Source of the DNA: Desulfobacterales bacterium
Lineage (GTDB): Bacteria; Desulfobacterota; Desulfobacteria; Desulfobacterales; UBA5616
Reading direction: 5' to 3'
Assembly: GCA_046483495.1 (NCBI GenBank)
Contig: JAWODC010000044.1
Span: forward strand, 128,001 to 192,000
Length of the DNA: 64,000 nt
A program made the position numbers and the translations under genes. The number at the start of each line of letters is the position of its first letter. Position 1 is the first letter of the stretch. A model generated the notes under the pieces. That model saw nothing but the letters and a program-made list of their open reading frames with translations. It made no database searches and had not been told where the DNA came from. This document shows positions 1 to 64,000 of this stretch, piece by piece.

Positions 1-525
1 GGTTTGCATACCATCCCTGTGAATATCCGTAAAATTGATGGCTGCAACCCCGCTGTCTTCGAACCGCGCGGCCAGGTCTGCCGCTTTTATCCGGGTGTTT
101 TTTGTCCAACCCTCTGTCGACACCATGCCGTTTCTGGCATCGATGCCGACGATGATTTTGCCGGGATATCTTTTGCACAGGTCCGACACCCACCGGGTAT
201 TTTCAACGGCTTTGGTTCCGATAACGATTCGTTTTACGCCCATATCGATATACCGGGAAACCGTGTCATCATTCCTGATTCCGCCACCCACCTGCACATC
301 TCCGTCAACCGCACTCAGTATCCGTTGAATGGACATCAGGTTCTTCGGCTGCTTTTCGATCGCGCCGTCCAGGTCGACGACATGAATGGTGTCGGCTCCC
401 TGTTCCTGCCATTTCCGAGCGGTTTCTACCGGATCATCGGAATAGACGGTTTCTTTGTCCATGCGCCCCTGAAGAAGCCGTACACAGTTTCCGTTTTTGA
501 TATCGATTGCCGGGATTATTTTCAT
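1..525 (-). CDS. hisA: ProFAR isomerase HisA (partial, 3' end runs off the window)
   Basis: Not in the ORF track. Manual minus-strand translation from ATG 525 gives MKIIPAIDIKNGNCVRLLQGRMDKETVYSDDPVETARKWQEQGADTIHVVDLDGA, the HisA N-terminal signature. ATGA overlap with the upstream gene's stop. Confidence 0.95.
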   Translation of the reverse strand, partial: MKIIPAIDIKNGNCVRLLQGRMDKETVYSDDPVETARKWQEQGADTIHVVDLDGAIEKQPKNLMSIQRILSAVDGDVQVGGGIRNDDTVSRYIDMGVKRIVIGTKAVENTRWVSDLCKRYPGKIIVGIDARNGMVSTEGWTKNTRIKAADLAARFEDSGVAAINFTDIHRDGMQT

Positions 526-1220
526 TTTAACGGAAAATCCTTCATGATTTTATCGAGACCCTCTTGGGCCAGGTCCTCGGCAGTCACCCAGCGTCCTTTT
601 CGTTGAATGAACGCTTTCAATGTCAATAGATCTTCACTAAGCGCCTGTTGCGTTTCATTGAATACGCCGGACCATATGACGTATCCTTCCGGTAAATCCA
701 AGAGATGAAATCCAAATGCTGCCGATGCCGGAGTTTCAACGGCATATCGCTTTCCGACACGCTGTTTGAATCGGTACACGTAGCCCACCAGCGCATAATC
801 AGCAGTCATTTTGCGGCCTGCGGCGATCACCTGATCTTTCTTGACGATCCCACCGCCGGCCGATTGGAAGGCCGGAAGTGCCTCTTTCACCTGTTTCGGG
901 GTGATAAGATCGAGGCGGGGGTGTCCGGTCAAGCGGGCCACTACGGCATCTGCAAGAAAATCCTCTGCGTTTTCCATCACTTCCCCGGTCATAAAAAAAT
1001 CGCCGCTGATCGGATCGGCGACGCTTCGATGAATCCCGTACAACTGTACCATGTTTCCGACCGGGAAAATTGCGACCACCGCTCTTTCTCCGGATGCATG
1101 ATGATCCGCCGGCAGGGTTTTCGGCCGGTCGGCAACGCACCCATACAAGAGAGTGAGGGTCATTAGAAAAAGGAGGACAGCGAATCGCGTTCTGCGAACG
1201 CAAGGCGATGCATCCGTCAT
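522..1220 (-). CDS. Putative lipoprotein of unknown function
   Basis: Hydrophobic signal peptide ending in lipobox LLYG-C; alpha/beta domain; translationally coupled between hisB and hisA. Confidence 0.7.
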   Translation of the reverse strand: MTDASPCVRRTRFAVLLFLMTLTLLYGCVADRPKTLPADHHASGERAVVAIFPVGNMVQLYGIHRSVADPISGDFFMTGEVMENAEDFLADAVVARLTGHPRLDLITPKQVKEALPAFQSAGGGIVKKDQVIAAGRKMTADYALVGYVYRFKQRVGKRYAVETPASAAFGFHLLDLPEGYVIWSGVFNETQQALSEDLLTLKAFIQRKGRWVTAEDLAQEGLDKIMKDFPLK

Positions 1221-1221
1221 T

Positions 1222-1836
1222 TTATAAAATCCCTTTCGATGATTGTACGCCCGGCAGCCGGGGCTCTCCGGTGCAGGCTTCGTCGAGTGCCCGGCCGAGG
1301 GATTTAAAAACGGATTCGATCATGTGATGTTCATTTTCTCCATAGAAGACATGGATATGCACATTCATAGCGCTGTGAATACTGAGGGCGCGAAAAAATT
1401 CTTTCGCCAGTGCCAGGCCGAATTTTCCTGGGGCCTCCGGAACACCGGGTACACGGTAAACGAGGTAGGGGCGTTTTGCTAAATCCAGCGCCACCGCAGA
1501 CATGGCATCGTCCATGGGTGTTACCGCATAGCCGTACCGTTTTATTTGCCGCCGATCGCCGAGTGCCGAATCAACAGCATCGCCTAAAACGATGCCGACA
1601 TCTTCAACGGTATGGTGGAAATCGACGTCCAGATCGCCGATCGCATTCACTGACAGATCGAAAAAGCCATGGACGGCAAACAGCGTCAACATGTGGTCGA
1701 AAAAGGCTATGCCCGTAGATATCTGTGCGATGCCCGACCCATCCAGACAGAGGCTGATCTCAACTTCTGTTTCGCTCGTTTTTCTTTTTTCTTTGGCTGT
1801 TCGCTGCATCCACACCCCCGGTGCGGTCATATTCAT
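1222..1836 (-). CDS. hisB: Imidazoleglycerol-phosphate dehydratase
   Basis: Motifs STGIAFFDHML, GDLDVDFHHTVEDVGI, PMDDA, GENEHHMIES, SSKGIL. The true start may be the later Met (MQRTA). Confidence 0.97.
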   Translation of the reverse strand: MNMTAPGVWMQRTAKEKRKTSETEVEISLCLDGSGIAQISTGIAFFDHMLTLFAVHGFFDLSVNAIGDLDVDFHHTVEDVGIVLGDAVDSALGDRRQIKRYGYAVTPMDDAMSAVALDLAKRPYLVYRVPGVPEAPGKFGLALAKEFFRALSIHSAMNVHIHVFYGENEHHMIESVFKSLGRALDEACTGEPRLPGVQSSKGIL

Positions 1837-1922
1837 TTCAAAAGTCTTTTACCGCAATTGAAATACTACAACCTTCTACGCGAAGTCAAGGAGTCTTTTT
1901 GGGATCACCATCTGGGAAAGAG

Positions 1923-1951
1923 AAAAAACCCCTTGTATATCAAGGGGTTTT
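1923..1951 (-). terminator. Rho-independent terminator after tRNA-Ala
   Basis: Minus strand reads AAAACCCCTTG-ATATA-CAAGGGGTTTTTT directly after the tRNA CCA end. Confidence 0.8.
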
Positions 1952-1957
1952 GAGAGC

Positions 1958-2033
1958 TGGTGGAGATGAGGGGGCTCGAACCCCTGACCTCGGCATTGCG
2001 AACGCCGCGCTCTCCCAGCTGAGCTACATCCCC
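1958..2033 (-). tRNA. tRNA-Ala (anticodon CGC)
   Basis: GGGGATGTAGCTCAGCTGGGAGAGCGCGGCGTTCGCAATGCCGAGGTCAGGGGTTCGAGCCCCCTCATCTCCACCA: 76-nt cloverleaf, G3:U70 alanine determinant, encoded CCA. Confidence 0.97.
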
Positions 2034-2210
2034 ATTTTAAAATTGCACTTTTATCAGAATGTGAAGATCAGGTCAATCAAAAAAGCCCTTGCGTTGCACC
2101 GTCGATCATTATAAGTTTATATGATTTACCGAAGGCGCATTTCGCGAGCGGAAAAACGCAACTTCGAACGAAATATGTCGGCTTTGAATGAAATGACAAG
2201 GACATGATTT

Positions 2211-3944
2211 TTGATGAAAAGAACCTTGGTACTGAAAGACGCATATAAGACGTTTACGTTGGACCAGGATAAAACCGCCTCCCCCGGGGAAACGGTTCAG
2301 CAGGTTAAACAAAGACTCAACGCCATCGATTTGGACGTACTCAGTGATACGGTCCGAATCGACAACGGCAGATTGAATATTCCTGTCTATTTCAGCATCT
2401 GCGGAAAAGACGCTGCCGTCGTATGCAGCACTCATAAACAAATGGGAAAGGGCGCCACACCTGAACAGGCGGAAGCCAGCGCGACCATGGAATTGGTGGA
2501 ACGGTTCAGTTTTTACAGCTTTATGAAGGATCGAAGCAATTTCATCATCGGAAAAGCCAAGAACCTTTCAGCCGAAACGCTCGCGTTCGATAGGATTGCA
2601 GCATCGGTGCACGACCGGTCCGATGATGTGGAAAAGGCGCAACAAATCTTTGAAAATCTCGAACTCAAGTGGACCTGGGGACACCATCTCACACGGGATA
2701 TACCGATTCTGGTGCCGTTTGACTGGTTCTATACGATTAATGAATTCAACGGCGCATCCACCGGAAACTGTGTTGAAGAAGCCTTATGCCAGGGAATCTG
2801 CGAAGTCGTGGAACGTCATGTCTCTTCTCTGATCAGCCGAAATCGAATAACACCCGCGGCAATCGACCCGAAAAGCCCTATCGACCCGATGGTCGTCGAA
2901 ATGATCGAAAAGTATACGAAAAATCGAATCCAAATCTACATTTCAGATTTCACACTGGATATGGGGATACCCACCGTCGGTGTTCTTGCCTATGATCCGT
3001 TGACGTTTCCGGATACCAGTGAAATCGTGTGGACGGCCGGAACCGCCACACACCCTGAAAAGGCGTTGAGCCGTGCGCTTTCCGAAACGGCTCAGCTGGG
3101 CGGCGATTTCAACAGCGGGGCCAACTACGTGGCAAGCGGTCTGCCGAAACTTTCATCGATCGCCGAGGCCGGTCACGTCATCAATGCCCCCGGCAATCGT
3201 CATATTCGTGACCTGCCGAACATCTCGCACGATAACGTGCGCATCGAAGTCGAGCGGTGCGTTGCGGCGCTTTCCGAAAAAGCCATGGAAGTTGTCGTGG
3301 TGGATACATCCCATCCCCGGCTCGGTCTGCCGGCCTTCTATACCCTTGTGCCCGGGGCGCATTTCAGAGAGCGGGCTGAAAATACAAGTGCAGCCTTGTT
3401 CTCGACCAAGATTATAGCGGAACAGTATCCCCCCGAGCAGGCCCTTTTCGAATTGATTCACATTGACGAGCACATCTTGCCGAACAAATACTTTATCAAA
3501 TTCTATATCGGAAAATGCCACTTGGCCTTGGAGCGTCCGGAGCAGGCACTAACGTATTTCGAGCAGGCCCTGAATCTCGAGCCCGTCCGGCAGGATGCGG
3601 CATCCGTTTATTCCTATATGGGCGTGTGCCTGAAAGAAATGGAGCGATTCGAAGAAGCGCTGGCCGTTCTTGAAAAGGGGCGCCGAATCGATGATGAAAG
3701 AACGGATATCCATAACCTCATGGGATTTTGCCGGTTCAAACTGAAAGACCATCATCAGGCGATAGCAAGCTTCAAAAAAGTGATCGCACTCAACCCGGGC
3801 TCGGCCATCGATTATGCCAATATCGGCGTGAATTACCGTGAACTGGGAGATGTGGATTCGGCTGTTCATTTTTTCCGGACGGCCCTCGCTCTCGATCCCA
3901 CCCTCACTTTTGCCAGAGACGCGCTTGAAAAATTAACCGCCTGA
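2211..3944 (+). CDS. YcaO-like ATP-dependent amide-activating enzyme with C-terminal TPR repeats
   Basis: YcaO motifs MGKG, ASATMELVER, NGASTGN, GICEVVERH, RALSETAQ; last ~140 aa are TPR-type helical repeats. Likely start is ATG 2214. Confidence 0.88.
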   Translation: MMKRTLVLKDAYKTFTLDQDKTASPGETVQQVKQRLNAIDLDVLSDTVRIDNGRLNIPVYFSICGKDAAVVCSTHKQMGKGATPEQAEASATMELVERFSFYSFMKDRSNFIIGKAKNLSAETLAFDRIAASVHDRSDDVEKAQQIFENLELKWTWGHHLTRDIPILVPFDWFYTINEFNGASTGNCVEEALCQGICEVVERHVSSLISRNRITPAAIDPKSPIDPMVVEMIEKYTKNRIQIYISDFTLDMGIPTVGVLAYDPLTFPDTSEIVWTAGTATHPEKALSRALSETAQLGGDFNSGANYVASGLPKLSSIAEAGHVINAPGNRHIRDLPNISHDNVRIEVERCVAALSEKAMEVVVVDTSHPRLGLPAFYTLVPGAHFRERAENTSAALFSTKIIAEQYPPEQALFELIHIDEHILPNKYFIKFYIGKCHLALERPEQALTYFEQALNLEPVRQDAASVYSYMGVCLKEMERFEEALAVLEKGRRIDDERTDIHNLMGFCRFKLKDHHQAIASFKKVIALNPGSAIDYANIGVNYRELGDVDSAVHFFRTALALDPTLTFARDALEKLTA

Positions 3945-4023
3945 TATGTTGCCGATTCGCTGAATACCGCTTTGATCGCGGAACACGTTCAAACAGCTCC
4001 GGCCGCAGAAACTGGCCCGATTA

Positions 4024-4062
4024 TGTCCATCAGGAATTATTTTTTCATTTCCGGATGGATAC
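4024..4062. repeat. Collapsed copy (two TIR-like ends) of the window's MITE family, overlapping the parA stop codon
   Basis: TGTCCATCAGGAAT-9 nt-ATTTCCGGATGGATAC; both arms resemble the TIR GTGTCCATCCAGAAATG at 42897. Confidence 0.55.
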
Positions 4063-4833
4063 CAGTTCGCTTGCAAGTTTCATGTAATCCCGTGCGCCGT
4101 TGCTGCTTTTCCGGTAATTCACGACAGGTTTTTTTACATAGGCGCTTTCCGCCACCGTCGTATTGGCGCGAATCACAGTTTTGAGCAAAAGATCCCTGGT
4201 CTTTTCATCGGTTTTCAGCTGCTCGAGAATCTGCCGGCATACCCGGGTTCGCCGGTCAAAAAAGGTCGCCAGAATACCGGTAATATTCAGCTTCGGATTT
4301 ATCCCTTCGACGACGGCCTCAACCGTGTCAAACAACTCATCCAAAGCGGCGTACGCATAGGGATGCGTTTGGCAGGGCACCAGCAATTCATCGGCAAAGG
4401 CGAATACATTTACCGTGAGCAACGAGAGGCTCGGCGGCGTATCCACCAATACGAAATCGTATCCATTCGTTACGGCTTCCAGGGACTCTTTAAGGCGGTT
4501 TTCCCTTCCCTCTTCAGCCACCAGTTCCACTTCGGCACCCGCGAGATCGGCAACGGACGGAATGATCTCGATGCCCGGGTAGTCCGTTTTAACGACCACG
4601 TTTCGGCCGGGAAAAGCAGCCGGATCCAATAACATATCATAAACCGTGGGATTTTTTTCGGGCACATCGACGTTTAAACCCCGCGTGGCGGCGGCCTGCG
4701 GATCCATATCCACGATTAGAACAGACTTGTTTTGATTTGCCAATGCGGCTCCCAAATTGATGACGGTAACGGTTTTGCCGACCCCGCCTTTCTCATTCGC
4801 CACGGCAATAACTCTTGCTCTTTTTGGCTCCAT
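4045..4833 (-). CDS. ParA/Soj family ATPase
   Basis: Deviant Walker A NEKGGVGKT, VDMDPQ, DTPPSL; no parB adjacent. Confidence 0.93.
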   Translation of the reverse strand: MEPKRARVIAVANEKGGVGKTVTVINLGAALANQNKSVLIVDMDPQAAATRGLNVDVPEKNPTVYDMLLDPAAFPGRNVVVKTDYPGIEIIPSVADLAGAEVELVAEEGRENRLKESLEAVTNGYDFVLVDTPPSLSLLTVNVFAFADELLVPCQTHPYAYAALDELFDTVEAVVEGINPKLNITGILATFFDRRTRVCRQILEQLKTDEKTRDLLLKTVIRANTTVAESAYVKKPVVNYRKSSNGARDYMKLASELVSIRK

Positions 4834-4860
4834 CCCAGAGTACCCCCTCTTCTCTACTCG

Positions 4861-7146
4861 TCATGTTGAATCGTCGTTTTGCAGCATTTCCCGCTTGTGG
4901 TCGATCGTCAAGATGATTGTTTTTGCCGTTTGCTTCATATCGGCCAATGATTCGGCCGCCTCATCGCTCATGGTGCCTTTTTCCCGAATAAGATCTTTCA
5001 ATTTCGACAAATCGGCGTGATAAGCCTCAAAGCGGCTGCCGAGATCATCGGCAACAAAGTTGACCGCCCCCGACACAAGCTTCAACAAGTATTGAAATTT
5101 GATGTTCTCCTGATAGTTCTTGAAGTGAAACAAAATCGCCCGTTCCATTTCCCGCTTCATTCGAATAACACCGTCTTCCAATGCCTTGTAGGCCTCTTCC
5201 CGGTTGTCCACGACGGGTTTATTGAACAGTTTCTTTACCAGTTTCAAAACGGAGTAAAAACCGAATCGTATCGTTGCGTCGGTTTTAATTCTGGCGGAAT
5301 AGCGCAGGGTGGATTCCGCCGAGGGAAGCTCGAGATTTAAAATATTTTTGACGGCATTCAAATCGATGGAGGATGCCCCCTCGACATGAACTGAAACAGG
5401 CGTTATGCCGATCTTTTCAACCGAACGGTTGTATGCTTCGAGCGCTTCAACCACCATGCCTTCATACGGGGTGTAGATCGATTCCAGGAAACCGGCAATT
5501 CGTATTTCTTTCTCTTTTATATAGCCGAATACACGGGGAATCACCGTTTCAGCCATGTATCGGTCGACCTGCTGCCTGAAATCCTGGAAAATCAGAAAAA
5601 GCGCATGATGAAATCCTGAACTCTGCAAAACATCGGCATAATCGCCGACATTAACGCGGAAATTCCGGACATACTGCAGCACGGCATCCGGGATACCGCC
5701 CGCCCTGGTGCTGAAGAACTGATCCACATCCTTCTTTAATTCGCTCGTCAGCTTTTGGGCTCCACCGTCCAATGTGTCTTTGATCAGACGCTGAATATGC
5801 CTGAGTTTATCATCGTGGCCGGATATTTTTTCGATAACCTGTCGGGCTTCACCCCGATCACCGGCAAGCACCTTCTGATGCAGGTCGATCCAATGGTGAA
5901 TGCCTTCTGCAACTACGCTCAACCGTCCGAGATGATTATGAAAGAGCAATTTCGCCCGTTGATTGCTGATGAGCAGCTGCAGCTGCTCGAGCAGCCGCTT
6001 CTTTTCACTGAACGTGCTGCCCGCGAATGCCGCCATATTATGCCATTGGAGAAGACGATCATCATCTTTTTTGGTCAATCGGTTCTTCATCCTGTCGAAA
6101 AGGATGAAAAGAGATGAAAAAGCGAACACTTGCGGGTCAGGCTTGATCAATGAAATTTCCTGGCGCACCTTTTCAATCAGCGCATCCATTTCTTCGATGG
6201 TTTCATGCTCGTTGAAATCACAATTGACCACGAAAAGAATGTTGTCCAGAATTCCCATCGCCTTGATGATGGATAGAAATCGGACATCCGCCTGACGGAG
6301 TCCCGTCCGGCTGCTGATCACATAAATAGTCAAATGTGCCATAACCAGATAATCCTGGATTTTGGCCAAATGGAGCGGGTTCGGAGAATCGCTGCCCTGA
6401 CAATCCGCCAGTTCGATATCGTGGGCTATGAGATCATCCGCGTCTATTTCGAGCAGAATATCTTTCAAATAGACGGAAAGCGCGTCGTCGCCCACGAAAT
6501 CTTTGTGGGAGTCGAATCCTTTGCCGATATATTCGACCTTTCCGCTTTCCGAATCGACCGTGTGTCTGACGGCTTCGAACCCCCTCAGGTAGTTTCGAAG
6601 AAGTATGCATCCGGCATTTAAGGTATCCCCTTTCACGAAAAAGTCCGGACCCAACTGCTCCAATTGTGATTCGATCAGCTGTCTGTCTTTTTTTCGGCGA
6701 ATATCGAATTGCCCGGTTTCGGGGGACTGCTGCAAGGACGGCAAAAGGGATATCGCCTGCTCGATATCCGCATTCACGTCATCCCAGGATTTAAAGAAAA
6801 GGGTGGCTTTCAAGGCGCTGCCCTTACGAATACGCGTGACGATGGACGTGATTACGCCGGCGCCTCTTTTTAAATAGTCACCGGATAATAGTGAATTAAC
6901 AAAGGTGCTCTTTCCGGATTTTATGGCGCCGACCACCGCTACGCGCAGCACCTCCTCTGAAACCTGTTTTTGAACCCGGTTACATATCTTTCGATAGTTG
7001 TCTGCGGTCTGTGCCGGCATGCCTGAAATGGATGCCAGGTGATCCAAAAGGCCGTCCAAATCGCTGCCGACGCGGGCGACGTCATTTTTGCCGATGTGTA
7101 AATCGTTCATGTTTTTCAAAAACCTTCCTCGGCCCGTATCTGTCAT
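4861..7146 (-). CDS. Bacterial dynamin-like protein
   Basis: G1 VAVVGAIKSGKSTFVNSL, G2 region GVITS, G3-like ADCQG, long helical stalk, amphipathic segment FGFYSVLKLVKKLF; 761 aa. Confidence 0.85.
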   Translation of the reverse strand: MTDTGRGRFLKNMNDLHIGKNDVARVGSDLDGLLDHLASISGMPAQTADNYRKICNRVQKQVSEEVLRVAVVGAIKSGKSTFVNSLLSGDYLKRGAGVITSIVTRIRKGSALKATLFFKSWDDVNADIEQAISLLPSLQQSPETGQFDIRRKKDRQLIESQLEQLGPDFFVKGDTLNAGCILLRNYLRGFEAVRHTVDSESGKVEYIGKGFDSHKDFVGDDALSVYLKDILLEIDADDLIAHDIELADCQGSDSPNPLHLAKIQDYLVMAHLTIYVISSRTGLRQADVRFLSIIKAMGILDNILFVVNCDFNEHETIEEMDALIEKVRQEISLIKPDPQVFAFSSLFILFDRMKNRLTKKDDDRLLQWHNMAAFAGSTFSEKKRLLEQLQLLISNQRAKLLFHNHLGRLSVVAEGIHHWIDLHQKVLAGDRGEARQVIEKISGHDDKLRHIQRLIKDTLDGGAQKLTSELKKDVDQFFSTRAGGIPDAVLQYVRNFRVNVGDYADVLQSSGFHHALFLIFQDFRQQVDRYMAETVIPRVFGYIKEKEIRIAGFLESIYTPYEGMVVEALEAYNRSVEKIGITPVSVHVEGASSIDLNAVKNILNLELPSAESTLRYSARIKTDATIRFGFYSVLKLVKKLFNKPVVDNREEAYKALEDGVIRMKREMERAILFHFKNYQENIKFQYLLKLVSGAVNFVADDLGSRFEAYHADLSKLKDLIREKGTMSDEAAESLADMKQTAKTIILTIDHKREMLQNDDST

Positions 7147-7492
7147 CGTACCTCATAAGATCAGGGAAAACCGTCGTATAAAAAGTTGGGGATTTTACAA
7201 TGCCTTAGATTAATTGTCAAAATTATTTCTCGCGCTTTTTCCGAATCCCGGATTCCGCACCGCCTTTCATACAATTCATAAATCGTTGTAAAATTTAAGA
7301 GTTTATGCTATAATTGATAATTTAAAATTGATGATTAAATCTCCCGGTTTTGAAGCAACGGCGGGAACTTCGGTAATACACGCGCAAAACAAGAGGTCTG
7401 AACGGTATCCGCCGGAAGCACATGCCGCCGGTGTAAAAATTTTGATGCGTTTGGTATGAGGCGTGTCGTATTGTAAAAGAGGAACTATTTTT

Positions 7493-7645
7493 ATGTCTGA
7501 AAAACATCCGGAATGTCCGTTGTATAATCCTTTGAATTGTAAAGAGTACTACAATCCAAAAATCTGTGCATTTGTTCGCAAAGACAAGATTTGTCTTAAA
7601 AAGAAAAAGCCCAAAGCAAAATCAAAGGTCAAGGAAAAAGCGTAA
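7493..7645 (+). CDS. Small Cys-rich, Lys-tailed hypothetical protein (50 aa)
   Basis: ATG 7493 after an AGAGGA RBS; MSEKHPECPLYNPLNCKEYYNPKICAFVRKDKICLKKKKPKAKSKVKEKA. Confidence 0.65.
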   Translation: MSEKHPECPLYNPLNCKEYYNPKICAFVRKDKICLKKKKPKAKSKVKEKA

Positions 7646-7703
7646 TTTAAGGCAATCCGGCCGAGGTATTCAAGCAAGTCGATCCCGCATATGTTTTTGC
7701 CAT

Positions 7704-8285
7704 CTAAGCGTTGCCCGCCGTGTTCGATAAAAAAGACGGATCAATTCCCACCCGCTTCATGGCTTCCTTCCATTTTTCGGAAATCGGAGTACTAAAAATA
7801 ATGTCGTCGAACGCCGGGCATGTTATCCAGGAATTTTGCCGTATCTCCGACTCCAATTGTCCCGGTCCCCAGCCCGCGCAACCCATAAAAATCATATAAT
7901 AACGGGGACCGGTTCCCAATGAAATCGCCTCGAGCAGATCCATCGTGTTGCTCATGGCCAATACGGAAGATACCTTAAAGCACCCCTCCCAGTCGAATGG
8001 CGGTCCGTGAAGAATGAAAATCTCATTGCTGTGAACCGGCCCTCCAAAATAGACGGGAATGTCATCGGCACCGGAAACATCGTGCAATTGCAGCTCTTCA
8101 AACAGGTCTTTTCCTGAAACCATCGAAAAAAGTCGGTTGATGATCAAACCGACCGACCCCAGAGATGTATGTTCGCATATACACGTCACAGTCATGGAAA
8201 AGTTAGGATCCATCAGACCCGGCATCGCAATGATAAAATTTCCCTTAAGCGAGTCCGTCCCTATGTTTTTTTTTGCATGTGCCAC
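7704..8285 (-). CDS. YqgE/AlgH family protein
   Basis: IAMPGLMDPNF, GLIINR, YFGGPV, GCAGWGPGQLESEI..NSW. Confidence 0.93.
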   Translation of the reverse strand: MAHAKKNIGTDSLKGNFIIAMPGLMDPNFSMTVTCICEHTSLGSVGLIINRLFSMVSGKDLFEELQLHDVSGADDIPVYFGGPVHSNEIFILHGPPFDWEGCFKVSSVLAMSNTMDLLEAISLGTGPRYYMIFMGCAGWGPGQLESEIRQNSWITCPAFDDIIFSTPISEKWKEAMKRVGIDPSFLSNTAGNA

Positions 8286-8455
8286 GTTCTCCCCCCTTTA
8301 ACGCGTTGTTCAAAGGCTTTTATCCGGATTTATCACTTTTATCGATGATGATCAAGCAATGCAGCATTACATAATCGTTTGTAATATGATGAAAATCATC
8401 CTGAATCGCTTTGCCGCTTGACCCGGTTGGAAATAATTTGTAATTTGGGACCGCT

Positions 8456-9802
8456 TTGCGATTCCCTACTGCCAAATCAATTCACACCCTGCGAAAAGAC
8501 GCCGCGGATATATGGCTGTCCGGCGTTCATGCCGTACACCCCTTACAGGCGACTTTCCGATTTTGCAGCCGCAAACAGGGGGTATTCAGTATTAACGGCA
8601 CCTCATATGACCTCGATCGTTTTAAACGCGTTTTTGTCATCGGTGCCGGAAAAGCGACCGCCTCCATGGCGAAGGCGATCGAGAACCTGCTTGCGGATCG
8701 AATCGACACCGGGCTGATCAATGTCAAATATGGTCATACCGAATCCTTATCGCGGATTCGCATGAATGAAGCCGGCCATCCGACCCCGGATGTGAGCGGT
8801 TTGTCCGGAGCTGCGGAAATGTTTCGCATGGCTCAGTCGGCTGCCGCAGACGATTTGATATTGTGTTTGATATCGGGAGGCGGTTCTGCGCTGCTGCCGC
8901 TGCCGGCGGACGGCATTTCCCTGTCGGACAAACAACGAACCATTCAGGCGCTTTTATCATGCGGCGCTGCGATTCACGAAATAAACACCATACGCAAACA
9001 TATTTCTGCGATTAAAGGAGGCCGGCTCGCAAAAGCAGCCGCACCGGCTTCTGTTTTTACATTGATACTCTCCGATGTCATCGGTGACGATCCGGCGGCG
9101 ATTGCATCAGGCCCTACGGTTCCGGACAATACAACCTTTCAGGACTGCATAACGGTAGTCGACAAATACCGGCTATGGGACATGCTGCCGGCATCCGTTC
9201 TGCAGCACATAAAAGATGGTGCAGCAGGTCAACGGGACGAAACGTTAAAGACTTCGGATTCGGATTTCGGCAATTCGGCACATGCCGTTATCGGAAGCAA
9301 TTCCGACGCGCTTGCCGCCGCCAGAAACAAAGCGGAATCGCTGGGGTATCATACGATGATTTTATCCAGCCTCATCAGCGGCGAAACGAAACCGGCAGCA
9401 GAATTTCATGCCGCCATTGCCGCTGAAATCAGAAAATCGGGGAATCCGGTCCCGCCGCCTGCCTGTATTCTTTCCGGTGGAGAAACCACCGTCCACGTAA
9501 CAGGCACGGGCCTCGGTGGACGAAATATGGAATTTGCGCTGGCTTATACAGCGGCAGCGGCCGGACAGATCGATTTTATATGCCTAAGCGCCGGAACCGA
9601 CGGTACGGACGGCCCTACAGATGCGGCCGGCGCCTTTTCCCATGCACTTACGCTGAAAAATGCGAAGCAATGCGGGATGCGGCCGGATGCATTTCTCGCC
9701 GAAAATGACAGTTATCACTTCTTCCAGCGAATCGGAGATCTTTTCGTTACGGGGCCGACCAACACCAATGTCATGGACCTGAGAGTTTTGATCGTGGTAT
9801 AA
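8456..9802 (+). CDS. Glycerate 2-kinase (MOFRL/class II family)
   Basis: GAGKA, EAGHPTPD, ISGGGSAL, SDVIGD...IASGPT, GGETTV, GGRN, GTDGTDG, TGPTNTNVMD. Confidence 0.93.
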   Translation: MRFPTAKSIHTLRKDAADIWLSGVHAVHPLQATFRFCSRKQGVFSINGTSYDLDRFKRVFVIGAGKATASMAKAIENLLADRIDTGLINVKYGHTESLSRIRMNEAGHPTPDVSGLSGAAEMFRMAQSAAADDLILCLISGGGSALLPLPADGISLSDKQRTIQALLSCGAAIHEINTIRKHISAIKGGRLAKAAAPASVFTLILSDVIGDDPAAIASGPTVPDNTTFQDCITVVDKYRLWDMLPASVLQHIKDGAAGQRDETLKTSDSDFGNSAHAVIGSNSDALAAARNKAESLGYHTMILSSLISGETKPAAEFHAAIAAEIRKSGNPVPPPACILSGGETTVHVTGTGLGGRNMEFALAYTAAAAGQIDFICLSAGTDGTDGPTDAAGAFSHALTLKNAKQCGMRPDAFLAENDSYHFFQRIGDLFVTGPTNTNVMDLRVLIVV

Positions 9803-9837
9803 AAAAGGTTATATATGTGTAAAGGATTGAAAACGAT

Positions 9838-10293
9838 ATGCGTGCGGTGATTCAGAGGGTTGAAAAAAGTTCGGTTCGTGTAAACGAAAAACCGATCGGC
9901 ACGATCGGCAACGGACTGATGGTGCTGCTCGGCGTCGGCAGAGAAGACGGCTTTGCAGATGTTCGTTACCTATGTGACAAAATCGTTAACCTGAGAATTT
10001 TCGAAGACGATCGTGGGAAAATGAACCGTTCGCTGGTGGAAATCGGCGGAGAGATGCTGGTGGTTTCCCAGTTCACCCTGTACGGCGACTGCAGAAAAGG
10101 CCGGCGCCCCTCGTTTACGGCCGCCGCAGAACCGGAAAAAGCGAATGACTTATACGAACAATTCGTTTCGTGCGTAAAAAAAAATGGAATCGCCGTTCAG
10201 ACGGGCAGGTTTCAGGCCGTCATGTCTGTTTGCATCGTCAATGACGGCCCGGTCACCCTCATAATCGACAGCAAGGAAAAGAAGAAAGAATGA
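9838..10293 (+). CDS. dtd: D-aminoacyl-tRNA deacylase
   Basis: [27 protein letters not shown]. Confidence 0.97.
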
Positions 10294-11579
10294 TCCCACA
10301 ACACACCATCCGTCTATTTTTTCGATTCAGGCTCTTTCTGCCGCTTCTGATGTGTTTGCCGGTTTTTGTCTCCGCATCTTACGCGGATCGATCACCCCTG
10401 ACCGGTCAAGCAGATGCAAGCCGCCTGTACAGCCAAATCGGGGACCGAGACGCCGTCATCCTCATGGACCCATCCGGCCGCTTAGTGGCGGCAAAACATA
10501 TCAACAGGCCGATCATCCCCGCCTCTACCCTGAAGGTGCTCACCGCATTGGCATCCCTGCACTACCTCGGTGAGAGCCATCGGTTCTCCACCCTGCTCTA
10601 TCAGGATGACGAACACAACTTGTACATCAAGGGTTTTGGTGATCCCTTGCTGGTTTCAGAGACCATAAATGCGATCACCGCCGAACTGGCCGAAAAGCTT
10701 GCCAGCGTAAACGACATCATTCTCGATGCCGGCTATTTCGCCGATCCGATCTCGATTCCCGGCATCAGCGATTCGCTTCAGCCGTATGACGCACCCAATG
10801 GGGCCTTGTGTGCCAATTTCAACACGGTTAATTTCAAACGGCTTGAAAACGGCGTCTATACCAGTGCCGAACCGCAGACCCCCCTTATCCCGTTCGTCAT
10901 GAAGCGCGTACGGTCTTCGGAATGCGATCAGGGAAGGATCATGCTTTCGGCAAAAGCGCATGAATGCATTCTGTACACGGGCCATTTATTCGCTTTTTTC
11001 CTTGAAAAACATGGGGTTCGAACCGGATCACGTATTCGCATGGGCGACTGCGATCCCCATAAGGTCCGACATGTCTACACCCATGTTTCAGAACATGACC
11101 TGATGTCGGTTATCGAGAAAATGCTGCACTATTCCAACAACTATATCGCCAACCAACTGCTTATCGCCGCATCGGCAAAAGCCTACGGAGAGCCGGGATC
11201 ACTCGACAAGGGCGTTGCCGCCATCGAGGCGTTTTGCCGTGAAACCTTCGGTTCAAATGATATCAGCCTATCGGAGGGTTCCGGAATATCCCGAAAAAAC
11301 CGCGTTACAGCGTCTTACATGGCCGGTGTGTTGAAAACGTTTCAACCCTATCACCATCTTTTGCGCAAAGAAAAAAATATCTTTTTCAAAACAGGCACAC
11401 TGCGCGGCATCAGGACACGAATCGGTTATATCGCGGGACGGACGGGCGGGCTTTACCCGTTCGGCATTTTTTTCAACACCCCCGGAAAAACAGATGAGGC
11501 CGTTCTGAAGCAGCTTCGTGAAGTGGTGGACCGAATAGACGGACCAAACCGCGTCGCCGACAATCAGGGCGGAGATTAA
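10290..11579 (+). CDS. dacB: D-alanyl-D-alanine carboxypeptidase/endopeptidase (PBP4, peptidase S13)
   Basis: Signal peptide; SxxK (PASTLK), SxN (YSNN), KTG (FKTGTL), GFGDP, EGSGIS. Confidence 0.88.
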
Positions 11580-11662
11580 CCCCCGCCCGCTCTCAAAATA
11601 CCCTTTCAATTCGGCAAGACCACCCCTGGATTGAGCCGGCGGGATATGCCGATTCAGGCGAT

Positions 11663-12442
11663 CTAGACGCTGGTGATATGCGCATAAGCGCTGTGGTTGT
11701 GGATGGATTCAAAATTTTCCGCACTAACGGAAAACCAGGTGATGTTTTTATCCTTCTGCAGCTTTACGGCAATATCCCGAACGATGTCTTCCACGAATTT
11801 CGGATTTTGATAGGCATATTCCGTGACATGTTTTTCATCGACTCGCTTCAAAACCGAATACACGTCACAAGAGGCGCACGATTCCACGAGTTCGATCATA
11901 TCTTCGAGCCAGATAAACTTTTTAAACCGCGTACTCAATTTTACCCGGCCTCTCTGGTTATGAGCCCCGCAATCGCTGATCTCTTTTGAGCAGGGGCAAA
12001 CAGAGGTGATGGGAACGATGACTTCGCAAACCAGGTCAAGCGTCCCATTGGGGTCACTGGAGCCGATAAAGGTGCAGTCGTAGTCCATGAGTCCCGGCGA
12101 ACTGCTGCGAGGTGCGGATTTTTCGATGAAATAGGGGAAGGCAACCTCAATGTGAGCCGAAGCGGCGTGAATGGCCTTTTTCATCTGGTCAAGGACCATC
12201 GATATATTTTTAAGGGATACTTCGGCACGAAATACATGAAGAATCTCCACAAACCGGCTCATGTGGGTGCCTTTATTCTTATGGGGCAGGTCTACATACA
12301 TGTTGATCGAGGCCACCGTATTTTGAAACGTATTCCGCCGGTCGGCGACTTTTATGGGATATCTCAGATTCTTGATGCCGACCTTATCGATCGGAATGTT
12401 TCGGTAATCTCTTTGATTTTGAACATCTATCATCGTGATCAT
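11663..12442 (-). CDS. folE2: GTP cyclohydrolase FolE2 (type IB)
   Basis: KGTHMSRF, CPCSKEIS, AHNQR, NPKFVED, ESIHNH. Confidence 0.96.
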   Translation of the reverse strand: MITMIDVQNQRDYRNIPIDKVGIKNLRYPIKVADRRNTFQNTVASINMYVDLPHKNKGTHMSRFVEILHVFRAEVSLKNISMVLDQMKKAIHAASAHIEVAFPYFIEKSAPRSSSPGLMDYDCTFIGSSDPNGTLDLVCEVIVPITSVCPCSKEISDCGAHNQRGRVKLSTRFKKFIWLEDMIELVESCASCDVYSVLKRVDEKHVTEYAYQNPKFVEDIVRDIAVKLQKDKNITWFSVSAENFESIHNHSAYAHITSV

Positions 12443-12487
12443 TTGAATACGATATTCACCTCCATTTTGGTTATTTAAACAGCGGCA

Positions 12488-13219
12488 TCATTGCAGCATA
12501 TAATCCATTTTAACACGGCTCAGCGATCTGAAGATATTTCCTTTAATTTTCTTGTTGCTCTTGTACAGGTCTGACAGCAGCCGCTTAATTTCACTGCGTT
12601 TCGACTGCCGTGCGGAGGGGCATGGATTTGGAAGGTCGAAAAATCCCTGCTCCTCTGCAAACCGACGGATGACATCCTCATCCACGAAAGCCAGCGGGCG
12701 TATGACCGTAAATTTTCCCTCGAAAAAAGATTGGGACGGAACCATCGTACTGATTTCCCCTGTATAGCACATATTCATAAACAAGGTTTCAATGATGTCG
12801 TCTCGATTATGGCCGAACGCGAGTTTATTGCACGCCAATTGGTCGGCGATTTCAAAAAGCCGCTTGCGTCTCAACCAGGAACACAGAAAACAAGGATTTT
12901 CACGATTTTCAGTGCTGTGAGCGATGCGGCCGAAATCCGTTTTTTCGACCCTCAACGGCATTATGGCGGATTCACAAAAGTCCGCCAAACGGCGGCCGAA
13001 AGCGTCATCGAATCCCAAGTCGATGTAAACGGGAAAAAGTTCATAGGTTACCGGAATTCTGAGACGCCGTTCATGCAACATCCATAAGAGCCCCAAGCTG
13101 TCGCTTCCGCCGGATACGGCCACGAGTATTCTGTTCCCGTCGGAGATCATGCGGTAGCGATGCAGCGCCCTGCCCATCGCCTTGTTTATCGTGTTGTATG
13201 TATTGGAATACTTAGGCAT
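12488..13219 (-). CDS. ttcA: tRNA 2-thiocytidine(32) synthetase
   Basis: PP-loop VAVSGGSDS, CFLC..LRR, GHNRDD, IRPL, CP. Confidence 0.88.
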   Translation of the reverse strand: MPKYSNTYNTINKAMGRALHRYRMISDGNRILVAVSGGSDSLGLLWMLHERRLRIPVTYELFPVYIDLGFDDAFGRRLADFCESAIMPLRVEKTDFGRIAHSTENRENPCFLCSWLRRKRLFEIADQLACNKLAFGHNRDDIIETLFMNMCYTGEISTMVPSQSFFEGKFTVIRPLAFVDEDVIRRFAEEQGFFDLPNPCPSARQSKRSEIKRLLSDLYKSNKKIKGNIFRSLSRVKMDYMLQ

Positions 13220-13260
13220 CGTGAATGCCGACGCGTGCCCGTTAAAAAAAACCTGTTTAC

Positions 13261-13292
13261 CTGAAACGAAATTCTCATTTCCGGATGGACAC
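13261..13292 (-). repeat. Left-end fragment of the MITE family
   Basis: Reverse complement GTGTCCATCCGGAAATGAGAATTTCGTTTCAG vs GTGTCCATCCAGAAATGAGAAAATTCGATTCAG at 42897. Confidence 0.7.
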
Positions 13293-13302
13293 CTGTTGAA
13301 TG

Positions 13303-13512
13303 TTACGTTTCGTCTTCCGATGTCTCTTCTTGAATCCGAACTTTACCCGCGGCAATTTCCCGCAATGCCACAACAATATCCTCGTTTTTCGGCGAACTGA
13401 CCAGGTATTCGGCACCCTCCCTGATCTGGCGTACCCGTTTGGCGGCCATGTTCACCAGAACAAACCGGTTCGGCACTCGTTTCAGGCAGTCTTCAATCGT
13501 AATGCGCGCCAC
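13303..13512 (-). CDS. rpoZ: RNA polymerase omega subunit
   Basis: MARITIEDCL..VPNRFVLV.MAAKRVRQI...ALREIAAG. Confidence 0.97.
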   Translation of the reverse strand: MARITIEDCLKRVPNRFVLVNMAAKRVRQIREGAEYLVSSPKNEDIVVALREIAAGKVRIQEETSEDET

Positions 13513-13614
13513 GTTTTCACCTCCATTTATTTTTTTAAATCATAGAATGATGATCACAAGGTTTACAGCATCACCGGACATAGCGCCGGGACAGTGCACA
13601 CTCATCATGATATA

Positions 13615-14082
13615 TCATAAAATTTCGACGACTTCATAGCACCGCTTTCCGCCCGGAGCCTGAAGCAGGACTTCATCTCCAGGTTTTTTGCCGATAACGG
13701 CTTTGCCTAACGGGGATGCAATGGAAATCCGCCCCAATTCGATATTGCTTTCCTCCGGCCCCACCAATTGATATTCCACCCGTTCCCCGGTATCTATATT
13801 TTCCAGAACGACGGTGGAGGCAAACACCGCTCGATCCTTGGGCAGCGTTCTCGTGTCGATGATTTCTGCATGGGCCAGCTTATAGCTCAATTCGTTTATT
13901 TTAGACTCGATAAAGCTTTGGCGGTCTTTTGCAGCTGCAAATTCCGCATTCTCGGACAAATCACCGTGAGCGCGGGCTTCTTCTATGGCTTTGATATTTT
14001 CCGGCCTTTCAACCGATTTAATGTGGTCAAGCTCTTTTCTTAGCGTTTGGTATCCTTGCCGGGTTATGGGGAATCTATCCAA
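13615..14082 (-). CDS. greA: Transcription elongation factor GreA
   Basis: ARAHGDLSENAE, ISIASPLGKA, APGG. Confidence 0.96.
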   Translation of the reverse strand: MDRFPITRQGYQTLRKELDHIKSVERPENIKAIEEARAHGDLSENAEFAAAKDRQSFIESKINELSYKLAHAEIIDTRTLPKDRAVFASTVVLENIDTGERVEYQLVGPEESNIELGRISIASPLGKAVIGKKPGDEVLLQAPGGKRCYEVVEIL

Positions 14083-14149
14083 TTATCCTCCTTTTCGGCA
14101 TCTTCCTGAACATGTATTTCACCTTTTTTCCGGATGGTGCGCTCGGCAC

Positions 14150-15220
14150 CTATTCGTTTTCTTCCACGTACTTGACGATGAGGTCCCCCACCTGACCGGT
14201 GGAATACCCCATTTTACCCGCACCGAGATCCTTTATATCTTCCTTGAGCACTTTCATGACGGCCCGTTCGATCATGTTCGCGCCGTTTTCCCGGTTCAGC
14301 GTCTCGAGCATGATCTGGGCGGCCGATATAGCGGCTATCGGGTTTATCACGTTTAAACCGGTATACTTCGGTGCCGACCCGCCGATCGGTTCGAACATGG
14401 AAACACCAGCCGGGTTGATATTGCCTCCGGCGGCGATCCCCATTCCCCCCTGCACCATCGCCCCTAAATCGGTAATAATATCACCAAACATATTGTCCGT
14501 AACGATAACATCGAACCATTCAGGATTTTTTACCATCCACATGCACGTCGCATCCACGTGAGCGTAATCCGCCTCAATTTCAGGGTATTCTTTTGCTGTT
14601 TCAAAAAATACCCGCTCCCACAAATCGAATGCATAGGTCAATACATTGGTCTTGCCGCAAAGGGTGATCTTTTTTTTCCGGTTTCTTTTTAGGCAGTACT
14701 CAAACGCAAAACGGATGCACCGCTCCACCCCTTTCCGGGTATTGATCGATTCCTGAACCGCCACTTCATCCGGCGTACCCCTCTTCAGGCACCCTCCGGC
14801 GCCGGTATACAACCCCTCCGTATTTTCCCGGACCACGACAAAGTCGATGTCGTCCGGACCTTTGTCTTTCAAAGGGGTGTCCACACCCTCATAGAGCTTC
14901 ACCGGCCTCAAGTTGACGTACTGGTCCAATTCGAATCTAAGCCGCAGCAGAATTCCTTTTTCAAGCAGCCCGGGCTTAACGTCCGGATGGCCGATCGCCC
15001 CCAAATAGATGGCATCCTGTTTGGATATGGATGCAAGGGTATCGTCCGAAAGAATTTCTCCCGTTTCCATATAGTGGTCCCCACCCAGTGGGTACGGGAC
15101 GAAATGGATATGAAAACCGCATTTTGCCGAGACGGCTTTCAATACTTTAACGCCTTCGTTCACCACTTCCGGACCGGTGCCGTCTCCCGGTATCAACGCA
15201 ATCTCATAAGTATTTTTCAT
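14150..15220 (-). CDS. leuB: 3-isopropylmalate dehydrogenase
   Basis: PGDGTGPEV, NLRP, RENTEGLY, DVIVTDNMFGDI, FEPIGGSAP. Confidence 0.9.
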   Translation of the reverse strand: MKNTYEIALIPGDGTGPEVVNEGVKVLKAVSAKCGFHIHFVPYPLGGDHYMETGEILSDDTLASISKQDAIYLGAIGHPDVKPGLLEKGILLRLRFELDQYVNLRPVKLYEGVDTPLKDKGPDDIDFVVVRENTEGLYTGAGGCLKRGTPDEVAVQESINTRKGVERCIRFAFEYCLKRNRKKKITLCGKTNVLTYAFDLWERVFFETAKEYPEIEADYAHVDATCMWMVKNPEWFDVIVTDNMFGDIITDLGAMVQGGMGIAAGGNINPAGVSMFEPIGGSAPKYTGLNVINPIAAISAAQIMLETLNRENGANMIERAVMKVLKEDIKDLGAGKMGYSTGQVGDLIVKYVEENE

Positions 15221-15324
15221 ATGCTTCGATCACCTCTACTCGTTTGCTGTTTCACCGATGAGCCGTTGAACGGCTCATTGGATCAATCGAACGTTCTATG
15301 GATCTCCTGTAATCTGGAATTTTC

Positions 15325-16077
15325 TTAGGTGTCTCTCGCCTCGGCTTTCTGTTGCCTAATCTCAACGTACCGCCGAACGGAATTGACCGGACCTGAAAGG
15401 ATATAGGAGAACCCTAACAGAAACAGGGTTATGGCCGGCTGCGCCGCGATCAGAATGATGACCAGAATTGCAGCGACCAACACATTGAAGTTCATCCGAT
15501 TGAAAAGTTCAGGCTGTTTAAAACTGTAATATTTAATCGTACTGACCATCAAAAAGGATAAGCCGTACAGAAAAATAAGTACCGCCAACGGGTTGACGTC
15601 TCCCGGCGTTTGGATACGATTCGCCAGCAATACGGCCGCCGCCGTCATTCCAGCCGCCGCCGGTATGGGAAGCCCTACGAAATGGTCATTGTCGACGGTC
15701 CCGGCCTGGGTGTTGAATCGCGCCAACCGCAATGCGCCGCAGGCCAAAAAAAGGAATGCCGCCAACCACCCGATCCTTCCAAGCGGCTCCAACGCCCACA
15801 TGAACATCATTAAACCCGGCGCTATACCGAACGAAACAAGGTCCGCCAGCGAATCGTATTCGATCCCGAATTTGCTCGTCGTATTCGTCGCTCTGGCAAT
15901 TTTTCCATCCAGCATATCGAAAACCGCAGCGATCATAATGACGATCGCCGCCTGTATAAATTGTCCGTTGATTGAACAAATGATGGAGAAAAATCCGAAA
16001 AACATGTTGAATGTCGTAAACAGATTGGGAAGAATGTAAATTCCCCGCCCCCGTTTATTTCTCGATTTCCGCCTCAC
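15325..16077 (-). CDS. pssA: CDP-diacylglycerol--serine O-phosphatidyltransferase
   Basis: LPNLFT, DMLDGKIAR...DSLADLVSFG, RLARFN, GLPIP. Confidence 0.95.
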   Translation of the reverse strand: MRRKSRNKRGRGIYILPNLFTTFNMFFGFFSIICSINGQFIQAAIVIMIAAVFDMLDGKIARATNTTSKFGIEYDSLADLVSFGIAPGLMMFMWALEPLGRIGWLAAFLFLACGALRLARFNTQAGTVDNDHFVGLPIPAAAGMTAAAVLLANRIQTPGDVNPLAVLIFLYGLSFLMVSTIKYYSFKQPELFNRMNFNVLVAAILVIILIAAQPAITLFLLGFSYILSGPVNSVRRYVEIRQQKAEARDT

Positions 16078-16772
16078 GATAAATACCCCATGATCGATAC
16101 GCCTGCCTTGACGTTTTCTCCGATCGTTGCATTGACATCGAGGTCGGAAGGAAGATAAATATCGAGCCGGGAACCGAAACAGATCAACCCGAACCGCTGC
16201 CCGCGCCTGAAGTGATCGCCTTCCTGTGCATGAGAGATGATGCGCCGGGCAATCATTCCTGCAATCTGAATAATGCAGATATCTCTTCCTTCGTCTGTTT
16301 TCACATATACGGCGTTCCGCTCATTTTTTTCTGATGCTTTGTCCAGGCTCGCATTGAAAAAGGTCCCCGGATGATAATCCGTCTTGGTGATCATCCCGGA
16401 TTCGCAGATGCGGTTTACATGAACATTGAAAATGCTCATGAATATGCTGATCTTGATGCAGGAGGTCGGATAATACGGTGTTTCATCCAACCGTTCGATT
16501 CGGATCACCTTCCCGTCGGCGGGTGAAACCACTGCACCCTGCCGCGTCGGAATAACGCGATCCGGGTCCCTGAAAAAAAAACAAACGAAAACGGTCACCA
16601 TCAGTGCGAGAATCGCCAAAACGGTCAATTGCAAGAGCGCCAGAACCCCTGTTACAAATGCCGATGCAAAAATAAAGGGGTATCCGGCCCTGGCAATCGA
16701 AAAGGCCGTCGCACCCGGTTTATCCGACCAGGCGTAATCATCCATATGCATATTCCAACAGTTTTGTTGCAA
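16074..16772 (-). CDS. psd: Phosphatidylserine decarboxylase proenzyme
   Basis: FFRDPDR, SPADG, HVNR, NERN, FGSRLD self-cleavage motif; coupled to pssA. Start probably at a downstream ATG. Confidence 0.93.
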   Translation of the reverse strand: MQQNCWNMHMDDYAWSDKPGATAFSIARAGYPFIFASAFVTGVLALLQLTVLAILALMVTVFVCFFFRDPDRVIPTRQGAVVSPADGKVIRIERLDETPYYPTSCIKISIFMSIFNVHVNRICESGMITKTDYHPGTFFNASLDKASEKNERNAVYVKTDEGRDICIIQIAGMIARRIISHAQEGDHFRRGQRFGLICFGSRLDIYLPSDLDVNATIGENVKAGVSIMGYLS

Positions 16773-17054
16773 CGGAATTTATAAAAATTTTATATTTATA
16801 CCCAGCCCGTCGGGACTTGTCAATAATAACCGGGGACTTACCGTTCAATTATATGGATGCTTGACAGAGCCGTTGGGCCCGTTTGCCGGCAATTGGAGCG
16901 AGATGGGAGAGACGGGCGCGGCGAGCGGACGGGATGGGCCTTCCACTCGGTTGGGGCTTGCATTGGTTGAATGTATACCATTATGGCGCGGGTGGCGGAT
17001 GAATGCAGCCGATATGCGGACCATGTTTTTACCCCGCCTTCGGCGATGGTGCCC

Positions 17055-17783
17055 TTAACGTTTGTTTTTACGGGCTGCTGTCGTTTTCTTTTCGGCATAG
17101 TGGATTACAGCTTTTAGAAGCGATGCGCTGTGTCCGATTTGACGGTAAGCCTCGGCTTTGGATATCAGCCTGTTTTCATTTTCGAGTTCGGCTCCCTTTC
17201 TAATCGACAGATTTGCAATCCGGGCGATGTGCGCCGCCACATCCTTTTCCGAATCGAGTGAAATCGGATAAATCGCTATCTTGTCGAGATGTTTCAAGAC
17301 ATCGGCATTGATGCGGCCGTCGGTGAGGGAATGGCATCTTTTGTTGTACGCGTTATATTCGGTGTTGTGAAGGGGCTGCGACAGGTCTCCGATGTAATGC
17401 GCGCAAAACGCCATGTGATTTTCCGGGTATTCACCACGGGAGGCCTCCTCGATATACGTTCTCAAAGAACCGAGGATGGCACCGTAAAGATGCCCTGAAA
17501 ACGTGAGTTTATCATATTTTTCAGCCTGCTCGAACACCATTTCGGTCGTAATGACACGGTCATGGGGATTGGCCGAATAATGGTTTAACGACTCGCGTCT
17601 TCCGGCTTTTACTTTCACCAGGTCCGCCGCGGCGGCATTGTACCACTTTTTGTAGCCGGCCGCCTTGGCAATGGCGATATGCGTTTCATCATACCACGCT
17701 CCGGCAAGGTCCGGCAGCCACAGCAGAGGGAGAAACAGCAACAAAACGGTTGCACGAGACGCTGAAGCAACGATTTTTTTCAT
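17055..17783 (-). CDS. Secreted S1/P1 nuclease / Zn-dependent phospholipase C family protein
   Basis: Signal peptide then W..ETH, HYIGDLSQPLH, HSLTD zinc-ligand pattern. Confidence 0.8.
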   Translation of the reverse strand: MKKIVASASRATVLLLFLPLLWLPDLAGAWYDETHIAIAKAAGYKKWYNAAAADLVKVKAGRRESLNHYSANPHDRVITTEMVFEQAEKYDKLTFSGHLYGAILGSLRTYIEEASRGEYPENHMAFCAHYIGDLSQPLHNTEYNAYNKRCHSLTDGRINADVLKHLDKIAIYPISLDSEKDVAAHIARIANLSIRKGAELENENRLISKAEAYRQIGHSASLLKAVIHYAEKKTTAARKNKR

Positions 17784-17795
17784 TCGGTAATGCGG

Positions 17796-18506
17796 TTATC
17801 CTTCCATTTCGGGCAGCCAAAAGGGACCGGTTTTCCCGATCTCCTGGAGCCTCGGGATAAAGCCCATCATGTATTCGGATAAATGTGAGAAGTAATCCGG
17901 ATCCAGCCTTCGTTTAAAAAAGTCCAACGAAAAAAGGGCAATGAGATCGGTAAGCGGGACGATACCGTCACGGGTGGACGGATCGAATTGGGCCCAATTG
18001 TTTAAATGTTCTTCCGACCGGAAGAAATGCATGGTGCTTCAGGCATACGGCATCTTCGCCATCCACTCCGGAAACGGCACCGATACATGCCCGATGATCT
18101 CCGCCGGTTGGGCGTCCTGCAGAACACCATCTTTCATTTCCACGTGAATGGGTTCACCGCAATCCAGGCAGGGAGAATCGATTTCGATCGTTTTTCCGGG
18201 GTACAGCCAGCTGACCGCCAGCGATTCGAACGCTCATTGTGCGAACCATTTCCGCTCCCCATCGATGGTGACGCTATACGGCGTCGGAAGGTTGTTGAAC
18301 GGCGCAAACGATACGATGATATCGGTTTCCGGGTAAAGCCATCCCGGAATGCCGCTGTTGAATAATTCGTGAAGGGTTTTGCGGCCTTCTTCAACGGAAA
18401 CCCCCAATTCCCGGGCAATTTCCGTATAGTGCGGTGCAACGCCCGTTTCCATCATTTTTTTTATGATGAAATGGAAGGTCCTGTTCAGGGTGGCGACATC
18501 ACTCAT
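17796..18506 (-). CDS. MerB-like alkylmercury/organometallic lyase with two selenocysteines (236 aa)
   Basis: ORFs 18234..18527 and 17796..18032 are in the same frame. Reading through TGA 18234-36 and TGA 18039-41 gives ...KWFAQ-U-AFESL...SPCLDCGEPI...MPYA-U-STMHFFRSEEH..., matching MerB motifs. N-terminal HTH-like domain; RBS AAGGAGG before ATG 18506. Confidence 0.88.
18009..18026 (-). promoter_or_regulatory. SECIS-like hairpin for the second UGA
   Basis: UUCUUCC-GGUC-GGAAGAA, a perfect 7-bp stem beginning after a 12-nt spacer from UGA 18039-41. Confidence 0.8.
18210..18222 (-). promoter_or_regulatory. SECIS-like hairpin for the first UGA
   Basis: GCUG-GCGGU-CAGC beginning after an 11-nt spacer from UGA 18234-36; shares a CGGUC core with the second hairpin. 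Confidence 0.6.
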
Positions 18507-18723
18507 GGCGGCACCTCCTTGGGTCAAATTATGGGATTGAAGTGACGTTCATTTCCGTCACGATGACGGGGCGGCATCGGCTTTTTCAGTTGTCGGTGTT
18601 CGAAGAACATGAATCCCGGTGTGATCGCAGCTGCCACAGGTTCTGGCTGCTAATTTCCTTAACACGTCGAATACAATTTCTCAATCACATTGTGCCGAAA
18701 ATGAAAAAAACAGCCGAATTGAC

Positions 18724-18872
18724 TGTCTCTATCCGGGAATGAGAAAATTCGCTCCAATTCAAGCCGGCCGGGAAATCTTAACGCAGGAATACGTTGCTTT
18801 TTTTTTGAGGCTTAAAATTTCCGGACAACAAGGAAACGGATTGAACCAGCCATTTTGGAAGGAATCTTACTA
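18724..18872 (+). mobile_element. Degenerate full-length copy of the MITE at 42897-43039
   Basis: Colinear shared blocks AATGAGAAAATTCG, TTCAAG, GCA.GAATAC.TTG, TTTTGAGG.TTAAAATTT, GAA.CAGCCATTT; termini decayed. Confidence 0.75.
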
Positions 18873-19022
18873 TCTTTTAAAGTTACTTTTAGTAATTTTA
18901 AGATAATTTTTTGCGATTTATATTTAAATATTGACAATAAACATTTTTTATGTCGGTTCGGTCTGTATCATCGGGCCGAAAGGTCTCCGGACAAGTCAGC
19001 CGGTTGCGTCAGAAAATTCGGC

Positions 19023-19772
19023 TCACCCATACACACTGGCGAACATGGGAAGCGGATCTGCGAGCCCACCGATGGAGGTGATGGGATATCGGAAGCCGAA
19101 TTTGGCCAGTTTCTTCATACCGGAAATGGATTTTTCCACCTCGTTCGGCGGCAGCGCAATAACCACCTCGTCGTCCGCGACCTGTCCTAGGGATCTTTCA
19201 CCGTAGCAGGGGACCGTAAACGCCGGTTCGTTGCTGATATAGCACTGCGACAGATGGTCGGAACAGGAGCCCTCGCCCACGAAATAGAACCGGAACCGCT
19301 GATGCGCTTCCTTTTGTATTCCGTTCATGACGAACATGATTTGAGCCGGATTCCCGTAAATCAACACGACATCCGGATCGAATTCCATACGGGTCAACGG
19401 CGAAAGCGCCACCCCCTCGCCGGCCGGTATTCGCGGACAGTCCTTCAGCTGGGCAACGGCTTCTTCCGGTGTTCCGACCCATGTTTTACTCAGCATTTTC
19501 GCCTCCGCCCGGATTTCTTCTTCCGTGGCATCGTGCAAACCATGGAACTGGGAACACCGCAACAGGAGCTTCTTGTCCTGGGTCACGCCCACGATCTGCC
19601 CCATAACCCGTGCCGCGAATATGGCCTGACAAAATGTATAAGGATGGTTAAAGCGGAACACATGCGCCAGTTTGTCCAGCGACTCGGCATCTTCGTATTT
19701 TTTGTATCCGATGGGGTCGGTTCTCAACCGCAGCATGTCCTTCAACGTTCGGCCGATCTCTTTCCATTCCAT
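19023..19772 (-). CDS. DUF169 family protein
   Basis: L.LRTDPIG, FCQAI..AR, PDVVLIYGNPAQIM, GSCSD, PCYGER, DDEV. Confidence 0.85.
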   Translation of the reverse strand: MEWKEIGRTLKDMLRLRTDPIGYKKYEDAESLDKLAHVFRFNHPYTFCQAIFAARVMGQIVGVTQDKKLLLRCSQFHGLHDATEEEIRAEAKMLSKTWVGTPEEAVAQLKDCPRIPAGEGVALSPLTRMEFDPDVVLIYGNPAQIMFVMNGIQKEAHQRFRFYFVGEGSCSDHLSQCYISNEPAFTVPCYGERSLGQVADDEVVIALPPNEVEKSISGMKKLAKFGFRYPITSIGGLADPLPMFASVYG

Positions 19773-19853
19773 TTTTCTCTCCTTTTCACGTTTACTTATC
19801 TATTTATTGAACCGGAAATCGCCTTTTCCGGTTGATCACGACAAAGACGATTC

Positions 19854-20948
19854 TCACCGATCCAGTGGCTGTGCATCGCTTTCGAAATAGGCATGAAATT
19901 TTTTCGGCAGCCGCCGGTAATCGTACGAATCGATGTGTCGTGAAAAATCGACGGCATTATAGGTGTTCCAGAACAGCACGACAGAATGATTCGGGTCGCC
20001 GGATGCCGCCCGGTCGATCAATGCGGCCATTGCTTTTCCGGTGTAGGTACCTTCGAGATCGATCCCCTCGCTTTCTTTCAGAAGGCGGACGGCATTCATG
20101 CCCTGCTCGGTAAATTGCGCATACTGCTCACCGAAAAAGTCGTGGTGAAAACGGGTGTTCGTCGGTTCCGGTTCAATCGGTGGAAACGACGGGTCCATTC
20201 GGGCAATCCATTCGGCTGTCCCGGCAAACAACCGCGTAAACTTTTTTTCATCGGCATAGGTTCTATCGGTGACCCTGACACAATCCACCGTTGTGGACAT
20301 TCCGGCCGCTTTCAACCCCAGCGCCAATCCAACGGCGGTTCCCATGGTGCCCAGAGCGACGAAAATGCGGTCCGGTTTTGGAAGAAGCCCCGCTTCCACC
20401 TGGTTCCGGAGTTCAAAAGCCGCGTTCACATAGCCCAGCACCCCGATCCGTGATGATCCCCCGGGCGGCACAATATACGGAAGTCTACCCTGCCGTATTA
20501 GATGACTCGCCAACGTCAGCATAACGGGCAGACAGGCGGAAGCCGACGATCGGAAGTGGCGCAGCCGTGCATGGTGCGCGTGGCCCATCAACAGGTTTTT
20601 CCCGACATACCGTGCGTTCGGCTGCTCGAGCAAAATGGAAGTCGATTTGAACCCGAGTTTTTCCGCGTATATGGAAGTCGCCAGGGCGTGATTCGAACCC
20701 GCATATCCGAAGGTCAGAACGGATTTTTTCCGTTTCCGAAGCGCATCACCCAGAATGAACTCGAGCTTTCTAACCTTGTTTCCACCGTACACCTCACCGC
20801 TCGAGCCGTCGTGCTTAAGGTATAGGCCGTCCATCCCGAGGATATCGCCAAGACGGCGAAGGGGAATTACAGGAGTCGGAAAACCGCCTATGGGCACGTG
20901 CGAAACGCGATCGATTAATCGGGGAAACGCTTCAAACAGCGGCAGCAT
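19854..20948 (-). CDS. PLP-dependent D-cysteine desulfhydrase/ACC deaminase family enzyme
   Basis: PTP, YGGNKVRKLE (PLP Lys), GSNH, PPGGS, GTMGT, EGTYTGK. Confidence 0.88.
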   Translation of the reverse strand: MLPLFEAFPRLIDRVSHVPIGGFPTPVIPLRRLGDILGMDGLYLKHDGSSGEVYGGNKVRKLEFILGDALRKRKKSVLTFGYAGSNHALATSIYAEKLGFKSTSILLEQPNARYVGKNLLMGHAHHARLRHFRSSASACLPVMLTLASHLIRQGRLPYIVPPGGSSRIGVLGYVNAAFELRNQVEAGLLPKPDRIFVALGTMGTAVGLALGLKAAGMSTTVDCVRVTDRTYADEKKFTRLFAGTAEWIARMDPSFPPIEPEPTNTRFHHDFFGEQYAQFTEQGMNAVRLLKESEGIDLEGTYTGKAMAALIDRAASGDPNHSVVLFWNTYNAVDFSRHIDSYDYRRLPKKFHAYFESDAQPLDR

Positions 20949-21000
20949 GGTTCGCCTCTCTTTTGTTTTTTACGGGTTAGCCGGCAAAAAGCAACTGCTT

Positions 21001-22332
21001 CTATGTCGGCAGTTTGGCTCGGCGGTTGAACGCTTCCCAGGCTCGTTTATGGAGGAAACCGCGCTTTCCGTTCGGCCGGCTCTGTTTTACCTGGACCATC
21101 CATTTGTCTTCGAGAGCGGCGGCATATTGAAAGCATGCATGGGAAAACTTCCCCCTTTCATCTCTCTTTCGCCCTGCCGTTTTAAGCGCCTTTGTGAAAA
21201 ATTCCTGCTCGAAGGCCTCTCGCTCCCGGCAAAACAGGGTCGACCGGTTTTCGAAATCTTCCAGGACGGCGCGGTGAAAACGCTCGTGCCGCCAAAAAAG
21301 CGAGTGCGGGTCGTATACTCCCGTAGGGGTGGGACCGGTATCCGGCGGCTCTATGTCCGTCCACAACGGTTTGAATATGCCGGTGCAGGGCGCCGACGTC
21401 CCCGTCAAAAAATGGGTGGGGTGGTCGGGGTGCAGGTAAGATATCATGGAGCCGGTTGTCTGGCTTCCCCGTACCGGTCCGAAACAGGCGTGCATGCAAA
21501 CGCCGGCACCGGTAAGTCCCACATCCGGCCGTCTTTCGCCCTTACCCCGAATGTCGTGATCCCTGAGAATGGCTGCGGCCGACGAAATATCGATATTGCC
21601 GGCGACGTTTTCAAGCAGCAGTTGTGTTCGCCTTCTTCTGCTCCGGCAGTCACTCAATGGGGTATAAACAAAATCCGAATAGCACTTCAAAAAATGAAAA
21701 TTTTCCCGCTTTGCCGCCCATTTTCTTCTTAGGGCATACGCCACAAGATCCGGAGAGGCCATGTCCCACTCGCCGCCGATGGTCAGACCGTTCGAAATCG
21801 TATAAATGCCGTTTATTTTCTTTGCAGCCCAATGACGGTCTACGGTCTCGAGAAGCCATGCTTCCCGGGGATCGGCAACGATAAAGCTGTTGTGGTAAGC
21901 GATCGTTTTCGAAAAGCCGCAGTTCCCCCCCTGCCCGAACGTTTCAAGCAGTTCCGTCATCACACGAACGGCGCCTGCAGCCGACGTCGAGCGTTCGAGA
22001 CCCAGGCGTAGAAGGTCCATCCCGATCAGGGCGTTTTTCCTGCTCGCAGGCAGCTTTGAAAATATCGCCTCGTTCCCGATGGTCACCCCATGCTCGTTGG
22101 CGCCCATTTCCGCCCCCCATATCCAGAATGGTTTGGAAAGAAGCACGGCATGGGTATGAGGGACCTGGGGAATGTGGATGTACGTGCATGCCACCGTACT
22201 GCCGGGGGAATGATCTTCAGCGGGGATCACCTGGATCATTTGCGCTTCGTTGGGTTCGCGATCGGAATTTTTGGCAAAAACAGTCACGCCCGTCCGGGTG
22301 GCATCCCCTGTCGCAACGAATGTGTCACACAT
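21001..22332 (-). CDS. Peptidase family C69 (secernin-like dipeptidase, Ntn hydrolase)
   Basis: N-terminal MCDT nucleophile, FAKNSDREPNE, WGAEMGANEHGV.IGNE, GMDLLRLGLER. Confidence 0.9.
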   Translation of the reverse strand: MCDTFVATGDATRTGVTVFAKNSDREPNEAQMIQVIPAEDHSPGSTVACTYIHIPQVPHTHAVLLSKPFWIWGAEMGANEHGVTIGNEAIFSKLPASRKNALIGMDLLRLGLERSTSAAGAVRVMTELLETFGQGGNCGFSKTIAYHNSFIVADPREAWLLETVDRHWAAKKINGIYTISNGLTIGGEWDMASPDLVAYALRRKWAAKRENFHFLKCYSDFVYTPLSDCRSRRRRTQLLLENVAGNIDISSAAAILRDHDIRGKGERRPDVGLTGAGVCMHACFGPVRGSQTTGSMISYLHPDHPTHFLTGTSAPCTGIFKPLWTDIEPPDTGPTPTGVYDPHSLFWRHERFHRAVLEDFENRSTLFCREREAFEQEFFTKALKTAGRKRDERGKFSHACFQYAAALEDKWMVQVKQSRPNGKRGFLHKRAWEAFNRRAKLPT

Positions 22333-22341
22333 GGCGCTCCT

Positions 22342-22797
22342 TTACTCGCGCTCCCACACCAGCACGCCCTGGAATTTTTCGTCCCCGAATGCAAAGGGCG
22401 GGGTTTTCAATGTCAGCCGGTCTCCGTTGAATTCAAAGAACCTCACCTGGTCGGCTCCCACCCAATTTGGAAACAGGCTTCCCTCCACATGCGTGATCAG
22501 CCGTTGCTTTTCGAGATCCAATTCGAAAGGGCCATAATAGGCAATATAACCTTCAAACGCCGATTTTATTTCTTCGAAGGTGCCGTTCGAGGGATCTTCG
22601 GAAGCAAACCCGGGTCGTCCTTTTCGCATCAGCTGAGCGGACATGAATCCGGATCGAGAAAAAATCACCCGGCCCAGTGCATCGTCTCCAAGAGGGTGAA
22701 TCACCTCGCCCCCGGAGGTTCTGAATTCGGAAGCGATCAGCCGCCAGGATCCGGTAAACTGCTTGAAAATGGTGTCGTAATCGGTCTTCATCGGCAA
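22342..22797 (-). CDS. Lipocalin-like domain protein
   Basis: FTGSWRL, GFMSAQL, YIAYYG.F, H.EGSLFPNWVG..Q.R, LVWER. Confidence 0.8.
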   Translation of the reverse strand: MPMKTDYDTIFKQFTGSWRLIASEFRTSGGEVIHPLGDDALGRVIFSRSGFMSAQLMRKGRPGFASEDPSNGTFEEIKSAFEGYIAYYGPFELDLEKQRLITHVEGSLFPNWVGADQVRFFEFNGDRLTLKTPPFAFGDEKFQGVLVWERE

Positions 22798-22935
22798 GCT
22801 TTCATGTGAGGTTGGTGTGTGGCGGGGAAAGAGCGACCCCGTACCGGATTTCTGCAGTAATCACCATCAGGCGGGTAGCGTTTTCGGAAGTTTGCGGCGT
22901 CCGGTCCGCTCTTCCTTGAACCCCGAAAGTTGAAT

Positions 22936-23580
22936 TTATAAGTCTAGGTGCATAGAGGCGATTCCCGGGGTCCCGAAAACGTTTTCGAAATCCGGGTGGC
23001 TGTATTCCGTTACGTAGCGGAATCCGACTTTTTCATAGGCATTTTTGGCCGGCGTGTTCCCCAGGATATAACCGACCTGCGATGCTGCAAATCCCTGCCG
23101 TCGCCCTTCTTCGATAATTTCCTGAAGCAGACGGTTGATGATCCCCCGGCCCCGGTACTCGGGCCTTGTCGCGACCCATTCGAGATTCCAGCGCCCGTCA
23201 TGATACACATACTTGATGGAGGTCATCGGCGCGATTCTTTCCGGAATCGCCATCAGTTCAGATTCCGGCAGGTCCATTTTTCGAAACGCTTCCAGCATGG
23301 CCGGGGCAAGATTTTTGGGGCCGTACCGGCTGTTTTCAAAGGCGGCCAACGCCGCTGCGGGTTTTTGGTCCACCTCTGCAACGCGAAAACGGGTCCAATG
23401 GCCGAAGTGGATCGTCTCCGTATGGATCAGCGCACTGAGCTTTTCAAGGCGCTGTTCGTCCGGTCCGGGAAACGCAAGATCCCACATCCCGATAGGAAGA
23501 TGGGAGCGTGCCGCTGCCTGCATGACCCATGCAAGGAACGGGGCATCCGATTCTTTGGCCGGTCTGGTTTTTACCACCAT
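22936..23580 (-). CDS. GNAT family N-acetyltransferase
   Basis: VATRPEYRGRGI acetyl-CoA motif A; NTPAKNAYEKVGF. Confidence 0.88.
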   Translation of the reverse strand: MVVKTRPAKESDAPFLAWVMQAAARSHLPIGMWDLAFPGPDEQRLEKLSALIHTETIHFGHWTRFRVAEVDQKPAAALAAFENSRYGPKNLAPAMLEAFRKMDLPESELMAIPERIAPMTSIKYVYHDGRWNLEWVATRPEYRGRGIINRLLQEIIEEGRRQGFAASQVGYILGNTPAKNAYEKVGFRYVTEYSHPDFENVFGTPGIASMHLDL

Positions 23581-23888
23581 AAGCGGGTTCTCCTGTCAGT
23601 GCTGTTATACAATGAAACGAAAGGTTCAAAAAGCAGGCCTTGGAAATTCAGGGGAAACGAAATTTTTTTTATTATGCCCTATTTGGAGAAAAACGTAAAC
23701 AGGTTTTTCCCGGCAGGTGTCGGCCGGCCACTCGCTTCCTGCGTTTGGCGTCAATTTGGACCAACGCTTTCATTCAGCTTTCGGCAATTCATGCCCTGTC
23801 TCGTCGCGCCCGTCGCGTTCGTCTCGCTTTTCCCGTCGGCGAATGGTCCAATCCGCTTGACTGTGAATTCCGAAACTTTCATTTATAC

Positions 23889-23954
23889 TTGACCGCGGTA
23901 TCCATTTATTCTATGTTCAGCTTTACCAAATTCAGTTCGATAATATCATACAAA
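23889..23954 (+). promoter_or_regulatory. Putative sigma70 promoter of iclR with a possible IclR-type operator
   Basis: TTGACC(23889)-17 nt-TATGTT(23912), followed by GTTCGATAATATCATAC, resembling IclR/PcaR-family boxes. Confidence 0.45.
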
Positions 23955-23967
23955 TACCCAGGATCCA

Positions 23968-24729
23968 ATGAGCATTCAGTCCGTCGGCAGAGCACTGCAA
24001 ATCTTATCTTTATTTACCCATGAACAACCGCGGCTCGGGATCACGGAAATCAGCAGGGCAATGCATCTCCCGAAACCGACCGTTCACGGACTCGTTCAGA
24101 CAATGGTGAATTTTAAATTTTTAACCCAAGATCCGGAAACACGAAAATATTGCCTCGGCAGAAAACTGTACGAGCTCGGGTCCGTCTTTACCTCACACAT
24201 CAAAATAAACCAGGTCGGGACAATGTCGGCTCAGGAGCTGGCGGCCCGAGTGGGAATGGCGGTCAATCTCGCCATCTGGGATGATTCTTCGGTATTGATG
24301 ACATTTCGCGGGGCATCGAACTACCAAAATCTTCAACCCCGCCAATTCGCCTCCCGTATACCCGCCTACTGCAGTTCACAGGGAAAGGCGATTCTATCGT
24401 CGCTTCCCGACGACGCGTTGGTCGAATACCTGGACAGCACACGTCTGATAGCTTATACCCCGAATACCATTACGGATCGTGATAAACTAACCGCAGAGCT
24501 GCAGCACACTCGAAAACAGGGGTTCGCCGTCGATTGTGAAGAATACATTATCGGCATCTGCTGCATCGGGGCCCCTGTACTGGACAATACCGGTTTTCCT
24601 GTCGGCGCCGTCAGCATTTCCGGAAGCAAAGAGCAGATCTTCGGGGAAAAAACACATCAACTATCCTCGGATCTTATCAAGGCGGCCATGGAAATCTCAT
24701 ACCAAATGGGATATCTGCCGAGGATATAA
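23968..24729 (+). CDS. IclR family transcriptional regulator
   Basis: IQSVGRALQIL, HTH LPKPTVHGLV, PAYCSSQGKA, YTPNTIT, GFAVD.EE. Confidence 0.95.
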   Translation: MSIQSVGRALQILSLFTHEQPRLGITEISRAMHLPKPTVHGLVQTMVNFKFLTQDPETRKYCLGRKLYELGSVFTSHIKINQVGTMSAQELAARVGMAVNLAIWDDSSVLMTFRGASNYQNLQPRQFASRIPAYCSSQGKAILSSLPDDALVEYLDSTRLIAYTPNTITDRDKLTAELQHTRKQGFAVDCEEYIIGICCIGAPVLDNTGFPVGAVSISGSKEQIFGEKTHQLSSDLIKAAMEISYQMGYLPRI

Positions 24730-24769
24730 CCGAATAACCCTAAAACCCCCCAACGGGAGGATCCATGTT

Positions 24770-25882
24770 ATGCAAGTGTATGGCTCGAATGAATTAATGG
24801 AACACGTCCTGAAGAACGATCTGTGCATCGGCTGCGGGGCTTGTGTCGATCTGTGCCCCTATTTTCGAACCTATAAGGGAAAGACAGCCATGATCTTTCC
24901 CTGTACGATCACCAAGGGGCGCTGCCACGCCTTTTGCCCAAAAGCGGAATCGGACCTTTCCGAGCTGTCGTTGGCTGTTTACGGCAAGCCCTACGACGGA
25001 AGCCCACTCGGACACTATGAATCAGTATGGGTTGCATCCGCCGGCGAAACCATGCCCGTCGGGCAATTCCAGGCAGGGGGAACCGTTTCCGCACTGATGA
25101 CCATTGCCATGAAAAACAACATGATCGATGCCGCCGTCCTGACCGGACGCAAAGGATTGATTCCCACGGCCGAACTGGTCACCGAAGCGGATGCCGTAAC
25201 CCGTTTCGCCACATCCAAATATACTGCGGCACCAACCCTTTCCGCAGTTAACCGGGCGGCAAAAAAGGGATTGAATCGGCTCGGCGTGGTGGGGACTCCC
25301 TGCCAGATGACGGCTCTCGCCCAGATGAGCACCAATCCTTTCGATGAAGCCGATTTTCATGATCCCGTAGCGCTGAAAATCGGGCTGTTTTGTACGTGGG
25401 CACTGGATACGAGGCGATTGACCGCTTTTCTGAAAGATCGAGTGGATATTCCGAGCATCCAATCCATGGACATTCCACCGCCGCCGGCCGAAATTCTGGT
25501 GGTGAAAACGGAATCGGAAACGATTGAAATTCCACTGGACGAAATACGGCTTCTGGTTCCCGGCGCATGCGGGGTTTGTCCCGATATGACCGCCGAATGG
25601 GCCGATGTGTCGGTAGGGATCCTGGAAGGCGAACCGAAACGAAACACCCTGATCGTCCGGACGCAAACCGGAAAAAATCTCGTGGACGCCGCCGTCTCGG
25701 AGGGTTATCTGCAGTTATCGGATATGCCGGAAGAAAATTTGGAGCATTTGAAATCGGCAGCGGCAAACAAGAAAAAACGGGCGGTGGCAAAGGCGCTGGA
25801 AGACGGCCTGCTCAATCCGGAAAACGGCAGCCATGCCGTAATGCGAATCGAAGCGTCCGTTGTCGAACGGATTATTGCATAA
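24770..25882 (+). CDS. FrhB/FdhB family (F420 hydrogenase beta-like) Fe-S flavoprotein
   Basis: ATG 24770 after GGGAGG; CIGCGAC...CP ferredoxin motif, QAGGTVSAL, SKY, VGTPCQ, IGLFC, ACGVCPD, DVSVG. Confidence 0.88.
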   Translation: MQVYGSNELMEHVLKNDLCIGCGACVDLCPYFRTYKGKTAMIFPCTITKGRCHAFCPKAESDLSELSLAVYGKPYDGSPLGHYESVWVASAGETMPVGQFQAGGTVSALMTIAMKNNMIDAAVLTGRKGLIPTAELVTEADAVTRFATSKYTAAPTLSAVNRAAKKGLNRLGVVGTPCQMTALAQMSTNPFDEADFHDPVALKIGLFCTWALDTRRLTAFLKDRVDIPSIQSMDIPPPPAEILVVKTESETIEIPLDEIRLLVPGACGVCPDMTAEWADVSVGILEGEPKRNTLIVRTQTGKNLVDAAVSEGYLQLSDMPEENLEHLKSAAANKKKRAVAKALEDGLLNPENGSHAVMRIEASVVERIIA

Positions 25883-25897
25883 AACAAGGGGGAAAAC

Positions 25898-27829
25898 ATG
25901 TCTATTCTGATCAATGGAGAACCCGGCAAACGGTATCTGGTCATGGGAAATGAGGCCATTGCCCGGGGGGCGCTCGAAGCCGGTGTGCAGGTGTGCGCCG
26001 GATATCCGGGAACCCCTTCCTCGGAAATCATCGAAAGCCTTTCAAAGGCGGCCGGAGACCGAAACATCTATGTGGAGTGGTCGGCGAATGAAAAAGTCTC
26101 GATGGAGGTGGCGGCGGCCGCTTCCTTTGCGGGGCTGCGGTCCATTTGTCCGATGAAGCAGAACGGTGTGAACGTCGGCTCTGATTTTCTGCTGCACCTG
26201 GCGCTTTCCGGAACCCGGGGCGGGATGGTCATCGTGCCCTGCGACGATCCCGGTGCCCTGTCAAGCATCAATGAGGGCGAATCCCGCCAGTTTGCACGTC
26301 TTTTCGAAGTGCCCCTGCTGGAACCCGGTGATTTTCAGGAGGCCAAAGACATGGTGAAATGGGCGTTTTCGCTGTCCGAGGACCTTCGAAGCATGGTGTT
26401 CGTCAGAAGTGTCACCCGACTCTCTCATGCCAGTGGAAATGTGCTGTTCGACAGGCTCCCGGAAGATGACAGAAAAGCCTGTTTCAAACATGACGGTTTC
26501 CTGCTCGATGAAATGGAGGGCATTGTGACCAGCGCGCCGGTGGATTACAAGCACGGTCTGCAGCATGCAAAACTCAAGAAAGCCGCCGAACAGTTTGAAA
26601 CCTCTCCCTTCAATACTTATACCGGGCCTGAAAATCCCGAACTGATGCTGATCACCTCGTCGGCATGCACGTTTTACTGCAAAGAAGCCATCGGCCTGTT
26701 GGGCGTCGGTGACCGTGTGGGACTGTTGAAGCTCGGCACGACCTGGCCCCTGCCTCCGAATTTGATGGAAACCTATTTATCGAAAACGGATACATTTTTT
26801 ATCGTCGAGGAAGTCATTCCCTTTATGGAGGAGAATGTAAAAATTCTTGCCCAGGAAACGGCCCCACGAATCGGCATCAAGACCATCATGGGCAAACGGG
26901 ACGGGAAACTTCCCATGGTGGGCGAACTGAACCCCGATATCGTAACGGAAGCCCTTGCAGGACTGCTGAATATTTCCTACAAGCCCCAGCCCGACGATTA
27001 CGTCAAACGCAGTCAGGAAATCGTCGTTCAGGCGCCCGGCCGTGAACTGACATTCTGTCCGGGCTGCCCCCACCGCGCGTCCTTCTGGACCATCAACAAC
27101 GTTCTGAAGATGGATAATCGGCAGGGGTTTGTCTGCGGCGATATCGGATGCTACAGTCTGGCCATGCTCCCCACCGGCTTTTCGGCATCCAAGACGATGC
27201 ATGCCATGGGATCCGGAACGGGAGTGGCATCCGGGTTCGGAAAGCTCAAACAATTCGGCATGGACCAGCCTGTACTCTCCGTCTGCGGTGACTCGACGTT
27301 TTTTGCATCGGCCCTGCCGGCCCTTTTCAACGCCGTTCACAACCAATCGGACCTCACCATGGTGGTGCTGGACAACAGCGGAACCGCAATGACCGGATTC
27401 CAGACGCATCCCGGCCTTGCCGTCGACGCCATGGGGCAACATGTCCCCGCGGTCAGTATCGACGCCGTCTGCCGGGCCATCGGGGCAAAGGTTAAAATCA
27501 GCGACCCCTTCGACATCGAAGCCACGCAGGACGCCCTTTGTGAACTGCTTGAAGAAGATGGGGTGAAGGTTTTGATTTTGCGTCAGATTTGCACACTGAG
27601 TCCTGAAAAAAAAGCAAAAAAGCAATTCGAGGTTCTTGTCAATGAAGAACAGTGCCTGGGAGAGGATTGCGGGTGCGGCCGCTTGTGCACCCGTATTTTC
27701 AGGTGTCCCGGACTGATATGGAACAAGGAAAAGAAAAAAGCTGAGATCAACGAGGTCATTTGCATCGGCTGCGGCGTTTGTGCATCCATTTGTCCCAACA
27801 GCGCCATCGAAAAAAAGGAGGTTGCATAA
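25898..27829 (+). CDS. iorA: Indolepyruvate:ferredoxin oxidoreductase alpha subunit
   Basis: GNEAIARG, YPGTPSSE, NEKV, FCPGCPH, GDIGCY, TPP-binding GDSTF..DNSGTAMTG, C-terminal CIGCGVC. Confidence 0.93.
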   Translation: MSILINGEPGKRYLVMGNEAIARGALEAGVQVCAGYPGTPSSEIIESLSKAAGDRNIYVEWSANEKVSMEVAAAASFAGLRSICPMKQNGVNVGSDFLLHLALSGTRGGMVIVPCDDPGALSSINEGESRQFARLFEVPLLEPGDFQEAKDMVKWAFSLSEDLRSMVFVRSVTRLSHASGNVLFDRLPEDDRKACFKHDGFLLDEMEGIVTSAPVDYKHGLQHAKLKKAAEQFETSPFNTYTGPENPELMLITSSACTFYCKEAIGLLGVGDRVGLLKLGTTWPLPPNLMETYLSKTDTFFIVEEVIPFMEENVKILAQETAPRIGIKTIMGKRDGKLPMVGELNPDIVTEALAGLLNISYKPQPDDYVKRSQEIVVQAPGRELTFCPGCPHRASFWTINNVLKMDNRQGFVCGDIGCYSLAMLPTGFSASKTMHAMGSGTGVASGFGKLKQFGMDQPVLSVCGDSTFFASALPALFNAVHNQSDLTMVVLDNSGTAMTGFQTHPGLAVDAMGQHVPAVSIDAVCRAIGAKVKISDPFDIEATQDALCELLEEDGVKVLILRQICTLSPEKKAKKQFEVLVNEEQCLGEDCGCGRLCTRIFRCPGLIWNKEKKKAEINEVICIGCGVCASICPNSAIEKKEVA

Positions 27830-27832
27830 GTT

Positions 27833-28453
27833 ATGACAAACGTCACTCTTGCCCACGATCCGTACAACCTGATTATCGCCGGCGTGGGGGGACAGGGAAA
27901 CGTCCTCGCCTCGCGGGTCGTCGGGAACATGCTGTCCAGAAAAGGATTAACCATTACCATCGGTGAAACGTTCGGCGGAACGCAGCGTGGCGGGTCAGTC
28001 ATGAGCCATCTTCGGATCAGCGCTGATTCCGCTTACTCCCCCCTGATCCCGAAAGGAAAAGCCCATATGGTGATCGGGCTCGAACCCACGGACACCATGA
28101 GGGTATTGGGGACCTACGGCAACCCCGAGGTCAAAACGATCTGCAATACCCGGCCGATTCATCCGGTTCAAGTCATTTCCGGTGAACTCGCTTATCCGGA
28201 CCTTAAAGACGCCGAGGAATGGATTCGCGAACTGAGCAGCGCCGCCTGGTTTCTCGATGCCACGGATGTGGCCATGAAAATGGGTGCCGCCATTCTGGGA
28301 AATATCATTCTTATCGGTGCACTGGCCGGTTTAAACGAGCTGCCCATGGACAGGGGTGATTTTGAAGCCGCCATCCGCATGACGTTTTCCGGGGAAAAGG
28401 TCGATACCAATCTTAAAGCGTACGATAAAGGCATCGAGATGATTGCGAGTTAA
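27833..28453 (+). CDS. iorB: Indolepyruvate:ferredoxin oxidoreductase beta subunit
   Basis: GVGGQG, QRGGSVMSHLRI, SPLIPKGKA. Confidence 0.93.
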   Translation: MTNVTLAHDPYNLIIAGVGGQGNVLASRVVGNMLSRKGLTITIGETFGGTQRGGSVMSHLRISADSAYSPLIPKGKAHMVIGLEPTDTMRVLGTYGNPEVKTICNTRPIHPVQVISGELAYPDLKDAEEWIRELSSAAWFLDATDVAMKMGAAILGNIILIGALAGLNELPMDRGDFEAAIRMTFSGEKVDTNLKAYDKGIEMIAS

Positions 28454-28516
28454 AACGATTGTGACATGAGCGTAAGCCCCTCATCCAAGACCCTATTTTA
28501 AAAAGGTTTCGTTAAA

Positions 28517-29248
28517 ATGAAGAACGTATCGCTTTTTATCCCCTGTATTGTGGACCTTTTTATGCCCGATACCGGTGAAGCCGCAGTGAATTTATTGCGC
28601 AAGCTCGGCCTCTCTCCGATCTACCATGAAAACCAGACGTGCTGCGGCCAGCCGGCATTTCATGCCGGCCATTCCGATGAGGCGGTTAAGCTGGCCAAAC
28701 GCTTCATCGAAATTTTCGAGGATGACGAAATCATCGTGTGCCCCTCGGGATCCTGCGTGGTGACGGTCAAAAAACACTATCCGGAAATGCTTGCCGACGA
28801 TCCGAAATGGCAGCCACGGGCGGAATCCGTTTCCAATCGCATTTTCGAACTTTCGGAGTTCATCGTCGATCACATGGGTGTAACGGACGTGGGGGCGCGC
28901 TTCAACGGCAAGGTCGCCTACCACGAGTCCTGTCAGCTCAGCCGTGAACTAGGGGTGGTGGAACAACCCAAATCGTTGATTCGCGCCGTTGCGGGTACGG
29001 AATTGGTGCCGCTGCCGAATGCATCGGTCTGCTGTGGCTTCGGCGGAAAGTTTTCCGTGGATTACGCCGATATCTCCGAAGCACTGGTGAAGGAAAAAGC
29101 CGGCCACTACATTGCGTCGAAAGCCGATCTCCTGGTTGTTTCCGAACCGGGATGCTTTTTAAACATCAACGGCTACCTCACCCGGCACCATCCGGAGCAT
29201 AAAGCGATGCACATCGCCGATTTTTTAGCCGGACCGGCGGATTGTTAG
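28517..29248 (+). CDS. lutA: LutA-type CCG-domain Fe-S subunit of a lactate-type dehydrogenase
   Basis: FIPC, QTCCGQP, PSGSC, YHESC, CCGFGGKF. Confidence 0.85.
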   Translation: MKNVSLFIPCIVDLFMPDTGEAAVNLLRKLGLSPIYHENQTCCGQPAFHAGHSDEAVKLAKRFIEIFEDDEIIVCPSGSCVVTVKKHYPEMLADDPKWQPRAESVSNRIFELSEFIVDHMGVTDVGARFNGKVAYHESCQLSRELGVVEQPKSLIRAVAGTELVPLPNASVCCGFGGKFSVDYADISEALVKEKAGHYIASKADLLVVSEPGCFLNINGYLTRHHPEHKAMHIADFLAGPADC

Positions 29249-29301
29249 TCCGCGGTCAAACCGCGAAAACATCCATATGACAGCCAAGGGAATCTTTTGT
29301 C

Positions 29302-30729
29302 ATGCAAATCAAAACGAAGGAATTCAAAACGGTCGCCAAAAAGGAGTTGAACAACCCTCATTCAAGGATATTTTTAAATCTTCTGCCGGTGGTCCTGTCC
29401 TCGCTCCGAACGCTTGCTATGGAATCCTTTCCCGACCCGGAGGCCGCGCACAAACTGGGCGGCATTATCCGGTCCGAGGCGGTGGCCCGTCTCCCGGAAT
29501 TGCTGGAGCGATTTGAAGCAAACGCCGTAAAGGCCGGGGCAACGGTATTTTGGGCCGAAGATACCGATGCGGCGAACGCCTATATTCTGAAACTCGCCCG
29601 GGATAACCATGTCGAATATGTCACCAAGGGCAAGTCCATGGTGACCGAAGAAATGGGGCTCAACGAAGTCCTGGAAAAAAACGGCATAAAGGCGTATGAA
29701 ACCGACCTGGGAGAATTCATCACCCAGCTTCTCGGCCGCCCGCCGTTTCATATCGTCGGCCCCGCCGCCAACATACCGACGGATCAAATACGCGACGTTT
29801 TCATGGAAAAAGCCGGTCTTGAAACCCCGACAACGGATCCGGTCGAACTCGGCTACGCGGCACGGCGGTACCTGCGGGATAAATTTTTCAGAATGAAGAT
29901 GGGCATCACGGGCGTCAACTTCGCCGTGGCCGAAACCGGAACCATTATTAATGTGGAAAACGAGGGCAACATTCGGTTCAACAAGTCATCCCCCGATATT
30001 CAAGTGTCCGTCATGACGATCGAGAAGGTGATTCCAAGCATGAAAGACGCCATGCATCTGTTGCGCCTCGTTTCCCGCAACTGCACGGGCCAGCATATCG
30101 GCAGCTATGCCTCGATGGATACAGGTCCCCGAAAGTCCGATGAAGTCGACGGCCCGAAAGAGCTGCACATCGTAATTCTCGACAACGGCCGGAGCAGTCT
30201 GTACCAGGATGCCGCAACCCGCCAGGCTCTTCAATGCATCCGATGCGGCGGATGCCTGAACATATGCCCGGTGTACGGCATCATCGGCGGGTATCCTTAC
30301 GGCTGGGTGTATTCGGGCCCCATGGGTCAGCTGCTGACGCCGATGCTGCTGGGAATTTCCGGCTGCCATGACCTTTTGTGGGCCTGTACAGGCTGCGGCG
30401 CGTGTCGTGAATACTGCCCGGCGGGAATCGATCATCCCCGGGTCCTTCATTATTTGCGGGATCTGGAAGTCCGCGGGGATGCGGCATTCAAGGCCCCCCC
30501 GCCCCCGATTACGGAAAAAATGGCCTACCGGACGTTTGCGGGTATTGCGTCAAATCCCATGCTTTGGAAAATGACCGCAAGGGCCATGCGCACGGTACTC
30601 AATCGCGGCGCCGATTCGGAAAAACTCTCCCGGGGGCCCGGACCCATGAACACCTGGCTCGAAGGGCGGGATTTCCCCCGGATGCCGAAAAAAACCTTCC
30701 ATGATCGTTGGAAAGAGATAATGGATTGA
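29302..30729 (+). CDS. lutB: LutB-type LUD/Fe-S subunit
   Basis: KGKSMVTEE, ETDLGEFI, HIVGPA, NEGN, CIRCGGCLNICPVY, CTGCGAC..CP. Confidence 0.9.
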   Translation: MQIKTKEFKTVAKKELNNPHSRIFLNLLPVVLSSLRTLAMESFPDPEAAHKLGGIIRSEAVARLPELLERFEANAVKAGATVFWAEDTDAANAYILKLARDNHVEYVTKGKSMVTEEMGLNEVLEKNGIKAYETDLGEFITQLLGRPPFHIVGPAANIPTDQIRDVFMEKAGLETPTTDPVELGYAARRYLRDKFFRMKMGITGVNFAVAETGTIINVENEGNIRFNKSSPDIQVSVMTIEKVIPSMKDAMHLLRLVSRNCTGQHIGSYASMDTGPRKSDEVDGPKELHIVILDNGRSSLYQDAATRQALQCIRCGGCLNICPVYGIIGGYPYGWVYSGPMGQLLTPMLLGISGCHDLLWACTGCGACREYCPAGIDHPRVLHYLRDLEVRGDAAFKAPPPPITEKMAYRTFAGIASNPMLWKMTARAMRTVLNRGADSEKLSRGPGPMNTWLEGRDFPRMPKKTFHDRWKEIMD

Positions 30730-30819
30730 CATATTCCACGACACTCGAAAACAATCGATATTGCGTGGGGACCGTCAAACGTGTCCCTCACCCATATGTT
30801 GCCTCAAAAGGAAAAAAAA

Positions 30820-31485
30820 ATGGACAGCGCACGCGATCGCATTTTAGAACGACTGGGAAAAATAAAACCGGTTCATATTCCCGAGCGGATTGAAATGCCG
30901 CCCCCGTATGAGGCCGAATTTTCCCGGGAGGAACTCATCGAAAAGTTTGCCGCAAAATTGACGGAGCAAACCGGCGTCTTCCATCGGGCCGCCGATCGGG
31001 AAGGCGCCCTGGAAGTCTTGAAGGAAATCGCCGAAGAGGAGAAATTGACCTGCATCATGGCTTCGGAAAACGGCCTCGTGAATTCACTGAACCTGCCTGA
31101 ATGGGGAAAGGCGCACGGCATAACGGTATTTTTCCCCCATGATTTTGAAGAAACCGGGGCCTACAAGGATGCCGTTTTCAACAAAGCCGATGCCGGCGTT
31201 ACGGCTGCTGATTTCGCTGTAGCCGAATCCGGCACCCTCGCGATCATTCATGACAGGAATAACGCCCGTCTTTTATCTCTGGCCCCCATTTTCCATATCG
31301 CTGTCGTGGATATCGATCATGTGGTGCCGGTTTACGAAACGGTGATCGAATCCGCCTACAATACAGGCGATTTGCCGTCACATGTCACGTTTATCACCGG
31401 TCCGAGCATGACGGGGGATATACAGGGACAGATGTTCAAGGGAATGCACGGTCCGAGAAAATTGGCCGTTATTTTGATCGGATGA
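30820..31485 (+). CDS. lutC: LutC-type LUD domain subunit
   Basis: ARDRILERL, AVAESGTL, RLLSLAP, ITGPSMTGDI, GMHGP; ATG 30820 taken as the start. Confidence 0.88.
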   Translation: MDSARDRILERLGKIKPVHIPERIEMPPPYEAEFSREELIEKFAAKLTEQTGVFHRAADREGALEVLKEIAEEEKLTCIMASENGLVNSLNLPEWGKAHGITVFFPHDFEETGAYKDAVFNKADAGVTAADFAVAESGTLAIIHDRNNARLLSLAPIFHIAVVDIDHVVPVYETVIESAYNTGDLPSHVTFITGPSMTGDIQGQMFKGMHGPRKLAVILIG

Positions 31486-31586
31486 GACCGGCCGTTTACC
31501 CGCTTACCGCCCTTCATCGTCATGTATTTTTAGCGTGTCGGGAATGATACCCGACCGCCGGAACCGAAAAAAACTGGAGAAGCGTT

Positions 31587-33221
31587 ATGGAATTAAGAAG
31601 CAAACGACGGTTTCCCGAGCTGAACGGATTAATGTACGCCTGTGGTTTTACGGAGCACGAGGTGGGAAAACCCATGGTGGGGGTGATCAACGCCTTTTCG
31701 GAGGTGGTGCCCGGGCATATGAACCTGAAGCTGCTTACGGATATGGTAAAAACCGGCATTCGAATGGCAGGCGGCGTGCCCGTGGAATTCCCCTGCATCG
31801 CCATGTGCGACGGCATCGCCACCGGAAAATACCAGATGGCCATGCGCAATCATATTGCCGATGCCATCGAAATTCTGATCGAATCGCATGAATTGGACGG
31901 CATGGTGCTCTTGTCCGGCTGCGACAAGATCGTGCCGGGCCAGATGATGGCCCTGGCCCGATTGAACATTCCGGGCATTCTGGTAACCTCCGGTCCCATG
32001 CAGCCCGGATGCCGGAACCGGAAAAATTTTGTCCTTTCCGACTACGTGGACAACCGCATGGCCGAACTGCTGGGAAAAGTCAGCTTCACGCCGCGGGAAA
32101 AAGAAGAGCTGATGGCCCAGGCGTTTCCCACGGTGGGAAGCTGCCAGGGCATGTACACGGCCAATTCCATGGCCATATTCGCCGAGGCCCTCGGAATCAC
32201 GCTGCCGTCCTGCGCCACCGTGCATGCCGTGGATTCGAGAAAGATGAGCCTCGCCAAAAAATCGGGCATGCGCATCGTGGATATGATAAACGACAATTTA
32301 CGGCCGACAGACATCATGACAAAACAGGGGTTCGAGAACGCCATCCGCGTGGCCGTCTCTACAGGTGCATCCACCAATCTGTGTACGCATATCCCGGCCA
32401 TTGCCGCGGAAATGGGCATTACGGTGACGATTGACGACTTCGACGCCTTCAGCCGCAGTACGCCGCACCTCGTGGAAATGTGCCCTGCCGGCGAACACGC
32501 CATGAGCGATCTTGACCGGGCCGGGGGGGTAGGCGCCGTGATGAAGACACTGTCCCCGCTGCTCCATCTGGACTCACCTACCGTGATGGGAAAACCTATC
32601 GGAGATATGATCGCTGATGAAGTTGTGCAAAACCACGAAGTGATTCGGCCCATGGAGAATCCGATACGGCCGGAAAGCGGCATGGTGGTGCTGCGCGGCA
32701 GCCTGGCACCGGAAGGGGCGATCGCCCGTTCAGCCAGTTTCCCCGCGGACTGCCTGGTATTCGAAGGAAAGGCCCGATGCTTCTCGGATGCGGATGCGGC
32801 GGCGTGGGCGGTCATGGGCGGCGAGGTCCGTGACGGCGACATCGTGGTTGCCCGGTACGAAGGGCTCAAGGGCGGCCCCGGCGGCCGCGAAATCAGCCTG
32901 CTTCCCTACATGCTCAACGCCCTCGGCGCGGATCATATCGGCATGATTACCGATGGTCGGCTGTCCGGATCGAATCGCGGCGCGATGGTCTGCCACATAA
33001 CACCCGAAGCTTATGACGGCGGTCCGCTGGCCCTGGTCGAGGATGGCGACGTCATTCGTATCGATGTCCCGAACCGGCGCCTGGATCTTCTCGTTTCCGA
33101 CGAGGAACTCGAGCGGCGCAAAAAAGAATGGCGCCGACCGGCACATGACGAACTCACAAGCTATATGAAACGATATATCGCCACGGTAAACACGCTCCAT
33201 CAAGGAGCACTGCAGAAATAA
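31587..33221 (+). CDS. IlvD/Edd family dihydroxy-acid dehydratase (divergent paralog 1)
   Basis: PGH, MCDG, GCDK, GSCQGMYTANSM, STN, GSLAPEGA, TDGRLSG, HITPEA. Confidence 0.9.
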   Translation: MELRSKRRFPELNGLMYACGFTEHEVGKPMVGVINAFSEVVPGHMNLKLLTDMVKTGIRMAGGVPVEFPCIAMCDGIATGKYQMAMRNHIADAIEILIESHELDGMVLLSGCDKIVPGQMMALARLNIPGILVTSGPMQPGCRNRKNFVLSDYVDNRMAELLGKVSFTPREKEELMAQAFPTVGSCQGMYTANSMAIFAEALGITLPSCATVHAVDSRKMSLAKKSGMRIVDMINDNLRPTDIMTKQGFENAIRVAVSTGASTNLCTHIPAIAAEMGITVTIDDFDAFSRSTPHLVEMCPAGEHAMSDLDRAGGVGAVMKTLSPLLHLDSPTVMGKPIGDMIADEVVQNHEVIRPMENPIRPESGMVVLRGSLAPEGAIARSASFPADCLVFEGKARCFSDADAAAWAVMGGEVRDGDIVVARYEGLKGGPGGREISLLPYMLNALGADHIGMITDGRLSGSNRGAMVCHITPEAYDGGPLALVEDGDVIRIDVPNRRLDLLVSDEELERRKKEWRRPAHDELTSYMKRYIATVNTLHQGALQK

Positions 33222-33238
33222 AAGGAGGTTGATGCATC

Positions 33239-34537
33239 ATGTCCAACACCCATTCAGTTACCGTTCCAACACGTGCCTGGCACGGCGATGTGCCGGTGGA
33301 ACTTGCATTTCCTGAAAAATGGGATGTCGTTTCCTGCGAAATGAAGGGCCACCATGCACCTGAACTGAGCGAGGACGACATTCGAAAAGCCTTTGCCGAA
33401 CCCATCGGCACCAAGCCGGTTCGAAAATTGGCGGCAGAACGCAATGAGGTGGCCATCATCATCGATGATATGACCCGCCCCACGCGAATGGACAGGATTG
33501 TTCCTATTCTGCTCGAAGAGCTCAAGGCGGGCGGCATCGAGGACGACTGCATTCGGTTCGTCATGGCGCTCGGCGCCCACGGGGCCTACACCCGTACCGA
33601 TTTTGTCAAGAAGCTCGGCGAAGCGGTCGTAGCACAGTATCCGGTGTACAACCACAATGTCTATGAAAACTGTACACTGATGGGGAAGACCACCCGGGCC
33701 ACCCGTGTTTTCATCAATGCCGAAGTGGCCAAGTGCGACCTCAAGATCGGCCTCGGTTCAATCGTTCCGCACCTATACACGGGGTTCGGCGGCGGGGCCA
33801 AGATCCTGCTTCCCGGCGTCTGCTCCATGGAAACGATCGAAGCCAACCATGAATCCCTGCGCTATACGGCCATGCAGACCTCGCTTGGCGCGGAAATCGC
33901 TCTGGGCAAATACAAGCAAAATGTCATGCGGCTGGATATGGTGGAAGCCGCCCGAATCGCCGGCATGGATCTCATCGTAAACTCCCTGGTGAACTGCCGC
34001 AGGCAGAATACGGCTCTTTTTGTCGGGGATGTGGAGGAGGCGTACCTGGCCGGTGCCGCCAAGGCCGAGTCCCACTATGCCACGCAGATCCGGTCCGATG
34101 CCGACGTCATTGTGGCGAATTGCTATGCCAAGGGCAGCGAAGCCCTGTTGTCCCTCCCTGCATGCCTCCCCTTTTTCTTTATGCCGCCCCAGAAGGATTT
34201 CGTCATGATCGTCAGCGCCCCCGAAGGCCAGGTGACCCATTATATCTACGGCGTATTCGGCAAAACCATCGGCGGCCGCCATTACCAGGAGCTTCCCGCC
34301 GTCAGCAACATCCCGGGATTGAACCGGATGATTATTTACGCCCCGCTGGGTGATAAGGCCGGAGAGCAATGGCTTGGGTTGAAGGAAAGCGAAACCATTC
34401 GGGACTGGCAATCGGTCATCGACCGGCTTACGCAAACCCACGGCGACAGCGCAAAGGTCGTGGTGATTCCCGATGCCACGATCCAGTATTTTCCTGAAGG
34501 AAAAAACGACCCGGTTTCTCAGGCGTTGAATGAGTAA
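33239..34537 (+). CDS. LarA-family (nickel-pincer) alpha-hydroxy-acid racemase/epimerase homolog
   Basis: DDMTRPT, ALGAHG, YNHN, PHLYTGFGGGAKILLPG, EANH. Confidence 0.88.
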   Translation: MSNTHSVTVPTRAWHGDVPVELAFPEKWDVVSCEMKGHHAPELSEDDIRKAFAEPIGTKPVRKLAAERNEVAIIIDDMTRPTRMDRIVPILLEELKAGGIEDDCIRFVMALGAHGAYTRTDFVKKLGEAVVAQYPVYNHNVYENCTLMGKTTRATRVFINAEVAKCDLKIGLGSIVPHLYTGFGGGAKILLPGVCSMETIEANHESLRYTAMQTSLGAEIALGKYKQNVMRLDMVEAARIAGMDLIVNSLVNCRRQNTALFVGDVEEAYLAGAAKAESHYATQIRSDADVIVANCYAKGSEALLSLPACLPFFFMPPQKDFVMIVSAPEGQVTHYIYGVFGKTIGGRHYQELPAVSNIPGLNRMIIYAPLGDKAGEQWLGLKESETIRDWQSVIDRLTQTHGDSAKVVVIPDATIQYFPEGKNDPVSQALNE

Positions 34538-34578
34538 AAAACCGGTGGTGTTAGACGCCTGCCGATAACCGCCAATTC

Positions 34579-34647
34579 GATGGGTTCCGATGCGCTCCAC
34601 CCTTCCTGCAGTGCCATACCGGATCGCAGGAAGGGTGAGAACCCATC
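34579..34647. repeat. Inverted REP-like doublet (REPIN-like)
   Basis: GATGGGTTCCGATGCGCTCCACCCTTCCTGC ... GCAGGAAGGGTGAGAACCCATC form a long hairpin; the arms resemble GTAG-family REPs. Confidence 0.6.
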
Positions 34648-34941
34648 CATTCCAATAGGCCCTTTTTGATATTACCGATCCAATGACTGCGGATTCCGCT
34701 GCGCTATAAAATGAATTAAAGGTGAGCAATAAATACATGATATACAGTATTTATGAATCCGGGCTTTTGATGAATGTAATAAAATATATGTTCCAATTAC
34801 GCATTCCGTCCGCGCAGGGCCGGAACAATACACAAGACACAGATTCCGGTGAATTTCAGCCTTCGTGGGTGGTAATGGAATATGAGCTCCTGCTGAGCCG
34901 AAGTGATCGGCGCCAACCATACGAACAAAAAGGAGGCGATT

Positions 34942-35358
34942 ATGAAAAGAGCGTGGATTGCTGTTTTTACCTGTATCTTGATAATCATGGCAGCTGTCTT
35001 CAGTACCGGAATTCTTTCCGCAATGCAATGCATGGTAATCAAGGTAACCCCCATAAACGCGGCAAAAAGATCGGTTTCCCTCCACCCGGAGACGCTGAAT
35101 GCCGCGCAAGGGGACTGCGTGGTTTGGTTCAATGCCACCCGTACCTCAATAAAAGTAACGCTTTTAGACGGTGAAAAGTGCGCCTCAGTCTCCGGGGCTC
35201 CGGTGGGATTTGTATTGGATGAAGAGTGCTTTTCCACGGCCTGGATGGATGTCGGCGCAACCGCCAGCGTAAGGTTTATGGAAGGAGGCACCTATCGGTT
35301 TGCAGTAACGACGCAAAGCGATCCCAATGAAGTTGAAGGGACCATAAACGTCGAATAG
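34942..35358 (+). CDS. Secreted hypothetical protein, cupredoxin-like fold predicted
   Basis: ATG 34942 after AGGAGG; signal peptide; P.TL....GDCVVWFN and GTYRF...GTINVE strand pattern; no obvious C-terminal Cu ligands. Confidence 0.6.
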   Translation: MKRAWIAVFTCILIIMAAVFSTGILSAMQCMVIKVTPINAAKRSVSLHPETLNAAQGDCVVWFNATRTSIKVTLLDGEKCASVSGAPVGFVLDEECFSTAWMDVGATASVRFMEGGTYRFAVTTQSDPNEVEGTINVE

Positions 35359-35657
35359 GGTATTGCCCCTGGTTTTCAATAAAAACAGCCAAACGCCATT
35401 TTCTCCGCAATGGGCACAGCCGCACATGCCGCCTGCGGTACGTCCCTGACTTTTGGTATGAGTAGATGCACACCTTCTAGTCTGCAAACTGCGTTTCCTT
35501 GTGCATGCCGGCATTTTCCTGGTGCAACCCCCGGTTCGTTTTGACATCCATAACGATTTGAAGTAGTGTCATACACATAACCATCCTTTTGTGTAAGCAC
35601 CCGATTTTATTACCTATAAGCTGTATACCCAATTCGAAAAAGATCAGAAAAGGAGCG

Positions 35658-37304
35658 ATGATGAAAAAGAAAATCAGTCACGCGGTTTATGATGAAAAAG
35701 ATTTATACCCCTATCTCATGCGAATGAACGTACTGAAAGGTACAGGCGTGGATACGAATGAATGCGGGCAAAAACCCATTATCGCCGTGGTGAATTCGCA
35801 TACCGAAATGAATACGGGGCATATGCATCTGGCCTCCCTGGCGACACGGGTCAAGGAAGGAATCCACGCGGCCGGCGGAATTCCGTTCGAATTCAATGTC
35901 CCGGCCCCCTGTGACGGCCTCGCCGAAGGAAACGATGGGATGAAATTCATCCTGGCTCAACGTGACCTGATTGCCGATATGGTGGAAACGCACGTCAGAA
36001 GCCAGCTTTTTGACGGCATGGTGATGATCGCCTCATGTGACAAGATCATACCCGGTATGCTCATGGCCGCCGCCCGCTGTTCGTTGCCCACGATCTTTCT
36101 GACCGGAGGACCGACATTATATGAAATCCGTTTGCGAAAAGGCTATAAGGGTACCATCCTCCATTCGGATTATGAAGACCTGAACGACAAACTCAACACG
36201 GTGTATTGTGCGTCCTGCGGTGCATGCGAAATCATGGGAACGGCGAATACCTTTCAAAGTCTTGCCGAGGCACTGGGCATGACCCTGCCGGGAACCGCCT
36301 GCATACCGGCCTACCATTCGGAAAGGCTGCGCGTGGCCAGGCTTACCGGCAAACACATCATGAAAATGGTGGAAGAAGATGTGACAGCGGATAAAATCTT
36401 GACGAAAAAAGCCCTCGAAAATGCGCTGGCCGTGAACATGGCTGTCGGGGGGTCGACCAATGCCGCCCTTCATCTGCCGGCCCTGGCCCACGAATTGGGC
36501 GTCGATATGCCCTTGACCCTTTTCAATGATTTCAGCAAACGGATTCCCACCCTTTGCCGGCTGTCTCCCAGCGGACCCCACGGAATTACCGACTTGTACC
36601 GGGCGGGCGGCATACCCGCCGTAATGAAGCGGTTAAAGGAAGATCTTCACCTGGATGCCCTTAATGTTTCCGGCAGAACCATCGGCGAAATTATCGAATC
36701 CGCCGTCGTTTCGGATGAAGAGGTCGTGCCGGATCGGAGCGCTCCCTATTATCCGGAAGGCGGCACCGTCGTTCTCACCGGAAACCTTGCGCCGGAAGGC
36801 GCCGTTATCAAGCAATCCGCCGTTGTAAACGATCAGCACGTTTTCACCGGGCCGGCCCACGTCTTTGAATCGGAGCATGATTTTCTCGCAGCGATCCGTG
36901 AAGGAAATATCAACGAGGGGGAAGTAATCGTAATTCGGAACGAGGGGCCGCAAGGCGGCCCGGGCATGCCGGAGATGCTGGCCGCCACCATGAGCATCGG
37001 AGCGCACGGATACACCCGAGTGGCGCTCATCACCGACGGGCGCTTTTCAGGGGCAACCTCCGGACCCTGCGTCGGGCATGTATCACCCGAAGCGCTTGCC
37101 GGCGGACCCATCGGGATTCTGAAAGACGACGATGAAATCACCATCAACATTCCTGAACGCAGCATCGATGTCAAATTGTCGAGCGGTGAACTTCAGAAAC
37201 GCATCGCAGCCTACACACCGATCCGCCGGGAAATCCCCAAAGGATTCATGAGGCGGTATGTAAAACAGGTGGGTTCCGCCGCCAAAGGCGCTATCCTGGA
37301 GTGA
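35658..37304 (+). CDS. IlvD/Edd family dihydroxy-acid dehydratase (paralog 2)
   Basis: ATG after AGGAG; PCDG, SCDKIIPG, GACEIMGTANT, GGSTN, GGPGMPEM, TDGRFSG, HVSPEA. Confidence 0.92.
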   Translation: MMKKKISHAVYDEKDLYPYLMRMNVLKGTGVDTNECGQKPIIAVVNSHTEMNTGHMHLASLATRVKEGIHAAGGIPFEFNVPAPCDGLAEGNDGMKFILAQRDLIADMVETHVRSQLFDGMVMIASCDKIIPGMLMAAARCSLPTIFLTGGPTLYEIRLRKGYKGTILHSDYEDLNDKLNTVYCASCGACEIMGTANTFQSLAEALGMTLPGTACIPAYHSERLRVARLTGKHIMKMVEEDVTADKILTKKALENALAVNMAVGGSTNAALHLPALAHELGVDMPLTLFNDFSKRIPTLCRLSPSGPHGITDLYRAGGIPAVMKRLKEDLHLDALNVSGRTIGEIIESAVVSDEEVVPDRSAPYYPEGGTVVLTGNLAPEGAVIKQSAVVNDQHVFTGPAHVFESEHDFLAAIREGNINEGEVIVIRNEGPQGGPGMPEMLAATMSIGAHGYTRVALITDGRFSGATSGPCVGHVSPEALAGGPIGILKDDDEITINIPERSIDVKLSSGELQKRIAAYTPIRREIPKGFMRRYVKQVGSAAKGAILE

Positions 37305-37353
37305 TCTTTTCGGGGAGAGCCCGCCGGGGGTGTTCGGGCGGGTTCACCCGCTT

Positions 37354-38598
37354 TCAACCGATGATTTTCTTATCCCGAAAGTCCTTGATCTCAGATGTTG
37401 AATAGCCCAATTCGTGCATAAGTTCTTCGGTATGCTCCCCCAATCCCGGTGAAGGGTTTCGAGTGCCCGCCGTATTGGCGCTGAACGTGACGGGAAATCC
37501 GGGCACCAGGATACTGCCGAGAACCGGATGCTGAAAATCGGTGATGTAGCCGTTCGCCAGGGCCTGGGGATCCGTCAGCACCTCCTCGAGATTCTGGACC
37601 GGAGCAAACATGAAACCGTTGTCTTGAAAAAGGCGAATCCATTCATCACGGGTCTTGGTGATGAATACCTCATCATAAATGGCAACCAGTTCAGCGGCAT
37701 GTTCATTGCGCGTTTCCGTTTCGGCATACCGCGGATCGTGAATCAGTTCGGGCTTGCCGGTGAATTCACAGAATTTTGCCCAAAATTTTTCCTCGGGATG
37801 ATTCGTCCCCATGATCCATTTGCCGTCTTTGCATTTAAAGCAGTTGCGCAGCGGTGAATTCAATGACCGGTCCCACGGCACAATGGGGTTCTTCTTGAGA
37901 ATGCCGGTGGCCAACACGTTGCAATGGGTCAGCCACAGGGCGGCACTGTAAAGGGATACGTGGACTTCCTGTCCGATCCCATGCCGCTCTCGATAAAATA
38001 AGGCCGTTATGATGGCGTGACTGGCGGCAATGGATGTCATCTGGTCCAGCACCACCGACTGCACCAGCACCGGTTCATCCGGGCCTGTCAGAAAGGCCAT
38101 GCCCGAAACCGCCTGCCCCATTGGGTCAAATGCGCCCACATCGCTCATCGGGCCCTGCGGTCCAAACCCTGATACATTGGCATGTATCAATTTTGGGTTG
38201 ATGCGCGTTAACGTGGGATAGTCCAATCCCAACCGGGGTTTCGTGCTCTTCCTCAAATTTGTCAAGAACACGTCGGCGTGCTGAATCAAACGGTGAAATA
38301 TGCGCCTGCCCTCATCGGTCTGGATATCCAGGCATATTCCTTTTTTATTACGATTTGACAGTTCGAACAAAAAGCTCCAATCAGCATCCGCTAGCATATC
38401 GAATTTTACAGCGCCCAATCCTTTTTGCAGCCGTTCGGGGTCGCCTTCCAGGGATTCGACCTTGATCACCTCGGCTCCCATATCACCGAGAATGGCGCTT
38501 GCACCGGGGCCGGCATGCCAAATCGCGTATTCCACCATCCGGATTCCCTCCAGGGGCCGGGGCATGGCGCTGCGGTGGTTCTGATCATCGAACATCAA
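37354..38598 (-). CDS. Family III CoA-transferase (CaiB/BaiF)
   Basis: PLEGIR, AGP, GAEVIKVE..GD.R, NRNKK, SGFG, AFD catalytic Asp, LGEHT. Confidence 0.93.
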   Translation of the reverse strand: MMFDDQNHRSAMPRPLEGIRMVEYAIWHAGPGASAILGDMGAEVIKVESLEGDPERLQKGLGAVKFDMLADADWSFLFELSNRNKKGICLDIQTDEGRRIFHRLIQHADVFLTNLRKSTKPRLGLDYPTLTRINPKLIHANVSGFGPQGPMSDVGAFDPMGQAVSGMAFLTGPDEPVLVQSVVLDQMTSIAASHAIITALFYRERHGIGQEVHVSLYSAALWLTHCNVLATGILKKNPIVPWDRSLNSPLRNCFKCKDGKWIMGTNHPEEKFWAKFCEFTGKPELIHDPRYAETETRNEHAAELVAIYDEVFITKTRDEWIRLFQDNGFMFAPVQNLEEVLTDPQALANGYITDFQHPVLGSILVPGFPVTFSANTAGTRNPSPGLGEHTEELMHELGYSTSEIKDFRDKKIIG

Positions 38599-38731
38599 TT
38601 TTCTCCAAGAAATGAATGTAAGCGTTTCCAGCCTCGCTCTAAATACAATCCGAGTTTCTGCGTGTCAAGCCGAACCCCATAAATGGATTTTTTTGGAGGT
38701 TGAAATCTGTTATAGTATTTGGGTGGTTGGG

Positions 38732-38821
38732 ATCGTTTAAATCGTTAGGATCGTTAGGATCGTTAGGATCGTTGGTATCGTTGGTATCGCTGGTATCGCT
38801 GGGGTCACTGGAATCGTTATG
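38732..38821. repeat. Intergenic 9-bp tandem repeat, about 10 degenerate units
   Basis: ATCGTTTAA, (ATCGTTAGG)x3, (ATCGTTGGT)x2, ATCGCTGGT, ATCGCTGGG, GTCACTGGA, ATCGTTATG. Confidence 0.9.
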
Positions 38822-38877
38822 GTGGTACAGTTTCGTTTTTGACCGGATGGATTTTGATATCGATTCGTAATGATATA

Positions 38878-39360
38878 ATGGAAAATGTAAAACGGTATTT
38901 GGAAGCAGAAGGTCTTCTCAGCTCCTTTTTTTCACGATTCAATTATTGCATCCCCTATTGTATTGCACCGCCGGGGCGGGCTCGGATTCCCACACCGGCC
39001 TGCTGCAGGAAACCGTACTACAAAGAATACGATACGGACCATCCCGCGTTTGAATTGTTGAGGCATCAACGGGAAAAACGATACGGACGGCCGGAAGATT
39101 TTTTTTATACGAAACGGATCAGCCCCTGCGAATACCACACCCTGCACGGGTGCCGGTTGAAAACCCACAAAAGTCCGGTGTGCCTGAGCTTTATGTGCCG
39201 GGAAAGCATTTCCTTTTTAAGGGAGAGTTACCGTATCTTCGGCTATGATTATCTGGGTGTTTATTATGCCTTGGAATGGATTTTGACCGGAACATTCACA
39301 GAAGAACAATTCACTGCATTCAAAAACACCTGTATTCACATGTTGGAAGGATTGGAATGA
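38878..39360 (+). CDS. Cys-rich hypothetical protein (possible metal/Fe-S-binding, YkgJ-like)
   Basis: CIPYC...ACC...PCEYH..GCRL....SPVCLSFMC. Confidence 0.6.
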   Translation: MENVKRYLEAEGLLSSFFSRFNYCIPYCIAPPGRARIPTPACCRKPYYKEYDTDHPAFELLRHQREKRYGRPEDFFYTKRISPCEYHTLHGCRLKTHKSPVCLSFMCRESISFLRESYRIFGYDYLGVYYALEWILTGTFTEEQFTAFKNTCIHMLEGLE

Positions 39361-39434
39361 ACCTCGATCGAATGTTGCATTCGATAATGTTGCCGATCGA
39401 TTCGTATGGTTTTCCGATCCCATTTCTCCCGGCA

Positions 39435-42400
39435 TTACCCGCGTTCTTTCAATCTTCGGCTGTGATCGAGCATCGGTTCGAAGAATCGAATAGCTGTCTG
39501 CTGGAATGTTCCTGATGACAGGAGGGATTCGAAATGGTGCGGCAAAAAGCATGTTCGAATGTAGGGATCTTCGGATTCACCTCGAAGAAATGCACTTCCG
39601 ATCCATTTTGCCCGAGCCGCTTTCACCGCGGAAGCTTCCGGTAATCGTCTGCCGATGCGGTAATCCGCATAGGCAAACGATGTTTCCGGGAAAAAAACCA
39701 GAGGGCGCTTCATGCCTTCCCGATACAGCATTACCAGATCGGAAAGCAGATCAAGGGCATTCAGCGGCTTTTGAAAGGTCCAAATGACATCCTTTCCAAT
39801 CAGAATGGTCTTATCAAACCCGCCGTCCGTTTCAGCGGCGCAGCAGACGATATGTGCAATCCATGCATCGACGATATATCCCGCCTTGATGTTTGTACAG
39901 GAAGCCTTCACCCGATCCGCCGCATACCGTTCGTCAATATGCCCGGTAATCGTATATTCACCGACGGCCAATCGGAAAGGCAGGGCCTCTTCCGACGGTC
40001 GGTCCAGGTGCTCGTTGACCTTTCGGCGAAATTCCGCCACATCTGCGGCAAGACTGCTGAATGCCGCCATGCCGGTGCTGCCGTGCGGAATTCTTCCGGC
40101 AGCCGCTTCAAGTTCCAGGCGGTGCAGCAGGTTCTCGTTTTCTCCGGATGCGCGAAACAAGTCCTGCTCCAGACAATACCGATCCAGACCGTTGAGTTCG
40201 AAAAGCTCTTTTTCATCACAATCCCACAGTTCATCGTCCAGATGAATGCCCAGACGCTCCTGAAGAAAAAACCGTGCCGGATGCTTGAAAAAACGCGACA
40301 GCGATTCCAGCGCTATGATATTGGAGGCATTCGCCGGCACGGGCAGTTCATCCCGGATAAAGCCGCATTGAACCGGTCCGCTTTTCCGGCGGTCCTCGGC
40401 CGCGCGACAGGCGTTGAAATCCTCTTCTGAATAGCTGAACAGATTCGGGTCACCTGAAAAATACCGCTCGGAGAATGCTTGCAGGGGATGGTGAACCCGA
40501 ATGTCGGATTCGGAGCAATTACATCCGTCAATCAGATAATCCATAAGGTCGCTGACCACCACAGAAGGAGGAATTCGCGTGTTGTCGAATGGACTTTGCC
40601 CCACATAGCTGATATGGAGTCTTTCTTCGGCGGACATAAGCGCCTGCAGAAAAAGGTATTTGTCATCATCCCGCTTTGTTCTGTCCCCCGGCCTCGGATT
40701 CGCCGCAATCCGATCGAAGCCGAGTGGCGCTTCATTTCTCGGAAATGCATCGAAGTTCATCCCGATCAGGCAAACAACATCAGCCGGTATACTTCTCAAC
40801 GGCAGCATGGAACAAAAGGTCACACCCATTGATCCACCTCCCGCTTTTTCGCCTCTTTTGGCCAGATACTGCTGCAAAAAAGACTTGACCACCGATAACG
40901 GTATGCACCGGCTGCATCCGGAAACCTCAAAAGCAGTCGAGAGGCGTGCCAATGCCTGAAACACGATACGGCTGTCTTCTTCATATTGCGGATTGCCGCC
41001 AAAAAATGCCTCGAGCAATTCCTTCAATACCTCGACCCATTGACCGAGGGTCCGTTTTTCTTCCAAATCGCTTTTGGCCTTTACCAGTCTTTCAAAAAAT
41101 TGGAGAAAATTGCCTAATACGCGTGTTTCTTCCCCTTCGATATCATCATATGGCAGAATCCCGGCAAACAAGTGACGATTATCTCCCGGCATGGCATAGC
41201 CCAGCAAAAGCCTGTCCAAACCCGCGCGCCATGTGTTTTCGTTCAATTCCGGGAGACCCAGTTCCGCTCGGTGAGTCCCGTCGATGCCCCACTTGATGCG
41301 GGTCCCGTTCAGCCATTTTTCAATCAGGGCCGAATTCTGCTCCCCGATTCCAAAGGTTTCCATGATGCCGGGGATGTCCAGCAATCGCATTACCTCTTTG
41401 CGGCCGAAACGGCTGTCTGAGATGTCAAGCAGTGACATGAACCCATTCACCAGGCGATTCCCGGTTAATACGTTTTGATCCCATATACGGAATGGAATTC
41501 GAATACGCCCATCCGTTTGCGCATCGAAAACCGCGTGTATAAAGGGAGCGTACGCGTCAATATCCGGCGCCATCACCAGAAAATCGTTCGGTGCAAGTGA
41601 CGGGTTCTCTTCGATCATTGCCAGTATCTCATTATGAAGCACTTCGATTTCCCGAAGGGGTCCGTGACAGGAATGGATCCGGATGTTTAACGGAATTTGC
41701 GCGGCGGCGCCCCCCGGCACCGCTGTCCCTTCCATGCCGCAGCCCCCCGTCCGATCCCGAAGGTTAAGCATATCGGATTGCACACATCCTAAAACAGTAC
41801 CTTCACCGATATCCTCGAACATATCGAAATCGACGGCTACCAGTTCGCTGATGCGGGAAAAAAATTCTCTGCCCATGGCCCCGAAATTGCCAAGCAGGGG
41901 ATTTCCTTTTTCCAGGTGGTCGTCATATGTGCCACGACCTTTCAATCTGTCCTGAATATGCCTGATTTCCTTTTCAGTGACGATATCGGACCAATATTCA
42001 CGACACGGATTGAGAAGAAAGAGATTAATGCGGATGTGATTGGAAAGAGCGTCCAATATCTCCAGATGAAAAGAAGTCAGGTAGGAAACACCGAATACGG
42101 AAACCCGGTGCGGGAGAACGCAGGTGCGGCATTCACTCCGCTTGGAAAGCGCATCAAAAAACCGCCTGCGAAGACCGGCACGATGATGGTTTTCGTTTCC
42201 CCGTGACAAGCGCCGCCACAATTCGGCCTGCCAGTGCTGATCGAAACCCGCCTCCCAGGAGGACATCATTTCGGGACGAAACAGCAGATACCGATTGTAA
42301 GCATCGGCAAGTTTGCCTGATAATCGGTACAGCTTCATACCGGTGGGATCATCCGCCAAATACCCCCTGATCTCCCGAAAATCGTTTTGATTCAAGAGCG

Positions 42401-42704
42401 ACGGAAGGGTGTTCATGATGTGGAAGGTCAACATGTCCGGTTCGAACAGCAGGCCGGATTGGGGTTTCAAACCAGCATTTTCAAACAAAAACCATAAAAA
42501 ATCATGAGGAAAATAATAGGTGATATTGGCGCAGACAGCATTCATCTCCGCCAACTTCATGGAGACCCACTGTTCCATGCCCCGTCCATGAACGACGATC
42601 ACTTCCGGGGCCAACGGATTTTCGGTGGGTTCGGAAACAATTTCGGCCAGCTTCTCCGACAATCGCTCCAATCGGTTACCGGCATAAATAAAGAGTTCCT
42701 TCAT
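39435..42704 (-). CDS. recC: Exodeoxyribonuclease V gamma subunit
   Basis: GNRLERL, PLAPEVIVV, YLLFRPEM, NPCREYW.DI, HSCHGPLREIEVL, PLRSIP, HPLQAFS; 1089 aa. Confidence 0.95.
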   Translation of the reverse strand: MKELFIYAGNRLERLSEKLAEIVSEPTENPLAPEVIVVHGRGMEQWVSMKLAEMNAVCANITYYFPHDFLWFLFENAGLKPQSGLLFEPDMLTFHIMNTLPSLLNQNDFREIRGYLADDPTGMKLYRLSGKLADAYNRYLLFRPEMMSSWEAGFDQHWQAELWRRLSRGNENHHRAGLRRRFFDALSKRSECRTCVLPHRVSVFGVSYLTSFHLEILDALSNHIRINLFLLNPCREYWSDIVTEKEIRHIQDRLKGRGTYDDHLEKGNPLLGNFGAMGREFFSRISELVAVDFDMFEDIGEGTVLGCVQSDMLNLRDRTGGCGMEGTAVPGGAAAQIPLNIRIHSCHGPLREIEVLHNEILAMIEENPSLAPNDFLVMAPDIDAYAPFIHAVFDAQTDGRIRIPFRIWDQNVLTGNRLVNGFMSLLDISDSRFGRKEVMRLLDIPGIMETFGIGEQNSALIEKWLNGTRIKWGIDGTHRAELGLPELNENTWRAGLDRLLLGYAMPGDNRHLFAGILPYDDIEGEETRVLGNFLQFFERLVKAKSDLEEKRTLGQWVEVLKELLEAFFGGNPQYEEDSRIVFQALARLSTAFEVSGCSRCIPLSVVKSFLQQYLAKRGEKAGGGSMGVTFCSMLPLRSIPADVVCLIGMNFDAFPRNEAPLGFDRIAANPRPGDRTKRDDDKYLFLQALMSAEERLHISYVGQSPFDNTRIPPSVVVSDLMDYLIDGCNCSESDIRVHHPLQAFSERYFSGDPNLFSYSEEDFNACRAAEDRRKSGPVQCGFIRDELPVPANASNIIALESLSRFFKHPARFFLQERLGIHLDDELWDCDEKELFELNGLDRYCLEQDLFRASGENENLLHRLELEAAAGRIPHGSTGMAAFSSLAADVAEFRRKVNEHLDRPSEEALPFRLAVGEYTITGHIDERYAADRVKASCTNIKAGYIVDAWIAHIVCCAAETDGGFDKTILIGKDVIWTFQKPLNALDLLSDLVMLYREGMKRPLVFFPETSFAYADYRIGRRLPEASAVKAARAKWIGSAFLRGESEDPYIRTCFLPHHFESLLSSGTFQQTAIRFFEPMLDHSRRLKERG

Positions 42705-42871
42705 AGAGGAATGTTTCTATTTTAAAATATCGTTGAGGAATTTGCAGCAGCGCTGCATTGAACCCAATCGTTTAAACCAACGGGGTTGTTTTCGGAAGGG
42801 TATACACTATCCTCGACCGATTGATCAATCACTGAAAAAAACGGGCGGGGTGATAACATAAAAGAAGGGTC

Positions 42872-42900
42872 TTGATTTTTGGAAGATTTTTATTTAGTGT
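42872..42900 (+). promoter_or_regulatory. Putative sigma70 promoter of the cobalamin transporter operon
   Basis: TTGATT(42872)-17 nt-TAGTGT(42895); the -10 overlaps the MITE left end. Confidence 0.4.
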
Positions 42901-43039
42901 CCATCCAGAAATGAGAAAATTCGATTCAGTTCAAGGCGGCTGACAAATTTTAACCGCATGAATACATTGAGTATTTTGAGGATTAAAATTTTTCGGCCAA
43001 CGCCGAAATGGAGCGAATCAGCCATTTCTGGATGGACAC
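42897..43039. mobile_element. MITE (non-autonomous, 143 bp)
   Basis: Perfect 17-bp TIRs GTGTCCATCCAGAAATG / CATTTCTGGATGGACAC; flanking direct repeat TATTTA (42891-96, 43040-45); internal palindrome AAATTTTAA...TTAAAATTT; no ORF. Confidence 0.85.
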
Positions 43040-43056
43040 TATTTAGGTTGTTACAA

Positions 43057-43235
43057 CAGTCGCTCGGCACGAGCTATTAAGGGGAAACCCTGTGAAATTC
43101 AGGGACGGGCCCGCCACTGTGACCCCGGTCCGGTAAAACCGGTTTGGTTGACGGGAACGCTTTTTGTCGTTGTACGCCTCTGTTTCAAGCGACGAAAAAG
43201 AGCCGGGCAACCGGGGAAGTCAGAAAACCTGACTG
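43057..43235 (+). ncRNA. Cobalamin (AdoCbl) riboswitch
   Basis: TTAAGGGGAA, CCCTG-TGAAATT-CAGGG, CCCGCCACTGTGA, B12 box AAGTCAGAAAACCTGAC, P1 CAGTC/GACTG; upstream of a BtuF-like gene. Confidence 0.9.
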
Positions 43236-43313
43236 AATGAGACCTTCAACCGCAGGGTCTCGCTGATAAGCACCTCCGCGGACCGAGGAAGAGAACGTAT
43301 CTTGGGGAAATAC

Positions 43314-43348
43314 AGCCCGGATCGACGCCGTTGGTCCGGGTTTTTTTT
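43314..43348 (+). terminator. Riboswitch-controlled intrinsic terminator
   Basis: AGCCCGGATCGAC-GCC-GTTGGTCCGGG followed by T8, just before the btuF start. Confidence 0.75.
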
Positions 43349-43358
43349 GGAATAGGAT

Positions 43359-44267
43359 ATGATGCCGGCTCCCAACAAGAATGTATGCATCGCATTGGGC
43401 CTGATGATCGTCTTCATTGCTCAATCGGCTGTTGTGTATGCCGACCGGCGGGTCACCGACCAGCTTGGACGGACGATAACCTTTCCGGACAACCCCAAAC
43501 GCATCGTTTCCATGGCTCCCAATATTACGGAAATCATGTATGCGTTGAACCAACAGCATCGGCTGGTCGGTGCAACGCTTTTTTCGGATTATCCGCCTGA
43601 GGCCGAAGAAATTCCCAAAGTCGGCTCGTATGTCCATTTGGACATCGAACGAATCGTCGCACTGCAACCCGACCTGTGTTTTGCCACGAAGGACGGCAAT
43701 CCCATTGAAGTTGTGGGCATGCTCGATTCAATGGATATTCCCGTCTATGCCGTCAATCCACGGAATTTGGATACGGTGATGAAAACGCTGCTGGAAATAG
43801 GCGCCCTGTTGAATGCGGAAGCAAATGCTCAACGGGTCGTCTCTCAGATGAAAAAGCGAATACAACGCGTGACGAAACGTGTCGCGCATGCCGATTCGCG
43901 ACCGAAGGTTTTTTGCCAGATCGGCATCAATCCGATTGTCTCCGCGGGAACCGATACCTGCATTCACGAACTGATCGAAATGGCGGGCGGGAAAAATATT
44001 GCCGAAGGGCCTGTTCCTTATCCACGGTTTTCCCGCGAACAAATTCTCAGCCTGGCGCCGGATATTTTTATCATTACTTCCATGGCCAGGGGCGCCGTAT
44101 TTGAATCGGTTCAATCCGATTGGAAAAAATTCCCAAGCATACCGGCCGTTCGCAACCATCGCATCATGCTGGTCAACTCCAACATCCTGGACCGGCCCAC
44201 ACCACGGCTCGTAGACGGCCTCGAAATGCTTGCCCGGATCATCCATCCCGTTATATTCAAGGAATAA
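43359..44267 (+). CDS. btuF: Cobalamin ABC transporter substrate-binding protein
   Basis: Signal peptide, PKRIVSMAPNITE, SDYP, DIERIVALQPDL, RPTPRL; downstream of the B12 riboswitch. Confidence 0.88.
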   Translation: MMPAPNKNVCIALGLMIVFIAQSAVVYADRRVTDQLGRTITFPDNPKRIVSMAPNITEIMYALNQQHRLVGATLFSDYPPEAEEIPKVGSYVHLDIERIVALQPDLCFATKDGNPIEVVGMLDSMDIPVYAVNPRNLDTVMKTLLEIGALLNAEANAQRVVSQMKKRIQRVTKRVAHADSRPKVFCQIGINPIVSAGTDTCIHELIEMAGGKNIAEGPVPYPRFSREQILSLAPDIFIITSMARGAVFESVQSDWKKFPSIPAVRNHRIMLVNSNILDRPTPRLVDGLEMLARIIHPVIFKE

Positions 44268-44274
44268 AAAGACG

Positions 44275-45285
44275 ATGCGCCGCTCAAATCCAGCCGTTGT
44301 AAACCGTTTGCTCCCGGTTCTGATACTGTCGGGAGCCTTGCTTGCAGCGGCCATGGTGGTCGGCATTTCGCTGGGGTCCTCCCAGAACGTTTTTCCGGCC
44401 ATTCTGAATGCCGTTTTCAAAAAGATCGAACTGGATCCCCTGACCGAGACCATTATTTGGCGAATCCGGTTTCCCAGGGTGCTGCTGGCCGCCCTTGTGG
44501 GTGCGGTTCTCTCTTTGGGCGGATTGGTATTTCAGGCCCTGCTGAGGAATCCGCTGGCGGAGCCGTATATACTCGGCATATCCGGAGGATCGGCGATCGG
44601 CGCGATATTAGGCATTCTCATGGGGTTGGCCCGTTTTCCGGGAGTTTGCCTGACGGCATTCATCGGAAGTATGGCGACGCTTGCCCTGATTTTAATCATG
44701 TCTTCGGGACAATCCCTCGTCAAGCGCGATGCTCTGCTGTTGTCCGGTGTCATGGTGAACGCTTTTTGTTCCGCCGTGATTATGTTTCTGGTTTCCATGA
44801 CGCATGATGCCAGGCTGCACAACATCATTTTTTGGCTGATGGGCGATCTTTCCATGAGCAGTTTACCTCAAATCGGGATATTAGCGGCCGTCAACATCCC
44901 GTGCTTCGTCCTTATTTTCGCCTTGTCCCATAAAATGAACCTGCTGATAATGGGGCGGGAAACGGCCCGGACCATGGGCGTACACTATACTGCTGTTGCG
45001 CTTACGCTGTTGATTGCCACGTCGTTTACAGTCAGTGTAACGGTTTCCTTCTGCGGGCTTTTAGGCTTTGTAGGGTTGGTGATGCCCCACCTGCTGAGAT
45101 TGGTGTTGGGGCCGGACCACCGCATTCTCGTACCGGCATGCCTGTTGGGCGGTGGCGCATTCATGATCATATGCGATACGCTGGCGCGTGTTCTTCCCCG
45201 CCAGGGGGAAATGCCGACCGGTGTCATTACCGCCATGATCGGGGCGCCTGTCTTCATTGTCCTGTTGAAGAGATCGAGATCATGA
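44275..45285 (+). CDS. btuC: Cobalamin ABC transporter permease (FecCD family)
   Basis: IRFPR, RNPLAEPYILG, WLMG, GFVGLVMPH, DTLAR, GAPVF. Confidence 0.9.
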   Translation: MRRSNPAVVNRLLPVLILSGALLAAAMVVGISLGSSQNVFPAILNAVFKKIELDPLTETIIWRIRFPRVLLAALVGAVLSLGGLVFQALLRNPLAEPYILGISGGSAIGAILGILMGLARFPGVCLTAFIGSMATLALILIMSSGQSLVKRDALLLSGVMVNAFCSAVIMFLVSMTHDARLHNIIFWLMGDLSMSSLPQIGILAAVNIPCFVLIFALSHKMNLLIMGRETARTMGVHYTAVALTLLIATSFTVSVTVSFCGLLGFVGLVMPHLLRLVLGPDHRILVPACLLGGGAFMIICDTLARVLPRQGEMPTGVITAMIGAPVFIVLLKRSRS

Positions 45286-46082
45286 AAAATCCGGTGATCG
45301 ACATTAAAGACATCGCGTTTTCTTACGAAAATGAACCCATTCTAAACGATATTACCTTCAGGGTTGCGCCCAATGAATTTTTCATCATCATCGGCCCAAA
45401 CGGATCAGGCAAATCGACTCTTTTGAAGCTGATTTCAGGCCTTCTCGAGCCGCTATCCGGCCATATCGATATCGGGAGCATACCACTGAAGCACTACTCC
45501 AGAAAGGCCCTCGCCCGAAAAATCGCCCTTGTGCCGCAAATCTCATCCGTGGATTTTCCCTTCACCGTTTTGGAAGTCGTCCTCATGGGGCGGGCACCGC
45601 ATCTGGGCATGCTGGGGCTCGAGCAAAAACAGGATGTCGAGATTGCCTGGCGCTCTCTCGAATTTACCGGAATCGCTCCGTTGGCATACCGGAAGGTGAC
45701 CCGGCTAAGCGGCGGCGAACAGCAGCGGGTATTTATCGCGCGGGCCATTTGCCAGGAGCCCGAAATTATTCTCCTGGACGAACCTACCGCCGCTCTCGAT
45801 TTAGCCCACCAGATTCGGGTGATGGACTTGATGGAGCAGCTCAAGGCGGAAAAAGGGATTACGATTGTCATGGTATCGCATGATGTGAATCTCGCCGCGA
45901 TGTATGGCGAACGCCTGCTGCTGTTAAAATCAGGACACATTGTCCGGGCCGGTCATCCCCGCGAGGTGATTACGTACGATATTCTTGAAAAAGCCTACGG
46001 GTGCACTCTGCTGGTGGATGAAAGTCCTCTGGGAAATTTTCCAAGAATAACGCAGGTTCCTAAAAAATACCTCGCCCCGTAA
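45282..46082 (+). CDS. btuD: Cobalamin ABC transporter ATP-binding protein
   Basis: GPNGSGKST, LSGGEQQR, LLDEPT, SHD; ATG 45282 overlaps the permease stop. Confidence 0.9.
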   Translation: MKNPVIDIKDIAFSYENEPILNDITFRVAPNEFFIIIGPNGSGKSTLLKLISGLLEPLSGHIDIGSIPLKHYSRKALARKIALVPQISSVDFPFTVLEVVLMGRAPHLGMLGLEQKQDVEIAWRSLEFTGIAPLAYRKVTRLSGGEQQRVFIARAICQEPEIILLDEPTAALDLAHQIRVMDLMEQLKAEKGITIVMVSHDVNLAAMYGERLLLLKSGHIVRAGHPREVITYDILEKAYGCTLLVDESPLGNFPRITQVPKKYLAP

Positions 46083-46086
46083 TTTT

Positions 46087-46174
46087 CGACCCCGATCCCG
46101 ACCCCGATCCCGATCCCGATCCCGACCCCGATCCCGATCCCGATCCCGATACTGATCCCGATACTGATACTGAT
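46087..46174. repeat. Hexanucleotide microsatellite (CGATCC variants), 14 full units
   Basis: CGACCC/CGATCC/CGATAC/TGATAC units immediately after the btuD stop. Confidence 0.92.
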
Positions 46175-46276
46175 TTTTTAAAGTATTATCTGTTCCGATT
46201 GGTTGACGGATACCCGTAAGTAATCGTGATGTATGGGATATCAACTCGGCTTGTAGTCATCGGCCGGGATTTTTTC

Positions 46277-46325
46277 TTGACAAGGCGGCACGGAGTGTAT
46301 ATTTTTAAAAATCGAGCGCTCGCTC
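46277..46325 (+). promoter_or_regulatory. Putative sigma70 promoter and palindromic operator
   Basis: TTGACA(46277)-17 nt-TATTTT(46300); palindrome GAGCG-CT-CGCTC (46314-25) just downstream. Confidence 0.5.
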
Positions 46326-46357
46326 ATTTATGGTTAAGTATCTGTGAACACTAATTT

Positions 46358-47833
46358 ATGAAAGGATGGCTGTTTACCATGCCTCGCAATGACCTGGAGA
46401 GAATGTTTGCACCGAAATCCGTCGCCGTCGTCGGCGCCAAACAGATAGACCCGACCCTCCCCTACCTGGGAATGTTCGGCGCGATTCAACAATGCGGCTA
46501 CAAGGGACGGCTTTACCCCATCAATCGGAATCTTCCGGCAGTAAACGGTGTAAAAGCCTATCCGAATCTGATGTCCTTGCCGGAACCGGTGGACCTCGTA
46601 ATCATTTCAGTGCCGGCACCCGCCGTTCCCGATGTTCTTAATGATTGCGTCGCTTCGGGCAACAAAAATATTCACATTTTCACAGCGGGATTCAAGGAAA
46701 CCGGAGAGCCCGACGGGCTGAGATTTCAAAAAGAAATTGAAGAAATAGCGGTGTCGAACGACCTCCGGGTGATCGGACCCAACTGCATGGGCATTTGTGT
46801 TCCGGAACTTCGATTGGCAACCTGGAACAATCCCGTCGATGTCACCGGTCCTGTCTCATTCGTCAGCCAAAGCGGCGGACACGCCCAGGATTTTTCCAAT
46901 TATGCAGCGGATTTGGGCATCGGATTCAGCAAGATCGTCAGCTTCGGCAATGCTCTGACCCTCGACAGCACCGACTTTCTCAATTACCTTGCCCAGGACC
47001 CTAAAACAGAAATTATTGCCATGTATCTGGAAGGGGTGAAAGACGGCCGCAAACTGATGGACCAGATCAAACGCATCAATCCCGTCAAACCGGTGGTCAT
47101 CATAAAAGGCGGATTAACGAAATCCGGCACCCACGCAGTCGCATCCCATACCGGCTCCATGGCGGGGGAAGAACAGTTCTGGAGGGCGTTTTTCCGGCAA
47201 ACCGGAGCGATTCGCGCGCATTCACTGGAAGACATGGCCCACACGATTCTCGCCCTGCTCCGTCTTGACCGCACTCAAGGCAAAGGGGTGTGTGTCTTTG
47301 GCTCCGGAGGTGGAGTCGTTGTAGCCATATCGGATGCCTGCAGCAGGATCGGCCTGGATCTTCCGCCCTTTTCATCCGAGATGCAGCAGTCCTTGAGAAA
47401 ATTTATTCCGGAAGCCGGAAACATGATCAAGAACCCTCTGGACGCCCATCAGATTATATTGGAAGCCGACAAATACCTGGCAAAAACGCTCGATTTGATT
47501 CATCGAGCGCCGGATATTCACATGGTGATCATCTCCCTGCATACCGACTGGATGGGGCCGCAATTAATGCCAAAAGTGGTCTCCGCAATTAAAACGATCG
47601 TCCCGGCGCATCTGAAGGAAAAGCCTTTCGTAGTGTGCTGGCGTCAGACACGACGGGATCAGGAAACACGACTGGCGGCCATGCGTTTGGAAAAAGAGCT
47701 TTCAGAATCAGGAATACCGGTGTATCGCAGCTTCGAAGATGCCGCACTCGCCCTTGCGCGATTTTCCGACTACCACCTTTACTATGCGGGAGGGGGGGAA
47801 TCGGGCACCGAAAAGATTAGAATGGCATCGTAA
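46358..47833 (+). CDS. NDP-forming acyl-CoA synthetase alpha subunit (CoA-binding protein)
   Basis: PKSVAVVGA, AGFKETG, GPNCMG, SQSGG, SHTGSMAG phospho-His, NPLD; no ATP-grasp domain. Confidence 0.88.
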   Translation: MKGWLFTMPRNDLERMFAPKSVAVVGAKQIDPTLPYLGMFGAIQQCGYKGRLYPINRNLPAVNGVKAYPNLMSLPEPVDLVIISVPAPAVPDVLNDCVASGNKNIHIFTAGFKETGEPDGLRFQKEIEEIAVSNDLRVIGPNCMGICVPELRLATWNNPVDVTGPVSFVSQSGGHAQDFSNYAADLGIGFSKIVSFGNALTLDSTDFLNYLAQDPKTEIIAMYLEGVKDGRKLMDQIKRINPVKPVVIIKGGLTKSGTHAVASHTGSMAGEEQFWRAFFRQTGAIRAHSLEDMAHTILALLRLDRTQGKGVCVFGSGGGVVVAISDACSRIGLDLPPFSSEMQQSLRKFIPEAGNMIKNPLDAHQIILEADKYLAKTLDLIHRAPDIHMVIISLHTDWMGPQLMPKVVSAIKTIVPAHLKEKPFVVCWRQTRRDQETRLAAMRLEKELSESGIPVYRSFEDAALALARFSDYHLYYAGGGESGTEKIRMAS

Positions 47834-47919
47834 AAGTCATGTGGAGGATGCGGCCTCCGTACCCTGAGGGAATACGGCCGACAACCGTCACGTGAATAAC
47901 TTCAGAAAATCCCAAGTCG

Positions 47920-47958
47920 GGGCCTTCCGGCTTTTTTTGATGCGGAAGGCCGTCTTTT
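47920..47958 (+). terminator. Stem-loop, probable terminator
   Basis: GGCCTTCCG-loop-CGGAAGGCC followed by GTCTTTT. Confidence 0.45.
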
Positions 47959-48062
47959 CTCGTGTCAAACGTAAACCGAAGTAAAAGATATTGCTTTTTA
48001 CGGGAAAGACGTATTTAAAAAGAAAGTATATCCCTTCACCTGTCAAACCAAGGAGACGCTGT

Positions 48063-49256
48063 ATGGACTTCTCTCTGTTGTTTTCCCCGGTTTACATCGG
48101 CAAAAAGAAGCTCAAAAACAGGATTGCCTTAGCCCCGACCGGCATGGGAACCGCCGATGACCATGGCGGGGTAACGGATCAGACCCTGTGCCATTATACG
48201 GCACGCGCAAAGGGCGGTGTCGGGATGGTCATCGTCGAACACACCATGGCGAATTTAAAATACGGTCTGGAAGGCATCGGCGCTCTGGCCTTTCATCGTG
48301 ACCGGAACCTTGCGGGAATGTATGATCTCGCCAATGCAATCAAGGCGTTTGACGCCCTGGCCGTAGTCCAGTTAAGCATAGGTTTGGGACGAGAGCCGGG
48401 TCCGGGGCTCGACTCCTTCGGCCCTTCCCCCGTTCCCGTTGAATTCGCCGCCGGCAGCATGCCCAAGGGGCTTACCGTTTTCGAGGGAATTACCGCACCA
48501 CCGCCGCGGGAATTGTCGATTCAGGAGATAGAAGAGCTCGAACATCTGTATGTGGCCTCCGCCCTGCGCATTCAGTCGGCCGGTTTTGACGGTATTGAAA
48601 TTCACGGCGGCCACGGCTATGCCCTGTCCGCCTTTCTTTCGCCTCATGCAAACCGGAGAAACGATCGATACGGAGGATCATTCGAAAAGCGGATGACGCT
48701 GGCCTTGAATCTGGTTCGAAGATGCCGAAAAGCTCTGGGTGACCGGTTCATTCTCGGGTTTCGCATCAGCGGCGATGAACATATTCCCGGCGGACGGAGT
48801 TTATCCGAAACATGTGAGATCGTACAAATCCTCGAAAAGGAGGGCATCGACTACATCCATCTCACCTCCGGCACCCTTGAATCCAAGTGTTTTACATTTC
48901 CGGACAAAAAATCGGTCCTGTTGCCCGAAGCGGAATCGGTCAAGAAGTCGGTAAGCATTCCGGTCATCTGTCCGAATATCCATGATCCCGATGTTGCCGT
49001 TGATGCCGTCAAGAGCGGAAAAATCGATGTGGTGTCCTTGTCACGCAGCCTTCTGGCGGATCCGGAATGGCCGACCAAGGTTAAAGAAGGCCGCATACAG
49101 GACATTCAAAAATGCATTTTGTGCAATACATGCCTCAAGACGCTCTTTACCGGATTTCAAACCCGGTGCGCCGTAAATCCCAATGTCGGCAGAGAGCGAT
49201 TTATGCCGGAATACTTCCCGCCGGTGCGAAAACGCGGCGAAACAATTCCCCATTAA
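48063..49256 (+). CDS. NADH:flavin oxidoreductase (Old Yellow Enzyme/enoate reductase family)
   Basis: LKNRIALAP, RAKGG, GFDGIEIHGGHGY, NRRND.YGGS, LADP, CILCNTC..C.VNP Fe-S motif; ATG 48063 after AGGAG. Confidence 0.9.
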   Translation: MDFSLLFSPVYIGKKKLKNRIALAPTGMGTADDHGGVTDQTLCHYTARAKGGVGMVIVEHTMANLKYGLEGIGALAFHRDRNLAGMYDLANAIKAFDALAVVQLSIGLGREPGPGLDSFGPSPVPVEFAAGSMPKGLTVFEGITAPPPRELSIQEIEELEHLYVASALRIQSAGFDGIEIHGGHGYALSAFLSPHANRRNDRYGGSFEKRMTLALNLVRRCRKALGDRFILGFRISGDEHIPGGRSLSETCEIVQILEKEGIDYIHLTSGTLESKCFTFPDKKSVLLPEAESVKKSVSIPVICPNIHDPDVAVDAVKSGKIDVVSLSRSLLADPEWPTKVKEGRIQDIQKCILCNTCLKTLFTGFQTRCAVNPNVGRERFMPEYFPPVRKRGETIPH

Positions 49257-49275
49257 CCCTTAACTACTTTGTTTA

Positions 49276-50385
49276 ATGCCGGCAGTTATGAAAACGACCC
49301 ATTGCATGATGTTTCAGGACGCCGCTCTTTTGCGCGGCATCGAACCGAAGAGCATCGACCTGGTGGTGACATCCCCGCCCTACCCCATGATCGAAATGTG
49401 GGATAATCTGTTTGCGATGCAATGCCCACGCGTCGACACGGCACTTGAAAAACGCCGGGGTAACGAGGCCTTCGAGCAGATGCACCGAGTGTTGGACAAC
49501 GTGTGGAAAGCGCTTTACCCCGTGTTGAAGCCCGGCGCAATATGCTGCATCAATATCGGTGATGCCGTCCGGACCATCGATAATGTTTTTGCCCTTTACG
49601 CGAATCACACTCGAATCGCCCGTTCCATGGCAACGAACGGTTTTACATCCCTGCCCTGCATCCTTTGGCGGAAACAAACCAATGCGCCCAACAAGTTTAT
49701 GGGATCCGGAATGCTGCCGGCCGGCGCGCATGTCACATTGGAGCACGAATACATTCTGATATTTCGTAAAGGTGGAAAACGGGAGTTCACAACCACGGCT
49801 GAAAAGCAACTACGACGGGAAAGCGCCTTTTTCTGGGAAGAGCGCAACACCTGGTTTTCGGATGTCTGGATGGATATCAAAGGGGCTTCCCAATCGCTCG
49901 TTTCAAAGACGGCGAGAAGGCGAAGCGCCGCCTACCCTTTCGAGCTTGCTTATCGCCTGATCAATATGTTTTCCGTTAAAGGCGATACAGTACTGGATCC
50001 CTTCATGGGCACCGGCACCACCCTGCTCGCCGCCATGGCATCTTGCAGAAACAGCTTGGGTGTTGACATCGCCCGTGAATTCGGCAACGATACGGCATCA
50101 GCCGTCCGCGGCATCGTAAAGGCAGCCAATGACCGCATCCGGCGCCGGATAGAGAATCACCTGGCATTCATCGAAACCCGAAAAGAGCAAAAAAAGGAAA
50201 TCAAGCATCTGAACAGGCCTTACGGATTTCCCGTCGTTACCTCCCAGGAAAAGGATCTTTTTTTTAACACATTGACGCAGGCGAAAGCCGTGGGAAGCGA
50301 CCGTTTCGAAGTAAAATACTCCGAAGAACCCGACCGGACAATCCGAGCCTACTACGGCGATCTATTCCTGCATGCAAAAAACTGA
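49276..50385 (+). CDS. Orphan N4-cytosine/N6-adenine DNA methyltransferase (beta class)
   Basis: Motif IV VVTSPPY precedes motif [20 protein letters not shown]. Confidence 0.9.
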
Positions 50386-50471
50386 CGACATGCACATGCA
50401 CGTTTCAGACACGTGACCATCATATCGAGGGAGACATTACAGCTTCTTTATTCGAAAAAGGAGGAATCACC

Positions 50472-51239
50472 ATGCAACTATCGGGCAATACAGCCATTGT
50501 CACCGGCGGTGCAAGCGGACTGGGTGCCGCTACCGTCCACCTGCTGCACCGGCACGATGCCAATGTCATGATCGCGGATATAAACGGCGCCGGCGCCGAA
50601 TCGCTGGCTGAAAGGCTCGGCGAGCGCGCGGCCTGTTGCCGGGTGGACGTCACCCAAACCGACGAGGTTCAGGCATGCATTCAACAAACCATGGATGCCT
50701 TCGGGGCGATTCATATCCTGGTAAACTGCGCCGGCACGAGCTTCCCGATGAAAACCGTCGGAAAAGACGGCCCCCATGACCTGGGCGTCTTCAAAAAGGT
50801 GGTCGAGATCAATCTGTTCGGCACGTTTGATTTTCTCCGGCTGTCGGCGTTTCACATGCAGGCGAATGAACCCAATGCGTATATGGAACGGGGGGTGATC
50901 GTCAACACTGCCTCGGTTGCCGCATTTGACGGCCAAATCGGCCAGGCATGCTATTCGGCATCCAAGGCGGGCATAGTGGGAATGACCCTGCCCATTGCCC
51001 GCGACCTCGCCCGGAGCGGCATCAGAGTCTGCACCATAGCCCCCGGTTTATTCGATACGCCCCTTTTAGCGGCGCTTCCCGAGGAGGCCAAAGCATCTTT
51101 AGGCAAACAAACTCCCTTTCCCCCCAGACTCGGAAGGCCTGAAGAATACGCTCACATGGCAAAAGCGATTATCGAGAATCCCATGATGAACGGTGAAACG
51201 ATACGGCTTGACGGGGCCATCCGCATGGCTCCCAAATAA
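50472..51239 (+). CDS. 3-hydroxyacyl-CoA dehydrogenase type-2 (HSD10-like SDR)
   Basis: [51 protein letters not shown]. Confidence 0.92.
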
Positions 51240-51330
51240 CGCGTGGTGCATCGGTTGCGGGAACCAAAGAACATTTCCATGCAATTGTGTTCGGATCCAA
51301 AAAAACGATGCCCATATCAGGAGAAGTAAA

Positions 51331-52074
51331 ATGGCAGATTTGATTTTACGGGAAGATAAAGACGGCTTGGCCGCGCTGATGCTGAATCGGCCGGAAAAAC
51401 TCAACGCATTGAATGTCGACCTTTTTATTGAACTGCGGAAGCACATCGAAGATATCGAAAAGCAGATCGATACCATCGGCTGCGTGGTCGTTAGGGGCAA
51501 CGGCCGGTGCTTTTCCGCCGGACACGATCTCAAGGACCTGGGCGCCGGTGAAAAGCCGCCTTCCGAGCACTTTCAGTCGGAAACCGTTGCGCGGCTGGCG
51601 AACCTGCCCCAGCCGGTGATATCCGCGGTTCACGGCCACTGCTACACCGGGGCACTGGAACTGGCCCTGGCCGGGGACATCATCATCGCTGCGGAGTCCG
51701 CCCTGTTCGCCGATACGCACGGCCGGTGGGCATTGACGCCGATCTGGGGCATGAGCCAGCGCCTGCCCAGAAGAGTCGGGTCGGCAAAGGCGCGGGAAAT
51801 GATGTTTACGGCCAAAACGTATACCGCACGGGAAGCGCTGGCCATGGGACTTGCCAATATATGCGTGCCGGATGACCGCTTCGATGCCGAAACTCAGGTG
51901 CTTGCGTCATCCATTTTGGCGAATTCCTGGTTTTCCAACCGCGCCAACAAGAAACTGCTGAAAGAGACGGACGGCATGCCGCTTGCAGAAGGGCTTCGGT
52001 ACGAAGTGGACCACAACGAGGGTCATGGCCCGGATGCATTCGAGCGCATGAGCGCTTTCGGCAAAAAGAAGTAA
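51331..52074 (+). CDS. Enoyl-CoA hydratase/isomerase family protein
   Basis: ATG 51331 after AGGAG; LNRPEKLNAL, FSAGHDL, GALELALAGD, FADTH. Confidence 0.92.
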   Translation: MADLILREDKDGLAALMLNRPEKLNALNVDLFIELRKHIEDIEKQIDTIGCVVVRGNGRCFSAGHDLKDLGAGEKPPSEHFQSETVARLANLPQPVISAVHGHCYTGALELALAGDIIIAAESALFADTHGRWALTPIWGMSQRLPRRVGSAKAREMMFTAKTYTAREALAMGLANICVPDDRFDAETQVLASSILANSWFSNRANKKLLKETDGMPLAEGLRYEVDHNEGHGPDAFERMSAFGKKK

Positions 52075-52183
52075 AACCGCACGAAGGTGATTATCCCGCT
52101 GAGATCGTCCGGCCGCGTAACGGGCAGCGGCCGGACGAAAAAAATCCGACAGTCGTGTTAGAATCCGGTGTCCTTCTATTCGT

Positions 52184-54631
52184 CTACGGCTTGGCCATTG
52201 ACGGGCTCAACACCGGTTCATCGGAAGCAGACGCCACCGGCTGGACAGCTTCATCCTTGATCAGATAACGCGCCAGTGCAGGCAGGAGAACCATGGCGCC
52301 CACCATATTCCAGAGAAACATGAAGGTTAACAAAAATCCCATGTCCGCCTGGAATTTAATCGGCGAAAACGCCCAGGTCGCCACACCGATGGACAAGGTG
52401 ATGCCGGTAAACGAAACCGCCCGGCCCGTGGTATTCAACGTCCGGTAGTAGGCGGCGGTCAGTTTATGACCTCTTTCCCGGTAATATAAAAGCCGATTGT
52501 ATATATAGATACCGTAATCCACACCGATGCCGACACCCACCGCAATGACGGGAAGGGTGGCCACCTTGATGCCGATGCCCGTTTTCGCCATCAGCGCCTC
52601 GCACAATACAGAGGTTAAAACGAGCGGCGTAACGACGCATATGGCGCCCCTGAAGTTGCGATAGGTCACCAGGCAGACCAGAAAAACGACGGCGTAAACC
52701 AACATCGTCAACATCACGAGCGCTTTTTCCACCTCGATATTCGTGGCCGCTTCGATGCCGGCGTTCCCTGCAGCCATGAGGAACCGGTATGTATCGGTGT
52801 CGTATTCTTGAGAAAAGGCTTCAACAGTCGCTACGACTCGTTCCAGCGTCTCCGCCTTGTGATCATCCAGAAACACCATGATCGGTGTCAGGTCACCGGT
52901 CTGCTTTTGAAAATCCGTAGGGATCTTGAGCACCATGTTGTCGAGTGCGACCTTGCTTCGAGGCAACGCCGTCCATTTGAGATTGCCTTCCATGAAGGCC
53001 GAATTGAGCATTTTCAAAAAGGCTACATGGCTTTTGACCATTTGAACGCCTTTCAGCCCCGACAGCTGCCACACCAGTTTGTCCGTCGCCACCACCACTG
53101 GATATGAACTGTTGCCCGCCGGCGGTGTTTTCAGCATCACCACAAAGACATCGCTGCTGGTCGAGTAATGTTCGTTCATGTAGGCATTATCCCGGTTGTA
53201 CCGCGAATCCGTCCGCAATTCAGGGGCCCCGGGATCCAGGTCGCCGGTTTTTAAATCCTGCCGGGCCCAGAGGCCGCCCGCAAGCCCTATGATAGCCAGG
53301 GCGATGGCCACATTTGCATATCGCGTTTGCGTGAATTTCGACAAAAACACCCATGCGGGATGGTCGGTGCCGGCCTCTCGCTTTTTCAACAATTCGATCG
53401 TTTTTTGACTGATGCCGGAATAGGACATCAGGATAGGCAGCAAGGACAAATCGGTAAAGGCCACAACAGCCACACCGATACTGGCGCCGACGGCGATATC
53501 CTGGATAACACCGATGCGTATGGACATCAGTGTGGCAAATCCGATACAGTCGGTCAGCAGCGCCGCCAGGCCGGGTCTGTATATCTGACGGTAAGCCAGC
53601 CGTGCGGCTTTCAGCTTGTCGGCACCGCCGATCATTTCATGGGCCATGGCATTGAACATCTGAATACCGTGGCTGACGCCCAATGCAAACATCAGAAAGG
53701 GGACCAGCATGGAATAGGGATTCATGCCGTAGCCGAACAGCCGCATGATGCCCAATTGCCATATGACAGCCACTATAGAGGAAATGGCACGCATGGCCGT
53801 GCTCTTGACGCACCTCGAGTTAAACCACAGCAAAAATAAGAGAATGAAAAAGGCGATCAAGAAAAATAGAAGGACACGGGTCGATCCCTCGATCAAATCA
53901 CCGACGATTTTGGCGAACCCGGTGATGTGGATCTTGATCGTGTCGCTTTGGAAACGGGTCCTGAGATCTTCGAGCTTTTGTGAAAAAACCTGGTAATCCA
54001 GCGGCTTGCCCGTCTCGGGGTCAATATCGTACAGGGGTGCTACAATGACGCTGGATTTGAAATCGTTGGCCACGAGGCTGCCGACCTCACCGGATTTGAG
54101 AACATTCAACCGAACTTGGTCGAGACTGGCCTGACTGCCGTTGTACGTCGGTGGTATGACCTCCCCACCTGCAAATCCCTCTTCGGTCACTTCCGTCCAA
54201 CGGGTGATCGGTGTCCAAAGAGACTTGAGGCCGCTTCGATTCACGCCGGAAACATAAAAGACCTCATCGGTCATGTTTTTCAGGACTTCCATGTATTCTT
54301 CGGTATAAATATCCCCCTGGGTGGTCTCCACGCAAATGCGCACACGATTGCCCAATCCCCTGAGGTCTTCCTGGTGGGCAATGTAATTTTTAATATAAGG
54401 ATGATAGGTTGGAATCATCCTCAGAAAACTCGCCTCGGGTCTCATCTGCAGCATGTGATACCCGAGGAAAACGGTGATCAGTGTGAATACGGCCAAAAAC
54501 AGCGGACGATTGGCAAACAGCAGCCGCTCGAGCAAGGGGGCGCTGTCCAGGTATGAATCCCCTTCATATTCATAGGCATCGTCGTTTATGTTCAGGTCAT
54601 TACCCAATGATGTATTCTTCTTCCGGGTCAT
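52184..54631 (-). CDS. RND-superfamily (MMPL-type) transporter
   Basis: Two repeats of TM + periplasmic loop + 5 TM; GVGIGVDYG, TGRAV, KFQADMG. Confidence 0.9.
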   Translation of the reverse strand: MTRKKNTSLGNDLNINDDAYEYEGDSYLDSAPLLERLLFANRPLFLAVFTLITVFLGYHMLQMRPEASFLRMIPTYHPYIKNYIAHQEDLRGLGNRVRICVETTQGDIYTEEYMEVLKNMTDEVFYVSGVNRSGLKSLWTPITRWTEVTEEGFAGGEVIPPTYNGSQASLDQVRLNVLKSGEVGSLVANDFKSSVIVAPLYDIDPETGKPLDYQVFSQKLEDLRTRFQSDTIKIHITGFAKIVGDLIEGSTRVLLFFLIAFFILLFLLWFNSRCVKSTAMRAISSIVAVIWQLGIMRLFGYGMNPYSMLVPFLMFALGVSHGIQMFNAMAHEMIGGADKLKAARLAYRQIYRPGLAALLTDCIGFATLMSIRIGVIQDIAVGASIGVAVVAFTDLSLLPILMSYSGISQKTIELLKKREAGTDHPAWVFLSKFTQTRYANVAIALAIIGLAGGLWARQDLKTGDLDPGAPELRTDSRYNRDNAYMNEHYSTSSDVFVVMLKTPPAGNSSYPVVVATDKLVWQLSGLKGVQMVKSHVAFLKMLNSAFMEGNLKWTALPRSKVALDNMVLKIPTDFQKQTGDLTPIMVFLDDHKAETLERVVATVEAFSQEYDTDTYRFLMAAGNAGIEAATNIEVEKALVMLTMLVYAVVFLVCLVTYRNFRGAICVVTPLVLTSVLCEALMAKTGIGIKVATLPVIAVGVGIGVDYGIYIYNRLLYYRERGHKLTAAYYRTLNTTGRAVSFTGITLSIGVATWAFSPIKFQADMGFLLTFMFLWNMVGAMVLLPALARYLIKDEAVQPVASASDEPVLSPSMAKP

Positions 54632-54637
54632 TACGGT

Positions 54638-55828
54638 TTATCCTTTTTCTCTGCGGATTGGATCATTGAGATCTATTCGGGTATATCCTCTCAATCCAAC
54701 CACCATAAGAACGTTTTCTTCGGGCTCTGCCAGAGAAATGCTCCCCGGAAAACGCACCGGAAGGCGGCTGAACGTTTTTCCGCCGTCAATGCTACGCATG
54801 ACATATCCATCGACTCCGGCGATGCAAAGAGAGCCGTCTGAAAGAAGTAAGCCTCCGGAGATGGATGCGGTCATTCCGGTATCCAGCGCGGACCATGTTT
54901 CTCCCCTGTCACGGGACATATACATGTGCCCCCGCAGCCCGTATGCGGCTACAAAGCCGCCTCCAGGATCTGCGACTATGCCGAAGAAGGATCCTTCATA
55001 AGGCGATTCCAAGGCCTTCCAGGTTCTGCCGAAATCTTCGGAGCGAAACAGCATACCCCCCTCCCCCGCCATGAACAAATCACTGCCGCATCGGGTGATA
55101 CCGTAAAAATGATACCCATAGGGGTTATAGATTTGATCCAGCAGCGGTTTCCAATGTTTCCCACCGTCATCCGTCCTGAAAATCATGCCGAATGAACCGA
55201 TTACGAGTCCTTCCCGCTCATTTTTGAACCAAACATCCATCAGAGGCCGCGTCGGGCCTTCTTCCACCGCCAGTTCGACATCGCTGAGAAAAAATCCGAG
55301 ATCTTCAATTTCAATTTTGAGCGTTTCTTTAGCATCTTCATCGAGCCCGGAATTTTCGTCCTCCAGCATGGCGGTCTTTTCGCGAATCATCTGCTTTAAT
55401 TGCGCGAAGATAAGATCATTGATTTTTCGGCCGTCCAACTGCTTGACCCATGTTCGGCCGCCGTCTTCAGAGTGCAAAATCACCCCGTCGTGCCCGACGG
55501 CCCATCCCTTTTCAGTCGTAGGGAAGTGAACCGCCGTAAGCGTGACACTGACCGGAACATCCGCCTGGTCCCAATCATTGCAGGCGGAATCCGACCTTAA
55601 AATAAACCCGCGTTCTCCGACCGTGAATATTTTACCGTTTACACACTGGATATCCATCAATATCGAATTCGCCGCCCTTTCCGATTTTTCCGCCGGCATT
55701 TCCAGCAGGTCGCCGGGGTCCTGCGCAAAAACCGGTCCGGCGATAAAGAGCATGAACAATCCAATGAACAGTCCCGGCCATCGTCCACCACTTCCTGTAA
55801 ATCGCTTTCCCGCGTATCTAATCGTCAT
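54638..55828 (-). CDS. YCF48-like / BNR-repeat beta-propeller protein
   Basis: Signal peptide; repeated S.DGG.TW BNR motifs; VGERG, AVGHDG, GLRG. Confidence 0.88.
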   Translation of the reverse strand: MTIRYAGKRFTGSGGRWPGLFIGLFMLFIAGPVFAQDPGDLLEMPAEKSERAANSILMDIQCVNGKIFTVGERGFILRSDSACNDWDQADVPVSVTLTAVHFPTTEKGWAVGHDGVILHSEDGGRTWVKQLDGRKINDLIFAQLKQMIREKTAMLEDENSGLDEDAKETLKIEIEDLGFFLSDVELAVEEGPTRPLMDVWFKNEREGLVIGSFGMIFRTDDGGKHWKPLLDQIYNPYGYHFYGITRCGSDLFMAGEGGMLFRSEDFGRTWKALESPYEGSFFGIVADPGGGFVAAYGLRGHMYMSRDRGETWSALDTGMTASISGGLLLSDGSLCIAGVDGYVMRSIDGGKTFSRLPVRFPGSISLAEPEENVLMVVGLRGYTRIDLNDPIRREKG

Positions 55829-55927
55829 TATTTACTTTCCCATTCATGTAATTATGCCGTCTGCCTTCGATGCGTCTCGCGGCCTCCCATCGTTCCGGAA
55901 AACCGGAGACGCATGCCTTTTTGTCGG

Positions 55928-57322
55928 CTATCGTTTTCCAATTTTACGAACGTTTTCCGGTGTCAGTACGTCAGGCGGCACATCCTCCCACCACAGGACT
56001 TTGCCTTGGTCTTCATAACCGTTAAGCATTCCGCTTGTGGCATAACTGTCCGTCTGGAAATCATAGAGTGCGTAGCAGCGCTGCACCCAGCAGGGCATCG
56101 CATAATTGGCATATTGGGCGTTCATATGCATCCGCCAGAGGTTGCCGCGCGTATCGTACTTGTCATGCAGTGAATTGTTCCAGGAATCTTCATCCATATA
56201 AAGGACCCGTTTGCCGTAGCAATGGCGTTTGCCCTCTTTGAGGGTGGCCTCCACGACCCATGTCCGGTGCAGCTCCCAGCGGAAATATTCCGGATTCCAG
56301 TGGTAAGGCGTCAACAGATCGTCAACAGGCGCCAAATCGATTTGATAGGAATTATAGCCGATAAAAATTTCCTTTTTCCCCAGCAGCTTCCAGTCGAACC
56401 GGTCGATCTGACTGTTGAACATATAGGCATCGTCATAAGTGGCCAATCCGCCGTAGGAGGGGTTGGGCGTGTCGTAGGCGATGCTCGGGGCGCGCCTCAC
56501 CCGGCGCTGTCCGGGCATGTACTGCCAGTTCCCCTTGTCCGCGATCCGGGTATAATCTAAAGGCGCTATGGACAGAATGATTTCACCTTTCCGGCGGGCA
56601 GGCTCGAAGTACTCGATCAGCACGCCTGACAGCCACCCGCTCCAGGTCTCGAGGGACCCGTCTTTGTCATAATATGGAACGTCGAAGGTGTAATACGCAC
56701 CGCCGCCCACCGTCTTGCTGCCGTTGGCATGCACCAGCCAGCACCGTGTGAGCTCGCCGTGGTCCCCGCCGCTCCAGCGGCATTGATGATTGAAAACCAC
56801 CTCCGCCCCGTGCTTGGGAATGGGAAACGGGACGCCGGCATATCCGCCGCGGGCACCGTTCTTGTCCTCGGTCAGTTCGAAGGTCAGGGCGTTCTGGTAC
56901 GTGTTGTCATACACCCACTGGGGTGCGGCAAACGTTCGTCGGCTGGGGTACACATGCATTTTCCAGGTCTCGGGGTATTTCTTGAACATCTCCTTCACGC
57001 CATCGGAAAGCTTGTCCGCGTATTCGCCCATGTTTTCGGCGGTGATGGTGAACAGTATTTCGTCATCGGCGAAGGGGTCGGGGAAGGTTCCGCCCGAAGC
57101 CGGGTCGTACTGTACATTGTCCGGAATGGCGGTCAAACCGCCCTCCCACGCGGGAATCGTGCCATCGGCATTGCCCGCCCGCTCGGCCCCCGTGGGGGTC
57201 AAATCCTTTTTCAGGCGCTCCGCCTCTTCTACCGATACCTTGGCCTGGAGCGGCAGTGCCGCCCACAAAAAACCGATTACCAGAAGCAAAATACTTATTT
57301 TTTTCCTTACGTTTTGCATCAT
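55928..57322 (-). CDS. DUF1329 family periplasmic protein
   Basis: LTPTGAERAGNADGTIPAWEGG, PFPIP, Y.PGQRRVRRAP, RWELHRTWVVEATLK, YDTRGNLWR. Confidence 0.9.
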   Translation of the reverse strand: MMQNVRKKISILLLVIGFLWAALPLQAKVSVEEAERLKKDLTPTGAERAGNADGTIPAWEGGLTAIPDNVQYDPASGGTFPDPFADDEILFTITAENMGEYADKLSDGVKEMFKKYPETWKMHVYPSRRTFAAPQWVYDNTYQNALTFELTEDKNGARGGYAGVPFPIPKHGAEVVFNHQCRWSGGDHGELTRCWLVHANGSKTVGGGAYYTFDVPYYDKDGSLETWSGWLSGVLIEYFEPARRKGEIILSIAPLDYTRIADKGNWQYMPGQRRVRRAPSIAYDTPNPSYGGLATYDDAYMFNSQIDRFDWKLLGKKEIFIGYNSYQIDLAPVDDLLTPYHWNPEYFRWELHRTWVVEATLKEGKRHCYGKRVLYMDEDSWNNSLHDKYDTRGNLWRMHMNAQYANYAMPCWVQRCYALYDFQTDSYATSGMLNGYEDQGKVLWWEDVPPDVLTPENVRKIGKR

Positions 57323-57354
57323 TGAATCCTCCGTGTTTAAAAACGATTACATCG

Positions 57355-58914
57355 TTAAAAGGTGTACTTCAGGTCCACACCGATAAAGTCGCGGTCTGCC
57401 AGACCGTACCGGTTGTTATTGAAATACGCCACATACTTGAGATTGGCCTTGTAGACGTTCTTCCAGGTGAAGTTGACCCCGATGGACCCGCTGTCCTGAC
57501 CCTCTTGAAACGTGTTGTTCGGGGATGAGCCGTTGGGAAAATACTTAAAATTGATGGGGAATTCCACGTCGAGATTGGGAATCAATTGGTAGTACTTCGG
57601 GGTGACGGCCAGCGCCAATCCCCAGGAAAAGTCACTGGGTTCCATGTCATCGTTGTCCAGCCCCTGGACCTTGTTCATCCCCACCTCGCCGGCGATGGTC
57701 ACGTCATCGAAAACGGGATTCTGGCCTAAAAGGTAGAGCCAGGACAACTGGGCCTGGACCATGTTGCCGGGTTCGTACACAAACGAGGTGATGTTGATCG
57801 GATAGTCCTTGCGATAGGTGATTTCACCGCTGACCTGAACCTGCCCGACCAGCGAGCTGAAGCTGGCGCCGTAAAGTTTGATGTCTTCTCCATAACCCAG
57901 ATAGTATCTAAAGGTAAAAGGATCTAAGAGCACCATCGGAGCCTTTTCGTGGTAATTGATATAATAGAAGCCGAATTCGGTCTCGAGCAGCTGATGGGAA
58001 CGGTACATCAACATAAAGCCGTATTGGCCGCCTTCACTCGGATCGTCATCGTTTCCTCGACGGATTAAAATAGGTGCTCCTGTTTCCGGGTTCACACCGG
58101 CAATAATAGCGTAACCGGCCTGATCCAGCATATCGGTAGTGCTGAAGTAGCTTCCGGATTCATTCAGAATGTGCTCCTCCCATTCCCATTGGTAAAAGGC
58201 CGCCATGGAAAGGTTGCTCAAAAGGTCCATGCGCATGGATACCGACTCCGACGGCAGGTAGATCTCCCGCAGCTCCACTCCGGGGACATTGGCCGCCGTG
58301 AGGTCCGCATGGCTCATGGCCGATGCGACACCGCCGGACAGATAGAGCTGCTCGCCCCATGCGATCACCTGCTGGCCCACCCGCAGATCCACGAGACGGC
58401 TGAGCAACTCGAAGTTGGCATAGGCGAAATAATCCAGGATGTCTACGTCGTATCCCATCACCTCCTCGAGTTCGTCGTCGAACTCGTCCGGTTCGTCTAT
58501 GGCGCCCGCCAGAAAGTTATTGTTGAATGGGTGTTTGGCCAGACCAGGATTGGAGTTTTCGTTCATGTAGACAAAATCGTAGAACGCCCGGGGCCGAAGA
58601 AAGACACCGACATTCTTGTGCTGAATGTCGATGTCGGCGATGGCGCTGAACCGGTTGTTGATCATGTCCCACTGGTCGAAGTTCCATCCGCCGTCATCGC
58701 TGTTTATACCCCCGGGAAGTTTCATCGCCACATTGTCCAGATCGCGGTCCTCCACCCGCCATCCGCCGGCCCAGGACAGGGTCACGTCGAAATCGACGAT
58801 GGTGTCCCTGCTTAGACCGAACCGCATGGCGTCCGCCGACCCACACACCAGGAAAACACCGAAAACCAAAACAACAAAACCTAACATGTTTCTTCGATTC
58901 TTTTTGTACCTCAT
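57355..58914 (-). CDS. DUF1302 family outer-membrane beta-barrel protein
   Basis: ATG 58914 after GAGGAG; NSDDG.WNF, GQQVIAWGE, PGVELREI, YYINYH.K.P, DRDF, C-terminal Phe. Confidence 0.88.
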   Translation of the reverse strand: MRYKKNRRNMLGFVVLVFGVFLVCGSADAMRFGLSRDTIVDFDVTLSWAGGWRVEDRDLDNVAMKLPGGINSDDGGWNFDQWDMINNRFSAIADIDIQHKNVGVFLRPRAFYDFVYMNENSNPGLAKHPFNNNFLAGAIDEPDEFDDELEEVMGYDVDILDYFAYANFELLSRLVDLRVGQQVIAWGEQLYLSGGVASAMSHADLTAANVPGVELREIYLPSESVSMRMDLLSNLSMAAFYQWEWEEHILNESGSYFSTTDMLDQAGYAIIAGVNPETGAPILIRRGNDDDPSEGGQYGFMLMYRSHQLLETEFGFYYINYHEKAPMVLLDPFTFRYYLGYGEDIKLYGASFSSLVGQVQVSGEITYRKDYPINITSFVYEPGNMVQAQLSWLYLLGQNPVFDDVTIAGEVGMNKVQGLDNDDMEPSDFSWGLALAVTPKYYQLIPNLDVEFPINFKYFPNGSSPNNTFQEGQDSGSIGVNFTWKNVYKANLKYVAYFNNNRYGLADRDFIGVDLKYTF

Positions 58915-59634
58915 TTTTTTCTCCTCTTTTTTGGGTTTGGTTTTATGTCTTCTCCGCATTAGAGATGCAAGGGAATTGAAACAACACCTAAGTCAAAAAA
59001 AATGAGCAAAAAAACAAATGCTTGCAAAAAAAGATACCACCATCACCCTCCCTGCCACCATGGCACCGGCTCGTTTGGTGCGATGTTTAAGGCAAGCCCA
59101 TCCGAGTACCCGTTCGATGACACATATGTGTTTGAAAAAAGGCAAAATACGAAAGATCGATGGAAAGCGGCAGGTGAATGGGGGAAGCCGATAACAGTCG
59201 CTTGAAGCATTGACACACCGTTGATTGTTTTTATTTCAACTTTCGGAATAAAAAAATTCGGTTGGGTCATTCGATATAAAAGCCGAAAGTTTACATGGTA
59301 TCGCAAGGCATACCGGAATATATCCGACAACATTGAAATGAAAGCGATAATTGCCATTTGCATCTATGGGTTGATTCTTAGTATGTTGATTTTGTTTAGT
59401 CAATATTAAATTATGAATCAGATACAAAAAAATAAACTATTCATTTATATTTAGAACTTATTTGATAAAATAAACTGATATATATCCATTGTGGATGCAT
59501 CAGCACAGAAAATCTTTAATTTCGATGTGAAATACGAGATGGTCGTTCGCCGGTTTGGGATGATCCAAACCGCCCTGTCATGACCCCCGAATATTGAAAT
59601 GAAAGCCGAGCCGAATGTGTCGGATAAGGATCGA

Positions 59635-60648
59635 TTATTGAACCGATCGAAGAAACGTGCGCAGGTTGACTTTTTTGTGGGTGATGCCGAGCTTTGCCCT
59701 GATGTTGCGGCGATGAAATTCGATCGTGCGCAACGAAAGATTCAGGATATCGGCGATTTCTTTGTTGACCTTTCCCTGGGTGATCAGGTCGGCCACCTGG
59801 ATTTCCATCGGCGACAGGCTCAAGTGGTAAGTGGATAATTTTTGCATCAGCGGGGACATAATGTGTTCGATGTTATTCTCAAGGATATCCAGATAGGCCT
59901 TCTGCCGTTTTTTCGGGGATATTTTTCTCAGCTTTTCCAGTGTCGGCAGAACCAGGTTTCTCAAATTCAGTGCAACCTTTTCTTCGAGTTCGGCCTTGTC
60001 CGCATCCCGCTTTTCCAGCAGCACCTTGAGCGCGATATTGGCTTCATGCAAATGGGCGGTGCGCTGTTCGACGGTTTCCTCCAATTCCTGGTAGGCTTTC
60101 CGGAGCTTTTCCTCGGCCGCTTTGCGGTCCGTAATTTCCCGGCTGACTCCCAGGATCAAAGAAGGTTCATCTTTCTCATTGAAAAGAAAACGTGCCTTCA
60201 ATTCCACCCAAACGGTTCTGCCGCTTTCGTGCCGCTGGCCGACCTCGAGCTTGAACGGAGAATCCTGGGGCCTGTCGCAATTTTTCAACAGCGATAAAAT
60301 ATCGGCCATAAACCGCCTGAATTTGGTTCTTTCCTCGACAATAATGATATCCTCCCACTCCAGGTCCATGGCCCTTTCAGGACAATACCCGAGCAGATGT
60401 CGAATGGAGGGGCTGATAAAGGTGAATTTTTCAGCGTTGAAGTCAAACATCCAGATAACATCGGAGACATTATCGGCAAATAATTTGTACTTTTTTTCCA
60501 CTTCATCGAGCTGCCGTTTCAGTTTCCGGTTTTCACAAATCAACTGTCGCCCGGTCTTCTCGTAATCCTTCATATCGTCTGGTCCATTCCCGATCATTCT
60601 TGCACAATTGCCGCGTTCCTTTTTTATCATGTTTGTAAAATAATTCAA
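59635..60648 (-). CDS. PAS-domain LuxR-family transcriptional regulator
   Basis: PAS/PAC (SPSIRHLLGY, WVE, SREITDRK), coiled coil, LSPMEIQVA..GKVNKEIA..TIEFHR.NIR.KLG. Start uncertain. Confidence 0.9.
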   Translation of the reverse strand: MNYFTNMIKKERGNCARMIGNGPDDMKDYEKTGRQLICENRKLKRQLDEVEKKYKLFADNVSDVIWMFDFNAEKFTFISPSIRHLLGYCPERAMDLEWEDIIIVEERTKFRRFMADILSLLKNCDRPQDSPFKLEVGQRHESGRTVWVELKARFLFNEKDEPSLILGVSREITDRKAAEEKLRKAYQELEETVEQRTAHLHEANIALKVLLEKRDADKAELEEKVALNLRNLVLPTLEKLRKISPKKRQKAYLDILENNIEHIMSPLMQKLSTYHLSLSPMEIQVADLITQGKVNKEIADILNLSLRTIEFHRRNIRAKLGITHKKVNLRTFLRSVQ

Positions 60649-60877
60649 CTCTTCCTTACAGCTCGAATGATTGAACTTTCCTTGCCGCTCTCCGGTCCGG
60701 GCGCAGGCCTTTCAAACTCATTTTTCGCTACGGGGTTTTACTGCCAATTCCCCAAGTTTTTACCGGCGTTGACCGGCTCTAACCAGCATTCTATAAGAAA
60801 ATATCATTTAGTTTCTTCAACCCCGGCAATTCAGTTTGGGTCCATCCGGAAATCGAAACATGGAAAGGAGTTTACAG

Positions 60878-62104
60878 ATGGGAGTAAAAAGAAGAAGGCT
60901 GAACAGCTTCAGGTGTTCGGTCGGTTTAATCGCTTTGATCCTTGTGTTTTCCGTCCCCGCACTCGCGGAGGAACCCAAGGCCGGCGACGTGGTCGATTCG
61001 AGCAATATCGAACAGTATTCAGACTACCTGCCGTCCTTTTTGGCCCGTTTCGTCAAGGATGGATGGGGCTTTGAAAAACCCGTCGTCATTCACGTCACCA
61101 ACCCCAAACCCTGGCCCATAACCAAGCGGTTTGCAGAAGCGACGAAAAACAACATCGGGAAGGTCACGCTCACATCCGACGGGCTGCTGGAGGACTACGA
61201 AGAAATCGGGCTTCCGTTTCCGAATCCTCAAGAGCCGGATCTCGCTTTGAAAATCATGTGGAACCGGTATTACAAGGATTTGCCCGACGACTGGAGCCTG
61301 CCCGTATCGTTCAAGTCATACACAAGGCGCAAGGGCGGCGCCGTTAATTATTCCGACAGCATTTACGATGCACTGCAGTTCTCCGGGCGAACCTATGTAG
61401 AACCCTATCCGGTGCTCCCGAATCCGCACGGGTTGCGCCAGGCGACCCTGTCCAATTCCCTTACTCCGCCCAACAAAGACATGGCGACATTGACCTGGCG
61501 GTATGTAGAGCCGCTCAAAATGGATGACATGTGGACTTATGTGCCGACATTGAGAAGGACGCTTCGTATGGTTTCATCGGAAAGGGCCAATCCGATTCGG
61601 GGCCTCCCATTGACATGGGACGAACTTTTCGGGTTTGACGGCAAGGTGCCGCAATTTACCTATAAATTGTTGCGAGAGCAGAAAATTCTGGTGCTGGCCG
61701 ACCAGAATAAGACAGGAGACGACATTCCGCCCGGATACGAAATTCATCCGGTGCTGTTCGGAGAAGACGAACCCTACCAGGTGATGGATACGTATGTCGT
61801 TTCCATTAATTCTAAAGATCCGAGATATCCGAATTCGGACTGGCACCTCTGGGTGTCGAAAAGGAATTACGCCGGCATTTACGCGGAAACGTACAACCGG
61901 CGCGGCGAATTCTGGAAAGGCTACTTCCAGTCCTTCCAGGTTCGTCCTCTCGGCGATACGGGGGAGCAGTTTCCGATCAGTATCTGCAGCGGCGTCTGTG
62001 ATTTTATTACCCAGTACTGGTATTTTTCATGGACTGGTGAACTCAACATGAACACGGGCCTCAATCCGATTCAGTTCGATCCGGGTTCATTGGGAGCCTA
62101 TTGA
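60878..62104 (+). CDS. Second, divergent DUF1329 family protein
   Basis: ATG 60878 after AAGGAG; signal peptide; GLPFP, KIMWN, MWTYVPTLRR..R, YNRRGEFWK. Confidence 0.8.
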   Translation: MGVKRRRLNSFRCSVGLIALILVFSVPALAEEPKAGDVVDSSNIEQYSDYLPSFLARFVKDGWGFEKPVVIHVTNPKPWPITKRFAEATKNNIGKVTLTSDGLLEDYEEIGLPFPNPQEPDLALKIMWNRYYKDLPDDWSLPVSFKSYTRRKGGAVNYSDSIYDALQFSGRTYVEPYPVLPNPHGLRQATLSNSLTPPNKDMATLTWRYVEPLKMDDMWTYVPTLRRTLRMVSSERANPIRGLPLTWDELFGFDGKVPQFTYKLLREQKILVLADQNKTGDDIPPGYEIHPVLFGEDEPYQVMDTYVVSINSKDPRYPNSDWHLWVSKRNYAGIYAETYNRRGEFWKGYFQSFQVRPLGDTGEQFPISICSGVCDFITQYWYFSWTGELNMNTGLNPIQFDPGSLGAY

Positions 62105-62240
62105 TTTTCCCCCTGAACTTAAAGAATGTTTTTCATTTTTGGATGGACATTGAAGACCTGTCTCCACCACTGCGGGGCCTAAACATCCACGGTGGTGGAG
62201 ACTACGAATATGAATAAGTGCGAATAAGAAATGCACCCCA

Positions 62241-62873
62241 TCAGGCACGGAAAAGAAATTCCCTCAAACCGTTTCTATGGATAAACGATTTAACCGGCAC
62301 AAACGGCTGCATGAGTTCGAATATATCGCGATTCTCGCGTTTGGCTGCCGGAAGCCTGATGTGACACTGCGCTCGCAGGCTGACCGTATACTCCTCTCCC
62401 AATACGAAACTGTTCACAGGACCCGGCCCGGTGTCCTGATCGGCGGCAAATAACACGACATACCCCCGGGGCTTCACCATCTCCCCGCACCGGCAAATCA
62501 GTTTTGCGGCATCCCGGTTTTGAAGACGGTCCACGATATCCCAAAGTAAAATGCCGCTGAAAACGTCATGCGGGTAATCCAGTTGATCCCAGGCCCGATT
62601 CAGCCTTTTTCCGGTCTCGAGGTCCTTGATGACGGCACGGTAAAAATCATGAACATACAGTTTCCGAACCTTTTTGGAGATAAAATCGATATTTTCGCCG
62701 CACACCGGCCCCAGATCGAGTATGGTCGTTTTTGGCGGCGCTTCAAGCAATTCCATAAACAGTTTCAGGGCATTGCTTTTGAAAGACTCCGGCAATCGCG
62801 TATTCGGCACGCATTTTGGATCACTGTTCAGCATGAGAGAGCCAATCCGTCCACTACTTCCGCTTATCCGCAC
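62241..62873 (-). CDS. Class I SAM-dependent methyltransferase-like protein
   Basis: ILDLGP motif I-like, GILLWDI, VKPRG; follows/overlaps the bactofilin gene. Start uncertain. Confidence 0.65.
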   Translation of the reverse strand: MRISGSSGRIGSLMLNSDPKCVPNTRLPESFKSNALKLFMELLEAPPKTTILDLGPVCGENIDFISKKVRKLYVHDFYRAVIKDLETGKRLNRAWDQLDYPHDVFSGILLWDIVDRLQNRDAAKLICRCGEMVKPRGYVVLFAADQDTGPGPVNSFVLGEEYTVSLRAQCHIRLPAAKRENRDIFELMQPFVPVKSFIHRNGLREFLFRA

Positions 62874-63363
62874 CGGCCGCCAAAGAGACCGAATCCTGTT
62901 CTATTTCGCCGGATTTGGCGTCCATCGGTTTTATCAAGGACTCCACCTTTTTGTTGGTATCCCGCGCGATATCGATAACAGCCTTGATGATGGCACCGTC
63001 TTCCACGGATATCCGCTTGGCATGGATTTCACCGGTAAAATCGGCCTCCTTGGTGATCTTCACCCGGTCCAAAGCATGAATATTCCCTTTCAAACGCCCG
63101 CCGACGGTAACATTGCCCGCCCTTATCTCTGATTCCACGCTTCCCTTGGGGCCGATGGTAAGGTGAAACTTGTCCAGATCGATACTCCCTTTTACGGTCC
63201 CTTCGACAACCAGGTCTTCATTCCCCTGAATGCCGCCTTCGATGACAATCTGTTTGCCGATCACGGTTTTCCCGTTTTGGACAACGGGGCTAGGCACAAC
63301 CGGCGGAAAGGGTTCGGGTTCTACAGTGCTGTCCATGTCCTGATGCTTGTTTTTTTTCAGCAT
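62854..63363 (-). CDS. Bactofilin (polymer-forming cytoskeletal protein)
   Basis: TVIG..IVIEG.I.G.EDLVVEG.VKG beta-helix repeats, GNIHA, ISVEDGA. Confidence 0.92.
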   Translation of the reverse strand: MLKKNKHQDMDSTVEPEPFPPVVPSPVVQNGKTVIGKQIVIEGGIQGNEDLVVEGTVKGSIDLDKFHLTIGPKGSVESEIRAGNVTVGGRLKGNIHALDRVKITKEADFTGEIHAKRISVEDGAIIKAVIDIARDTNKKVESLIKPMDAKSGEIEQDSVSLAAGADKRK

Positions 63364-63588
63364 GGTTTTATCCTTTCATGGGTATAAAGAAGAAAACATC
63401 CGTTGCAAACCGACAATGAATACGGCTGCTCCAGGCAGGGTTGTTAATTTCCTGGTTAAGAAAGGGAAAGGGGATTGAGTGCCGACGCTCACGATAATCC
63501 GTCAACAGCCGGTCACGACGTCACACGTCGTGCAGCCGCAATGCTGATTATCAAATTGCGGGCATCCTACAAAATAAATGAGATATTT

Positions 63589-64000
63589 TCAATGAATTTT
63601 ATGCGGGTGTATCCCGAGCTTTCTCATTCGGCTGTACAGAGTGGTCCGCTTCATGCCCAACAGGTCGCCGGCACCTCCCTTTCCGCCGATTTTCCCATTG
63701 GTTTTTTCAAGAATATGCCGAATGTAACGCCGTTCAAGTTCTTCAAGAGAGGGGGTTTCGCCTAAAAGTCGGTCGGGTACGGCTAACCGGTATTTCGGTG
63801 CGTTGTCTTCGCTCGTCTGTGGAACCGGTTGTCCGGCTTTCAATTGGGCAAAATCCATTTTTCCGTTGGACGACAGCAGCACAGCCCTTTCCAATACATT
63901 TTTCAATTCCCTGACATTGCCCGGCCAGGGATAACGGGTGAGCGCCTCCATGTCGTCGGGTAAAATGGACAGTCCTTCCTTGCCGTACTTAACGGCATAC
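63589..64000 (-). CDS. Sigma-54-dependent (NtrC/Fis) activator, C-terminal part
   Basis: YPWPGNVRELKNVLER and Fis HTH (GAGDLLGMKRTTLYSRMRKLGI); 5' end outside the window. Confidence 0.92.
   Translation of the reverse strand, partial: YAVKYGKEGLSILPDDMEALTRYPWPGNVRELKNVLERAVLLSSNGKMDFAQLKAGQPVPQTSEDNAPKYRLAVPDRLLGETPSLEELERRYIRHILEKTNGKIGGKGGAGDLLGMKRTTLYSRMRKLGIHPHKIH

Follow-up and report, generated by a model that had tools for sequence, protein, structure and literature searches.

The window analysed here is a stretch of 64,000 nucleotides from a Desulfobacterales genome, and on its reverse strand lies a single frame of 236 codons which runs from ATG to TAA and holds exactly two in-frame TGAs, at codons 91 and 156 (Table 1). 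An earlier note on this DNA had described one frame with two TGAs and a CxxC motif between them, a description that we confirm, the motif being CLDC at residues 113–116. Reading the gene with table 11 yields an ORF of 97 aa and another of 78 aa. Its GC content of 0.52 and GC3 of 0.62 are in line with those of the neighbouring housekeeping genes, and it was the sole MerB-fold gene detected in the genome with seven queries. The most frequent 8-mer upstream of its relatives is AAAGGAGG, present in 26 of 77 upstream regions, in which we found no shared operator besides the ribosome-binding site. A promoter and terminator scan at the gene stayed at chance level and an Rfam search gave no match above gathering score. 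Metatranscriptome contigs from two studies are identical to the window, letter by letter, over the first TGA, and contigs cover pieces of the gene in 4/4 runs, which were chosen via this stretch and may include DNA carry-over; the second TGA was spanned by no contig among the matches listed. Upstream of the gene, at 18725–18863, lies a non-coding dispersed repeat of approximately 140 bp with many copies in the genome that are 72–86% identical; pieces related to it reach high depth in metatranscriptome contigs and have no Rfam match.

Table 1 Features of the di-TGA gene and of related loci (window positions unless a locus is named).
Feature	Position	Strand	Evidence or remark
MerB-fold protein gene, 236 aa via two UGA codons	17796..18506	(-)	PF03243 89 bits, cut-off 27; fold model
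Ribosome-binding site AAGGAGG	18514..18520	(-)	7 bases ahead of ATG
N-terminal winged-helix domain as in MerB, residues ~3–67	18306..18500	(-)	predicted structure, structure matches
UGA codon 91, predicted Sec, MerB Cys96 position	18234..18236	(-)	WFAQ-TGA-AFE; TGA in 112/112 loci
Glu94 at MerB Asp99 (proton donor) position	18225..18227	(-)	Glu in 110/112 loci, Asp in 2
Predicted SECIS hairpin 1, 6-bp stem, GGUCA loop from 17 nt past UGA	18206..18222	(-)	frozen synonymous sites
C113-x-x-C116 (CLDC) between both TGAs; C113 = MerB Cys117 (structural)	18159..18170	(-)	alignment; C113 invariant
UGA codon 156, predicted Sec, MerB Cys159 position	18039..18041	(-)	PYA-TGA-STMHFF; TGA in 112/112 loci
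Predicted SECIS hairpin 2, UUCUUCC-GGUC-GGAAGAA, loop 19 nt past UGA	18009..18026	(-)	frozen synonymous sites
C-terminal extension, ~residues 200–236, R..DY..G.FW	17799..17909	(-)	outside stretch aligned to solved MerB
First further di-TGA clade	L127:3400-4100, L128:2780-3500
Second further di-TGA clade	L130:2932-3678, L131:100-830, L132:3100-3850, L134:2500-3226
PrdB/GrdB-like UGA gene	L087:2639-3562, L074:3955-4839 (also L086, L096, L099, L102)

The read-through protein scores 89 bits against the Pfam MerB profile PF03243 (gathering cut-off 27), which places it in the MerB superfamily, and it does not reach the canonical MerB models NF033555 (44.6 vs 200 bits) and NF009710 (49.6 vs 193). In HMMER alignments to PDB chains, codon 91 falls on Cys96 and codon 156 on Cys159, C113 corresponds to Cys117 and Glu94 to Asp99 (a column that holds Ser in MerB2), which bears out the earlier claims that TGAs occupy both MerB catalytic-Cys positions and that Glu stands in the place of Asp99. 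The canonical Cys96/Asp99/Cys117/Cys159 signature is therefore replaced by the conservative equivalents UGA, Glu, Cys and UGA. An AlphaFold model built from a 27-row alignment (pLDDT 93.5) matched MerB/MerB2 in Foldseek with an E value of 7e-11, and in a fold comparison with 48,161 chains only MerB and MerB2 matched (Z 17.3 and 15.4, the following chain reaching 4.6), the superposition on 5C17 giving Z 17.3 and an rmsd of 3.3 over 191 residues. Identity to solved MerB is 19–23%.

With MerB (R831b; PDB 3F0O, 3F2G, 1S6L) and MerB2 (5C17) the protein thus shares the fold, over approximately 190 residues at Z 15–17, and with MerB also the N-terminal winged helix, the ligand positions 96 and 159, Cys117 and an acid at position 99. 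It differs from MerB in that both ligands are UGA (Sec), Asp99 is replaced by Glu, Cys160 is missing, residues 113–116 form a CxxC and a conserved C-terminal extension of ~35 aa follows; its gene also lies outside a mer operon, and MerA is nearly always absent in genomes that carry it. The alignment to solved MerB stops at residues 202–206 in the structure comparison, and within the extension R200, Y212, F229 and W230 are conserved in 83 dereplicated genes, in which the putative substrate-pocket aromatics W56, F70, W87 and W148 are strongly conserved too. The MerB signature variants described in PMC8261052 likewise depart from the four-residue signature, and some genomes have MerB without MerA; in the accessible part of that paper they include neither a 99Glu nor a Sec, and the word 'selenocysteine' has 0 occurrences. 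Because C116 is lost in 14/84 short homologs, a redox relay through the CxxC is disfavoured, and C113/C116 are probably structural; a Zn site formed by C113, C116 and the invariant H167 would be a guess from the treble-clef ancestry given in the available text of PMC10114901.

In order to see how the two TGAs behave in relatives at the DNA level, we read 112 loci (2, the best 30 of the order search, window gene included, and the best 80 of 559 matches), a set which is biased to close relatives and holds duplicates, and which dereplication at 90% reduces to 83 genes. TGA is found at both ligand columns in 112/112 loci, and four Trp columns read TGG, never TGA. Among the 83 genes the internal TGAs are kept in 83/83 at each site, whereas the true stops vary (TAA in 39, TAG in 28, TGA in 14, with 2 lost at contig ends). 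Conservation at codon positions 1/2/3 is 0.75/0.82/0.40 ahead of the first TGA, 0.68/0.81/0.39 between the TGAs and 0.59/0.72/0.35 past the second; this coding-like pattern is purifying selection on either side of each TGA. That the frame is neither chance nor sequencing error is confirmed, and the apparently broken gene is one intact gene of 236 codons.

Each TGA is followed by a predicted SECIS hairpin over which synonymous sites are frozen. Four- and six-fold degenerate codons are conserved at 0.80–0.97 over hairpin 1 and at 1.00 over hairpin 2 in the 83 genes, compared with a mean of 0.43 and a maximum of 0.60 for 40 comparable codons elsewhere in the gene. In hairpin 1 the synonymous sites of S95, L96, A97 and V98 are fixed at 0.97, 0.89, 0.80 and 0.89, and the stem pairs are retained in 81–83 of the 83 genes; in hairpin 2 the codons of R163 (CGG, 82/82), S164 (TCG, 82/82) and F162 (TTC, 82/83) hardly vary. 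Covariation is modest because most pairs are invariant, the outer pair of hairpin 2 being T-A in 34 genes, C-G in 28, T-G in 12 and unpaired in 9. Single-sequence folding z-scores, from -0.2 to -1.3, are not significant, and the SECIS call rests on conservation. Genome-wide, such a hairpin follows 78 of 146,252 TGA triplets, 8 of them also in open frames, and 2 of those 8 are the two sites of the window gene; two more presumably belong to a formate dehydrogenase and a GrdB/PrdB-type protein, which they resemble by motif. The hairpin of selD carries a different loop. The earlier note had asked for the Sec machinery, all of which we found: in the genome (96.7% complete) selA, selB and selD each pass their cut-offs, a tRNA-SeC(tca), the selC product, is present, and genes end with TGA in the usual way. 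The presence of selA does not discriminate genomes that carry the family (287/301 genomes of the order, 28/30 carriers), and the two carriers without a selA match are 75% and 94% complete. By these comparative signals, both UGAs are very probably read as selenocysteine.

A protein database search returned 303 relatives, and the figures that follow are from the 120 listed together with the query. Among these are 37 long entries, in which W stands at site 1 in 35 cases and at site 2 in 34, most likely through read-through of TGA as Trp by gene callers. The earlier note had held that Trp in homologs would speak against its reading; the 35/37 protein entries do show W, and the DNA of relatives has TGA, never TGG, at these columns, for which reason we rejected Trp at both sites. 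The other 84 entries are short, ~155 aa; 83 of them have Cys at site 1, and none has a residue at column 156, where we infer a TGA. Single clusters at 90% hold both 91-aa and 156-aa members, so site 1 seems to alternate between Cys and UGA. In the pairs P0114 and P0155, and P0043 and P0124, near-identical proteins either end ahead of site 1 or have Cys there, a hint that this alternation may occur between close strains. Natural Cys/Cys relatives with Glu present were also found (P0029 and P0169–P0171), and 35 of 150 representatives terminate just ahead of site 1. One short member carries the label of a proteobacterium and another that of Candidatus Sulfotelmatobacter, so the family is not limited to one phylum. 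No relative was found on viral contigs, and plasmids gave distant MerB-like matches alone (~25% identity among the 10 matches listed); that no longer fused form was scored is weak evidence. NCBIfam 20.0 has no model for the di-UGA clade.

Near full-length members are present in 30 of the 301 sampled genomes of the order (~10%), all with 2 TGAs, and in 36 of 400 further genomes of the phylum, where 41 matches comprise 39 with 2 TGAs, 1 with a third TGA as stop and 1 decayed copy. The decayed copy, L138 (G615:C14:4059-4754), has a TAA near its start, Gln for Glu94 and Val at the second Sec site. The nearest named relatives are Desulfobacteraceae MAGs. In the window, the neighbours are a nuclease-like gene, a DUF169 gene, psd, a D-cysteine desulfhydrase-like gene and a C69 peptidase; the nuclease-like, psd and desulfhydrase-like genes are not seen again in any of the other fetched loci, and DUF169 genes near relatives are distant paralogs in 3 loci. 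The S1/P1 nuclease-like gene (17055–17783, reverse strand; 23.7 bits, below cut-off) begins 12 bp past the stop and has a signal-peptide-like start. A conserved operon was rejected, as no neighbour family occurs in more than 6 of the 83 dereplicated loci. The earlier note had seen no mer partner nearby, and neighbourhood profile searches agree; there is no mer gene among the 42 most recurrent ORF clusters annotated (525 ORFs). MerA reaches a best score of 395.8 in the window genome (cut-off 454.45); of the 29 other carriers, each with 37 candidates scored, one has a MerA above that value. The gene hgcA is above cut-off in 22/30 carriers vs 114/271 other genomes (OR 3.8, p 0.002), which falls to OR 2.4 and p 0.36 on stratification by family (33 carriers, including three partial); hgcA is absent from the window genome at the profile cut-off, and we rejected it as an obligate partner on both grounds.

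Two other gene groups recur beside a minority of members. A PrdB/GrdB-like gene with an in-frame TGA (U-P-V-C-H-Q) is found upstream, in the same orientation, in 6/112 loci, and it occurs in 5/30 carriers vs 4/271 others (9/301 in total; OR 13, p 7e-4, kinship uncorrected), a link which may track only selenoprotein-rich genomes. In a group of 9 loci (among them L048, L049, L059, L060, L065, L074 and L086), a run of CCG Fe-S, GlcD-like FAD oxidase, CCG and C-GCAxxG-C-C genes starts 29–98 bp past the MerB-like gene. Separately, a conserved but unrelated frame in two loci (L044:3014 and L045:3425; LLPKTD-TGA-SYR) has an in-frame TGA followed by a hairpin and may encode a further selenoprotein.

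The known selenoprotein of this fold is SaoL (Haft and Gwadz, 10.1101/2022.07.06.499078), which, as far as the accessible text goes, shares with the window protein the MerB fold, a Sec at the Cys159 position, occurrence in anaerobes and truncation in databases. The single Sec of SaoL lies in a CU motif, and SaoL retains Cys99 and Asp102 and belongs to a nine-gene locus, whereas the window protein has two UGAs, the second in an A-U-S context, a UGA at the first ligand and Glu. Against the SaoL model NF040728 the window protein scores 48.6 (cut-off 140), while the positive controls L133, L140 and L141 score 163, 147 and 170. The nine-gene SAO neighbourhood is absent beside the window gene, and a genome-wide search, run without a positive control, did not find SaoC. 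SaoL membership was rejected on the score, the separate clade, the different motif and the lack of SAO neighbours. Judged by its sequence, the protein is of the MerB kind, but neither MerB proper nor SaoL.

Twenty weaker or odd matches, examined individually, widened this picture. Two further MerB-fold clades have TGA at both ligand columns with Asp retained (L127 and L128; L130–L132 and L134) and showed no common neighbourhood, Cys/TGA forms occur in L139 and L143, and L133, L140 and L141 are SaoL. The Cys/Asp/TGA MerB-like gene at L143:2946-3570 lies amid heavy-metal-type genes (MerE, DUF302 and HMA-like ORFs). L142 (G668:C9:68500-75000; ~262-3410, reverse strand) carries a MerB-like gene that keeps Cys and Asp and whose Cys159 column is TGA. 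Immediately downstream of it come merT, a ferredoxin-like gene and a merA that scores 539 bits, above its cut-off, so this mercury-resistance cluster seems to include a MerB with Sec; the available part of Haft and Gwadz (10.1101/2022.07.06.499078) reports no selenoprotein in mercury resistance. In a quick tree with long branches the window clade (36 rows, SH-aLRT 99) is separate from the other groups (99, 100 and 96). This tree does not resolve the deeper branching, and the double UGA may have arisen once or more than once.

As to function, the best reading, to which we give an even chance, is a di-selenolate protein that acts on its own as a metal-carbon lyase or as a trap for organometals. 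In MerB, according to the text available of PMC10114901, R-Hg+ is bound by Cys96 and Cys159, the carbon receives its proton from Asp99, and Cys117 has a structural role. In the proposed mechanism SelB would read each hairpin, so that Sec is inserted twice; U91 and U156 would bind R-M+ like the two cysteines of MerB, more tightly and already ionised, with R-Hg+ as the best candidate and organo-Sn, Pb or As as possible ones; Glu94 would deliver the proton and R-H would be released. As MerA is absent, the freed ion would be held, or passed to cellular thiols or sulfide, and not reduced to Hg(0). In favour of a lyase or trap, the catalytic columns align, the fold matches MerB/MerB2 only, Cys/Cys relatives exist and all 112 loci keep a carboxylate in the Asp99 column. 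The TGA-bearing MerB beside merT and merA in L142 indicates that a Sec at the Cys159 site would be compatible with mercury handling, and selone mimics are reported to cleave Hg-C bonds faster than their sulfur analogues (abstracted from part of PMC11639659). On the other side stand the low identity, the MerB scores below cut-off, the lack of mer context and the absence of MerA and hgcA here. Very tight Se-Hg binding could also block turnover, which counts against a lyase. Asp99 is called essential for MerB, and Glu is absent from the variants described, in the accessible portions of PMC10114901 and PMC8261052; since Glu also occurs in Cys-bearing relatives, Glu94 is not a compensation for Sec.

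A more specific and clearly more tentative version of the lyase is that the family constitutes a widespread hidden di-Sec organomercurial lyase, which would turn methylmercury into Hg(II) and methane independently of mer in sulfate reducers and syntrophs, and would be one of at least three di-UGA MerB clades that merB surveys miss because gene callers cut them. Sulfate reducers lacking mer are reported to turn methylmercury into Hg(II) and CH4 by a route that is unknown, which favours the lyase or trap in general; the same source, as far as available, doubts enzymatic demethylation by these organisms, as sulfide does so abiotically, which counts against it (PMC10114901).

An alternative that we regard as doubtful is a metabolic selenoenzyme or redox protein built on the MerB scaffold and unrelated to toxic metals, in which the Se/Se pair would serve as a nucleophile or as a diselenide redox pair in anaerobic metabolism, on organic sulfur, selenium or another substrate. 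The enrichment of the PrdB/GrdB-like UGA gene in carriers, the nine Fe-S/FAD-oxidase runs headed by the gene and the lack of mer context agree with it, as does the observation that Cys/Sec swaps are typical at redox sites (PMC13188914, in the part available). However, 25/30 carriers, including the window genome, lack a PrdB-like gene at the threshold used, no neighbour exceeds 6/83 dereplicated loci, the dispensability of C116 (14/84) is contrary to a CxxC relay, and the layout U-x-x-acid ... U is that of a metal-binding site. A further alternative, which we consider unlikely, is a non-catalytic binder or chaperone of soft metals (Hg2+, Cu+, Ag+ or Cd2+) with two selenolates, akin to the Cu-binding D99S MerB and to NosL, a structural relative: a change at position 99 makes MerB bind Cu (PMC10114901 and PMC8261052, from the text accessible), NosL is a weak structural match to the model (Z 3.8) and a partner reductase is absent, but an acid occupies the Asp99 column in all loci, the pocket aromatics are strongly conserved and no metal transporter or regulator recurs alongside the gene. 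Finally, that translation stops at the TGAs, which would make this a pseudogene or a split gene, or that Trp or Cys is inserted there, as database entries ending at residue 90 or 155 or showing W and the unremarkable hairpin z-scores might suggest, is very improbable given the invariant TGAs beside TGG at Trp columns, the downstream purifying selection, the synonymous sites frozen exactly over the hairpins, and a genome with ordinary TGA stops and full Sec machinery.

The literature searched, which lay outside subscription journals, yielded no description of a di-UGA MerB clade. Papers containing the whole words MerB and SECIS list SaoL or one MerB-like entry, as far as their accessible parts go, and Table 1 of the selenoprotein catalogue PMC13188914, with 119 families, has one MerB-like family with one Sec (SaoL). 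The gene studied here represents a large separate clade with UGA at both metal ligands which is invisible to annotation, and two separately encoded selenolates as metal ligands in one active site would be unusual chemistry. The family is widespread in anaerobic sediment bacteria, and it probably cuts or traps organometal compounds. The origin of the MerB fold is called unclear in the available part of PMC10114901, and if the protein does not cleave Hg-C bonds, the gene would point to an older job of that fold. If it does, it would provide a concrete candidate gene for anaerobic methylmercury degradation, and demethylators would be undercounted by merB-based surveys.
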